This document shows positions 1 to 64,000 of a DNA stretch of 64,000 nt, piece after piece. The position numbers were made by a program, and so were the translations under genes. A model generated the notes under the pieces. It was not told where the DNA came from. It did no database searches and saw only the letters and a list, made by a program, of their open reading frames with translations. This DNA comes from Leucoraja erinacea (lineage: Eukaryota), in NCBI RefSeq assembly GCF_028641065.1, contig NC_073384.1, positions 33,604,001-33,668,000 of the forward strand, read 5' to 3'. Position 1 is the stretch's first letter. The number at the start of each line of letters is the position of its first letter.

Positions 1-204
1 TGTTTGCTCCATCACAGACCATCGATCATGTTGTCATCCCACTGGACTGCGATTAAACTATTCACTACTGAGACAAGCGTCAACAAGGCTCTAGCACTCT
101 TTTTCTTAACTCTGCCTCAATCAGTTATTCTATTATTGCACTTTAGTATTTGTTACGCTACTTTGCTCTTTGGCACTCATAGTATTCATTGTTGTATTTA
201 TCAT

Positions 205-510
205 TTGGCAGCACAGTGGCACAGCGGTATGGCACCAGAGATCCGGCTTCACTCTTGACTATGGGTGCTGTTTGTAAAGAGTTTGTACGTTTTCCCTGTG
301 ACCGCGTGGGTTTTCTCTGGGTGCTCTGGTTTCCTCCCACATTCTAAAGATGTAAAGATGTACAGGTTTATAGGTTAATTGGTTTTGTTGAGTTTGAATT
401 AAAATATTTGTCCCTAGTGTGTATAGATTAGTGTACGGGGTTATTTCTGCTTGACACGGACTCGGTGGGCCGAAAGGCCTGGTTTTGTACTGTATCTCTC
501 AAGTGAAGTA
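205..510 (+). mobile_element. tRNA-derived V-SINE (HE1-like); other copies at about 1010-1295(+), 6090-6390(-), 23805-24120(+), 35715-35950(+), 36325-36550(+), 44770-45050(-)
   Basis: GGCACAGTGGCACAGCGGTA head followed by the V-domain GTGACCGCGTGGGTTT...GGTTTCCTCCCACA. Confidence 0.75.
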
Positions 511-2579
511 ACTAATGTTAATCATTGCTGTGTGTATACTGTTTAGTCCAGGTACTTCATGAGAACAAGGGAATTTTATTGCACCATGACAATAAATTCA
601 TCTGAAACTGATTCTATTTGCATCAGAGATGTGGCCTATACACAGTACAAACTAAAGGCACTGTAAAAATACCATCAGTACTGTCTTCTCAAAATCATTC
701 AAAGTTACCGTAGGAACAACCAACCAATATCTGTGTCCTCTCCTGGACCAATATCCCCAGAACTGAAGCCCTTGGTAAATTCATTCATTTCCACATCATC
801 TGAAGGAAGGTCCCTGCCCGAATCGCCGCTAATCCATGTTCTCTAAAGATGCTGTTTGATCTGCTGAGTTACTCCAGCACTTTGTGTTTTTTTTTGCTCA
901 TGATTCCAGCATCATCAATTCCCTGTCATCATTCTTCCCAATGCCATTTTCATACTGCCATTCCTTAATGCATTTAATTTTCAGCGACTTTACTTCTATA
1001 TTAATTCAGGAGCACAACAGTAGAGTTGCTGCCTTACAGTGCCAGGAACCATGTTCAATCCTGACTATGGGCGCTGTCTGTATGGAGTACGTACGTTCTA
1101 CCTATGACCGCATGGGTTTTCTCCGGGTACTCCAGTTTCCTCCCACACTCCAAAGACACACAGATTTGTAGGTTAATTGGCCTTGATATATTGTCCCTAG
1201 TGTGTAGGATTAGAACTAGTATACAGGTGATCGCTGGTCAACATGGACTAGATGGGCTGAAGGGCTGTTTCTACTCTGTACCTCTAAACTAAACTCAAGA
1301 GATCCAAAGCCCATTTTGAGGAAGTTAAAGGTTGCTATATTTGAGCAAGGTTTTTCATTGTTTGTAAAACATTAAAAAAAACAGAAAGACAAATGGTCTA
1401 CAGTACTGAAAATATACATATTGAACAAAGTATTTAAGATAACTCTAGATTATAAAATAAATTAGTACTGCTTTATAAAGCAGGTCAATGTAACTATCTA
1501 CTATAACAATTGTTTACAGTTTGTTAAAAGGACCACAATTACTTAACCCTGAGCAACCTTTAAAGATAGCCACAATTTAAACTCTTATTGCATGGACTTA
1601 CAATCTTTGGTTCACTTTGTATGTTGAGGCATGCAGAAAGAAGCAATATGGGAAAATACATGAACAATAGGTTGATGCAATAAACATAAAACAAAAGCAC
1701 ACTTCGACTGCTTAAAGGTTTTGAGAAAGAAAATCGTGAAAGTTACAAAGCATCACTTCCACCGCCCACCCTCACGTTGTATTGGAAAAGCAGCCAACAT
1801 AATCAAGGACTTGTGTCATACTTCTCTCAGAAGATACAGAAGCTTAAAAGCGCGCATCAGCAGACTCAGGAACAGTTTCTTCCCATCTATAAATCAGGCT
1901 TCTGAACGGTCCTTCCATAAGTTTGGGGACTGTCCGATTCACCTCTACCTCACTGCGGGCATTGGCCTTTGACTCTGGAACTGGCGCACTACAATGCTGA
2001 GAACTATTTTCTGCACTCTGCACCTTCCCCTATTGTACTTGCGTTTGACTTGATTGTATTGATGTATACTGTTATCCGATCTGAATGGATAGCATGCAAA
2101 ACAAAGCTTTTCAACCTAGACCCACCATGAACATACCATCCTCAGTGAATTTTACTGAAGTACAGCAAGCGTAGCATGGACTGAACTACACGTGCAACTC
2201 TCCAGAAGCAACCTGAGCAGTCTTGTGGTCGGGCCAGGCCGGCAGAGACCAGCAGCAAAACTCCCCCTTGACACTGACAGCTACGCGTTAAAACCTACTA
2301 CAAAGCCTTAACGACAAATTCATTTTTGTTTCTGGGGGATCTGGTTTTCTCCCACATTCCAAAAACTATGGTGGCTTGCAGGTTAATAGGCTTCTGTAAA
2401 TTGTCCCTATGGTCGGATAGAATCAAGTCAAACTCAAGGACAATAGATAGAACAAAGGGGAAGATAGAGAGTGACTGAATTCAATGGCTTGCAAACCCTC
2501 TGAGCCAACTTTACATGATGCACACAGAAGGATAAAGAGCCAATATCAAAGCAGATAAGTGAGAGATGGTATCAGCAGG

Positions 2580-3200
2580 TTAGGTTCCAGGCGTACACTG
2601 GCCCTGTCCCCGAACTCTATGTCTGTTACATTGATGACTGCATCAGTGCAACCTCCTGCACCCATGCAGAAAACATTTACTTCATCCACTTCACCACAAT
2701 TTTCACAGATTTACTTGGACCATCTCCGGCACCTCCCTCCCCTTTCGTGATCTCACAGTCCCCATCACAGGAAACAGACTATTGACTGACGTCTATTAGA
2801 AACCCATTGACTCCCACAACTATCTCGAGTACACTTCTTCCCATCCTTTGCTTCGTGCAAAGACTCTATCCCCTACTCCCAATTCCTCTGTCTACACCGC
2901 ATTTGCACCCAAGATTAGGTGTTACATACCATGACATCCGAGATGTCCTCATTCTTGAGGGAACGGGAGTTCTCCTCGCCCATCATAGATGAGGCCCTCA
3001 CTTGTGTCTCCTCGATACGCCGCAGCTGCACCCCTGGTCCCCCTCCCCCAGTGGCAACAGAGGCAGTCCCCCTAGTGTTACCTTCCAACCCATCAGGCGT
3101 TGCATATAACACATAATCCTCCGAAATTTCCGATACCTCCAGTGGGATCCCACCACTAGCCACATTTTCCCATGTCCACCCCTTTCTGCCTTCCGTGAGA
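2580..3200 (+). mobile_element. Penelope-like retroelement RT C-terminal fragment
   Basis: Decayed YIDD, TDVY, TSEMSSFLRER segments, similar to the copies at 43.3-43.8 kb and 61 kb. Confidence 0.75.
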
Positions 3201-3527
3201 ATATACTAGGTATGTAAAGAATAGTAGAATTGTTATATTGATCTTTGTACTGAAATGCCAGAGGACTTTACTGTGTACCAACCGAGGACTTAAGTGTTAT
3301 CATCAAAAATGATAAAAGGAGGGAATGAGAATATACTAGGTATGTAAGGAATAGTAGAATAAATTGGACTGAAGTTTTATAAAGCAGCAACATGATTTCC
3401 TGACTTTTATACTCAATGTCCCAACAGATGAAGGCAAGCCTATCATACACCTTCTTTACCACTATCTACTATGTTGCCAATTTTAGGGAATTATGGACTT
3501 GGACCCAAAGATCCCTCTGTACATTAA

Positions 3528-5678
3528 TGGCTAGTTTTCACGGAGCGACTTGAAGCAAGATGTAGCCAGAGTGGAGTGGTCGTGGTCTAGCACGATATCA
3601 CACGATATAACGGAGGTAGAGTAAAGAGATCCCACGGTACTCGGCAATTCTGTCATTTGTACGAGTGACTTGTCCGTCTCCCGATCTTTCCTGTTAATCG
3701 TGAATGAACATCATGGACTGTAGTGTAGTTAATCACGTGGCACAAATTATGTTACTTTGTTGTCACACACTATATCCGTTTTTTTCACCCGAGCTCTTTA
3801 ATGAGCTGAACAATAATCTGTATTTTTTTAGACAAATGTTGTTTGGTGTGATGCACCTTCTCTCAATATGTGCAAGAAGTCGTCTTTTTATTTTGTCAAA
3901 TATGAATAAACACTGTATCTCACATTGACCGTGATGATTGTGTTATTTTATGATCTACTGAGAGGTGAAACTTTCAGTCTGAAGAAGGCTCTCGACCCGA
4001 AACGCCACCCGTTCCTTCTCTCCAGAGATGCTGCCTGTCCCACTGAGTTGCTCCAAGCAACTGGTGTCTATCTTCAAAGGACTGACCAGGACTGCCTCTC
4101 TCTCTTTCTCTCTCTCTCTCCCCCTCCCTCTCTCACACAGGCATGAATGGATGAACTCCGCGGGCCAGGCAGCATCTACGGAGGGAAATGGACAGGCGAC
4201 CCATTCTTCAGGCTGCCTTATGTCTCTCCCCCCCCCCCCCCCCCCCTCACCCCAACTCCCACCCACACACACGAATGCTGGAGAAACTCAGCGGGTGCAG
4301 CAGGGCCGAAACGTTGTCTATTTCCTTCGTTCCATAGATGCTGCTGCACCCGCGGAGTTTCTCCAGCATTCGCGTGTGTGGGTGGGAGTTGGGGGGGGAG
4401 AGAGACATAAGGCAGCCTGAAGAATGGGTCGCCTGTCCATTTCCCTCCGTAAATGCTGCCTGGCCCGCGGAGTTCCTCCATTCATGCCTGTGTGAGAGGG
4501 AGGGAGGGAGAGAGAGAGAGAGAGAGAGAGAGACACACACAAGGTGGATGCGAAATCTCACCTGCCTGTTTCAGTGACAGACACCCACCGCCAGTAAATG
4601 AAGACACCCCCATCTGTCTCCCCCTCCTCTCCCTCGACTCCCCCACCTTTCCCTCCCAACTCCAGTCCCGTCCCGACCCCCTGGGAAACTGAAGGTTTCC
4701 CGCTGTAATTAAAGAGTTCCCACGGTAGACTGTAAAACTGGGACCCTGGTTCTGGACTCCCCCAACATCGGGAACATTCTTCCTCCATCTAGCCTGTTCA
4801 ATCCCGTAGATACGATTAGACAGGTATCTAGTTATTTAATTCAATTAATGATTTCTATCGCCCAGCCTCTCATCTTTCAATCGGGTTCGGCCAGGAAGGA
4901 ACTGCAGATGCTGGATTAAAACGAAGATAGACACAACATGTAGCTCAGCGGGACAAGCAGCATATCAGAAGGATCTCGACCCGAAATGTCACCCATTCCT
5001 TCTCCCCAAAGATGCTGCCTGCCGTCGAGTTACTCATTCTCTTTAAACCGGCATCTGCTGTTCCTTCCGACACATACACAAGAAAGAAGCAACTTTTCGG
5101 GCCGAAACGTTGCCTATTTCCTTCGTCCCATAGATGCTGCTGCACCCGCTGAGTTTCTCCAGCATTTGTGTGTGTGGGTGGGAGTTGGGGGGGGTAGAGA
5201 GATAAGGCAGCCCGAGGAAAGGCTCGCCTGTCAATTTCCCTCCGTAGATGCTGCCTGGCCCGCGGAGTTCCTCCAGTTAGAAACTGTTTTCAGACAAAAA
5301 GAGACACACTGACATTAATGAATTGCTTGTTAGCTAGTTTTATTAGATTTGTATGTAAATAGCAAACTGGCTGGATTCACTCTATCCAACTTCCGGGTTC
5401 ACCGTTCGCAGGAGTTCCCATGGTGACCGCAAGAGTTACTACGGATATCGCACTGGCCACTACGTTCATAAAATGTTGCAATGCTCAACCACAAGTGCAC
5501 AAGTCACTCTTGGACAAATTCAAACATGTTTGAATTTTCTCCCGAGTACCCAAGTTACACGATTACCTGCCGTTAGCGCCACGGTGGTCCACGAATGCCG
5601 TACTGTTACCGCACGAGGTTCCCACGATGTTAAACTCTGGTTACCTCTTCGGTCAAGTCGTCCCGTGAAAAGGGGGTT
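3528..5678. mobile_element. Non-autonomous PIF/Harbinger-like DNA element with nested Penelope-derived repeats
   Basis: Imperfect TIRs (TTTTCACGGAGCGACTTGAAGCAAGATGTAGCCAGAGT vs reverse complement TTTTCACGGGACGACTTGACCGAAGAGGTAACCAGAGT); TAA on both flanks (3525-3527, 5679-5681). Confidence 0.6.
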
Positions 5679-5792
5679 TAAAGCTGTTTCATCATATGTA
5701 CCTATCCACATCATTTCCACAGTTGATTAGAACCGATTCAAATCGAGCAACAACCGATATTAGAGAAAGATTTTGACAAGAGAGTCACCTAC

Positions 5793-5878
5793 TTTAGAAA
5801 GTCAGTCTCCCTCAGGATTCGATTGGCTTGTATACTGCTGGGCGTCTTTTTAGGATGTAAAACCAGGGAATCTGACAG
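5793..5878 (-). CDS. DZANK1: DZANK1 coding exon 6 (LSDSLVLHPKKTPSSIQANRILRETDFLK)
   Basis: AG/GT bounded, phase 0 to 2; matches the recalled DZANK1 segment MRIQRETDFLK. The next (zinc-ribbon) exon was not found and probably lies left of the window. Confidence 0.85.
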
Positions 5879-6586
5879 CTGATGAACACAAAAAAGTTAT
5901 ACATGGGAAGATATAGGTATTCTTCCACTTCAAACACAAAATGTTTTTAGTTTAATTTAAGTTTATTATTGTCACGTGTACCGAGGTACAGTGAAAAGCT
6001 TGTTTTGCATGCTATCCAATCAGATACTATACATAATTAGATGATACATTAAGCACTACTGATGTGACAACAATTAATTGATTGATTAACACAGCAGAGA
6101 AACAGGCCCTTCAGCCCATCGATTCCACACTGACCATTGATCACCTGTTCACACTATCCCACTTTTGCATCCACTCCCTACACACTATGGGGAATTTACA
6201 GAGGGCCAATTAACCTACAAACTCGCACGTCTTTAGGATGTGGGAGGAAATTGGAGCACCCAGAGGAAACCCTTGCGGTGACAGGAAGAACGTGCAGACT
6301 CCACACAAACAGCACCCAAAGTCTGGATTGAACCTGGGTCTCTGGTGCTGCGAGGCAGCAGCTCTACCAGCTGTGCCACTGTGCTGCCCTTGATGAATAG
6401 TATCTGAATGAAAAGCCCAATGAACATTAAATGGTGATTGATCTTAAGGCTGTAGACTAGTTGATAGCTAGGAGTCAAGAACATAAACTACTCAATTCTT
6501 TTGTCAATGCATCCAGTAATATTGCTGCTCATAAGTCAGTTCGAAGGATCTTTATCAGTAAGGTAATGACTTGTCTCTCTATTTAC

Positions 6587-6699
6587 CTGAGATGGGTGTG
6601 ACTGCGGTTCATGTCCAGTGGCCAGGATTCCTAGTCGGCTGCTTAGGAATCGTGGGCTCTTCAATGATTTGCGAGGATTGCTGCCATCTATCTTCAGGT
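6587..6699 (-). CDS. DZANK1: DZANK1 coding exon 5 (DLKIDGSNPRKSLKSPRFLSSRLG...HPSQ)
   Basis: ttactAG acceptor and CAG|GTAAAT donor; 113 nt, phase 1 to 0, open frame; resembles DZANK1 PKTLKDLRFSESPL...QSQ. Confidence 0.75.
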
Positions 6700-7360
6700 C
6701 TAGTAATAAAGTTACAATGAATACGTGATCACAGCTCCCATCTATAACTGATTTGGAGAATCAATATGACATTTTTATGTTCTAGTTGAGTGTTATGTTG
6801 GTACTTTTTCAGTCTCCAATGTCTACTACAAACTTCAACAGATACACCATTGAAAGCATACTGTCGGGTTGCATCATAGCTTGGTTTGGGAACAGCTCTG
6901 CCCAAAACCGCAAGAAATTGCAGAGAGTTGTTGATGTGGCCCAGTCCCTCACAGGTCTGTGATGGAAAGGTACATAAGCTTGAAAGTGCTCACCACTAGA
7001 CTCAGGAACAGTTTCATCCCATCTGTTAACAGACTTCTGAACAGTCTGTCCATAAGCTAGATTCACCTTTACCCCATTGAGGACATTGGTCTTTGTTTAG
7101 GGAACTGTTACACTATAATGCTGAGAACTATATTCTGCACTCAGTATCTTTCCCTTCACTCTACCTATTGTACTTGAGTTTGGGTTTATTAAATTAAGGG
7201 TTGAAAGCAAACTCAATGCAAGTATTTATTTCCAGAGGGCATATACAAAAACAGGGATGTAATGCTGAGGCTCAATAAGACGCTGGTATGCCCGCATTTA
7301 GAATGTTGTGAGCAATTTTAGGCACCATATCCGAGGAAGAATATGTCCATCTCTGGAGAG

Positions 7361-9200
7361 CTTACATGTGCCGTCAGGGTAGGCACTGCCTATCCTGACT
7401 AAAATTATAAAATGGTAATTATTAAATATAAATAGTAAAGGCACGGGCGAATTATGGCTCCCTAAGAGATCGATCTCTTGGGTCGGCATAATTCTCCGCG
7501 CCTTTCATGCGCAGTACATGTAATACGCAAAAGTATGTGCAGCTTGCGTGCCGTCAACGCTGCTTCAAACCTTCACGACAAGTGGAGCTGAAATTCTGCC
7601 TTTGCACCGTGGACTGCGTACTGCACATGTGCAGCAGCTTACTGCGCATGCGCAGCGCAAGTTTCTTGGCGGGTTTTTCAAACATGGATTGCCATTATCT
7701 TAAGAGTATCTTAAGAAACAAAGAGAGAAGAATGGAGTTTGTGTACAAATAATGTGGTAAGTAGATTTCTTTGAGCTATATGTTTTTAAATACCATATTT
7801 CCTGGCAATCAAGACGCTATTTTTTACCTTACAAATAAGGCACGAAAATTTACCTGCGTCTTGGAGGCCGATCGTTAGGTTGTTGTTAGCCAAGAAAGAT
7901 AGACTTGGCTATCCCTCAGTACAGCAACATCGTTCTTGATATTGCTGTACTGAGGGATAGCCAAGTACATCCCTCATTGCTGGCAGCTGATGGGAAGCGG
8001 CTGTAAAAGGGCAAAAAGACATATCCGCTGGGGGTGGGGGGGGAGAGTTCCTTTCACAGCATGTGGGAAGTCTGGCCAGGGGTAAAGTTGTGGGGAGGGC
8101 AGGAGCATTGAGAAGGAGGGGTTCGGGGATCATGCCAGCAACCAGCTCAAGAGAGGGTCAGTGGCCGATGGATAACAGGACAGCAGGTGGTGGAGCTTAC
8201 TCCTATGTCAGTGCGAGTAACCTCAATTGGTCCCGTGTTCGCGCTGACACAGGAGTAAGCTCCACCGCCCGTTGTCCTGTTACATAGCTCGCAGACCCGT
8301 TCCGCTCTATGGTCTTTGCTCTTGAGCTGGTCCCCTCAATGGCCGCTCTGCATTAAAAGACATGGACAAGGCAGTGAATGCCATGCAGTGTCACCCAGCA
8401 CAGCGAATGAGGCCATGTCCTCCTCCCAGCGGCAGTCGGAATTTAAGGATTTGCGGGAAGCGGCTGACATGAGCGAGGCCGGCGAGCGGCAGGAGAGAGG
8501 TGTTCAGACTGAGAGCACTGCCAGAGGTGAGCGGGCCGGGAGAAAGTGCTGAGGTTCCAGTGGCCGTTCGCAGCCACCCGAGCTACTTCCCTCCACAGCC
8601 ACATTGCAGTGGCTCCGCGCCCAGAGCGCAGCGGCAGGAGTGAGTGAGTGAGTTACTGGCATGTTCCCTGATCCCCTCCTACTCAACGCTCCTGCCCTCC
8701 CCGCAACTTTACCCCTGGCCAGACTCTCCGCTGTGAAAGGAACTCTCCCCCCAATTGGTCCCTTGAACTAGTATTGTCATTTAATAAGATCACAACTGAT
8801 TCAACTTGTCCCAGTGTGCTCCCGTATTTCCCACCATCTTTCCACCTGCCAACACACTCCACCCCCCACCCATTCAGTAATTCAGAATGAAGGAGACTTG
8901 GAAGCTTTGGGCAAATTGAATTGTCACTTTATTTATTTATTTATTTTTAGTGTGAGAAAATTCAATGTCTTGCCAGGCTTCTTTCAAAATCTAGCAACTC
9001 AAAATGGGGGTGCGTCTTCGACGCAGGTGCGTCTTCATTGCTGGGAAATACGGTACTTTATTAAGAGATATGGCTTTTGAAGACTTTATAAAAGTCGACT
9101 GACAGCTTACGGAGAGGAGAACAATCTGTGCATGCGCGGTTAAGATTTTTTAAAAGCCGACTGACTGCCTACCCCGAGTAATACTCACGACATGTGCCTG
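7361..9200. mobile_element. hAT-like non-autonomous element inserted into a CR1 LINE
   Basis: Perfect 8-bp TSD CTGGAGAG (7353-7360, 9201-9208); CR1 sequence resumes across the insertion; degenerate TIRs. Confidence 0.7.
7793..9053. mobile_element. Tc2/pogo-type MITE nested in the hAT-like element
   Basis: TA|CCATATTTCCTGGCAATCAAGACGC ... GCGTCTTCATTGCTGGGAAATACGG|TA. Confidence 0.75.
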
Positions 9201-9700
9201 CTGGAGAGGGTCTAGAGGAGGTTTACAAGAATTATCCCAGGTATGAGTAGGATAATCTATGATGAGCGTTTGTCGGCCCTAGGCCTGTACTCGCTGGAGT
9301 TTAGAAGAATGAGGGGGGACCTCATTGAAATATACAGAATATTGAAAGGCTTGGATAGAGTGGATGTGGAGAGGATGTTTCCACTAGTGGGCGAGTCTTG
9401 GACTAGAGGTCTTAGCCTTAGAATTAAAGGACGTTCTTTTAGGAAGGAGATGAGGAGAAGTTTCTTTAGTCAGAGGGCGATGAATCTGTGGAATTCTTTG
9501 CCACAGAAGGTTGTAGAGGCCAAGTCAGTGGATATTTTTAAGGCAGAGAGAGAGAGATTAGTACAAGTGTCAGAGGTTATGGGGAGAAGGCAGGAGAATG
9601 GGGTTAGGAGACCAGCCATCAGAGTAGACGATGGCAATGGCCTAATTCCTCCTATCACTTATACATTATTTTATCACAGCTTACTCTTATGACTGGCCTC
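9201..9700 (+). mobile_element. CR1 LINE 3' fragment; others at about 10800-11040, 27200-27730, 30160-30600, 34890-35700, 47290-47650, 51070-52360
   Basis: LYSLEFRRMRGDLIE...SRTRGHSL...FFSQRVVNLWNSLP motifs. Confidence 0.85.
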
Positions 9701-10109
9701 GGTATATAGAAAAATAGAAAATAGGTTTTTCGGCACCTCGAGTCTTAATGGCTGATGACATTAACGCGTCCCCTTCTCCCAATATCTTAATTCCACTGTG
9801 GCCCCACTGGTTCTGGACTTGGCCCCAATATCTGAGAACAATTTAAATTCACAACTCTCTGGGAGAAAAAGTTGTCTCAGTCAGTCTTTGACCTCCCCTA
9901 ATTTTATAAGTTGGTTCTATATGGAGAACATCCATCTAGCTTGTCATCCCTTTTATAATTTTATAAGTTTCTATAGATCCATCCTCATCCTTCTAAACTC
10001 CATTGAATACAAGCCTAGTCTTTTCAATCTTTCCTCAAATGACAGACCCGCCATCTCAGGGATCAATCTTGTGAACCTAAGCTGCACTGCCTCAATCACA
10101 AGATGTCCT

Positions 10110-10800
10110 TTCTTGTATGTAGCTAGCTGTCCAGTATATAGCCATCTAGCTAGCTATCTAGTTATACAGGATGCAGCCATCTAGCCTGCTCAATTGTGAT
10201 TATGTTTTGTCTTTCTGCTAACTGGTTAGCACACTACTAAAGTTGTTGCTTTTGCTCATATTGTATTGCTCCTTTACATGTGCTCTCCCCTAAATCTACA
10301 TTTACAGCCTTCCCTACTGCACATTTTAAAGGTGCCCTCCCTTAATTCACTATTTACAGGTGCCCTCCCCTAATTCACTATTTATAGGTGCCCACCTAAT
10401 TCACCATTTAAAGGTGCCCTCCCCTAATTCACTATTTACAGGTGCCCTTCCCTAATTCACTATTTATAGGTGCCCTCCTAATTCACCATTTAAAGGTGTC
10501 CTCCCCTAAATCCCACACATGCCCTCCTCTAAATCCGCCCTATTTCTAGGCACTCCCCTATATGTAGCCATCTAGTTAGCTATCCAGTATGCAACTCGCT
10601 ATCAAGTATGTAGCCATCTAGCTAACAATCTAGCTATCCAGCATATAGCTCATAGCTAGCGACCCAGCTATCCAGTAGCTATCTGTCTAGCTATCCAGTA
10701 CGTAGCTCAGTCTAGCGAGCTATCTAGCCATCCAATACATAGCTGTCCAGCTAACTACTTAGGTATCCAGTATATAGACATCTAGCTAGCTATCTAGCTA
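10110..10800. repeat. Degenerate tandem repeats: about 28-bp GGTGCCCTCCCCTAATTCACTATTTACA units (10280-10560) flanked by TAGCTATCCAG/TAGCCATCTAGC units
   Basis: Directly visible periodicity. Confidence 0.75.
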
Positions 10801-11546
10801 GAAACATAGAAAATAGGCGCAGGAGGCGGCCATTCGGCCCTTCATCAAATTAGGAGACCAAAACTGTACACAATACTCTAGATGTGGTCTCACCAGAGCC
10901 CTATACAACTGCAGAAGAACCTCGTTACTCCTATACTGAAATCCGCTTGTTATGAAGGCCAACATTCCATTAGCTTTCTTCACTGCCAGCTGTACATGTA
11001 AGCCAACTTTCAGTGACTGGTGTACAAGGACACCCATATTGTCACGTATACGTGACAATAATAAATGCAAACCTAAATTATAATTTCTACCAGGAAAAGT
11101 GATGGTTTCTTAGAACATAGTAAAGCACAGGGACAAAATATGTGCCAAACATGATGCCTAGTTGGATTGATCTCATCTGCCTGCACATGATCCATATACC
11201 TCTATTCTTCCCCAAGGGATCTTCCTTTATCCCCAGGGTGAAAATATTAAAGACAAGAAGACATAGCTTTAAGGTGACAGATGCGAAGTTTAAAGGAGAT
11301 GTTCAGGGCAGGTTTTTAAAAAAAGAGGGTGCTGTGTACTTGGAACGGGCTGCATGGGGTGGTGGTGGAGGCAGATACGATAGTGCCGTTTTATTTTCAA
11401 TGTTTGGACTAGGCTGCATTGGGGATTGGGGGAATGTGAACTGCTGGTTCATGGGAAGGTGGTGTGATGACAAGCTTTCTAGTTAATGCCAACCAATTAT
11501 AAACCAAACTAAAATAGTAAACCAACCAATTCTCCAGACTACCTAC

Positions 11547-11646
11547 CTTGATATGTATGAGCTGCATCCTCCCAGGCAAGGCTGCTCCCCTTGTTTGGAG
11601 CTGAATCACATTCCAGTGGGGGAGCTGACAGCCTCTCCAGAGTTTC
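11547..11646 (-). CDS. DZANK1: DZANK1 coding exon 4 (ETLERLSAPPLECDSAPNKGSSLAWEDAAHTYQ)
   Basis: ctgtAG acceptor and AAG|GTAGGT donor; 100 nt, phase 0 to 1, which bridges exons 3 and 5 exactly; low sequence conservation. Confidence 0.65.
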
Positions 11647-12165
11647 CTACAGTGGCAAGATGATTTGTCACAGAAAGCAGTCATTGTGCATGGTAACATT
11701 CAGCATGTATAGCTAACATTCAGTATGTCACCAAATACTATCTTGAACTTCTATTGGGGGACAGTAGAGAACATATCGACTGGTTACATCATGGCATGGT
11801 TCAGCAACTTGAACGCCCAGGAATGAAGACGACTGGTAAAAGTGGTGAACACTGGCCAGTGCATCATGGGTACTGACCTCACCAACATCGAAAAGATCTA
11901 CAGGAGTCACTGTCTCAGAAAGGCAGCCCGCATCATCAGACACCCACATCACCCTGGCCACATTCACATCTCACTCCTGCCATTGGGAAGAAGGTGCAGG
12001 AGCCTGAAAACTGTAACATCCAGTTTCAGGGACTGTTTCTTCCCTACAACCATCAGGTTATTAAACACTACAAACGCCAAATAGGCTCCGAACTACATAG
12101 AATTGAGAGCATTGATTTTGACTTTGCACTATTATTGCTTGTTTATTTTGTCTATTTTATCTACA

Positions 12166-12701
12166 CTAGACTAAGTGGGACCCATTGTGTCCCGGTCACA
12201 CGGGAGGCCTGGTCCCTCAACAATTCCCCGAAGCAATATTCCGCCACTCACCCGGGGGGGTGAAAGTGGGGAGGGGGAAGGAGGGGTGTGGGGCTCACAG
12301 TCTGCTCACCCCGCACCTTCAGCTTCGGCTTAATGCGGCAGATCCCGGTCCCTCTCCGGCTTCACTCAGAGGCTTCCGGTTCAACTCAGGAGCGTGCTGG
12401 TCGCCGCAGAAGCAGCCCGCGAGCCGCTGACTCCCCGCGAGTCGCTCAACTAACTGCGCCCCTTCAGCTTTTTATTCTCCTCGCCGCGTTATTGACAGCG
12501 GGTTCCGGTAGGGATGATTTTTAAACCTTCAAAACTTTTGTACTATTTCACCGATCGGAAAAAACTTATTTGACTTGCAGCAGAGGAGAATGGTGAGTAA
12601 GGTGTCGAAAAATCGTAGCGCTATGAGGGATCGTTTTTGCGCAAATTAATTACAACGCAGACCGGAATTGGTCAAGATGAGAGTTTTAGTAATAGTATAG
12701 A
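12166..12701 (-). mobile_element. Non-autonomous Helitron
   Basis: Minus strand A|TCTATACTATTACTAAAACTCTC ... imperfect GGGAC hairpin ... CTAG|T; interrupts a LINE 3' tail. Confidence 0.75.
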
Positions 12702-13712
12702 TGAGAGATATATATATACACACACACACACATACAGAAAACTTGTTTTGTTGTTCAGCATGAGTTTTACCAAATACTATGTTTACATATCTGTTGTGCT
12801 GCTGCAAGGAAGAATTTCATTGTTCCGTTTCAGGATATATGACAATAAAACACTCTTGAACTTGAACCTGTACAGATGGAGGAAAAAGGGTGGACTTTTG
12901 AGACAATAGGGAAAGGTTGCCAGGTAGCAAGAATAATAAAACAATATCAGTTTTCTGAACGTGACTGAAGTTAGGGGATAATTGCAGTTTCCTGCAAAGC
13001 TCTGCTCATGAGGCTGGGCCTAGTAACAGTGATGATCACTGTTTGCGGATGGGTTCTTATTTTGTCAGTTCTGTCCTTCAGAAGAGCCAGCATGAGGGGA
13101 GGGTCTCTCCTTGTCCCAAGATGGTGCCGGAGCGCAGCGACTCTGTGTGCTCTTCCCAGAGGATGTACTTTCATCGCTCTTGTCCCCTGAAGCCCATTGG
13201 TGTCTACTGCCTCTCCTGCCCCTCTCCACCATTGTACACTGCTGCCACCCATTCCCACTGTCGTTTGGAAGGTCATGGGTTCAAATGCCAAGCAAGTGAG
13301 TTCAGCGCATAGCTCAGGCTGATACTCCAGTGCAGTGCTGTCGATAGGTGGAATTTCCGAAGTATTCTCAATTTCATAAGATGTAAAACGTACGCCTACT
13401 CCACCCTTTTTTGGACCCAAAAGTACTTATCTCCATTCCAAATATCAAAGACTAGAGGGCAAAGGCGAGAGAGGAAAAGCTTAAAGGAGATGCGCTGAGT
13501 TCCTCCAGCACATTGTGTTTTGCTTCAGATTCCTGTATTTGCAGTTCTTTTTGTACCCATATATTGATCTGGACATTACACCCATGTTACAGATAAGTGG
13601 CAAGGTAAAGCAAGATTATTTTTTTGTTCCAAACTGATGGAAGAAAATGCAACTCTCAACTGGCACTTTGTGAATGAAACCACATCTCCTGTACACACCA
13701 GCACAAGCTCAC

Positions 13713-13842
13713 CTGTTGGGAAAGTTCCTTTCTGTAATCCTGGAGGAAATTCTCCCCATCATCTTCCAACATGTCCGCTGCACTGGGCGGCAGGTACTCG
13801 ACTAGAAACACCTTCGTCACCACACCGCTCTCCCGACCATCT
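13713..13842 (-). CDS. DZANK1: DZANK1 coding exon 3 (DGRESGVVTKVFLVEYLPP...ELSQQ)
   Basis: Matches DZANK1 DCRQSGIVTKVFHVDYEPP; AG acceptor, GTGAG donor; phase 2 to 0. Confidence 0.9.
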
Positions 13843-14684
13843 CTATAAAAGTCACAGATGAAAAACACTTTGTACAGTAGTCTTGAGAAGGATGGTACAA
13901 TATAGAAACAAGGAACTGCTGATACTGATTTACAAAGTACTGGAGTATCTCAGCGGATCAGGCAGCATCTCTGGAGATAGCCAAGTTGGAGAACATGGAA
14001 TTTGCATTAAATGTAGTACTCTTTATCCTTTATCTGTACACTGTGGACAGTTTGATTGTAATCATGTATTGTTTTTTTTTTAAAAAACTGGATAGCACGC
14101 TCAAAAGCTTTTCACTGACCTTGGTACGCATGACAATAATAAACTAAACTAAGTGACATTTTGGGCACAGTGTTACAGTAAACCAGCAGGTCAGGCAGCC
14201 CGAAATCTCACATATCCATGTTCTCCAGAGATGCTGCCTGACCCGCTGAATTACTCCAGCACTTAGAATGTTACAATACAGTACTTCATTAGGACAAGGG
14301 GGAACCAGGAAATGGGCAGATAAAATGATGTTTAAAATCTAATGCAGCATGTGTAATAATATAATTTGTAGGGTGAAAACTTAAATTTAAAGTAGTAGAA
14401 GAAAAACGAAAGTATATATTTTTTACCACAGAGGGTGGTGAGTGCATGGAACACACTGCCAGGGGTGATGGTGGAGGCAGATACAATAGATAGGCTCATG
14501 GATATGCTAGAAAGGAGGGATATCAATCATGTACAAGCAGATGAGATCAGTTTAATGTTCCGCACAAACAATGGGGGCCGAATGGCCCGTTCCTGTGCTG
14601 TAATGTTCTATGTTAAACAATTTCAGGATTTATACTTTTTGATCCTACTTTCTAGTTTTCATGGCAGATACTTTGTTGGTTTAC

Positions 14685-14838
14685 CTAGAGACAGCCAGAG
14701 CTTTCACAGTCCCTTTGCCTGCTGGCAATGTGAACGGTCTTCTGTACTTGAAGGTGGAGCTGTGCCCTTTGCTTGGTTTCTTTAGGGGTTGAGGTCGGCT
14801 GCCACTTACGGTGTAGAAAATGTCTACATTTTGAGTGT
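14685..14838 (-). CDS. DZANK1: DZANK1 coding exon 2 (DTQNVDIFYTVSGSRPQP...TFKYRRPFTLPAGKGTVKALAVSR)
   Basis: Matches DTPDVNIYYTLDGSKP...[24 protein letters not shown]; 154 nt, phase 1 to 2. Confidence 0.9.
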
Positions 14839-15712
14839 CTGTTAAATATAAAGTTAAATAACTTAAGAAAGGAGCTTGTGGCTGTAAATAAATATATAAA
14901 TATTTTCGGCCACTTTCGAGTGGAAAGCTGGATTGTCTTCTTCAGAGCAAAGAAGATGGCAAAGAAAGTTAGGGAAGAAAATAGAGGGAATCACAATCAT
15001 GAGTGTTTAATTTCAGATGTACTGTCAAAGGAGCAATATTTTTTTTACTTGGAGCAGAATAGAGGACCAATGCACACAAATGTATAATAAACAAAAAAAT
15101 AATTAATTAATAGCCCCAATAATACTGCAACCTTCCATAAGCTAGAGTACTGTCGATCACCTCTACCCCATTGCGGACATTGGACTTTGTCTCTGGAACT
15201 GATACGCTACAATGCTGAGAACTATATTCTACACTCTGTATCCTGCCCTTTGCTCTATGTATTGTTCTTGTTTGACTCGATTGTATTTATGTATGGTATT
15301 ATCTGATCAGATTGGATGACATGCAAAACAAAGCTTTACACTGTACCTTGGCACACGTGACCTTAATAATATCACAAACTGTTAGTTCGCGTTGCTGGAT
15401 GTTGTAAGATTATTATCATCCAGATTGAATTTTGTAAACTTGAACCTCTTAAACACCATTCCACTATTATATCAGCCCCCATCACCATCCCTGGCAGCAC
15501 ATTCCAGGCACCCAGGCTACCGTCTGTGTAAAAACACTTCTCCTGCACATCTCCTTTAAACAAAAGGGGATAAAAGGGTGCAAAATGTTTGGATAGTAAA
15601 GTTTTTCCCTGTACCTCAGTACGGGTGACAATAATAAACTTCAACCCACAAAGAAAGCATGTACATGCCCTCCCTTGTATTTTTTGGCTTGCCCCCAGCT
15701 TCTGTTCTCTTA

Positions 15713-15910
<198 letters not shown>

Positions 15911-15999
15911 CTATTAATTCCACTCAGCTTGGCCAGAGGGAACTGCTGACAACAAAGAGAGGATATCACTCACAAACATTTAACAGCTCACTTCCTCCC

Positions 16000-16520
16000 T
16001 CTCCAACCCTACACACCCTCTCCCCTACCCCTCCAGCCCCACTTCCCCTCCAACCCCACACTCCCTCCCTCTCCAGCCTCACTCACTCCGACCCCGACCC
16101 ACTCACCCCCTTCAGCGCCACTCACCCCCTTCCCTCTCCAGCCCCCCCCCCCTCCCTCTCCAGCCCCACTCACCTCTCCAGCCCACCTAGCCCCCCCCTC
16201 TCCAGCCCACTCACCCCACCCCTCCCCTACCCCCACCCACTCACCCCCCTCCCTCTCCAGTCCCACTCACCCTCTCCAGCCCCCACTCACCCCCTCCCCT
16301 CCCAGCCCCACTCACCCCCACCAGCTCCACTCACCCCTCCCCCTTCCCTCTCCAGCCCCACTCACCCCTCCCCTACCCTGACCCACTCATCCCCCTCCCC
16401 CCTCCATTCCCCTTCACCCCCACAGCCCCTCTCTCTCCAGCCCCCCACACCCCCTCCAGCTCCACTCACCCCCCCCTCCAGCCACCCCCTCACTCACCCT
16501 CTCCAGCCCCACTCACCCCC
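16000..16520. repeat. C-rich minisatellite (CCAGCCCCACTCACCCCC)n; G-rich on the DZANK1 sense strand
   Basis: Visible degenerate tandem units. Confidence 0.8.
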
Positions 16521-16761
16521 TCCAGCGCCGTCACTTCTCCGCTTCGCTGCCACCAGCAACCAAAGACCTTTGCCAGCAACGGCACAACACGCCTCCGCCT
16601 CTGATTGCCTGGCCATGGTCGCTGTGACGACCCACCCGAGCCAATCCGATCGCCTCTTACAGCGACGCCAGCAACCGGCGGCGTGCATGGATACCGCGCC
16701 TGCGCACTGCGAGCCGCGATTGCACCCTAGATAGACACAAACAAACAAACTAGATCATCTT

Positions 16762-17014
16762 AGGTACACAAAAAAGCTGGAGAAACTCAGCGGGTGCAGC
16801 AGCATCTATGGAGCGAAGGAAATAGGCGGCGTTTCGGGCCGAAACCCTTCTTCAGATTGAAGAATATTCCACCACTCACACTCAGACTGAAGAAGGGTTT
16901 CGGCCCGAAACGTCGCCTATTTCCTTCGCTCCATAGATGCTGCTGCACCCGCTGAGTTTCTCCAGCATTTTTGTGTACCTTCGATCTTCCAGCATCTGCA
17001 GTTCCTTCTTGAAC
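16762..17014. mobile_element. Penelope-derived fold-back (inverted pLTR) element with hammerhead-like cores
   Basis: About 95-bp inverted arms; TSD AACTAGATCATCTT (16748-16761, 17015-17028). Confidence 0.75.
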
Positions 17015-17987
17015 AACTAGATCATCTTTTAGCGCTATCGTGTACCTTTAGGCGTAATTTCCAAATCACACTCAGACACACAGACACGGATACTAGATCG
17101 TCTAGTATCTTTGGACACAAAAAGCTGGAGCACAAAAAAAACCCGGAGATTCAGGGGAGAGGGAAACTAGAGATGTGGAAGCAGAAGGTGTGTAAACAGT
17201 CGAGCTGTCTCCTCCCACCCCCCCGCCCTTGGGCTCCTCCTCCTCCCTTTTTCCTTCCTTCACCCCCCATCAGGCATGAACATTGAATTCTCCCAATTTT
17301 GCTAGCCCTTGCTGCCTCCTACCCTTCCTTAACCCTAGCTATCACCCCCCCCGCCCTCGGGCTCCTCCTCCTCCCTTTTTTCCTTCCTTCTCCCCCCCCC
17401 CCATCAGTCTGAAGAAGGGGAAGGCCCGAAACGTCGCCTATTTCCTTCGCTCCATAGATGCTGTGAAAAGCTGAGTTTCTCCAGCATTTTTAAAGTAAAA
17501 ATATCGTGAATCTGTCGTTTTCACATTAACATCTCCAGGGCTCCCTCTCCCCTGACTTACGTCTAAGAAGAGTCTCGATCCAAAACGCCACCCATTCCTT
17601 CTATCCAGATATGCTGCCGGTCCCGCTGAGTTACTCCAGCATTTTGGGTCTTTCTTCCCTACTCCAGAGAATGGTTGCGGTCAATGGGATTAAGGGTTAG
17701 ACAGGGCTATGGGTTAGGGCTCTTCAGCTCAACTAGCCCATGATTCTCCTTACAACAATGTAACAAATCTTTCATTGCACTGGGAGGGCTGTCATTTGGT
17801 AACATTGTAACGGGCAGGGCAAATGGACTGCGGGTGCTAAAATATACCATCAAGGCCCCGACCACAAGACAATGGTTAGTAAGGGGGGGGAAAATTGTAG
17901 CGCTATCGTGGACTTTGGTGCATAATTTCCAAATCACCTTGGTGCACATTTGCATACTAACAAACAAGTGAGAGTTTTAGTAATATA

Positions 17988-20260
17988 CTAGACCAAGTGT
18001 GACCCATTGGGTCCCGCTCCCACAACACAATATTCCACCACTTTCCCCCCAATGCAAATTTTTCCACCATTCACCCATTTCCCAACTACGCATGCGAGGG
18101 TCATTTCCCCTCATCCCCCAGCACTCCCTCCCCCTCCTCGTCACCCTCCATCTTTTTTCCCCTCTCCACGTCCCCCACTCCCTCCCTCACCTCTCCCTCC
18201 CTCTCCTTTTCCCTACCCTCAGTCACGCCCTCCCTCCCTCCCGCCATAACCCCTCTCCCCACCCTACCCCCTCCTCTCCCTCTATCTCCCTGCTCATTGC
18301 ACTGGGAGTCCTGTCATTTGTAACATTGTAACGGGCAGGAGCAGGGGAAGTGGAATTGGATTATTTAAAAGTGAAAAGTATAAAAGTTTTAAAGTATAAA
18401 ATGTGAATAACATAAAATCAGGGCCGGATTTACGTATAAGGTTCACAAGCTTAAGCTTAGGTCCTCGAGATCTAGGAGGGTCTCGGCAGGGCCGGATTTA
18501 CCTATAGGACATCAAAATCTAGGGGACCTCCGGCCAAGGTGTTTTTTTCCCCAGAGTAAAAAACATCCAGAGAAAAGAAAAAATTGGAGCGGTATCAGCG
18601 TTTTCACTTTGGACGGAAATTACCAGAAATTCAGGTGCTGGCCCGATGGAAGTTTTGGGGGGGAAAATTGCGACCATCCGCGCCTGCACAGTTGGGGGAA
18701 GCCGGTGACGCAGTAGCGATGCAGAATGACGCTGTCTCTCCTCGCGTGCACAGTGGGCCTGGGCGGGTTCAGATCTCCATTTGCACTCCACACAATCACC
18801 TCGATGCCTCGTGTCTACCAAAGATCCTAGGTGTCTACTCCAGGTAAGTAGTGGAATATTGCGTTGTGGGAATGCCCGTTTCTCCGGGCCAGGGGGAGCT
18901 GCGGTGTCTGCGGCGCGGAGACGGAGCCTCGTGCATGGGAGGGGGAGGGGAGGGAGAGAGGAGAGAGGGGGGGATTGTGAGAGGGGGAAAGGGGGTTGNN
19001 NNNNNNNNNNNNNNNNNNNNNNNNNNNNNNNNNNNNNNNNNNNNNNNNNNNNNNNNNNNNNNNNNNNNNNNNNNNNNNNNNNNNNNNNNNNNNNNNNNNN
19101 NNNNNNNNNNNNNNNNNNNNNNNNNNNNNNNNNNNNNNNNNNGGGATTATCTTCTGTGAGATTGCAAAATTAAGGTAGGTTTTAGAGCAATTATATTTTT
19201 TTCTCCATATGAATAATATCAAACAATTGGAACTGCTTTGTTTTCCTTGATAACAATACCGAAAACATATGTATTCCACAGTTTGCGACTTTCATTTTGC
19301 ATCATATTTTTAATGTGCACACACTAACACAGTCGAACAGTAACAGGCAATCAAATCAACACACAAAAAAAGGTTTTATTTACTGCAAAAACTTACAGTA
19401 TTTTATTTGCAGTGTTTGCATGCTGCTTTATAACATTTTACATAACATTTTACAGTACAACTTGATTATTAAAACAAGGACAGCTTCAATTCTTGATTTA
19501 AAAAAAATGTATACAACAATGATCCCAATCATCCCATTCCAACCACTCATTACTCTTCACTCAACCAAAATTATTTCTGAAATATTGGTCATAAATTTAG
19601 TGCAAAAATACTCCAAAATAAGGCTCAGAGTGCACCAGAGAGCATATAAAACCCCGGCTGCAAGGGTCTTTGAGCTTCACGCTTGTGATATGCGCTGCAT
19701 GCACTTATTTCACATGAAATTTTTGTAATCCTGCCATGCCACCCCCCTTTTTGAAAAGCTTCGTATGGGCCTGGTGTATAATATTTTTGATACTGTTATA
19801 GGCCTTTCCTACATATGCTGTCACAACGTACTGTAGTCTCTAAACAACACCAGTAATTTTCCTTGCCCTCCATTTCAGAATAATAGTGTTTGAAGCTGAT
19901 AACTTGACATTAGCACTGGCAATAAATAAAAAGCGTAGCTTTCCAGCCCTTATCTCATTGGCTATGTTCGGCTGCACATCGGTGTCAATCTGGTGGACTC
20001 TTCCATCTTCCTCTCGTCATGGGCGTGGGGGATTGGGAGGGGCCTCACAAGTGGAATAGCCTAGGGCCTCTCTTCATCTAAATCCGGCCCTGCGTGAAAT
20101 ATAACATCAGTCAGAACGAAACTTGGCTAATGCACGCCATGGGACAATGGTGAGTAAGGTGGGCCAAAAATTGTAACGCTATTGCGTACCGTTTTGGCGT
20201 AATGTCAGGACCACACTCATCCCAGACATACTCACAGACACACAAACAAGATGATAGATA
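17988..20260 (-). mobile_element. Non-autonomous Helitron containing a nested hAT element
   Basis: CTAG 3' end plus GACCCATTGGGTC hairpin at 17988-18013; family 5'-end sequence (GGTGAGTAAGGTGGGCCAAAAATTGTA) at about 20150-20260; right boundary approximate. Confidence 0.6.
18419..20092. mobile_element. hAT non-autonomous element
   Basis: Perfect 14-bp TIR CAGGGCCGGATTTA/TAAATCCGGCCCTG; 8-bp flanks CATAAAAT/CGTGAAAT (6/8 identical); extra internal TIR copy at about 18487. Confidence 0.8.
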
Positions 20261-20919
20261 GAGATAGTCAGATAGACAGACAGACCAAACATGGGCAGAT
20301 GAGATGTAGATGGGGCATCTTGATTGTCATGGGCAAATTGGGCCNNNNNNNNNNNNNNNNNNNNNNNNNNNNNNNNNNNNNNNNNNNNNNNNNNNNNNNN
20401 NNNNNNNNNNNNNNNNNNNNNNNNNNNNNNNNNNNNNNNNNNNNNNNNNNNNNNNNNNNNNNNNNNNNNNNNNNNNNNNNNNNNNNNNNNNNNNNNNNNN
20501 NNNNNNNNNNNNCAGCATCTCTGGAGAACATGAATAGGTGACATTACGTGTCGGGACCCCTCTTCAGACTGAGTGTGGCCTGATTACGGTCACAGTCACA
20601 GAGGCCGATGTCATAAGATCTTTCAAGTCAAGTCAGGTTTATTTGTCACATACACATACGAGATGTGCAGTGAAATGAAAGTGGCAATGCTCGCGGACTT
20701 TTGTGCAAAAAGACAAACAACCAAACAAACTATAAACACAATCATAACATACATATTCTTTTACATAATAAATAATGGAAGGAAAAACGTTCAGTAGAGT
20801 TAGTCCCTGGTGAGATAGGCGTTTACAGTCCGAATGGCCTCTGGGAAGAAACTCCTTCTCAACCTCTCCATTCTCACCGCATGGCAATGGAGGCATTTGC
20901 CTGACCGTAGCAGCTGAAA

Positions 20920-22450
20920 CCCTTGGAATGAGCCTGGACCTGATGGTATACCCGGTCGAGTTCTCAAAACCTGTGCAGACCAACTGGCTGGAGTTTTTGC
21001 AGACATTTTGAACCTGAGGACTGAGGTTCCCATCTGCTTTAAGAGGGCATCAATAATACCGGTGCCCAAGAAGAGTAAGGTGACGTGCCTCAACGACTAT
21101 TGACTAGCGGCACTAACGTCGGTGGTGATGAAGTGGTTTGAGAGGCTGGTTATGATGCATATCAACTCCTACCTCGACAAGAACCTTGACCCACTACAAT
21201 TCGCCTACCGCCACAACAGGTCAACGGAGGATGTGACCTCACTGGCTCTCCACTCCGCATTGGACCACTTGGACAATAAAAACACATAAGTGAGGCTGCT
21301 GTTTATTGACTACAGCTCAGCGTTCAATACCATCATCCCCTCCAAGCTGGTTACCAAGCTTACGGTCTATGCGCATCCCTCTGCAATTGGATCCTTGACT
21401 TCCTCATCCACAGATCAGTCGACCATCTGTTTGAATTGACAGAAACACTTCATCCTCAGTAACAATCAGTATGGGAGCACCTCAATAGCTGTATTCTCAG
21501 CCCCCTGCTTTACTCACTCTATACTCATGACTATGTAGCCGGACATAGTGCGAACTCCATCATCAAGTTCACCGACGAATTACAGATGGTGACAAGTCAG
21601 AGTATAGAAATGAGATCGACCAATTGACCAAATGGTGCCAGCACAACAACCTGGCTCTCAACACCAGTAAAACCAAGGAACTGATTGTGGACTTTGGTAG
21701 AGGAAGGATGAGAACTCACAATCCTGTTTACATCAACGGGTACATCCAACGATGGTGGAGAGGGTCAAAAACGTCAAATTCCTGGGTATGCATATTTTCA
21801 AAGATCTTTCCTGGTCCCAGCACACTAATGCAATTATGAAGAAGGCACGTCAATGCCTTTACTTCCTGCGAAGACTACGGAGATTTGGGATGTCAACGAG
21901 GATTCTCTTGAACTTCTACAGGTGGACAGTAGAGAACATACTGACTGGTTGCATCATGGCCTGGTTCGGCAATTTGAACGTCCAGGAACGAAATAGACTG
22001 CAAAAAGTTGTGACCATTGCCCAGTCCATCACCAGCTCTGACCTCCCCACCGTGGAAGGGATCTATCGAAGTTGCTGCCTCAAAAAGGCAGCCAACATCA
22101 TCAAAGACTCACACCATCCTGGCCACTCATTTCACCACTACGATCGGGAGGAAGGTACAGGAGCCTGAAAACTGTAACGTCCAGGTTCAGGAACAGCTTC
22201 TTCGCTACTGCCTACAGCTTCCCTACAGCTATTAAACACGGCACCAAATAAGCTCTGAACTGCAACAGACTATTACTATTATTGCACTATATTTGTTTAT
22301 TTATTGAGTATGTGTGGGTATGTGTATATATACACACTGAACTGTTCTTTTTTCTCTCTCGATATGTACTATGTTTACATATTCTGTTGTGCTGCAGCAA
22401 GTAAGAATTTCATTGTCCTATCTGGGACATATGACAATAAAACACTCTTG
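20920..22450 (+). mobile_element. Rex1/Babar-like LINE, degenerate RT and 3' UTR; inverted 3'-end fragment of a related family at about 20625-20915
   Basis: [68 protein letters not shown] motifs with frameshifts. Confidence 0.8.
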
Positions 22451-22679
22451 ATTCATAATCTCTGTTACGAAATAGAAAATATGATGGCCAATTCAAAGAC
22501 TGTTCAGTGGGATGAAGCATGGCCTGTTGTACACTTCACTGCCATTTCCCACTATCCGCAGCTCCTTGTGTTAAATGTATGATGGTTGTCACCACAGAAT
22601 TCACTATTTACAATAGTCAGAGATATTTTCCCAAACTGTGGTTAAAAATCAAAGATATCTTTGGTTAAAATGAACTTTA

Positions 22680-23680
22680 AAACAGCATCTGCAGCAGCCG
22701 GCGCGCCGAACGTAGCTCAGGACCGGCAGTTGTTCCCGCAGAAGGCCAGGGCAGAGGCAGAGGCTCCGGGGGAGGCGTCTCCTCGCTCCCCCTCCTCTCC
22801 CCCCCCCCCCCTCCATACTCCCCCACTACCCACCGGGTCGAAGCTTACCGGGGTAGGCCGTGTCCTGACCCCGGCAACGGACTATGAACCAAAGCTCCTC
22901 TAGGATCTTTGCTATGAACGGCGTCAGGCGAGAGGCCGGTCGCTCCCAGGCGTCAGCAAAGATCGTCAGCGAGGCTGAGCGGTGGGGTGAGGAAAGCCCC
23001 CTGAGGCCAGGAAAGAAGAGGCGGCAGGGNNNNNNNNNNNNNNNNNNNNNNNNNNNNNNNNNNNNNNNNNNNNNNNNNNNNNNNNNNNNNNNNNNNNNNN
23101 NNNNNNNNNNNNNNNNNNNNNNNNNNNNNNNNNNNNNNNNNNNNNNNNNNNNNNNNNNNNNNNNNNNNNNNNNNNNNNNNNNNNNNNNNNNNNNNNNNNN
23201 NNNNNNNNNNNNNNNNNNNNNNNNNNNNNNNNNNNNNNNNNNNNNNNNNNNNNNNNNNNNNNNNNNNNNNNNNNNNNNNNNNNNNNNNNNNNNNNNNNNN
23301 NNNNNNNNNNNNNNNNNNNNNNNNNNNNNNNNNNNNNNNNNNNNNNNNNNNNNNNNNNNNNNNNNNNNNNNNNNNNNNNNNNNNNNNNNNNNNNNNNNNN
23401 NNNNNNNNNNNNNNNNNNNNNNNNNNNNNNNNNNNNNNNNNNNNNNNNNNNNNNNNNNNNNNNNNNNNNNNNNNNNNNNNNNNNNNNNNNNNNNNNNNNN
23501 NNNNNNGACACACGCAGAGCTCCGGCTCCGACCTCAGTCCCAGCCCCAGACCCTAACTACAGCCCAAACCCTGCTCCAGAGCAGGTCCCACCCCCCGGGT
23601 CACGTTCCTGGTCCCATGCCATCATCTGTCTCAGCCCATGTCCTGACCCCAGCCCCGCTGTGATGCCCAGCAGGTGAAAC
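22680..23680. promoter_or_regulatory. CpG-rich divergent promoter region of DZANK1/POLR3F, partly in an assembly gap; putative non-coding DZANK1 exon ending at 22849
   Basis: CpG-rich; minus-strand donor CCG|GTAAGC at 22849/22848; CAGCAG acceptor-like site at 23668-23673 just before the POLR3F ATG. Confidence 0.55.
23030..23506. other. Assembly gap; others at 18999-19142 and 20345-20512
   Basis: Runs of N. Confidence 1.
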
Positions 23681-23681
23681 C

Positions 23682-23737
23682 ATGGCAGACGTGAAAGTCA
23701 AACAAGAAACTTCAGATCCTGCGGCGATGGAGAGCAG
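23682..23737 (+). CDS. POLR3F: POLR3F (RNA polymerase III subunit RPC6/C39) coding exon 1
   Basis: MADVKVKQETSDPAAMESR with Kozak accATGG; AG|GTAAAC donor. Confidence 0.9.
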
Positions 23738-24214
23738 GTAAACGCTTGTTTTGGTGTAAATGGTTCGTGAATCCGATGTCATTTTGTCAAGTTATACTTG
23801 AGGGGTGACACTGTGTAGCACATTGGTAGAGCGGCTGCCTCGCAGCTGGGTCCGATCCTGTCCTCGGGTGCTGACTACAGAGTTTACAGGTTCTCCCTGT
23901 GACCGCGTGGGTTTCCTCCGTGTGCTCCGGCTTCCCTCGGGTGCTCCGGTTTCCTCCCACATCCCAAAGAAATGCCGGGTTGTAGCTTAATTGCTCCTAG
24001 TGTGTAGGGAGTGGATGAAAAAGTGGGATGACAGAACTAGTGTGAACAGGTGATCGATGGTGGGCATGGATTCAGTGGGCCGAACGGCCTGTTATCATGC
24101 TATAGTTCTGAACTTAAACTTTGTGATGATAGAGCTAGACAGTAGCTGTGAATGTAATTTAAAGAACAACTTTTCAGTGAATTGTATCTGATGTTTCTGT
24201 GTGAGCAATATGAG

Positions 24215-24960
24215 GATGAAAGTCAAAGTCAAATTTATTCGTCACATGCGCCAACTAAGGTACAGTGAAATGAATTTGCCATGCAGCGATACAGTTAAAA
24301 AAAAGAACACACAATACACAATAGAATTTAATACAAACATCCACCACAGCATTCTTCACTGTGGTGGAAGGCAACAAAATTCAGTCAGTCCTCCTCCTTT
24401 GTTCATCCGTAGTCGGGGACATAAACCCTCCGTAGTCGCCGCTACGAACGGCCGGATGTACCAGCCCTCTCGTCGGGATGATTGAAACTCAGTCGCCTGG
24501 AGTGCCCGAAACGGCCACTTTCTTACCGGAGACACTTCAGGATGTTATAGGCCGCAGGCCGGCGGTCGAAGCTCTTCTCCGGCGATCCCCGATAAGGGAT
24601 CCCAGACTCCGCATGGTAAGTCCACGCCATGCCCGTGGCTAGAAGCTCCGCAAACCACAGCCCCCAAGATGCCAAAGTCACCAGGCCAGCGATCGGAGCA
24701 CTTCTTTCTGGCGACCACCGGCAAGGGTTCGCCCCCGCTACGCGATGGAAAAGTCCACTCTGCTGTAGCTCTGGGCCCGACCCTGGGAAAGGCCGCTCCA
24801 ATCCAAGCTGTTAGGTCGCGAGAGGGGGGGTGGAGAAGCGACATGGAAAAAGTCGCCTCTCTGTTGAAGAAGCGACTGAAAAACAGTTTCCCCGTTTTCT
24901 CCGCCACCAACTCCCACACAAGACACTCTGAAAGACACGGACTGGCATTAAGTTGGTATT
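24215..24960 (-). mobile_element. Non-autonomous GC-rich retroelement with a Rex1-like 3' tail
   Basis: Tail GTCAAAGTCAAATTTATTCGTCACATG; shares AAACATCCACCACAG and AAAAAGTCGC with 55320-56400. Confidence 0.5.
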
Positions 24961-25006
24961 TAAGTACCACTGAGATAGAACCCCCATTAACCTACCATTA
25001 TCTTTA

Positions 25007-25871
25007 TCTATACATAACTAAAACTCTGATTTTGTTATCTTCTGGTTTGGAGATCTTTCTAGTTGCGCTTAAATGGTTTGTGATAGCGCCACGATTTTTC
25101 GCCAGTTCTCTCCTATGATGCGAGTCCACCAAGTTTCGTTCTGATCGGTTGAATGTTGTAAAAGTTAGCGAGACTTAAAAATCTTAAAAACCGCGCATGC
25201 GCAGATCGATTTCTTCTCCTGCCTGCCGGTGCCGCGCATTAGTCTCTTTCCCTGTCAATCCTCGGGATGGTCCGCCCCTTCCTGCGCCATCGTGGCGGAG
25301 GTTTCCAACCGGACATTTGGAGGGACCCAAAGCAGCCTAGCCCTGCCCCGCCCCAGCGCCGAGCCCCACTGTCTACCCTCTGGTGAAGGACATTGCGGGT
25401 CCCGCGCTCCTGCGGCTCCTGCCTGGGGGCACGGACACCGGGAGCGGCCCCAACACACCGCAGCGTTACCCAGAGAGAAGGAGTGCCGCAGCCCGGCCCA
25501 CAGCACGGGGGAGAGAGGAGACGGAGGGAGGGGAGAGAGGGATGAGGGAGGGAGGGGGGGAGAGAGGGATGAGGATGGAGAGAGGGATGGAGTGAGGAGA
25601 GGGGTGAGGGAGAGGGACGGAGAGAGGCATGAGGGATAAAGGGGTGAGAGACGAAGAAGAGAGGAAGGGAATGGGGTAGAATGGTGGTGGAATGCCAGGG
25701 GGGTAGAAGGGGTCTGTGGTGATGGGCAAGGTGTGATAGAAGGGGGGAGTAGAGGAAGAGGGGGACAGGGAGGGGTGGATTTGATGGAAGGGGATATGCG
25801 TGACTGGTGGAATATTGCGTTGGGGGTGCAGGTTTGCTTTGGGGGACCCCAATGGGTCCCACTTAGTCTAG
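25007..25871 (+). mobile_element. Non-autonomous Helitron in POLR3F intron 1
   Basis: A|TCTATACATAACTAAAACTCTG ... GGGACCC-CAAT-GGGTCCC hairpin (25843-25860) ... CTAG|T; no TSD. Confidence 0.8.
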
Positions 25872-27000
25872 TCCCAGCTATAGTTGAGTAAAACAGAACT
25901 ATAAAGTTCAGTAAAACTCCGGTAATCCGGCACAATCAGTTACCCCCACTACTGCATGCTAATTATGTCAATGCAGCAACTACTGCTTTTAGTCAGCTTA
26001 TATAGGCATTACAAAGTGGCACGTATTCCCAATGAATCGAGTGAGATCTAGTGGAGTATGGAACACAAGCCCCCTGCGTCAGTTTCTATGGAGTGTGGGA
26101 TCGAGAGTCTAAGGAGACACAGAACCATCATCTGGTGAGGCAGATAACAAACTCAGGATTTGCAAACAATGGGATAGCAGATTGCTAGGGTCTGCGTTTT
26201 GGTTTATAGATTGTATTTTTGAATATTATCTACTTATCTTGTGTTATTGCATTTATGGACCTATTAAGCTGCAGCAAGAATTTAATTGTACTGTTGTTGG
26301 TACATATGACATAGAAACAGAAAATAGGTGCAGGAGTAGGCCATTCGGCTCTTACCCAGCACCGCCATTCGATATGATCATGGCTGATCATCCAAAATCA
26401 GTATTCCGTTCCTGCTATCTCCCAATATCCCTTGATTCGTTTAGCCCTAAGTGCTATATCCAACTCTCTCTTGAAATCATCCAGTGAATTGCCCTCCATT
26501 GCCTATGACAATTAAATCCTCGCGAAGCTTGACTATTTCTCGATGTTTCTTTATCAGAGTTGATCCAACTTTAATCCTATGCTCTGCCCGTGTTCTACGA
26601 TGCATTGTTATCCCTTCTTCCTGCTTTTGTTGTTTGCTGTGAAGCATGTCTCCATTCCATTAAAAAAAGACAAACGTGTTGGAGTAACTCAGAGGGTCAG
26701 GCAGCATCTCCGGAGAACATGAATAGGTGATGTTTCAACATCCTGAACCGAAACATCACCTATCCAAATTTTCCAGAAGCTGCTGTCTGATCCGCTTACT
26801 TACACCAGCACTTTATGTCTTTTTTCTGGTAACCCAGCACTTTCAGTTCCGTGTGCCTCTATCGGGTGAGGCTGTGGCGGTTCAGTGGAACCTGGTCTTG
26901 CTGAGCATTCCGGAGCGCAGCTGATGCCTACGTGATGCCCTGGATGAGACTGTAGGCTGGTCCCTTCTATCCGATTGATTCTGTTCTCTTCTCCCCCCAG

Positions 27001-27118
27001 GATCCTGGAATTATGCCAGCAGTTCCCGCAGGGAATCACAGACCAGGTCATTCAGAACGACATGCCACAGGTGGAGCCGCAGAAGAGAGCGTTGGTCATC
27101 AACAGGCTGCTCTCCACA
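27001..27118 (+). CDS. POLR3F: POLR3F exon 2
   Basis: ILELCQQFPQGITDQVIQNDMPQVEPQKRALVINRLLST; AG/GT; 118 nt. Confidence 0.97.
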
Positions 27119-28981
27119 GTAGGTCGCATTAGGATGCATTTGTGTAGTGCCCTCGGCCTCTTAAAGGCACCTTCTCAGTGTTTTTGAACTCTACAGTTAC
27201 AATGGCTAATATGTCAGAGTCGTACAGCGTGGAAATAGGCCCTATGGTCCAAAGCCCACACCGGCCAACATATTCTATCTACACCTGTCCCACCTGCCTG
27301 CATTTGGCCCATATCCCTCTAAAACTGTACTATCCATGTACCCATCTAAATGGTTCTGAAAATATTGCGAAAGTATCTGCCTCATCTAACGCTTCTGACA
27401 GCTCGTTCACTACACCCACCCATCATCCTTTGTGTGAAAAAGTTACACCTCAGGTTCCTATTAAATCTTTCTCCCATCACCTCAAACCTATGTCCTCTGG
27501 TTCTTGATTCCCCTACTCTGGACAAGAGACTCTGTGCGTTTACCTCATCTATTCTCATAATTTTGTATACGTCTATAAGATTAGCCCTCATCCTCCTACA
27601 CTCCAAGGAATAAAGTCCTAGCCTGCTCAACCTCTCCTTATAGCTCAGGCCCTCGAATCCTGGCAACATCTTCATAAATTTTCTCTGCAGCCTTTACAGT
27701 TTGATAACATCTTTCCTATGGCATGATGTCCAAAACTGTGTAGAGCGAGGCACCATGTGGCAACCAGAGCATCAAGTGTTGGCTCGCCATGAACATGGTC
27801 CAGGCTATCTTGCCTGCACTCCTTCTCTCTCTGTGATGTTGTGATTGTCGATACCTGCCTGCGAGGCCGGGCACGGCTGCATTCACCATCTCTGCTGAAA
27901 GGTGGTGCCTCAGCACGAGCTTTGTATTGCGCTGTTTGAGCCCGGACTGTGAGCCGCAGTCTCTGGTGTGGAGCCTGGACCCATGTCACAAAGTCACACA
28001 GAATGGACACAGGCCCTTCGGCCCAACTCATCCATACCAACCAAGATGCCCCATCAAAGCTAGTCCCATTTGCCTGTGTTTGGCCCATATCCCTCTAAAC
28101 CATTCCTATCCAGGGTACCTGTCCAATTGTCTTTTAAATGTTGTTATATTACTTCTCAACTACCTCCTCTGGTAGCTCCTTCCATATACCCCCCACCCTC
28201 TGTGTGGGAAATGTAGCGCCTCAGCTTTTCACTAAATCTTATCCCTCTCACTTAAACATCTGAAGAAGGGCGCCGACCCAAAACGTCACCTATCCATGCC
28301 CTCTGGAGATTCAGCTGAACCCGCTGAGTTACTCCAGCACTTTGTGTCCTTTTTTGTATATCGGCATCTGCAGTTCCTTGTTTCTAAACATATGTTTTCT
28401 TGTTTTTGATTTGACCTACCCTGGGTAAAAGATTCTGTGCATTCACCCTATCCATTCCCCTCATGGTTTTATAAGATCATTCCTCATCCGCCTGCCCAAG
28501 GAATAAAGTCTTAGCCTGCCCAACCTCTCCCTATAGCTCAGGCCCTCAAGTCCTGGCCACCTGAGGTAAGAATTGTTTTGTCCTGTTGCTCTTTTCTCTA
28601 AGGTTTATCCTTTAACAGATTATCTGTGTATGATTGTGTTTATGGGCATATAAAACTGCAGCAATTGCAGGCAGATGAATTCAGTTTAACTGGGCCCCAT
28701 GTTCTGCACAAACATCGTGGGCCGAATCCTGTGCTGCACTGTTTTATGTTCCAAGTAAGAATCTCCTAGTTCCATTGCATGTACTTATCATAATTACAAG
28801 CTCTTGACTTGCCTCTGGGAACCGCTACGCCTAAGGGGGTTGTTGATGGGGTGACGATTCTCATCCTGAATGGGTGGAATCTGTGATGATGTTGAACGTA
28901 ACAACCGTACTGGCGTAACTTCGAAATTTTGATTACATTTGAAGCAGAAAGGTTGCTGAAAGAATAGTTTTGCCATTTTAG

Positions 28982-29049
28982 GGTCAGCTGGATCTGCTGA
29001 GAGGTACGGCTGGTCTCCTCTACCGCATAAAGGATGTCCAGACGGCAAG
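28982..29049 (+). CDS. POLR3F: POLR3F exon 3
   Basis: GQLDLLRGTAGLLYRIKDVQTAS; AG acceptor, GTGAG donor. Confidence 0.95.
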
Positions 29050-30752
29050 GTGAGCATCTGTCGCCTCTTCCATCTGCTCTCAGGGAAAAGCACCAGCTTT
29101 GCAACACCCAAGTCTAGCTTTCTCTATTGAAGACCATGCACACTTGGAGAAGGAGGCTGTTCACACCCTCTTGCTCTGCTGTTTACGTTTAGGTTACTGA
29201 GATACAGTAGTAAGCTTTTGTTTGCGTCCAATTCAGGATAATCAGATCATATTGCACATGAATACAATCAAGCCAAACACGAGTACACCGGATAAAGCAA
29301 ATATAAAAATACCACAGTGCAGAATATAGTTTCTCAGCATTCTAGTGTAATAGTTACACAGAAAGAAATCCGGTGTACGCAATGGGGTCGATTGGAAGAT
29401 CAGGGCTACACCCTAACTTATGGAAGGACCTTTCAGCTGTCTGATAACGGGAAGAGTTCCTGAGTCTGCTTATGTGCTTTTAAGTTCCTTGGGATAGATA
29501 CCAGGAAGAAATCCATTGTACTGATTCTATGTTTCAAAACACAGAAATGTTTGTCAAAACACAAAGTGCTGGAGTAACTCAGTAGGTTCTGACATGTTCT
29601 CCAGAGATGCTGCCTTACCTGCCAAGTTACACCAGCTCTTTGTGTTCTACAGAAGATTCCAGCATCTGCAGTTCCTTGTTTCTTCCATTTTCCTGCACCA
29701 ATTTGAAATCTCATCAAAGGCATAGTTACTATGAAGGAGTTTGCCACCCGTGTCCACCAGAGATGATGCATGACCCGCTGCATTACTCAAGCAGCGTGTG
29801 TTCTACAAATATTAGGTTATAGTTGTGCAAGACATTGGAGAGGTAGCACTTGGAGTCTGTGTTCAGTTTGGGTCATCCTGCTGCAGGAAACATGCCGTTA
29901 AATGAACTTTCCCCCCTGCCAAGTATCGCGCACAAACCCCCCACACTGCAGCAGAGCCACTGTTGTGCCGCTGCCGGTCGGAACGGCTGTTGAATGTTAT
30001 TGAATGTTATTAGAGGGTTAAATTGTTCATGACATGTATTTTTAATTTTAATTGCTATTTATTTTGTAACGAAAACTGAATGGACACTGGTTGAGAAACG
30101 TTTTTTTGTTTCCTCTGAGTATGCGAATACTCAGGAAATGACAATAAAGATTTACAATTACATTAAGCTGGAAAAAATCCAGAGAAGATTTACGAGGATG
30201 CCAGGAATCAAGGGTCTGAGCTACAGGGAGAGGTTGGGCAGGCTAGGACTTTATTCCTTGGAGTGTAGGGCGCTGAGGGATGATCTTGTAGAGGTGTATA
30301 AAATCATGAGGGGAATTGACAGGACGAATGCTCAGAACCTTATACCCAGAGTGGGGGAATCAAGAACCAGAGGATATAGGTTTAAGGTGAGAGGAAGATT
30401 TAATAGGAAACGGAGGGTGGTGGGTATATGGGACGAGCTGCCAGAGGAGGTAGTTGAGGCATGTTTTAAATGACATTTATAAGACACGGACAGGTACATG
30501 GATAGGAAAGGTTTCGAGGGATATGGAGCAAATGCGGGTAGGTAGGATTAGCTTAGATGGAACATCTTGGTTGCAAGTTGGGTTGAAGGGTCTAAAATGA
30601 TGCTATGAATTCAGCATCCTGAATTTATCCCAAATTCATGGCACGGAGCAGTAACACGGTAATCTAAGGATTACAGACACTTTCTGTTTTACAAGGCTTG
30701 TAAAGTTTGTTCTAAAATATACATTATAATTTGTAATTTTTCTTTTGATCAG

Positions 30753-30820
30753 CAAAATGAAGGGATCTGACAACCAGGAGAAGTTAGTTTATCAAATAAT
30801 TGAAGACGCTGGAAATAAAG
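30753..30820 (+). CDS. POLR3F: POLR3F exon 4
   Basis: KMKGSDNQEKLVYQIIEDAGNKG; AG/GT. Confidence 0.97.
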
Positions 30821-32235
30821 GTACGGTGATATCATCAAATCGATGGACATCAGCAAAAAGGATGTGTTATTTTCTCAGCTGATTCCTTTGTGCTTTGTCC
30901 TCAAATCCTGAAGGAGTATGACCCCCCCCCCCATAACTGTGAGTTCCCTCCGGCTGAGTGCTCCACGTAATGACCGCCCCCTCTCCCCACTGTGCCGGCA
31001 CAGGATCATCAACCTTGCAGCTTTGTAGCAGCACATCATTGTACTTCTAGTCTCCCTGCCCTGCACATAAATCCTAACAGGTTCTCCCCAATTTATGGAC
31101 CTGCCATATCATTCAAACAACTCTTTGGGAGAATGGCGGGATGGATTGGATTTGCCAGTAATTTAGTTTTCCTTTAAAGATGCAGCATGAAAATGGGTCC
31201 TTCGGCCCACTGAGTCTACGCTGACCATCGATCACCTGTTCACACTAGGTCTATGTTATCCTACTTGCTCATCCACTCCCCATTTAACCTAAAAACTCAC
31301 AGGTCTTTGGGATGTGGGAGGAATCCACACCTATCCACATTTTGGGTTACATTAATTTCTCAGGAGCTCTGTCGTAGCCTGGTAATGACCTGGGAGCATT
31401 TGCCAATTTATTCATTGGTGAGAGAGATTGACTCAGGTTGTTAAGACAATCTAGAACAGTCCTACTGTTGCTATGAACACAGCTCCCACTCTGTTCTTGG
31501 CTATGATGGTTGTAAAAAGAATGAGGGGAATGGTTTAAAATATTACCTCTCCCCCTTCAACCTTGCTCTCCTATTTTGAAGTTGTGCACCTACCAATATA
31601 ATTTTTATTGGTTTTATTGGTTGTTATTAGGAGCTGCCAGAGTGTCTCCAGAGTTTGTCATTGTGGTGTTGGATTTCCAGCACCCATATATATATTTTGA
31701 AAATGCTAGAAATACACAGCAGGTCAGGCAGCAGCTGTGGAAAGAGACAGTCAATGTTTCATGCATGTGACCCGCTGTCAGAACTGGGAAGGAGAGTCGT
31801 ACAGCACGGAATTAGGCGCGTCTGCCCAAGATGCCCCATCTACACTAGTCCCACCTTTGGCCAATATCCCTCTAAACCTTTCCTACCTATGTACCTGTTC
31901 AAATGTATTTTAAATGTTGTTATAGTATCTGCCTCAACTACCTCCTTTGGCAGCTTGTTGCCTATACCCATTACCCTTTGAGATAAAAAGTTGTCCCTTG
32001 GATTCCTGTTAAATCTTTCCTCTCCCACCTTAAACCTATCTTCTCTGGTTCTTGATTCCCCTCCCCTAGGTAAAAAGATACTGTGTATTCACCCTATTTA
32101 TTCTGCTCTTGATTTTATATACAGAGATTCAAGTTGGTTTTGAAAGGAAAAATAGGTGGGGACTTGTATAAAATTACTAAGCCAGTGCTTAAAACTTGTA
32201 TCTGGAGTCCAGTGATGATGAATTTTAATTTGCAG

Positions 32236-32348
32236 GTATATGGAGCAGAGATATTCGGTACAAGAGTAACCTCCCTTTGACGGAGATCAACAAAATTTTG
32301 AAGAACATGGAAAGCAAAAAGCTAATTAAAGCTGTGAAGTCTGTGGCT
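32236..32348 (+). CDS. POLR3F: POLR3F exon 5
   Basis: IWSRDIRYKSNLPLTEINKILKNMESKKLIKAVKSVA; AG acceptor, GTGAGT donor. Confidence 0.97.
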
Positions 32349-33172
32349 GTGAGTATGTCAGCATCTTAATTTGTACACAATGCTTTCCAAACAACAGCCA
32401 TGCGGTTTTATAGGTTAATTGGCCTCTGTAAATTCCCGTGAGTGTGTATGGAGTGGATGAGAAAGTGGGATAACATAAAAGTTGTGTGAATGGGTGATCG
32501 ATGGTCAGCGTGCAGGTGGGCCGAAGGGCCTGTTTCCATACTGCGGTGGAGTTACCTCCACAATGGCATGAGGGAGTTCCAGAATTTAACACTGTTGACA
32601 GTGAAGGAATAGGAATTTACAATAATCCCTCATTATAATGAACCATAGGGGGAAGAATTGATATCCGTTAATACCAATTGTTCACTATATTCGAGTCGGG
32701 GATTATCATATATATGTTGTAGAAACAAACAACTGCAGTTGCTGATTAATACCCAAAAGACACAAAATTCTGGAGTTACTCAGCAGGCCAGGCAGCATCC
32801 ATGGAGAGCATGGATAGCTGACGTTTCAGGACAAGTCCCTTCTTCGCGGTCCGCAACAGGGCCTGGATTCGAGGTGAGTTGACGACCCCGGCCTGCTGGC
32901 AGCCGGGGAGAGGCGAGCATCGGCGGAGTCAATGGTTGTGGCCCGCGGGTGGTAATCATTCGGAGAAAGGGTGTGAACCGAGGGTTGCATGGGCAGCCAT
33001 CGATAGGCCCTTTGGCTATATCCAAAATCCATTATAAAAAGGTCCATTAAAACGAAGATTTATGTCTTCATTTATTCAGAGCCCATGGTTTAAATGCTAA
33101 ACAACTGCTTTGCCAGTAGAGCTCGTGCTAAGTGCAAGTTAACCCCGTTTTCTCCCATTTCCCCTCTTCTAG

Positions 33173-33316
33173 GCATCAAAGAAAAAGGTGTACATGTTGT
33201 ATAACCTGCAGCCAGACCGGTCTGTGACTGGTGGAGCCTGGTACAGTGATCAAGACTTTGAGTCGGAGTTTGTGGAAGTGTTGAACCAACAGTGCTTCAA
33301 GTTCTTGCAAAATAAG
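33173..33316 (+). CDS. POLR3F: POLR3F exon 6
   Basis: ASKKKVYMLYNLQPDRSVTGGAWYSDQDFESEFVEVLNQQCFKFLQNK; AG acceptor, GTAAG donor. Confidence 0.97.
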
Positions 33317-36156
33317 GTAAGAAAGAATGGTCACAAAGTGCTGGAGTAACTCAGCAGGTCAAGCAGCATCTCAGCATTTTCCAGAGATGCTGCCTGACCT
33401 GCTGAGTTACCCTAGCACTTTGTAAATTAACCAGCCTCTGCAGTTCCTTGTTTCTACATGAAGAAATTATGGTCTCGTGCTTGTGGTGTAAAGTGTACAC
33501 TTTGCAGGGGCTACCCTCATTTAAGTTAGTTGTATGTTTTGCAGGGGATAGGCAATTTTTGGATTGATTGAGGTAGAGATTGAGGTAGCAAACAGCAAGT
33601 TGAAATACCCCCCTCTCTTCTCTGTGCCCCACCTGGATCCACACCCATTTCTCCCACTATCCCCAACCTTTTCCTAACCCTCTGTCCCCTTCCACCTATA
33701 ACCCTTCATCTGGCTATATATGTCAAGCCCCTTCTCTACTTATCTCACGGCCTTTTGTCTTTTCATCTCTAGCCTTTGTCTAACTATCAGCCAAACAAAC
33801 TCCCCCCTTCACCTATCACTTGCCTGGCTTTGTCCTGCCCCCACCTTTCCAGCTTTCTCCCTCACCTCTCTTCCAGCTTTCTCACCCCCACTACAACAAT
33901 CAGTCTGAAGATAGCTATGAGACCCTTTGCCATCATATTGACGAGTGTTTAGTTGACACATAGTTTAGTCATAGAGTCATACAGCATGGAAATGGGCCCT
34001 TTGACCCAACTTGTCCATGCTGACCATGATGTCCCATCTAAGCTAGTCTCATTTGCCCACATTTGGCACATATCCATCAACCTTTCTTATGCATGTACCT
34101 CCTAAATGTATTTTTAAATGCTGTTATTGTGTCTGCCTCAGCTTGTTTCATATACCACTACCCTCTCACCTTAAACCTATGCCTTTGGTTCTTGATTCCC
34201 TTAACTTGGAAAAAATCTATCATCTTAACTATTCCCATCATGTTTTTATATGATTGATTTTCTTGATTATTCAGGGTGTCAAGGGTTATAGACAATAGGT
34301 GCAGGAGTAGGCCATTCAGTCCTTCAAGCCAGCACTGCCATTCAATGTGATCATGGCTGATCATCCCCAATCAATACCCCATTCCTGCCTTCTCTCCATA
34401 TCCCTTAACTCCGCTATCCCTAAGAGCTCTGTCTAACTCTCTCTTGAAAGCATCCAGAGAACCAGCCCCCACCGCCCTTTGAGGCAGAGAAATTCCACAG
34501 ACTCACAACTCTCTGTGTGGAAAATGTTTTTCTTCATCTCCGTTCTAAATGGCTTACTCCTTATTCTTAAACTATGGCCCTCACTGGTTATGGGGAGAAT
34601 GCAGGAGAATGGGGTTGAGAGGAAAGATAGATCAGCCAAGATTGAATGGCAGAGTAGACTTGATGGGCCGAATGGCTATAATTTATGAATTTATGAACCC
34701 CCTCAGCCTCCTGTGCTTCACATAAAGTCATAGCTTGCCCAAACTATCACTATAGCTCAGGCTGTCAACCTCCTTGTGATTCAATGTCCAATTTAATGTT
34801 AATGTCGTAATGTCCATTGTAAGCCGATGTAAAATGTAATTTGGCTTGAGAGCCATGTATCCCTTTTTTAATTTCTAGTCTCTGAGAGGGGTAAACTTTG
34901 AGCCTGTGGTGTTCCGCAGGGGTCGGTGCTGGGGCCGCTACCCTTCACGTTGTATATAAATGATTTGGATGAGGGAATTGAAGGATTTGTGGCCAAGTTT
35001 GCAGATGATACGAAGATAGGTGGAGGGGCAGGTAGTGAAGAGAAAGCAGGGACTCTGCAGAATGACTTGGACACGTTTGGTGAGTGGCGAGAGAAGTGGC
35101 AGACGGAATACAGCGTGGCAAAGTGTGGAGTCATGCATTTTGGTAGTAGGAACAAGGGTGTAGACTATTTTCTAAATAGGGAGAGACTTCAGAAATCAGA
35201 GGTGCAGAGGGACTTGGGAGTGCTGGTGCAAGTCAAATTGGTAGTAAAGAAGGCAAAAGAATGCTAGCATTTACTTTAAAAGAGCTAGTACACAAAAACA
35301 GGGATGTAATGTTGAGGTTCTATAAGGTGCTGGTCAGCTGTATTTGGAGTATTGTGATAGAGTGGATGTGGAGCGGATGTTTCCACTATTGGGAGAGTCT
35401 AGGAGTAGAGGTCATAGCCTCAGAATTAAAAGACATTCCTTTGGGAAGGAGATGAGAAGGAATTTCTTTAGTCAAAGGGTAGTGAATCTGTGGAATTATT
35501 TGCGACAGAAGGCTGTGGAGGCAATATCAATGGATATTTTTAAAGCAGAGATAGATAGATTCTTGATTAGTATGGGGGTATGATTAGTCAGGAGCTATGA
35601 GGAGAAGGCAGAAGAATGGGGTTAGGAGGGAGAGATAGATCAGCCATGATTGAATGGTGGAGTAGGCGATGGGCCAAATGGCCTAATTCTTCTTCTATTG
35701 CTTATGACATGACCTCAGATGTTGTCTGTGTGGAGTTTGCACGTTCTCCCTGTGACCGCGTGAGTTTCCTCCGGGTACTCTGGTTTCCTCCCACATTCCA
35801 GACATGGGTGTTTGCAGGTCAATTGGCCCTCCGTAAATTGCCCTCAGTGTACAGGGAGTGGATGCGTAAGTGGGATAACATAGAACTAGTGTGAAAGGGT
35901 GATCAATGATTGGCGTGGACTTGGTGGGCCTGTTTCCATGCTGTATCTTTCAGAAAAGAATCCCCATACTATTGCACATTTCTCCAATCTAGCACCCCTA
36001 TACTGTCCAGTACTTATTGGAAACCTATTTTGACTTGGGTAGTGATAGGACATCTACATTTGCTGAAGTGAATAGTATATTTGAATACATTTTTTTGGAA
36101 TCATATTACCCAAAGTTAATCACCAATATAGAATGTAACTATGTGCTTCCCTACAG

Positions 36157-36264
36157 GCTGATGTGGCACGGGAGAGTAAACAAAGTCCAATGGTTCAAAG
36201 GAACAGTTCGTATGCATCATCTCATGAAGTATGGAAATACATCTGTGAACTGGGGATCAGCAAG
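36157..36264 (+). CDS. POLR3F: POLR3F exon 7
   Basis: ADVARESKQSPMVQRNSSYASSHEVWKYICELGISK; AG/GT. Confidence 0.97.
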
Positions 36265-37889
36265 GTACCACATTGCTCTCATGGCTGCAAGTTTCCTTTG
36301 CCCCATTGAAGATAAGATCAAAACACAGTGGCACAGCTAGTAGAGCTGCTGCCACACCGTGCCAGACATGGTTCGATCCTGACCATGGGTGCTGCCTGCG
36401 CGGAGTTTGCACTTTCTCCCTGAGACCACTTGGGTTTCCTCCGGGTGCTCCAGTTTTCTCCCACATCCCAAAGACGTGCGGGTTAGTAGGTTAATTGGCC
36501 CTCTGTAAATTGCCCCCAGTGTGTAGGGAGTGGATGAGAAAGTGGGATTTACTGGAAGTTGCATTGCACGCCCCATCCTATTTCATATCAGTTTCTCCCC
36601 TTCCAGCCTTGGTTACTCTCTTTACCCGACTCATCAGTGAATCTACCCTATCTCACCTGGATCCACCTGTCACTTGCTGGCTCCTGACCCGCTCCTCCCC
36701 TCACCTCTTTCTACCATCAGGCTGAAGGAAGGTCCTAACCCAAAATATTACCTGGCCTCTTCCCTCCACAGATGCTGCCTGACCCGCTGAGTTTTTCTAG
36801 CAATTTGTAATTTGTATTCATAATGCACCACAATAGAGGCTTGATGTCAATTTTTTTCTTCCCCTCTTCTCTCTTTCATCTCAACCCCTGGCTAATCTCA
36901 TCAAACATTTCCCCTACAAAAAGTAAGATTTCACCACTTGAGTACTTTTGACAAGTTGTCATGTGTGAAATGATCCCATAAACAGTACTGAGTAAAGGAC
37001 CAGATAATCTGCTTACTTGGCTATGGCTGAGTGGTATTGGACAGCGCGATTCCCCCTGCCCTTCCTTGAATTGGTGTTTGAGGGTTTATGGGGTTTCCAT
37101 TTGATGTCCTCCAAAAGATCCCAATGATGTTCCCTCAGTACTGAAAGGGTTGTCAGCCACGATTATACATCAGGTCACCTTCAAAGTGGCCTCTGGCAAC
37201 GTCATCTACCCAAGAGATCTAAAGTGTCGACCCTGTCTTAAAGACATGATTTGCTTAAAGTAAAAGGTCCTAAGGCTAGTTACCTCAATCCTTTCGTTTC
37301 ACACCTTCTACTTTTTCATCCCTGGCCTTTATCAAATTATCTGCCTATCAAAACACCTGTACCCACCTATTAATTGCTATGCTTTGTCCTGTCACTTCTG
37401 AAGAAGGGTCCCAACCAGAAATGGCACCCATCCTATTTCTCCAGAGATGCTGCCAGACCCGTTGAGTCGCTCCAGCACTTTGTGTCTATCTTGGTATAAA
37501 CCAGCATCTGCAGTTTTGTTTCCACATTTTGTCCTGCCCCACCTTTTCTAGATTTCTTTCCCCCCCAACCCCTCTCCAACACACACGCACCACAATCAGT
37601 CCGAGGAAGGAACCCGACCCGAACCGTCACCTACCCACGTTCTCCAGAGATGCTGCCTGTCCTGCTGAGTTAATTCAGGACTTTGTGCCTGTTTTTTTCT
37701 GTAAACCAACATTTGTAGTTGCTTGTAGAAACTAAGAAGTGCAGATGCTGGTTAACACACAAAGGTTTCTTGTGTCTACTGAAATGCGGCTGGGTTGGAT
37801 GTAAGATCAGTTGTTGCTCCACCGTGTATTGTGGCATTTTTGTTAAGTTTCTTCCTGTTTTATAATGACACTGACTTTTGCATTCTCAG

Positions 37890-38081
37890 GTGGAACTGTC
37901 AATGGAAGATATAGAAACTATTCTGAATACGTTAATATATGACGGGAAGGTAGAGATTACTATTATAGCCGCAAAGGAAGGCACTATTGGTAGTGTGGAA
38001 GGGCAAATGAAGCTGTATAGAGCAGTCAATCCCATCATCCAGCCCACAGGCCTGATGAGGACACCGTGTGGGATGTGCCCG
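37890..38081 (+). CDS. POLR3F: POLR3F exon 8
   Basis: VELSMEDIETILNTLIYDGKVE...RTPCGMCP; AG acceptor, GTAAGT donor. Confidence 0.97.
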
Positions 38082-38725
38082 GTAAGTGTGGCTTCTCGGG
38101 GATTAGTAAAGTCTTGCCTTTTTCACTGTTTTCAAAAGTATCCAGCTAACTCCGAGAGAGAGAAAGCAAGCAAGTAATGATCGGAGTTAATGTCAACAGT
38201 TATTTACCATTATTGATAACGACATGCAGAGAGTTATAGATGGAGCTCATTCCATCACACAGACCAAGAATGTCCCATGGTTGTGAAAGGCACAAATAAT
38301 CTTTTGTCCCATTGATCCATTGCTGGCTTTTTGCAAATAATCATTAGCCGTCCTTTTTACCCATAAAGCTGGACATATTTTATAAGCAAAGCTTCTATTG
38401 GCTCAACACTTCAAAATATAATTCTACTTAATCTGTAATTATACCATGTAGAAAGACACAAAGTGCTGGATAACTCTCTCTTTCTCTGGAGAACATGGAT
38501 AGGTGACGTTTCGGGTCGGGACACTTCAAAATCAAAACATAGCCTATCCATGTTCACCAGGGATGTTGCCTGGCCCACTGAGCAACTCCAGCACTGTCAT
38601 TTTTGTAAGTCAGCATCTGCAGTTCCTTGTGTCGATAAAATATCACATGGATCAGGTACCTGTTTAGCAGTTGAGCTCCCTGTCAATAAGGTTCCAACTC
38701 CTCTGCATGCTTCTGCATGTTGATG

Positions 38726-40701
38726 TAGTGCCCTCCATAATGTTTGGGACAAAGACCCATCATTTATTTATTTGCCTCTACTCCACAATTTGAGATTTGT
38801 AATAGAAATAAATCACACGTGGTTAAAGTGCACATTGTCAGATTTTAATAAAGGCAATTTTTATCCATTTTGGTATCACCATGTAGAAATTACAGCAGTT
38901 TATATATCGTCCCCCCCATTTCAGGGGGCACAGCAATGTTATGTAAATGAAATAAGTCATGTTTAGTATTTTGTTGTATATCATTTGCATGCCATGACTG
39001 CTTGAAGTCTGCGATTCATGGACATCACCAGTTGCTGGGTGTCTTCTTTGGTGATGTTTTGCCAGACCTTCTTCTTTCGTGTGGCGTGCACAGCCTAAAG
39101 TTGTTGGACAACTTGTTCTATTTGATCTTCTGTTTGTGCACGTCGAGTTGATTGCATTAGTCGAAACAGGGCGGACCACGTGAAGTTTGCAATCTTCCAA
39201 CTCTTTGCCAGGCCTGAATTACAGCCATCTTTAGCTTATGCTTGTTTTGGGGGTTAGTCCCCTTCAGTTTTCTGTACAGCATATAAAAGGCATGCTCAAT
39301 TGTGTTCAGATCAGGTAATTGACTTGGCCACTAAAGAATTGACCATTTATTAGCTTTGAAAAACTCCTTTGTTGCTTTAGCAGTATGTTTGGGATAATTG
39401 TCTTGCTGTAGAATGAACCGCCAGCCAATGTTTTGAGGCATTTGTTTGAACGAGCAGATAGGATGGGTCTCTCCACTTCAGAATTCAGTACGCTACCACC
39501 ATTAGCAGTTGTATCATCAATGAAGATAAGTGAGCCAGTACCTTCAGCAGCCATACATGCCCAGACCATAACACCCCCATCACCGTGTTTCACAAATGAG
39601 GTGGTATGCATTGGATCTTGGGCAGTTCCTTCTCTCCTCTACACTTTGCTCTTGCCATCACTCTGATACAAGTTAATATTCGTCTCATCTGTTCACAAGA
39701 CCTTTTTCCAGAACTTTGGTTCCTCTTTTAAGTACTTCTTGGCAAACTGTAACCTGGCCATCCTATTTTTGCGGCTAACCAGTGGCTTGCTTCTTGCAGT
39801 GTAGCTTCTGTATTTCTGTTCATGAAGTCTTCTGTGGACAATGATCATTGACAAATTCACATCTGGCACCTGAAGAGTGTTTCTGATCTATCGGAAGTGT
39901 TTGGGAATTTTTCTTTATCATAGAGAGAATTCTTCTGTCATTAGCCATGGAGTTCTTCCTTGGCCTGCCAATCCCTTTACGAATTAGTAGGCTCTTTCTT
40001 CTTAATGATGTTCCAAACAGTTGATTTTTGTAAGCCGAAGGTTTGGCTGATGTCTCTAACAGTTTTATTCTTGTTTCTCAGTCTCATAATGGTTCTTTGA
40101 CTTTCATTGGCACAACTTTGGTCCTCATGTTGATAAACAGCAGTAAAAGTTTCCATAGGTGATGGAAAGACTACGTGCTGAGTGAAAGAGCTAATAGTCA
40201 AATCTAAAATGGTCGTTCTTCTACAAAAGCATGGACTAGTAGAACAAAAGAATGTCTCGGTGCCAAGTCTGAATGACTTTGTAAATTATATGGAACACAA
40301 TATGGAGGACAGGTTGTCTTTTCAATAAAGACATTAAGATGGCAGCCTGCAGCAATAGCATGTGCTTCATTCAAGGCCATAAAGAAGCCAAGATTGAACT
40401 TTGACACAGAGCTCTTATACCTGCATTAAGGAGGCAATTAAACACACCTGAGCAATTACAAACGCCTGTGAAACCAGGCGTCCCAAACATTATAGTGCCC
40501 TGAAATGGGGGGACTATGTATAAACACGCCTGTAATTTCTACATGGTGAAACCAAAAATGTATAAAAATGGCCTTTAATAAAATCTGATAATCTGCACTT
40601 CAACCACATGTGGTTTTTTGTCTATTAAAAATATCAAATTATGGAGTAGAGGCAAATAAATAAATGATTGGTCTTTGTCCCAAATATTATGGAGGACACT
40701 T
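38726..40701 (-). mobile_element. Tc1-family transposon with about 210-bp TIRs and a degenerate transposase, in the last POLR3F intron
   Basis: Long inverted ends (AGTGCCCTCCATAATGTTTGGGACAAAGAC...); fragments VRDISQTFGLQKSTVWNIIKK and VKHGDGGVMVWACMAAEGTGSLIFID. Confidence 0.88.
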
Positions 40702-40749
40702 ATATTAGTGACATACAGGAGTTTCAGTTGTTTGCAATGTGTTTTCCAG

Positions 40750-40827
40750 GTATTTGATGATTGCCATGAAGGCGGCGACATTTCTCCAGCGACGTGTCTG
40801 TATATGACGGAGTGGCTGGAGTTTTAA
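40750..40827 (+). CDS. POLR3F: POLR3F exon 9 (last coding exon)
   Basis: VFDDCHEGGDISPATCLYMTEWLEF*; the nine exons sum to 945 nt (314 aa plus stop). Confidence 0.97.
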   Translation, partial: VFDDCHEGGDISPATCLYMTEWLEF

Positions 40828-41175
40828 CTAAAATTGCGTTGGCAGAAGGAACATTAAAGCTTGGATGGTGGTTGCTGTGTCTGAAAGGATTTGTATCAAG
40901 TCCATGGCATCAACAGCCTATTCAGCTCAATTCCATGCATTGAGCCTCTTTCCAACCTGGTCTGACAAACTGCTCCATTGCTTATCTGGCTTCCCATTGT
41001 ACTTACTGGAACCGAGACATAGTTCCACAGTGGACAGATGTGAGAAGATGCCAGACATGAAGCACATTGAAGAGAAGATCCTGTTTTTTTTATTTTTAAA
41101 TCTACATTTCTTTCTTATCCAAACAGATCGCAATTCAACCATTTAACTGTAAAAAATTACTCGCCATGAAAATCA

Positions 41176-41181
41176 AATAAA
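41176..41181 (+). terminator. Probable POLR3F polyadenylation signal
   Basis: AATAAA about 350 nt after the stop, followed by a T/GT-rich tract. Confidence 0.55.
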
Positions 41182-41369
41182 AATTTACTGTTTTGAAATG
41201 TATTTTGATGGTTCACAGGAACATTCTCAGTCAAAGTGACACTTGCTCAGTATGGAGACCTTACAAGAGGTTATTTTTAAGTGTTTCATGGTGTTGAGAG
41301 AGGGTGAAATTCTAGTTATTTGAGTCAAGATAACTGGAGGCCCGGTGATTTTATACTTTAGATTTAACT

Positions 41370-44045
41370 TTAGAGAGTCATCATGAATCCTTCCTGCTCA
41401 TGCATTGTTTTAATTTCATACAAATCAACGTTGGATGTGCGATGAGCAGGCCTGGGGCACCACCGCTGGTTCACGCTGCCTGCCCGAACACCACGAGGCC
41501 GAGACCCACGACACGATTGCCGCCACGAGGAACAGCACCAACACTCACCGCCTTCCAAGCACGGACGACCGACGCTGTTGCCATCGTCGACCCTCACCTC
41601 CTCTCCAGGGCCACAACCGCCGACCTTCACCATCTCCCTGGGGCTACCGTCATTGACCTTCACTGCCTCTACGGCGCCGTTGCCATCGACCACATCGCTG
41701 GGGCCACAACCGGCAACTCCCACAGCCTCCGCGAGACCGCCTCCCCAATGCCATCGCTGCAACCGACTTTCACCGCCTTCCCGGCCACCTGCTGACCGGG
41801 ACGACCGACGCATCGTTTGCTGACTCCGGCTAGTCCCCAGCCGGCCTTTACCAGCGGCTCCGCCGACCCTCACCTTTCCACCGCCCACCAGTGGGCCGCA
41901 GCCGTCGTCTTTCTTGAGTCCCAGGCTGAGCACCGGGCCCACCGTCTCTACAATGCAGACTCCAACAGCACATGGTCGGACTCTGCTGGGTCCTATTGCT
42001 GCCCCCCCCTCCGACAGGGTACATCAGTGGGGGTTCCACTGGTTCTTCCCTTTCCACTTTTAGCCAGGCAGTTCCAACTACTCCCCACACATACATAGTC
42101 CTCATGCCCCCACTCTTCCCTTAACACCCACCATCCCTCAACCAGGCATCGCCTCGGCCTCCTTCTACTCACCTGCCTTCCTCCGACCCCAACCCCCAAC
42201 CTTTCTGTGTGTTCACCATTCCCCCTGACTTCCCCCTTTCTGATATGGAAAGGTTTGTCTTTAGCAGAGGCTTCACCTTTGTTCCCCTCCGCCCTCACCT
42301 CAACGAGTTCCGGTTCCTCCACGATGTAGAGCTCTTCTGCCTTCGCCTCCACCTCTGGGCCTTTTTCTATGGGAAGGTGTCCTCACCACCCAGTGACAAC
42401 CCCTTCTCCCGTCTCCAACGGACCCCCACCTCTTGGACTCCCCCGGATGGCCCTCTACCTTCTTTAGACCTTTTCATTTCCAACTGCCGGCAGAACATCA
42501 ACCGCCTCAACTTTTCCATTCCCCTTACTTACTCAAACCTCTCTCCCCCTGAACGTACAGCCCTCCGCTCACTCTGCAGCAACCCCAACTTGATGATCAA
42601 ACTCGTCGACAAGGGAGGTGCTGTGGTAGTCTGGTGCGCTGACCTCTGCCGGACTGAGGCCAGGTGACAACTCTTAGACACCTCCTCCTACTTGGACCAT
42701 GACGCCACAGACGAGCACCAGGCCTTAATCTCGAACACCATTACTGATATCATCACTTCTGGCTCTCTGCCCTCTAAAGCCTCCAACCTTATCGTTCCCC
42801 AGCCCCGCACGGCCCGATTTTATCTTCTCCCCAAAATACACAAACAGAACTGTCCTGGCAGACCCATTGTTTCTGCTTGTTCATGTCCCATCAAATTAAT
42901 TTCCACATACCTCGACTCCATCCTGGTCCAATCCCTCCCTACCTGTGTTCAAGACCTCACACGCCCTTTGTCTCTTCAATTATTTCCTTTTTCCAGGCCC
43001 CCATGACCTCATCTTTACTGCGGATGTCCACAACTCTGCACCTCTATCCCCCACCAGGAAGGTCTTAAAGCCCTCCATATCTTCTTCGACTGCAGAATCA
43101 GCCAATTTCCGTCCACCAAAACTCTCCTCCGCCTAGCAGAGATGGTTCTTGTCCTCAACAACTTCTCCTTTGACCTCCCCCTTCCCCCAAATCCAAGGCA
43201 TAGCTATGGGCACTCGCATGGGCCCTAGCTATGCTTGCCTCTTTGTAGAGTACGTTAATCACTGTTCCAGGCGTACACTGGCCCCATCCCCGAACTTTAC
43301 CTCCGCTACATTGACGACTGCATTGGTGCTACCTCCTGCACCCATGCAGAACTCACTGAGTTCATCAACTTCACCACCAATTTCCATCCTGCACTCAAAT
43401 TCAATTGGACCATCTCCGACATCTCCCTACTGTTTCTGGATCTCACCGTCTTCATCACAGGAAACAGACAATTGACCGACATCTACTACAAACCTACTGC
43501 CTCCAATAGATATCTAGACTACACTTCTTCCCACCCTGCTTCCTGTAAAGACTCTATACCCTACTCCCAATTCCTCCGTCTACGCCGTATCTGTGCCCAG
43601 GATGAGGTTTTCCATACCAAGGCATCAGAGATGTCCTCATTCTTTACGAAACGGGGGTTCCCCTCTTCCATTATAGATGAGGCTCTCCTCGATATCCCAT
43701 AGCTCCGCTCTTGCTCCCTCTCCCCCATTTCGTAACAAGAAGTCCCCCTTGTCCTTGCCTTCCACTCCATCAGCCGTCGCATACAGCATATAATCCTCCA
43801 ACATTATTGCCACCTCCAACGGGATCCCACTTGCTTTCTCTCTCTATCCCCTCCCACTTCCCAGTTCTCCCACCTGTCTTACTGTCCGACTATTCTAAAT
43901 TTGTCCCGCCCACTCCCCTGATCTGAAGAAGGGTCGAGACGTCATCTACTCCTTCTCTCCAGAGATGCTGCCTGTCCCGCTGAATTACTCCAGCATTTTG
44001 TGACTACCTTTGATTTAAACCTGCATCTGCAGTTCTTTCCTACAC
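41370..44045 (+). mobile_element. Penelope (Poseidon-type) retroelement, degenerate, GIY-YIG region missing
   Basis: YLLPKIHKQNCPGRPIVSACSCP, GIAMGTRMGPSYACLF, YIDD, TDIYYKPT; pLTR at about 43920-44045; left boundary approximate. Confidence 0.88.
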
Positions 44046-45113
44046 ATATATAATCTAGTCTTTTATTGTATGTGGTGCCAGATCACGTGTTGGATTTGTA
44101 GAGGATCGATGTTGACACAGGATGGACTAAATAACTTTTTTAAATGACCCCCTATGTAGATGTCTGCATTCTTTCAGTTGTGGCCACTTTTGCATCTCAG
44201 GGAAACATGGAATAAGATGTACTGCTTGGGTTAGACCAAGACTGTACCTGTAAACATGTAGCAAGGAAGAATTTCATCTTTCAGGTTCTTATGCAGTGCA
44301 TGTGACAGATAAACATGCTTGAATTTTGCGCAAAGTTTCCCCTGAAACCAATACATGAGAGATGGCAGAGGAGTTTAAAAGATATTCTGCATCAGACGTT
44401 AAAGTCAGAATTACTATGGATATCCATTTATCCCAACAAATTAAATTAAATACTGGAATTAAATAGTCACCATTCCTGGAGAATTGGTATGCAAATTAAT
44501 GGGGCCAAAGGCTGATAAATTCCCTGGACTTAATACAGCTCCAGAGACATGGACTTCATTAGTTACAGTCTTCAACAATGTTGAGATTCTGGAGATACAT
44601 AAATACAAATATTTTTTTTCTCCAATGAATCCCTTGTTATAAGTGGAGATGAATTGTATGGAATGTTTATCTCAACAAAAATAACAATACACATAAATGG
44701 AGACATATACTTTTAAATGCATGTTAAATATAGGTAACATAGTTTAAGAATATAATTCACAAGAAATAATAGTGTAGTTTAGATACAGCTTGGAAACAGG
44801 CTCTTTGGCCCACTGAGTCCACACCGTTCACATTAGTTCTACATTATTCCACTTTCTCATCCACTCCTTATGCACCAGGGGCACAAACCCGCACATATTT
44901 GGAATGTGGGAGGAAACCGGAGCACCCGGAGGAAACCCACACGGTCACAGGGAGAACGTGCAAACTCCCCACAGACGGCAGCTGAGGCCAGGATTGAACC
45001 CGAGTCTCTGGCGCTGTGAGGCAGCGACTCTACCAGCTGCACCACTGTTCCACCCTAGTTGATGCACAAGAACACCCAGGTACTAACCAGAGATGTTGTG
45101 TGGTGGAGCAGGG

Positions 45114-46787
45114 TTACGTGGGGGGAGAGGGAGGCTCTATTTTGAAGATGAGGAAAGCATCGACAGGTATTTGCTGCGCGTTGCGCATCCTTTCCTTGTA
45201 CATTTGCCTGTAACAGCTGATGGCATCCTGCAGCAATCGCCCGACCTTCAAACTGCGCTCCCGGTTCGGATCATTAGCACTGAGGATGTGCACGACTTGA
45301 TCGATGTAGGACAAGACATCAGACAGGTGGCTGGTCTGCAGTTGAAGCGGGGCGGGCGGCTCCTGATCCTCAGCCTCTTCTGCCGATCGCTCCTGCTCCA
45401 GCAACACGAGGTCTTCGTTGGACAGATCTTCGTTTTGTGAATCCAGCAGCTGAATCACGTCTCCGTCGACGATGTCCTGAAAGCCGGCCTCGTTCGCCAG
45501 TCCCACAATGTCGCTGGTGACTTTCTCTGCAGGTTCTGCTGGTGGAATGCCACCAAAGTTGCTGACACACTCCGGCCAGATGTTTTTCCAGGCACCATTC
45601 ATTGTAGAAATGCTCACCTCATCCCATGACTCCGAGATGTTGTCTATTGCATTCATAATGTTAAAGCTTTTCCAAAATTCTCGAACTGTTGGTTTACTAT
45701 GTCCATCAGTCACATTGACCAATTGCGCAAACGTTTTTCTTAAATAATATCTCTTGAAATTTGCAATTACACCTTGATCCATTGGTTGTAATAAGGCTTT
45801 TGTGTTCTTGGACAAGTACTCTACTCTCACATTGTCAGTAAGATTGTTTAAGTGCAGTGGGTGGCTGGGCGCCTTGTCTAGAATGAGCAAAGCTTTGTTG
45901 GGAATGTTGCATTTGGCACAGTACCTCTCCAAGGCAGGGCAGAAATGGTTGATAAACCAGTCGTGAAAAATAGCCGCAGTCATCCAAGCTTTCCGGTTCG
46001 AGCACCAAATGACAGGTAAGTTTGGCTTTGCATAGCCCTGGAGAGCTCTGGGATTTTCACAGCTGTACACTAGAACGGGCTTTAACTTAAAATCGCCGGC
46101 AGCATTGCCTCCCAGAAGTAGTGCCAGATGATCCCTGGAAGCCTTAAAACCCGCAGCAGACTGCTCTTCTATGGATATAAATGTCCTTTCAGGCAAGCGT
46201 TTCCAAAAAAGAACCGTTTCATCTGCATTGAACACCTGTCCTGGCAGAAATCCTTCTTCATCGATGATCTTTTTCAATTCACTAGGATAATTTATTGCAA
46301 CTTCTACATCAGCAGTTTGCACGTTATTCAGGTTAAATCGCTTCCGAAATCGGTCAAACCAACCTTTGCTTGCCTGGAATGGTTTTTTGTGAGCACCACT
46401 ACCTTCTTCTTTCACCAAATCATTGTACAAGCTCTTGGCCTTAGACTGAATAGCTATCATATTTAAGGGGACATCGAGTTGCCCCTGGTCTTGAATCCAC
46501 ACACTCAGCAGCCTTTCCATGTTAAGCATCACTTCACTGCGATGAAAATACAGTGTTCGAGCACTTAACGGTGTTGCAACTTGAGCACTGGCCATGATTC
46601 TATCTCTGCTGTCCCTTATTGTTGCCACGGTAGATGTAGCAAGCCCCAGAGTTTTGGAAATTGCACTAAGTTTCTCTCCAGCAGCAAATCTTTGTAAAAT
46701 ATCCAGTTTTACATCCAGAGTGATTCCTTTACGTGTACGTTTAGGTTTACTATTTGCACTGGAACCTGTTGACCTTTTCCCAGACAT
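45114..46787 (-). CDS. Tigger/pogo transposase-derived protein (TIGD1-like; CENP-B-type HTH domains plus DDE_1), 557 aa, intact
   Basis: Uninterrupted ORF with RKGITLDVKLDIL...STVATI, FQASKGWFDRFRKR, FNADET, LLILDKAPSH and QPMDQG (DD32D). Confidence 0.92.
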   Translation of the reverse strand: MSGKRSTGSSANSKPKRTRKGITLDVKLDILQRFAAGEKLSAISKTLGLATSTVATIRDSRDRIMASAQVATPLSARTLYFHRSEVMLNMERLLSVWIQDQGQLDVPLNMIAIQSKAKSLYNDLVKEEGSGAHKKPFQASKGWFDRFRKRFNLNNVQTADVEVAINYPSELKKIIDEEGFLPGQVFNADETVLFWKRLPERTFISIEEQSAAGFKASRDHLALLLGGNAAGDFKLKPVLVYSCENPRALQGYAKPNLPVIWCSNRKAWMTAAIFHDWFINHFCPALERYCAKCNIPNKALLILDKAPSHPLHLNNLTDNVRVEYLSKNTKALLQPMDQGVIANFKRYYLRKTFAQLVNVTDGHSKPTVREFWKSFNIMNAIDNISESWDEVSISTMNGAWKNIWPECVSNFGGIPPAEPAEKVTSDIVGLANEAGFQDIVDGDVIQLLDSQNEDLSNEDLVLLEQERSAEEAEDQEPPAPLQLQTSHLSDVLSYIDQVVHILSANDPNRERSLKVGRLLQDAISCYRQMYKERMRNAQQIPVDAFLIFKIEPPSPPT

Positions 46788-47136
46788 CTTGAGGGTAAAT
46801 AACGTGGAAAAACCTTGAAGAAAAGCTTGGACAGCGGAAGCAAACAGGACCTGCTGTGTGGACTGAAGTCAAACCAATCTGCCACATCTTCTGCACACGC
46901 ATCTGAAAATGCCAGTTGAGTATCTGGAAACAAAATTGACAATATTTGTTGTTTCTTTCTCTTTTATTTTCACAATTTTTAAATGTAATTATGCCCTAAA
47001 TTCGGTGAGTAATTTTTTTTTCTGTACCTCAAATTTTTTTATGGTGATTTGTGATTTTCGTAAGGGTAAATTTCCGTTATCGCAACTGCCTTAATGTATG
47101 AATACACTGTTCTACAGGATTGGAAAACTGACCATA

Positions 47137-47230
47137 CAGATGCTTCCTGACTTACGGAATGCTTGTGTCCTGCAGACCCATGCCTAAGTCAGAGGTTACG
47201 CAAGTCAGAAATGGAAATACCACTGCGCGC
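47137..47230 (+). mobile_element. Tigger-type terminal repeat fragment (MER47-like)
   Basis: TA|CAGATGCTTCCTGACTTACG...CCCATGCCTAAGTC; no partner TIR found. Confidence 0.4.
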
Positions 47231-48563
47231 ATGTAAATTTACTGTTTGATGTAGAGACCATGCGAGAGTGTCGACGCGGGGACCACGGGGGAGTCAAAAA
47301 GGCTTATGGCACGTTGGCCTTCATCAGTCAGAGTACTGAGTATCGAAGTTTGGAGCTACAAAAATTGTAGTTATATGAGACATTGATGAGGCTGCATTTA
47401 GAGCATTGTGTTCAGTTCTGGGCACCTTGTCATAGGAAAGATGTTGCCAGCTGGAAAGAGTGCAGAGTAGATTTACGAGGATGGGGCCAGGACTCAGGGG
47501 CCTGAGCTATAGGGAGAGATTGAGCAGGCTATGACTCTATTCTTTGGAGGGCAGGAAGATGTGGGGTGATCTTATAGATGTGTACAAAATCAAGGGAGGA
47601 ATAGACCAGGTAAATGCACTGAGTCTTGTGCCCAGAGTAGGCAAATCGAAGGGAGGTAGGCTCGTGGGGGGGGGGGGGGTTAGGGTCGGGGGAGGGGGTA
47701 GGATCGAGGGGGAGAGTTGGGGGGGGGGGGGGGGGGGAGAGAGTTGGGGGGGGGGGGGGGGGGGGAGAAGAGTCTGGGGGGGGGGGGTGCGGGTGCCAGT
47801 GTAGCACACGGGGAGAGAGCGGTGACAGTGCGGCATGGTCAATGACTGGGTGGACGGAGAGACCAGACTGTCCCCAACTCTGCTGCCGGACATTGCCGGG
47901 TTTTCGACCCCATGTGTGATTACGGCCCCGCTCCACCCGGCCCCGTGTGTGGGCGCTGCCGACCCACAGCCCGTGACAGTGCAGCCGCACAGAGGGAGAC
48001 GGGGCGGAGGGCGGCCGTGGTCGGACAGCGCTGACCCCGGGGTGCTGTCCCGAGTGATGCGCTCCATCGGTCGCTTATGCCTTGCTCAGGTTCAGAGCAA
48101 AGATACTAGAGCGCTGTCACTCTCCACAATTATTTACAGCGCAAAAGGTTGATAATTTCAGTGTTTTTTAACAGATAAGAAAGTACATATTTCGTGTATT
48201 AACAGTGTATGCCGGAAGTTGCCATGTTCTACAGACGGATTGAGCTGCTCCGTGCGTCACGCCCTTTGACCCGATGACCTTACGTGCAACCCCCCAATAG
48301 AGAAAGACCTGGATGGAGTGATTGTGGAGAGTCTAGGGCCAGAGGCCATAGCCTCAGAATAAAAGTACGTACCTTTAGAAAGGAGAAATTTGTTTAGTCA
48401 AGAGGATGGCAAATTCATTGGCACAGACAGCTGGTGAGGCCAAATCAATGGATATTTTTAAGGCAGCGATTAACATATTCTTGATTAGTGAGGGTGTCAG
48501 AGATTACGTGGAAAAGGCAGAATAGGGTTGAGACAGAAAGATAGATCAGCCATGATCTAGAGT

Positions 48564-48803
48564 AGGTACACAAAAATGCTGGAGAAACTCAGCGGGTGCA
48601 GCAGCATCTATGGAGCGAAGGAAAAAGGCGACGTTTCGGGCCGAAACCCTTCTTCAGACTGATGGTCCATCAGTCTGAAGAAGGGTTTTGGCCCGAAAGG
48701 TCGCCTTTTTTCTTCACTCCATAGATGCTGCTGCACCCGCTGAGTTTCTCCAGCATTTTTGTGTACCTTCGATCTTCCAGCATCTGCAGTTCCTTCTTGA
48801 ACA
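48564..48803. mobile_element. Penelope-derived fold-back element inserted in a CR1 3' UTR
   Basis: Near-perfect palindrome with about 100-bp arms; TSD CATGATCTAGAGT (48551-48563, 48804-48816). Confidence 0.8.
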
Positions 48804-49399
48804 CATGATCTAGAGTAGACTAGGTGGAGTAGACTTGATAGAAACATAGAAATTAGGTGCAGGAGTAGGCCATTCGGCCCTTTGAGCCTGCACCGCCATT
48901 CAATATGATCATGGCTGATCATCCAACTCAGTATCCCGTACCTGCCTTCTCTCCATACCCTCTGATCCTCTTAGCCACAAGGGCCACATCTAACTCCCTC
49001 TTAAATATAGCCAATGAACTGGCCTCGACTACCCTCTGTGGCAGAGAGTTGGGCCAAATGGCCTAATTCTGCTCATAGAACTTATGAACTGCCATTCTCC
49101 CAATATGTTGGCTAACTCTTTGAAATATGACTTGGCCCTTTGTTTTGCTGAATCTGAGCTAAGCTGCTGAATGTGGTTCTGTAAAAAATAAATATCCAGG
49201 CAGAGAAAGAAAGATACTGCCTGACCCACTGGGTTATTCCAACGTTTTGGGTCCATCTTTGTCCAAAGTGCAAGTTTCTTGTTGCAAACTTAGGGTTTTC
49301 AGATATTTCTACAACTTCAGATAAGACAGTTTGTCATCCTTTATACAGAGTTGGCTGTACAGTTGTGTATAGTACACACTCTGCAGAAATAATAAATCT

Positions 49400-49920
49400 A
49401 CGCGTGCGCAGTAGCTCTACCGTTGCTCCGACTTGCGTAACATCTGACATACGGTATGGTCCGCGGAACGTAATCATTACACGCCGGGGAGCGGCTGCAT
49501 CTTTGCTGTCCTGTGTGAACGTATCATACATTCCGGGCGCTGACGATAAGATCTTTTACCTCAGCACCGCCTGCTCCTCCCGCAGCTCCCCGCGCCCATT
49601 GGCTCCATCACCTGGCGACGGACACCCGCCTGCGCTTCCCGCTCCCAGCCCAGCGCCAGCCCAGCGCCAGCACAACTCACGTGATCACATGCGGAAGTGA
49701 CGCAGGCACGCAGTGGGCCTCGCTCCCTCGCTCTTCCCGCCCCCCCCCCCCCCCCCCCCCCCACGTCGCCTGGCAACCGAGAAGCCGCGGCCTAGTGAAG
49801 AGCAACGGCGCTCCCATCCTAACCCGGGGGGTGGGGGAAGCGGTCTGGGGACATGCCTTGGGCCTCGCAGCCACCGCAAACGACAGTCTGACGGCCTGTG
49901 AGAAATTCTTAAAATCTGAA
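49400..49920. promoter_or_regulatory. CpG island / bidirectional promoter with E-box, ETS-CRE composite and RFX X-box
   Basis: TCACGTGA 49677-49684; CGGAAGTGACGC 49692-49703; GTCGCCTGGCAAC 49765-49777; plus-strand donor-like GAA|GTACGG at 49920/49921. Confidence 0.6.
49560..49690 (-). other. Putative non-coding first exon of the Tigger-derived gene
   Basis: CpG-rich; donor GCTGAG|GTAAAA at 49560/49559; candidate acceptor ttttgtttccAG at 46925-46924, 136 nt upstream of the ATG; 5' end approximate. Confidence 0.5.
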
Positions 49921-50519
49921 GTACGGCTTGCATCAGGTTTTACACGTTGCATTGGTTATGTGGTGGGATTATTGGCTATTGCAAAGTGTTCCTTGGGGGC
50001 AGGTGGCTGCAGAGACGTGTGTGGGATTGGGTGTGAAAACACAGTTGCACTAATGAGGTTGCTCTGAAAGCTGGCAAAGGCACGATGGGCCGAACAGGCG
50101 CAACGAGAAGAAATATCGACCGGCTTTTGGATAGGCACGTGGTTATGGAGTGGTGTGAATTATCGGCAGGTAGATTAGGGTGTTTTGGTAACTATAATGG
50201 TAACTGTAACTTTAAGTACTGAGTACTAGAATGGTATGATTTGTGTCATGAGATATATTCAATATCATCAGTTTTGTGAATGTGTGTGAGTATGCGCAGT
50301 GTACCTTTGTAAAATAAAGAAGACCCGCACTGGCAATAGCGTGTACTGAAAACCTGTGCTTATTTCTATCTGCATACTGAAGCCGTAAAATCTTACAATG
50401 ACAATTATTGTCAACTTCAAAGTCTTGCCTTTGTGTTGTACTTCACAAGCTATCGCTCCACATGTCTCCAATCTTCTCATAGAAAGAAGGCTTTGAACTA
50501 GACTGAGTTTGGTTCTACC

Positions 50520-52893
50520 CAGGGCTGCCAACTCTCACGTATTGAGCGTGAGAATCACGCATTTCGCCAAATTTTCACGCTCTAACGCTGATCACAAATT
50601 TCTCACAATCTGTCCTGAGAAATTCTGTGATCAACGAAAATGTCAAAACTCATATCAACATTGGTTGCGGGTGTTGGAGAGCCGGTGCTGAGGGAGGGAT
50701 GGAAGCAGAAGCAACGGCGGGGACAGATGCGGACGGGGAGCCGGGGCTGGCGAGTGTTTGCCGGTGGGCGAGTGTTTGCCGGGCTGACGAGTATTTGCCG
50801 GGCTGGCGAGTCGTTCGCTGCAGCTCCGGCCATGGAGCAGACTCAGTACAAGAGTCCCGGGCCGTCGGAAGCGTTGCGCTGCTGCCGTGAGAGTCTCTGT
50901 GCCAAATTCGCCCAGGTGTCCGGCATGGATCAGGCTGCAGCTCGGTGCATCCTGGAGGACAACCAGTGGCTGCTGGAAGTAAGTACCAAGCACTGGGTAG
51001 AAACGGTGGAAGACAGTGGCCTTTAAATGGGGGTGGTTGGAGAAAGCATCCTGCTTGCCTGCTAGATTTTCACTTACTGTAACTGCAGGAAAAATGTTCC
51101 CGATGTTGGGGGATTACAGTTTAAGAATAAAAGGTAGGCCAGTTAGGACTGAGATGATTAGGAAAGTGGCCGATTAGGAAAGGGGGAGAGGCAACGAGAC
51201 CTGGGTGTCATGGTACACCAGTCATTGAAAGTAGGCATGCAGGTGCAGCAGGCAGTGAAGAAAGTGAATGGTATGTTAGCATTCATAGCAAAAGGATTTG
51301 AGTATAGGAGCAGGGAGGTTCTATTGCAGTTGCACAGGGTCTTGGTGAGACCACACCTGGAGTATTGCGTACAGTTTTGGTCTCTTAATCTGAGGAAAGA
51401 CATTCTTGCCATAGGGGGAGTACAGAGAAGGTTCACCAGACTGATTCCTGGGATGTCAGGACTTTCATATGAAGAAAGACTGGATAGACTCGACTTGTAC
51501 TCGCTAGAATTTAGAAGATTGAGGGGGGATCTTATAGAAACTTACAAAATTCTTAAGGGGTTGGACAGGCTAGATGCAGGAAGATTGTTCCCGATGTTGG
51601 GGAAGTCCAGAACAAGGGGTCACAGTTTAAGGATAAGGGGGAAATCTTTTAGGACCGAGATGAGGAAAACATTTTTCACACAGAGAGTGCTGAATCTCTG
51701 TAATTCTCTGCCACAGAAGGTAGTTGAAGCCAGTTCATTGGCTATATTTAAAAGGGAGTTAGATGTGGCCCTTGTGGCTAAAGGGATCAGGGGGTATTGA
51801 GAGAAGGCAGGTACAGGATACTGATTTGGATGATCAGCCATGATCATATTGAATGGCGGTGCAGGCCCGAAGGACCGAATGGCCTACTCCTGCACCTATT
51901 TTCTATGTTTCTATGAGGACAAACTTTCTTCACGTAGAGAATTGTGAATTCTCTGCCACAGAAGGCAGTGGAGGCCAATTCACTGGATGTTTTCAAGCGC
52001 ACCTACATTTTCTCTTGGGGCTAGCAATCAAGAGATATGAGGACAAACTACTGATTTTCACCATGTATTGAATGGCAGTTGGCTGAAGGGCCGAATGGCT
52101 CTTCCTGCACCTATTTTCTATGTTTCTATGAGGACAAACTTTCTTCACGTAGAGAGTTGTGAATTCTCTGCCACAGAAGGCAGTGGAGGCCAATTCACTG
52201 GATGTTTTCAAGCGAGAATTACATTTAGCTCTTGGGGCTAGCAATATCAAGAGATATGGGGAAAAAACAGGAAAGAGGTACTGATTTTAGATGAACAGCC
52301 ATGATCGTATTGAATGGCAGTGCTGGCTCGAAGGGCCGAATGGCCTATTCCTGCACCTTATATGGCAATAAAACTCAACCACTTGATTTTTAAGCATTCA
52401 TGCATGGTGGAGGTATGATGTAGTCATAGAGTGATACAGTGTGAAAACAGGCCCTTTGGCGTAACTTGCCCACACCCGCCAACATGTCCCAGCTACACTA
52501 CCTGCTTTTGGTCCATATCCCTCCAAACCTGTCCTCTCCATGTATCAGTCTAACTGTTTCTTAAATGTTGGGACAGTCCCTGCCTCAACTGCCTCCTCTG
52601 GTAGCTTGTTCCATACACCCACCTTTGTGTGGAAAAAGTTACCCCTTAAAAAGTAACCTCTTAAAAATACTTAAATCAAAAAACATTGAAATCATTCTTC
52701 TACAATGCACGAAAACATGATTTTAATACATCGAATTTCAAAAAGTCCCTACCATGGGAGGGGGTACACCGATCATGGTAGGGACACCTTCCCCCCCCCA
52801 CTCAGTTGCTCCACTCCCTCGCCGAGTACCTCCAAGGCCAGTGATCAGTGATAGCTCAGCCTCCCCAATTTCAAAAATGCTCCGTAGCCCCCG
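50520..52893. mobile_element. Putative hAT-type non-autonomous element carrying the TDP2-like exon and CR1 fragments
   Basis: Left end CAGGGCTGCCAACTCTCACG; right end ...AATTTCAAAAATGCTCCGTAGCCCCCG; flanks GTTCTACC/GTTCAGAC only 5/8 identical. Confidence 0.45.
50832..50978 (+). pseudogene. Orphan TDP2-like exon 1 (UBA-like domain fragment)
   Basis: RESLCAKFAQVSGMDQAAARCILEDNQWLLE|GTAAGT resembles TDP2 RRLLCVEFASVASCDAAVAQCFLAENDWEME; no further TDP2 exons seen in the window. Confidence 0.65.
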
Positions 52894-54729
52894 GTTCAGA
52901 CAGAGAGCACTGCCAGATGTGAGCGAGGAACTGAGGCCTGTTGTCCGTGATGTATGGATCCCAATGCTCAGCGCTTCGTGTTTCGGAGTTGGCTAATGTT
53001 ATTGATTTGTAATTAGCCTGATTTGTAATTAGTTGACAAAACCTTAATTTATTAATCTGGAATATCCAGGGGATAGGATAAGTGTAATATTAAAATGACA
53101 TGTAAGGTGTCAGGCTGTCTGACATAACATATAGCCCAGACAACCCATTATTTCCTTCAGTTAAATATTGGGAAGGTAGTACTATTGTCATTTGCCACTC
53201 AACTATTATGTTTGTTTACCTCATTGACTATTTCTAACCCCCCCCCCCCCCCCCCCTATTCATTTGACAGGTTGAATAGAAATGTTTTATTAATTGAACA
53301 CGTTGTTTTATTAATTGAACACGTAGATGAACATCCTCAAGGAGTGTAATCAGATGGAAACTGATTCAGATGCAATGTTTAAAAGCTTGTTCAAAGAATG
53401 GGCATATTTTAAAGGAGTGACAGAGATTCTTGCAGGGGAATGTGTGAGGAGGTTATTATTTGTCTTTGGTTTTAGCTTGAACCAGGACATCTGAAGTTTC
53501 AAAGTTTAATATAGTAATTGTGCTTGATACGGACCCCAACCAACCACGTAATGAATATCATCCATTCCGGAGGTTTTATTTTTCTGATGCCATTTAAACT
53601 TCACTTTGATTTCAATCACTTCAATGTAAAAGTAATTGGGAATGAGGAGTATTGGAACAAAAAATTGTCCTCGGTATATATTAACTGTAATATAATAATG
53701 TATGCATGTTGGTAGGTGCAATCAAAACAAAGATCTTTTTATCATTGTTGTGTAATGAAAACCACAGAAAATATTATGTACTCTCAAGATCACATTTAAT
53801 AGAATAATATTGCTTAAATATATAGTTATTGGACTTCGGAAATATCCCAGCTGAGAGGAAGACAGCAAAATACTGAAAATATTGGGGGTGAAAATGACTT
53901 CAGGACAGTTTGTTAGGAAAAGGAAGGAAATGGTAACAGAATACTTATACAGCTGAGTGAGTATAATTGTATGGGTGAGAAATTGCATTCAACCAATTGA
54001 CATATTTGACAGAGTAACTAGCATGTTAGATAACAAGGAAGTCAATGGATGGGGCTTTATGTGTGAGCCAGATATAGTGTCAGTGCAGAGGGGCTAGGAG
54101 CAAGGCCAAGTGTGCATCCAGAGTCAAGGTCTGGAATAGTACTAGGTGTACAGTCAAAGCTGGGACAATGGGAGTGTTCAGCACTGGGAACCTAAGCAGG
54201 GGGGGGGGGGGTTACAATCAAACATAACAGGTAAACATTGTTCATGAAAAATATCTTGCAGCAGCAACTTGATGCTGATCAGTAATTGAAGGCATAAGCA
54301 AATTGTAGATTTGCATTCACAGTTACAGAAATAAATTGTCCCAACACAAAACTGATGTGTATCCAGACAATTCGTTACACTGGCATGAACATGATTAAAA
54401 GAAAATGGACTTCTCAATTCTGTGGGATATAAATAAACTTAAAGAGTGAGGAAGCTGCAAAAAAAACAGCTCCTTCCATGATGAAAAGGGGGATTTGGAT
54501 GACTGCTGTGAACTGAAAATAATCACAGCGCCTGTACTGCACTGAAGCAGGCCCTTTTGCCCCCCTGACCATGTTAGTTCCATTTGCCATCATGTGTTAC
54601 ATATCACTCTAATGCTTTGCTATCCATATATCTATCCAAATGTCTTTTTAAAGTCGCACTTGTATCCGCTTCGAGGCTTCCTCTGGCAGCTCCTTCCAGA
54701 AACGCCTACGCTCTGACTGAAGAAGTTAC

Positions 54730-57700
54730 ATAGAAACATAGAAAAATCGGTGCAGTAGTAGGCCATTCGGCCCTTCGAGCCAGCACCGTCATTCAATATG
54801 ATCATGGCTGATGATCTAAAATCAGTACCCCGTTCTTTTTTCCCATATCTCTTGATTCCTTTAGCCCGAAGAGCGAAATCTAACTCTCTCTTGAAAAAAT
54901 CCAGTGAATTGGCCTCCACTGCCTTCTGTGGCAGAGAATTCCACAGATTCATAACTCTCTGGGTGGAAACGTTTTTTCCTCTTCTCAGTCCTAAATGGCC
55001 TGCCCATTATTCTTAAAATGTGACCCCTGGTTCTGGTCTACCCCAACATCTGGAACATTTTTCATGCATCTAGCCTGTCCAACCTTTTAAGAATTTTATA
55101 TGTTTCTGTAAGATCTCCTCTCATCCTTCTAAATTCCAGTGAATACAAGCACAGTCGACCCATTCTTTCATCATAAGTCAGTCCAGCCATCCTGGGAATT
55201 AATCCGGTGGATCCCCACTGCATTCCCTCAATAGTAATAATGTCCTTCCTCAAATTAGGAGACCAATATTACACACAATACTCCAGGCGGGGTCTCACCA
55301 GGGCCCTATACCACTGCAGTAGATAGATAGATAGATAGATAGATCCTTTATTGTCATTCAGACCTTACGGTCTGAACGAAACTATGTTGCCTGCGGTCAT
55401 ACACAGAATCAATAATAACAAAACATACAATAAACACCAATTAAACATCCACCACAGTGAGTTCACCAAGCACATCCTCACTGTGATGGAGGCAAAGTCT
55501 TAGTTTCCATCTCTTCCCTCCTTGTTCTCCCTCTGCGCTGAGGCGGTCGATCCAGGCCGGAGATGCCGCTCTCCAGTCCAGCGGACCTCCGTGGTGATGT
55601 CGCCGCTGCCGATAGCCGGAACGCCATCCCCGCTCCGAGACGGCCCGCCACAGTATCAGCTCCGGGCCGCCGCCCCAGCTCCAGGTCGATGCCCCAGCTC
55701 CAGGTCGCCGCCCCAGCTCCAGATCCTGCAGTCTCCGCACCGGGCCGCTGCCCCAGCTCCAGGCCGATGCCCCAGCTCCAGGTCGCTGCCCCAGCTCCAG
55801 GCCGCCGCGCCAGCTTCTGGTCCCGCAGTCGCTGCTCCAGGTCCCGCCATCTCCGCTCCGGGCCGCTGCCCCAGCTCCAGATCCTGCAGTCTCCGCTCTG
55901 GGCCGCTGCCCCAGCTCCAGGCCGCTGCCCCAGCTCCGGGCCGCTGCCCCAGCTCCGGGTCCCGCAGTCTCCGCTCTGGGCCGCTGCCCCAGCTCCAGGC
56001 CGCTGCCCCAGCTCCGGGCCCCGCTGCATCAGCCCCAGGCCGCCGCCGAAAGCCAGAACGCCGCACCAGCAAGTCGGGCCACCGCTGCTCAGCCCCGAAG
56101 ACGGCCAGCCTCTCGTTGGTAAGTCCTGGCTGGCTCTGCCTCCGGAGCCTCGGGGTCGGTCGCAGGCTGGAGGCCGCCAGCTCCGCCATTAGGCCTCAGC
56201 GCAGACGGAGGCAGAGAAGGGGGATACGACATGAAAAAGTCGCATTCCCCCGAAGGAAGAGACAGAGAACATGTTCCACCCCCTCTAACACAACCCAACA
56301 AACTAAAACTTAACCAAAACAAGACAAAAAAACAACAGAAAAAAGTAAAGACAGACGGACTGCAGGCGAGCCGCAGCTGTTAACAGCGCCGCCACTTCCG
56401 GGGACCTCCTTGCTCCTAAAGTCAAATCCTCTTGCAATGAAGGTCAACATGCCATTAGCTTTCTTCACTGCCTGCTGTACCTGCATGCTTACTTTCAGTG
56501 ACTGATGTACAAGCGCACCCAGGTCTCGTTGCACCTCCTCTTTTCCTAATCTGACACCATTCAGATCAGTCTGAAGAAGGGTTTCGACCCGAAACATCAC
56601 CCATTCCTTCTCTCCAGAGATGCTGCCTGTCCCGCTGAGTCACTCCAGCATTTTGTGTCTACCATTCAGATAATAATCTGCCTTCCTGTTCTTGCCACCA
56701 AAGTGGATAACCTCACATTTTTCCACAATATATTGCATTTGCCATGCATTTGCACACGCACCCAACCTATCCAAGTCACCCTGCAGCCACATAGCATCCT
56801 CCTCACAGCTCACACTGCCACCCAGCATTGTGTCATCCGCATACTTGGAGATGTCACATTTAATTCCTTCGTCTAAATCCTTCATATATATATTGTAAAC
56901 TACTGGGGTCCCAGTCCCGAGCCTTGCAGCACCCCACTAGTCACTGCCTGCCATTCTGAAAAAGACCCGTTAATTCCTACTCTTTGCTTCCTGTCTGCCA
57001 ACAGTTCTCTATCCATGTCAATACCCTACCCCCAATACCATGTGCTCTAATTTTGCACACTAATCTCTTGTGTAGGATCTTATCAAAGGCTTTTTGAAAG
57101 TTCAGATACACCACATCCATTGGCTCTCCCTTTTCCATTTTACTTGTTACATGCTCAAAAAATTCCAGAAGTTTAGTCAAGCATGATTTCCCCTTCATTA
57201 ATCCATGCTGACTTTGACCGATCCTGTCACTGCTTTCCAAATGCGCTGCTATAACATCTTTAATAACCGACTCAAGCATCTTCCCCACTACCGATGTAAG
57301 ACTAACTGGTCTATTATTCCCTGCTTTCTCTCTCCCTCCTTTCTTAAAAAGTGGAGTTACATTGGCTACCCTCCAGTCCACAGGAACTGATCCAGAGTCG
57401 AGAGAACATTGGAAAATGATCACCAATGCATCCATATTTTCTAGGGCCACCTGTTTGAGTACTCTGGGATGCAGACCACCAGGCCCTGGAGATTTATCTG
57501 CCTTCAGTCTCAACATTTTACCTAACACCATTTCCTGACTAATGTGGATTCCCTACAGTTCCTCCCACCCACTAGATCTTCGGTCCCCTAGTTTTTCTGG
57601 GAGATTGTGTCTTGCTTAATGGACAGAACCAAGGCACTTGTTTAACTGTTCTGCCATTTCCTTGTTTCCCATTATAAATTCGCCTGTCTCTGAGTCAGGG

Positions 57701-58250
57701 ACCTACATTTGTCTTCATTAACCTTTTCCTTTGTACACAATCAGTTTTTATATTCCCTGCAAGCTTTCTTTCATGCTCTTTTTTCCCCCTCTTAATTAAC
57801 CTCTGTTGAGTTCTAAATTTCTCCCAGTCCTCCGGTTTGCTGTTTCCTCTGGCCAATTTATATACCTCTTCCTTGGATTTAACACTAGCCTTGATTTCCC
57901 TCATTAGCCACGGTTGAGCCGCCTTCCCCGTTTTATTTTTTCGCCAGACAGGAATGAACAATCTTTGGAGTTCATCAATGCAGTCTTTAAATCTTTGCCA
58001 TTGTATTTCCACCGTCAACCCTTTAAGTATAATTTGCCAGTCTATCCTATCCTATTCCTGTCTCATACCTTCAAAGTCTCCTTTCTTTACGTTCAGGACC
58101 CTAGCTCTGAATTAACCATGTCACTTTCCATCCTAATGCAGAATTCCACCATATTTTGGTCACTGTTGCCCAAGCGGGTTTGTACAACATGATCGCTAAC
58201 TAATCCTTCCTCATTACACAATACCCAGTCTAGGATGGCCTGTTCTCTAG
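54730..58250 (-). mobile_element. Long CR1 LINE ORF2 remnant with nested insertions
   Basis: KSPGPGGLHPRVLK, NRPVSLTSVVGKMLE, KSCLTKLLEFFE, FQKAFDK, KYADD motifs. Confidence 0.9.
55320..56400 (-). mobile_element. Non-autonomous retroelement with (CTAT)n tail and an internal 18-19-bp minisatellite (55660-56030)
   Basis: Interrupts CR1; GGCCGCTGCCCCAGCTCCA tandem units; minus-strand 5' end GGAAGTGGCGGCGCTG. Confidence 0.6.
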
Positions 58251-58340
58251 TCCCCTAAGATCCCTCTCAAATCTTTCCCCTCTCACCTTAAGCCTTAAAT
58301 TGATTGTTCCTTTATTTTCAGGTTTTGCTCCTCTGCAAGA

Positions 58341-59021
58341 ATGAACTCCACCAAGTGCTCCGACCCACATAAGACAACGCTTCGGCAGCTTCTCCACGAC
58401 TTGGAAAAGGGTCAGAAAGCTGACATTTGTGCCTACACTTTTGGGCACTTAAACCAAAGGAATCTGTCCAAAGTATCTGGGCAATACAAAGGTGCAGTGT
58501 CGTGGCAAGGCGCTAAAATAACCACCCACAGGAAAGAGAAAAGCACGTCAATCCAGCAGTTAAGCAAGATGAAAGTCAAGAAAATGACCGAAGCAATGGT
58601 AGAACTTAGCCTGATGACCACGGTGCTGCCAAACCTGCCTGCAGCTAACCTTCCTATCCTCTGTGATTTAGATCAGAGTGCAGCTAGAGGTTCTCGGGAG
58701 ATACCAGACACGACTTCAAGCACATGCACGCTAATCACAGATGCTAAGAAGCAAAGTCTGCAAGATCACTGCATCAAAGAGGAACTGGACTTCACAGCTC
58801 TCATGCTGATGAAGCCTCAGCCGCAGAAATGTGAAGGGCCCTCTGGAAGCCAGTACCAGAGGCAGTTCATTGAATCATATTTGGCTGGAGTGACAAAGGA
58901 GGACCAATTCAGAAAGCTACTTGATTTCGAACGCAAAGTCCTGATGAAACAAGATCTGCTGGAGAGGGATATAATGTCTGGTTACAAAGTGGCACAGAAG
59001 CACGAGTGGAAGCTGGCCAAT
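58341..59021 (+). CDS. C6orf118: C6orf118 homologue, large coding exon (acceptor AG ends at 58321)
   Basis: LRQLLHDLEKGQKADICAYTFGHLN...IESYLAGVTKEDQFRKLLDFERKVLMKQDLL...HEWKL matches recalled C6orf118 motifs (YISGHLN, SSYLAGATSADRY, KEVLAKQDLL, HERKL); AAT|GTAAGT donor; start codon could lie upstream. Confidence 0.85.
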
Positions 59022-60664
59022 GTAAGTAATTTTATAAAAACAAGGAACTGCAGAAACAAGGAACTGAGTTTGTAGAAGTGTCCTGATCCAAAATATCACC
59101 TATCCATGTTCCCCAGAGATGCTACCTGATCCACTTGGTAACACTGGCACTTTGTGTCCTTTTGTGTGTTAATCAGCATCTGCAGTTCTTTATTTCTACG
59201 TAATTGCAGAAGTTGGTTTACAGAAAAATAGAGACAAAGTACTGGAGAAACTCAGCAGTTCATGCAGCATCAATGGCGAACATGGATAGGTGACATTTAG
59301 TGTCGGGACCCTTCTTAGTTAAAACAGGCTTTTTGATTTATTGATTGATTGCATTAAAAGACCCAGCAAGGAAATAGGCCTCCTCCTCTTCTCTCCTTGT
59401 CTGACACTCTTTTGTCCCCTTTTAACCTCTAGCCTTTGTCACTTACTCCACTTATCTACAAATCTACCAGCATATTTCCCTCCCGCCGCACAATCAGTCT
59501 GAAGAAAGTCCTGACCTAAAACATCACCTATCTATGTTCTCCAGGGATGCTGCCTGACCTGCTGAGGTACTCCAGCACTTTGTAAGGAGTTTTATAGATG
59601 TGCTGAGATCACTAAAACCACCATTCAGAATCAAAATAGTTGGTGGCAGGGTATATAGGGGGATGGCAAGGAAGTGAAAAACTGAGAAATGTAGAAACAC
59701 GGAACTACAGATGCTGGTTTACAAAAAAAGACACAAAATACTGGAGCTTCAGCACTTTGTGTCATCTCTTGAAGTGCAAAACAGAGTGGTCTATTTGGAT
59801 AACAGACAAAACAAAGCTTTTCACTGTACCTCGATACACGTGACAATAATAAACCCAAACTTAGATTGCTTTGGTAGGAATTCTTTGCTAGGAAATTAAG
59901 TGTTGGCTCTTGGTTATAGAATCCTGGTCACCCTTAAATATTTGTGTTGGAGGCACAAGGAACTGCAGATGCTGGAATCGTGATCAAAGCACAAAGTGCT
60001 GGAGGAACTCAGCAGGTTGGGCAGCATCTGTGGTAGGAAATAGACCCACAATATTTTGGGTCGGGAACGATTTTCAGACTGATGGAGAATAGGGGAGACA
60101 GTTGGAAAAGAGTGGTGGTGGCGGGACAAAGCCTGGCAAGTAGGTGGATATGGGTGAGGGAGTGATTGGCAGATGGTGGAGTAATTGCCAAAGGCTGGAG
60201 GTGCAAAGGAGACAAAAGACAAAGATCTTAGAGCGAAGCAAGATAGACCACTCCTGCAAAATCCAATGGACTGACGTGTAGTACGCAACGGAGCGTAACA
60301 TCCGCCATTTCAGTAAACCCGACCGTATCTTTGACCCGAACCGACTTCAGTTATGCATTCAGTTAAAAAGGTACATACCTTGTACAGGGAGGAACTGCAG
60401 ATGCTGGTTTAAACTGAAGGCAGACACAAAAGACTGGAGTAAGTCAGCGGATCAGGCAGCATCTCTGGAGAGAAGGAATAGGTGATATGCCCTGCAACCA
60501 TGCACCTTCTTTTGCCTCCTTTGGAAATTAAGTTAATCTAGTTTTAACTCAATGGGTCAGGAGTTACTCAGTGGGACAGGCAGCATCTCTGGAGAATATT
60601 GTGTTGTTTCGGGTCAGGACCCTTTTTTTCTTTTTTTTTTCTAAACCAGCATCTTTAGATCCTT

Positions 60665-61767
60665 AGGTACACAAAAAAGCTGGATAAACTCAGCGGGTGC
60701 AGCAGCATCTATGGAGCGAAGGAAATAGGCAACGTTTTGGGCCGAAACCCTTCTTCAGACTGATCGGGGGCGGGGACAAGAAAGGAAAAAGGAGGAGGAG
60801 CCCGAAGGCTGGGGGATGGGAGGAGACAGCAGGTGGACTGAGGAAGGGGAGGAGTCAGCAAGGACTAACAAAATTGGGAGAATTCGATGTTCATGCCCCC
60901 AGGATGCAGACTCCCCAAACGGAATATGAGGTGCTGTTCCTCCAATTTCCGGTGCTGCTCGCTGTGGCCATGGGGGAGAACCAGGACAGAGAGGTCGGAG
61001 ACGGAGTGGGAGGGGGAGTTGAAGTGCTGAGCCACCTGGAGGTCAGCTTGGTTCTTGCGGAACGAGCGGAGGTGTTCGGCGAAACGATCGCTCAACCTCC
61101 GCTTGGTCTCACCGATATAGATCTGCTGACATCTAGAGCAGCGGACGCAATAGATGAGGTTGGAAGAGATGCAGGTAAACCTCTGTCGCACCTGGAACGA
61201 TTGCTTGGGTCCTTGAACGGAGTCGAGGGGGGAGGTAAAGGGACAAGTGTTGCATCTCTTGCGGTTGCAAGGGAAAGTGCCTGGGGAGGGGGTGGTATGA
61301 GAGGGAAGGGAAGAATTGACAAGGGAGTTATGGAGGGAGCGGTCTTTGCAGAAGGCAGATATGGGGGGAGATGGGAAGATGTGGCGAGTGGTGGGGTCAC
61401 GTTGGAGGTGGCGAAACTGACGGAGGATTACTTTTTGTATGTGACGGCTGGTGGGGTGAAAGGTGAGGACTAGGGGCACTCTGCCCTTGTTGTGAGTGGG
61501 GGGATGGGGAGAGAGAGCAGTGTTGCGGGGTATGGAAGAGACCCTGGTGCGAGCCTCATTTATGGTGGAGGAGGGGAACCCCCGTTCCCTGAACAATGAG
61601 GACATTTCAGATGTCCTGGTGTGGAACGCCTCATCCGTGGAGCAGATGCGGCGTAGACGGAGGAATTGGGAGTAGGGGATGGAGTCCTTACAGGAAGCAG
61701 GGTGGGAAGAAGTGTAGTCCAGATAGCCATGGGAGTCAGTGGGTTTATAGTGGATGTCGGTCAGAAG
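60665..61767 (-). mobile_element. 5'-truncated Penelope copy with an open GIY-YIG endonuclease frame (ORF 60865-61605)
   Basis: CISSNLIYCVRCSRCQQIYIGETKRRLSDRFAEH...GGMNIEF; TSD ATCTTTAGATCCTT (60651-60664, 61768-61781). Confidence 0.9.
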
Positions 61768-61985
61768 ATCTTTAGATCCTTGTTCTGGTTTATTTTACCT
61801 TCACAGATATTTGGTGTTGTTCAAATTATTTATTTCAACAGTCATTCAGTTAATTCATACTATACTTATCAAAATTTACTTAAGTGATTTAAGCACTTGA
61901 AGTCCTGCATCTAATAAGCAGTTTTTCCTTCTCCGTTGGTGGTCTCAGCTTTTACCTGATACCCTGTCTTGCATCGTAAATGTAG

Positions 61986-62108
61986 GAGTTGATGAAACTA
62001 GGCCACTGTCCTGGACCAAACCTGCGACGACTTCAGATCTTCAGCGAGGTTTTTGAAGACATTTGCCAAGACACTACAACGTTCCGCAATATTTTGAGAG
62101 AAATAAAG
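61986..62108 (+). CDS. C6orf118: C6orf118 homologue exon (ELMKLGHCPGPNLRRLQIFSEVFEDICQDTTTFRNILREIK)
   Basis: AG/GT, phase 0; resembles [27 protein letters not shown]. Confidence 0.88.
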
Positions 62109-62318
62109 GTAATATCCTGCAAATTAAACCTTTTTGCTCCCTTTCCTATTGTCTGTTCTTTCCATCTGTATCTCACTCTCTTCCACTCCCCCTTTCCCGA
62201 GTCCTCGTTTTTTTCAGTTTTTACAAAAGCCAAATTGTTGGTTTCGTTAGATGATTGCTGCAGCAGTTTTATTCACCTTTGTTTAATTGTGATACTTCCT
62301 GGTGTCTCCAACTTTCAG

Positions 62319-62378
62319 GTTGAATATGATGCGTACCTCGCCTCACTCCTGGAGGTGCAGCCAATGAATGAACATAAG
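62319..62378 (+). CDS. C6orf118: C6orf118 homologue exon (VEYDAYLASLLEVQPMNEHK)
   Basis: AG/GT, 60 nt; resembles DEYELYMATLLESQP. Confidence 0.85.
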
Positions 62379-62905
62379 GTAATGTTTAAAAAATGCCTCG
62401 ATGTTGGAAAAAATTGTAGATATTACAATTGGAATGGTATTTCAGCCTTAAATAAAATGTCCTGTAAAGCTTTTGCACAGCCTTTTTAGAGGAAAGCTCC
62501 CCCCAATTCCCCCCAACCAATTTTCCGCTTTCCCCTCCCCCCTCCCCCCATTCAACCCTTCCCCTCATTGTCCGCTCTATCCCCCTCTCCTCCAGTCTCC
62601 CCTTTCTCCCTTCCCCCTGCGTTTAGTTACTTTTGAGTTGACACTAAATACATTTTGCTTGCTTACAGTTCTCAAATTATTTAGTGGTGTCTGAACTGTA
62701 TACCATGTTTAACTTTTGCATGTCTTTTCCGCTCCCATAAAGGGATATTCATATTGCATTGTAATGCTAGAATAGGATAGGGGTGCAGACATATGCTGTC
62801 TCTAGTTTCCTTATTGCTTTTGATGATAGTTATTGAGAGGTAGAGATTTTCAATAAGATGTTTTTTATTTTGAGATTAGTTCCTTTTCCCCCCTGAACCC
62901 CACAG

Positions 62906-63030
62906 AACCTTCAGGCTGAGCTTCAAGTAATGGAGAACAGGCCAGTGAAAACTCACCACGTAGAAGAAGTGCGTCAGAGAATCTTAAATCTGGAGCAAGA
63001 GACAAAACGCGATTTGCAGAGAAATGATGA
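62906..63030 (+). CDS. C6orf118: C6orf118 homologue exon (NLQAELQVMENRPVKTHHVEEVRQRILNLEQETKRDLQRND)
   Basis: AG/GT; resembles LAQLKALGQRPVKT...TKAALEQNDR; gene continues beyond the window. Confidence 0.82.
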
Positions 63031-64000
63031 GTATGTACCTAGAATTTCTTGAGAATTATGAAGTAATTTGGATGCTTCATTCTGTAAACGCACTGGTTTG
63101 AGCATGTTATGTTATGGTTGTTTAGTTATCTCATTTTGCACATGCACGCTCTCTCTGTGAACAGGAGTCCATATGTGTTGGGAACAGAATGCATTGAGGC
63201 AATCATTCATTGTTGTGGTGGTTGTTGACTATATAACATTGAGTGTTAAACTTAAGAGCCTCTTGCAGTGGGGAGTTATTGCTAACACGATTGTTGAGTT
63301 GGTGTGGTTAGGAATAGAAATGTGGCAGAATTCATTCACTTACTGTAAACCTTGAGACTTCCAAGCATTTATAGAGAAACTGCAAATGCTGGTTTACACA
63401 AAGAATCACAATGTGCTGAAGTAACTCAGTGAGTCAGGAGGGATCTCTGGAAAACATGGATAGGTGACATTTTGGGGTCGGGACCCTTCGTCAAACTGAA
63501 GACTGAGGAAGGGTCCCGACACGAAATGTCACCTACATATATGTTAGTGCCTGACCTGTTAAGTTACTCCAGCACTGTCTCTCTTCATTTACGTCTATAT
63601 TATCATGGTCATTAATAGAGACTATGCCCACATGTTCAAGAGAGTCAAGAGTGTTTAATTGTCGTATGTAGCAACATTGAAAGAATGAAATTTATACTTG
63701 CTGCTGCTTAACAGGCCCGCAATTCTAATCAGATACATTTATAATAATTGACAACCTGAAACTAGGTAACCATAATAGTGTAAATATAGAAGCCCATAGT
63801 GCAACCAAAGACAGTCCATAGAAGATCATAGTTGCTGTGGTGAGTGTTGTGCAGTGTTCAAGAACCTGATGGTTTAGATTTAGCCTTATTATTGTCACGT
63901 GAACTGAGGTACAGTAAAAAGCTTTGTTTTGCATGCTCGCCAAACAGATCAGAAAATATATATAGACACAATCAGTTGAAACTCAAGTACAATAGACTGA

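Follow-up and report, generated by a model that had tools for sequence, protein, structure and literature searches.

The question raised by this locus is whether the intact Tigger/pogo reading frame on the minus strand of a 64,000-nt window of Leucoraja erinacea DNA (the window being the whole stretch analysed) belongs to a mobile element or to the host, and, if the latter, what its protein might do. The frame runs without an internal stop from 46787 to 45114, giving 557 aa, and carries the catalytic triad D189–D304–D337 announced by a first-pass annotation of the sequence, with 32 residues between D304 and D337 (DD32D, inside the DD29–36D range). Pfam domains comprise CENP-B_N (residues 16–66, weak and below the curated cut-off), HTH_Tnp_Tc5 (90–155) and DDE_1 (220–400), the combination by which pogo/Tigger-derived proteins are defined (PMC7386202). 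The predicted structure has a fold like that of Mos1 plus the CENP-B N-terminus, and a sequence search of solved structures returned nothing beyond the CENP-B N-terminus (E 0.0012) and a single match at E 0.82. Alignments also bear out the departures from the Tigger consensus noted earlier (DKAPSH, YLSKNTK and a short linker at NNVQTAD).

Table 1. Features of the batoid Tigger-derived gene in the window.
Feature	Position	Strand	Basis
Non-coding exon 1, donor 49560|49559, 5' end approximate; single-copy host DNA	49560..49690	minus	RNA-like contigs, donor sequence, copy-number search
CpG-rich promoter region that C6orf118-like probably shares head-to-head	49200..50000	.	CpG o/e, uniqueness; sharing putative
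Left end (TIR relic) of original element, eroded, putative	47089..47109	minus	Alignment with eight relics
Polypyrimidine tract and AG acceptor, within the old element's own 5' region	46924..46950	minus	X2/X9 contigs end at 46923; relic homology
5' UTR portion of exon 2, 136 nt, of transposon origin; contains upstream ATGs at 46902 and 46887	46788..46923	minus	Contigs, relic homology
Sole coding exon, encoding the 557-aa Tigger-derived protein (two HTH domains, DDE_1 domain, C-terminal helices)	45114..46787	minus	ORF, Pfam, structure model
Shortened linker, residues ~153–162: 6-aa deletion common to all orthologues, GE-containing motif gone	46302..46331	minus	Alignments
Codon of D189, first catalytic Asp (replaced by Gly in the Mobula and Hypanus orthologues)	46221..46223	minus	Sequence, orthologue alignment
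Codon of D304, second catalytic Asp	45876..45878	minus	Sequence
Codon of D337, third catalytic Asp (DD32D)	45777..45779	minus	Sequence
High-copy SINE-like insertion in 3' UTR	44770..45050	minus	Genome copy search
Right end (TIR relic), eroded, putative	44623..44643	minus	Complementarity to left end
AATAAA, present, use unsupported	44062..44067	minus	Motif scan, contig depth

The ORF is an immobile host gene and not a live element. In the genome only the ORF itself matched at 100%, with the next best matches at 69–70% amino acid and 73–74% nucleotide identity, and no near-identical dispersed copies were found among the candidates scored (the best 78 of 213 and the best 40 of 8,157, so that copy counts are lower bounds). 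A TA-CAG TIR pair was absent from the 1.5-kb flanks of the ORF, and the same test recovered perfect pairs at three other pogo-type loci; the locus has neither the paired TIRs with TA duplication nor the near-identical copies of an active Tigger. The first-pass annotation was right that intact TIRs and a TA duplication are lacking, but eroded ends can still be recognised by alignment with dispersed relics (11/21 bases complementary, flanked by AA and GA rather than TA). Nine ends of the family, represented by dispersed relics in the genome, are 56–78% alike, a broken family copy decays evenly across codon positions, and no second Tigger-like stretch was found within the 64-kb window. A Tigger transposon that is still active or was so until recently, or a fossil intact by luck, is a very improbable reading of the locus: the ORF and triad are indeed intact and the copy counts are lower bounds, but there is no close copy and no intact TIR or TA, orthologues occur in four orders, and simulated neutral frames stayed open in 0/2,000 runs at 0.15 substitutions per site and 8/2,000 at 0.10. 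A live transposon as such is rejected on the lack of close copies among the candidates scored and of the TIR pair in the flanks.

Probable orthologues are found in four batoid orders, with 99% identity among skates (Amblyraja) and 72–78% outside them (Pristis 78%, Narcine 75%, Mobula 73% and Hypanus 72%), and these values exceed those of the neighbouring C6orf118-like protein in 5/5 species pairs. The gene and C6orf118-like lie on the same longest contig in 6/6 species, their accession numbers being adjacent in two and 883 to 4,119 apart in the other four, and together the contigs, accession numbers and exon-1 donor indicate indirectly that the orthologues share one genomic locus. With no close copies, eroded ends and orthologues in four orders, the proposal of a domesticated host gene stands, as does the view that it is not a TIGD1 orthologue, its neighbours being POLR3F and C6orf118-like and not those of the primate EIF4E2 locus. 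It should be noted that the Amblyraja, Pristis, Narcine, Mobula and Hypanus genes are already annotated automatically, all as 'tigger transposable element-derived protein 1-like' in RefSeq, a label given by similarity only.

The earlier suggestion of a chondrichthyan-specific gene was too wide. Among the matches listed, all named proteins above 61% identity are batoid, and the best shark proteins, at 48–49%, form part of a separate clade. The best 120 of 404 near-length matches included no protein named as shark or chimaera above 49%, and none was named among 99 shorter matches, shark proteins being present in the collection. A search of 50% clusters brought in nothing beyond distant relatives without names, and JRK, JRKL and TIGD2–7 were not among the best 120 protein matches. 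Our careful tree of 24 rows supported the batoid clade at 100/100 and the orthologue group at 79/79 (a 55-row version was a quick tree only); the partial own-genome matches L008 and L009 were excluded from the trees, which hold no human TIGD1 or JRK and no named JRK, JRKL or TIGD2–7 reference. A chondrichthyan-wide gene is not supported, as the shark look-alikes sit in another clade, and on these sequence comparisons the gene looks batoid-specific.

The acceptor AG (46925–46924, 136 nt upstream of the ATG) and the donor were both correctly placed in the first-pass annotation. The RNA-like contigs of X2 and X9 terminate exactly at the acceptor (position 46923) and silent stretches are empty, which points to a splice joint deduced from depth; the 49560 to 46923 joint is not among the joints listed (632 further joints stand outside that list), none of the read runs holding this stretch is on record as RNA, and the RNA status of X2 and X9 is a guess. 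Of the window's 6,907 GT sites, 49559 alone follows sequence that encodes the final residues of the N-terminal extensions found in Hypanus and Narcine. The predicted layout of a non-coding exon 1 and a single coding exon is upheld by the contig ends at the acceptor and by gene models matching the donor in these two batoid orders. The donor does lie in a CpG island (CpG o/e 0.96 in 49200–49599 and 0.73 in 49600–49999), and on our best reading the gene is transcribed from a CpG-island promoter that it probably shares with C6orf118-like; exon 1 of the latter, sought using a shark N-terminal extension, had no convincing placement, and the sharing stays putative. Delivery of exon 1 by a repeat is ruled out, as 49500–50150 is unique except for a poly-G run. 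At the other end, the AATAAA singled out previously does occur, and the minus strand has no other AATAAA/ATTAAA from 45113 to 43500, but its use is unsupported because the depth of X2 and X9 is zero in 44102–44402.

Judged from coding sequence, the gene is under purifying selection as measured against its paralogues, with dN/dS values of 0.16 and 0.18 (these are paralogue and not orthologue comparisons, and dS is near saturation at 1.06–1.25). Across orders the catalytic domain is 76–79% conserved and the HTH domains 67–82%, and a catalytic domain at least as conserved as the HTH domains argues against an HTH-only role; the C-terminal helices are conserved as well. Such retention of the whole protein, C-terminal helices included, would also suit a gene domesticated to repress its own family of transposons, by binding their ends or by poisoning dimers of the transposase, and preserved since then as a protein scaffold with no specific DNA target. 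We regard this as doubtful. In its favour, the family relics are too eroded to offer good sites today, and stingray HTH residues drift. Against it, the family appears to have been extinct for long and yet skate proteins differ at only 0–4 of 557 residues, and dN of the first HTH relative to the paralogue is low (0.11).

The triad is kept in 3/4 batoid orders and in 15/15 listed skate-cluster proteins, with the Narcine spacing one residue shorter; in Mobula and Hypanus the first Asp is replaced by Gly in a gene otherwise kept. The 6-aa linker deletion was seen in 4/70 rows of alignment A2, plus Narcine. Among triad-intact relatives the linker GE is kept in 20/24 and the loop Pro before the third Asp in 23/24, and the replacement of this Pro by Ser also occurs in two lobster fragments. 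In Mos1, motifs in the corresponding linker and loop regions position DNA for cleavage (PMC4344528), and by position the skate linker and loop may be equated with the WVPHEL and YSPDL regions. The intact triad is weak evidence of catalysis, given the loss of the first Asp in stingray and manta orthologues, the loss of the linker in all orthologues and the DD32D of domesticated human TIGD1 (PMC7325037), and the stress first laid on it was overstated.

We consider it unlikely that the domesticated protein has remained a metal-dependent nuclease or recombinase and serves the host in DNA repair or rearrangement, perhaps with the triad-less paralogues as partners. The well conserved catalytic domain, the transposase-like fold of the structure model and a DDD that skates, sawfish and electric ray retain but both paralogue lineages have lost would fit such a role, but not the Gly substitution or the universal linker deletion, and the persistence of triads in JRK, JRKL and POGZ (PMC7386202, Table 1) makes persistence alone undiagnostic. 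A bolder version, in which one horizontally acquired Tigger element founded a batoid three-gene family, with this copy a nuclease re-tooled by linker loss and the triad-less paralogues its partners, seems less plausible still; if true, it would be a ray-only counterpart, among vertebrates, of SETMAR or PGBD5, active in nicking or repair and not in cut-and-paste.

The explanation we favour, and think probable, is an immobile, conserved host gene made out of an entire Tigger transposase that was likely domesticated in the skate and ray ancestor and likely acts as a DNA-binding regulator and not as a cutting enzyme. By analogy with JRK or CENP-B, the skate protein is best read as a putative sequence-specific DNA-binding protein. 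The batoid ancestor would have acquired a Tigger family, for which the nearest relatives found are multi-copy in lobster, and one copy may have inserted between POLR3F and C6orf118-like, gaining a CpG-island promoter through splicing of a host first exon to an acceptor within the element's own 5' region. The linker deletion, together with wear in the loop ahead of the third Asp, would then have crippled transposition while the Asp residues stayed, the first of them being lost later in stingrays and mantas. Like human JRK, the two HTH domains may still recognise DNA that resembles the ends of the old element, which would make the tamed protein a transcription or chromatin factor.

Two surveys of pogo domestication place stable genes in lobe-finned fish and tetrapods, and one of them, whose supplements name no Amblyraja or Leucoraja entry, set aside TIGD1-like proteins as pseudogene-like. 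A literature search found no description of this gene as a batoid domestication. It is an example, apparently unreported, of a familiar type of gene taming and represents no new mechanism, but it carries the pattern over to batoids through an independent event and offers a candidate lineage-specific regulator in a developmental model group. It also provides a natural comparison in which one lineage kept the triad and lost the linker, and the paralogues lost the triad and kept linker length.

Among known systems, primate TIGD1 is likewise a whole Tigger transposase with DD32D kept and ends partly lost, and has a non-coding first exon and a bidirectional CpG-island promoter (PMC2777200, PMC7325037), a route which the batoid gene repeats; TIGD1 is, however, primate-only and lies head-to-head beside EIF4E2. 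CENPBD1 of therian mammals shares 51–54% identity and the same domains and comes from a related Tigger lineage (PMC7386202), but has DD32G and forms a separate supported clade; the batoid gene has neither that triad nor a place in one clade with therian CENPBD1, and the two domestications are independent. The nearest named non-batoid relatives belong to a multi-copy Tigger family of Homarus americanus (P0008, P0087, P0340–P0343; 59–69% identity), a sister group with Octopus in the 24-row tree (support 92/89), which differs in consisting of many fragments on different contigs and in having a full-length linker. JRK, which is Tigger-derived with DD32D/E, binds Tigger terminal repeats (PMC11601247) and serves as a model for the binding of old element ends; it is not among the named close matches, and the binding shown for JRK is predicted for the batoid protein.

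The minus-strand gene between POLR3F (tail-to-tail; exons identified by Pfam, the last ones read) and a C6orf118-like gene (head-to-head; its large exon exactly matches an NCBI protein labelled Leucoraja erinacea) is a real domestication of a Tigger transposase. As the first-pass annotation had claimed, its reading frame is free of stops over 557 aa and retains a DD32D triad (D189, D304 and D337, the last two spaced by 32 residues). The protein carries CENP-B_N (weak), HTH_Tnp_Tc5 and DDE_1 Pfam domains, and its AlphaFold model (pLDDT 78, pTM 0.58) resembles chains of the Mos1 transpososome (best E 2.4e-6) and also the CENP-B N-terminus.

Positions of the Tigger-derived gene, its surroundings and some relatives in the skate genome
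Feature	Location	Strand	Remark
Proposed exon-1 donor	window 49560/49559	-	region is unique host DNA
Acceptor AG	window 46925-46924	-	
ORF	window 46787-45114	-	
Proposed AATAAA	window 44067	-	
Eroded element ends	window about 47109 and 44623		11/21 bases complementary, without TA
SINE-like insertion after the stop	window 44770-45050		
Pair of related small inverted-repeat elements within intron 1	window 47135-47225 and 49427-49478		73% complementary over 52 nt
Short exon with splice donor	window 50832-50978	+	weak UBA-like match; we take it to resemble TDP2 exon 1
Two divergently oriented paralogues (L002, L003, L013, L014)	G000:C39:2392496-2400385		561 aa and 397 aa
Broken family copy (L015)	G000:C10:26444020-26447798		carries a SINE-like insertion downstream of the stop, roughly where the window gene has one

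The gene is not a live element. A protein search of the skate's own genome returned at least 81 matches, the gene itself being followed by the two C39 paralogues at 69–70% and, below these, by full-length ORFs at no more than 45% and many broken pieces (78 of 213 candidates scored), and a DNA search gave three non-self matches to the ORF, at 73, 74 and 69%, the remainder hitting a 3' UTR repeat (40 of 8,157 scored). The copy-number check suggested earlier found no near-identical copy among the candidates scored. Nor were TA-CAG inverted ends found around the gene or six related ORFs, in agreement with the reported lack of paired TIRs and TA duplication, and the same search recovered perfect pairs at three distant pogo-type copies used as a positive control. 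The 5' flank was matched at eight other places and the 3' flank at four, one of them an internally deleted element copy; the flanks are therefore part of the old element, which places the splice acceptor within transposon-derived DNA. The eroded ends were located by aligning these places, and the family's left ends (n = 9) are only 56–78% alike, which shows the family to be old. The insertion common to the window gene and the broken C10 copy reflects either an old DNA duplication of the gene or an insertion-carrying subfamily. Elsewhere, three near-identical pogo-type ORFs of 591–596 aa (L010, L011 and L012, on C184 and C1511) have perfect TA-flanked TIRs, are 27% identical to the window gene and are probably a young family, and four more long Tigger ORFs (L004-L007; 540–565 aa, 39–44% identity) form one clade, and a search of their 1.5-kb flanks gave no TIR pair.

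Measured against the two paralogues, with dS near saturation, dN/dS was 0.16 and 0.18. Mismatches by codon position were 0.18/0.15/0.46 to the intact paralogue and 0.25/0.21/0.29 to the broken C10 copy, in which 23 of 29 gaps shift the frame. Under simulated neutral substitution at 0.15 per site none of 2,000 frames stayed open, and the Tigger protein was more conserved than the C6orf118-like protein in 5/5 species pairs. Both C39 paralogues lack the triad and the 397-aa one lacks HTH domains; in the tree the two skate sequences cluster with one another and neither joins its counterpart from sawfish, a hint of gene conversion or of separate duplications.

The best protein matches are batoid (Pristis 77%, Narcine 75%, Mobula 73%), with Amblyraja and Hypanus proteins falling into clusters of these matches. 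A 6-residue linker deletion after the second HTH is common to all these probable orthologues; in a broader alignment of 70 rows just four carry it, each belonging to the orthologue group. Our careful tree (24 rows) placed 14 batoid proteins in one clade (100/100), with the six orthologues on one side of a branch (79/79, not starred). The Tigger and C6orf118-like proteins share the same longest contig in all six species, and their accession numbers are adjacent in Amblyraja and nearly adjacent in Hypanus; for Pristis, Narcine and two Mobula the gap is 883 to 4,119, which we treated as uninformative. N-terminal extensions in the gene models end in GAE (a Hypanus isoform) and AVLR (Narcine), and the proposed exon-1 donor alone among 6,907 GT sites in the window is preceded by codons for these residues (plain tblastn E only 0.55); the extensions thus provide a locus-level link.

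The domestication looks confined to batoids, and the earlier term 'chondrichthyan-specific' was too broad, as the best shark proteins (48–49%) cluster with turtle proteins. CENPBD1 forms a clade of its own. The nearest named non-batoid relatives are multi-copy lobster Tigger proteins (59–69%), and a batoid–lobster–octopus grouping in the careful tree (92/89) suggests that the batoid sequence may have been acquired horizontally. Carcharodon and Scyliorhinus share a conserved TIGD1-like protein of 560 aa (P0070, P0079) that has the look of an independent domestication in sharks; a whale-shark 560-aa DD32L single-copy element is classed as a transposon in Table S1 of PMC7386202. The marsupial fusion of a PF02023 domain to a related Tigger transposase (P0010, P0012; 57–58% identity) is another domestication in the same broad lineage.

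Contigs from sequencing runs X2 and X9, guessed to be RNA, span the ORF and end exactly at the predicted acceptor upstream of the ATG (46923), which supports that site. X2 depth in the bin past 46923 was 4.19 against 4.20 from the exon alone, and bins 44102-44402 and 49821-50121 were empty in both runs, as RNA would give. The last X9 contig continues for 34 letters past 46923, and the depth of 0.41 in bin 49520-49820 is what 34 letters would give at the depth of this contig; the spliced joint itself was not among the joints listed, a further 632 lying outside that listing. In raw reads, sampled at about 6% of run X22 and 1% of X23, the ORF is covered only thinly. X2 and X9 coverage does not reach the AATAAA, which leaves its use as a poly(A) signal unsupported.

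The triad is kept in 15/15 listed skate-cluster proteins, Pristis and Narcine, Gly replaces the first Asp in Mobula and Hypanus, and the first and third residues are lost in 8/8 paralogue rows. Among 24 triad-intact relatives (60 aligned), the linker contains GE in 20 and the loop preceding the third Asp contains Pro in 23; the batoid orthologues have neither, and two lobster fragments also lack this Pro. Mos1 uses WVPHEL in its linker and YSPDL close to the third Asp to position the DNA that is to be cleaved, and mutating them lowers activity (PMC4344528). If these correspond to the pogo linker and loop motifs, as we infer, the batoid protein has likely lost the ability to transpose. Conservation of the catalytic domain equals that of the HTH domains, which counts against a pure DNA-binding role. 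The reading with most support is that of a host DNA-binding protein similar to JRK or CENP-B.

The gene is already auto-annotated as TIGD1-like, and the domestication is apparently undescribed: a search of the accessible literature, by listings apart from the papers cited here, showed no description of this gene, and the parts of Gao et al. and its supplements covered here (PMC7386202), which report 12 domesticated genes and leave out TIGD1-like proteins, held no Amblyraja or Leucoraja entries. Tigger domestication of this sort is itself a known phenomenon, and SETMAR and PGBD5 serve as comparison systems. JRK binds Tigger terminal repeats (PMC11601247), and 8/13 human Tigger-derived genes have bidirectional CpG-island promoters (PMC2777200). 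Like the batoid gene in skates, TIGD1 retains its catalytic core (PMC2777200), with a DD32D triad (PMC7325037).
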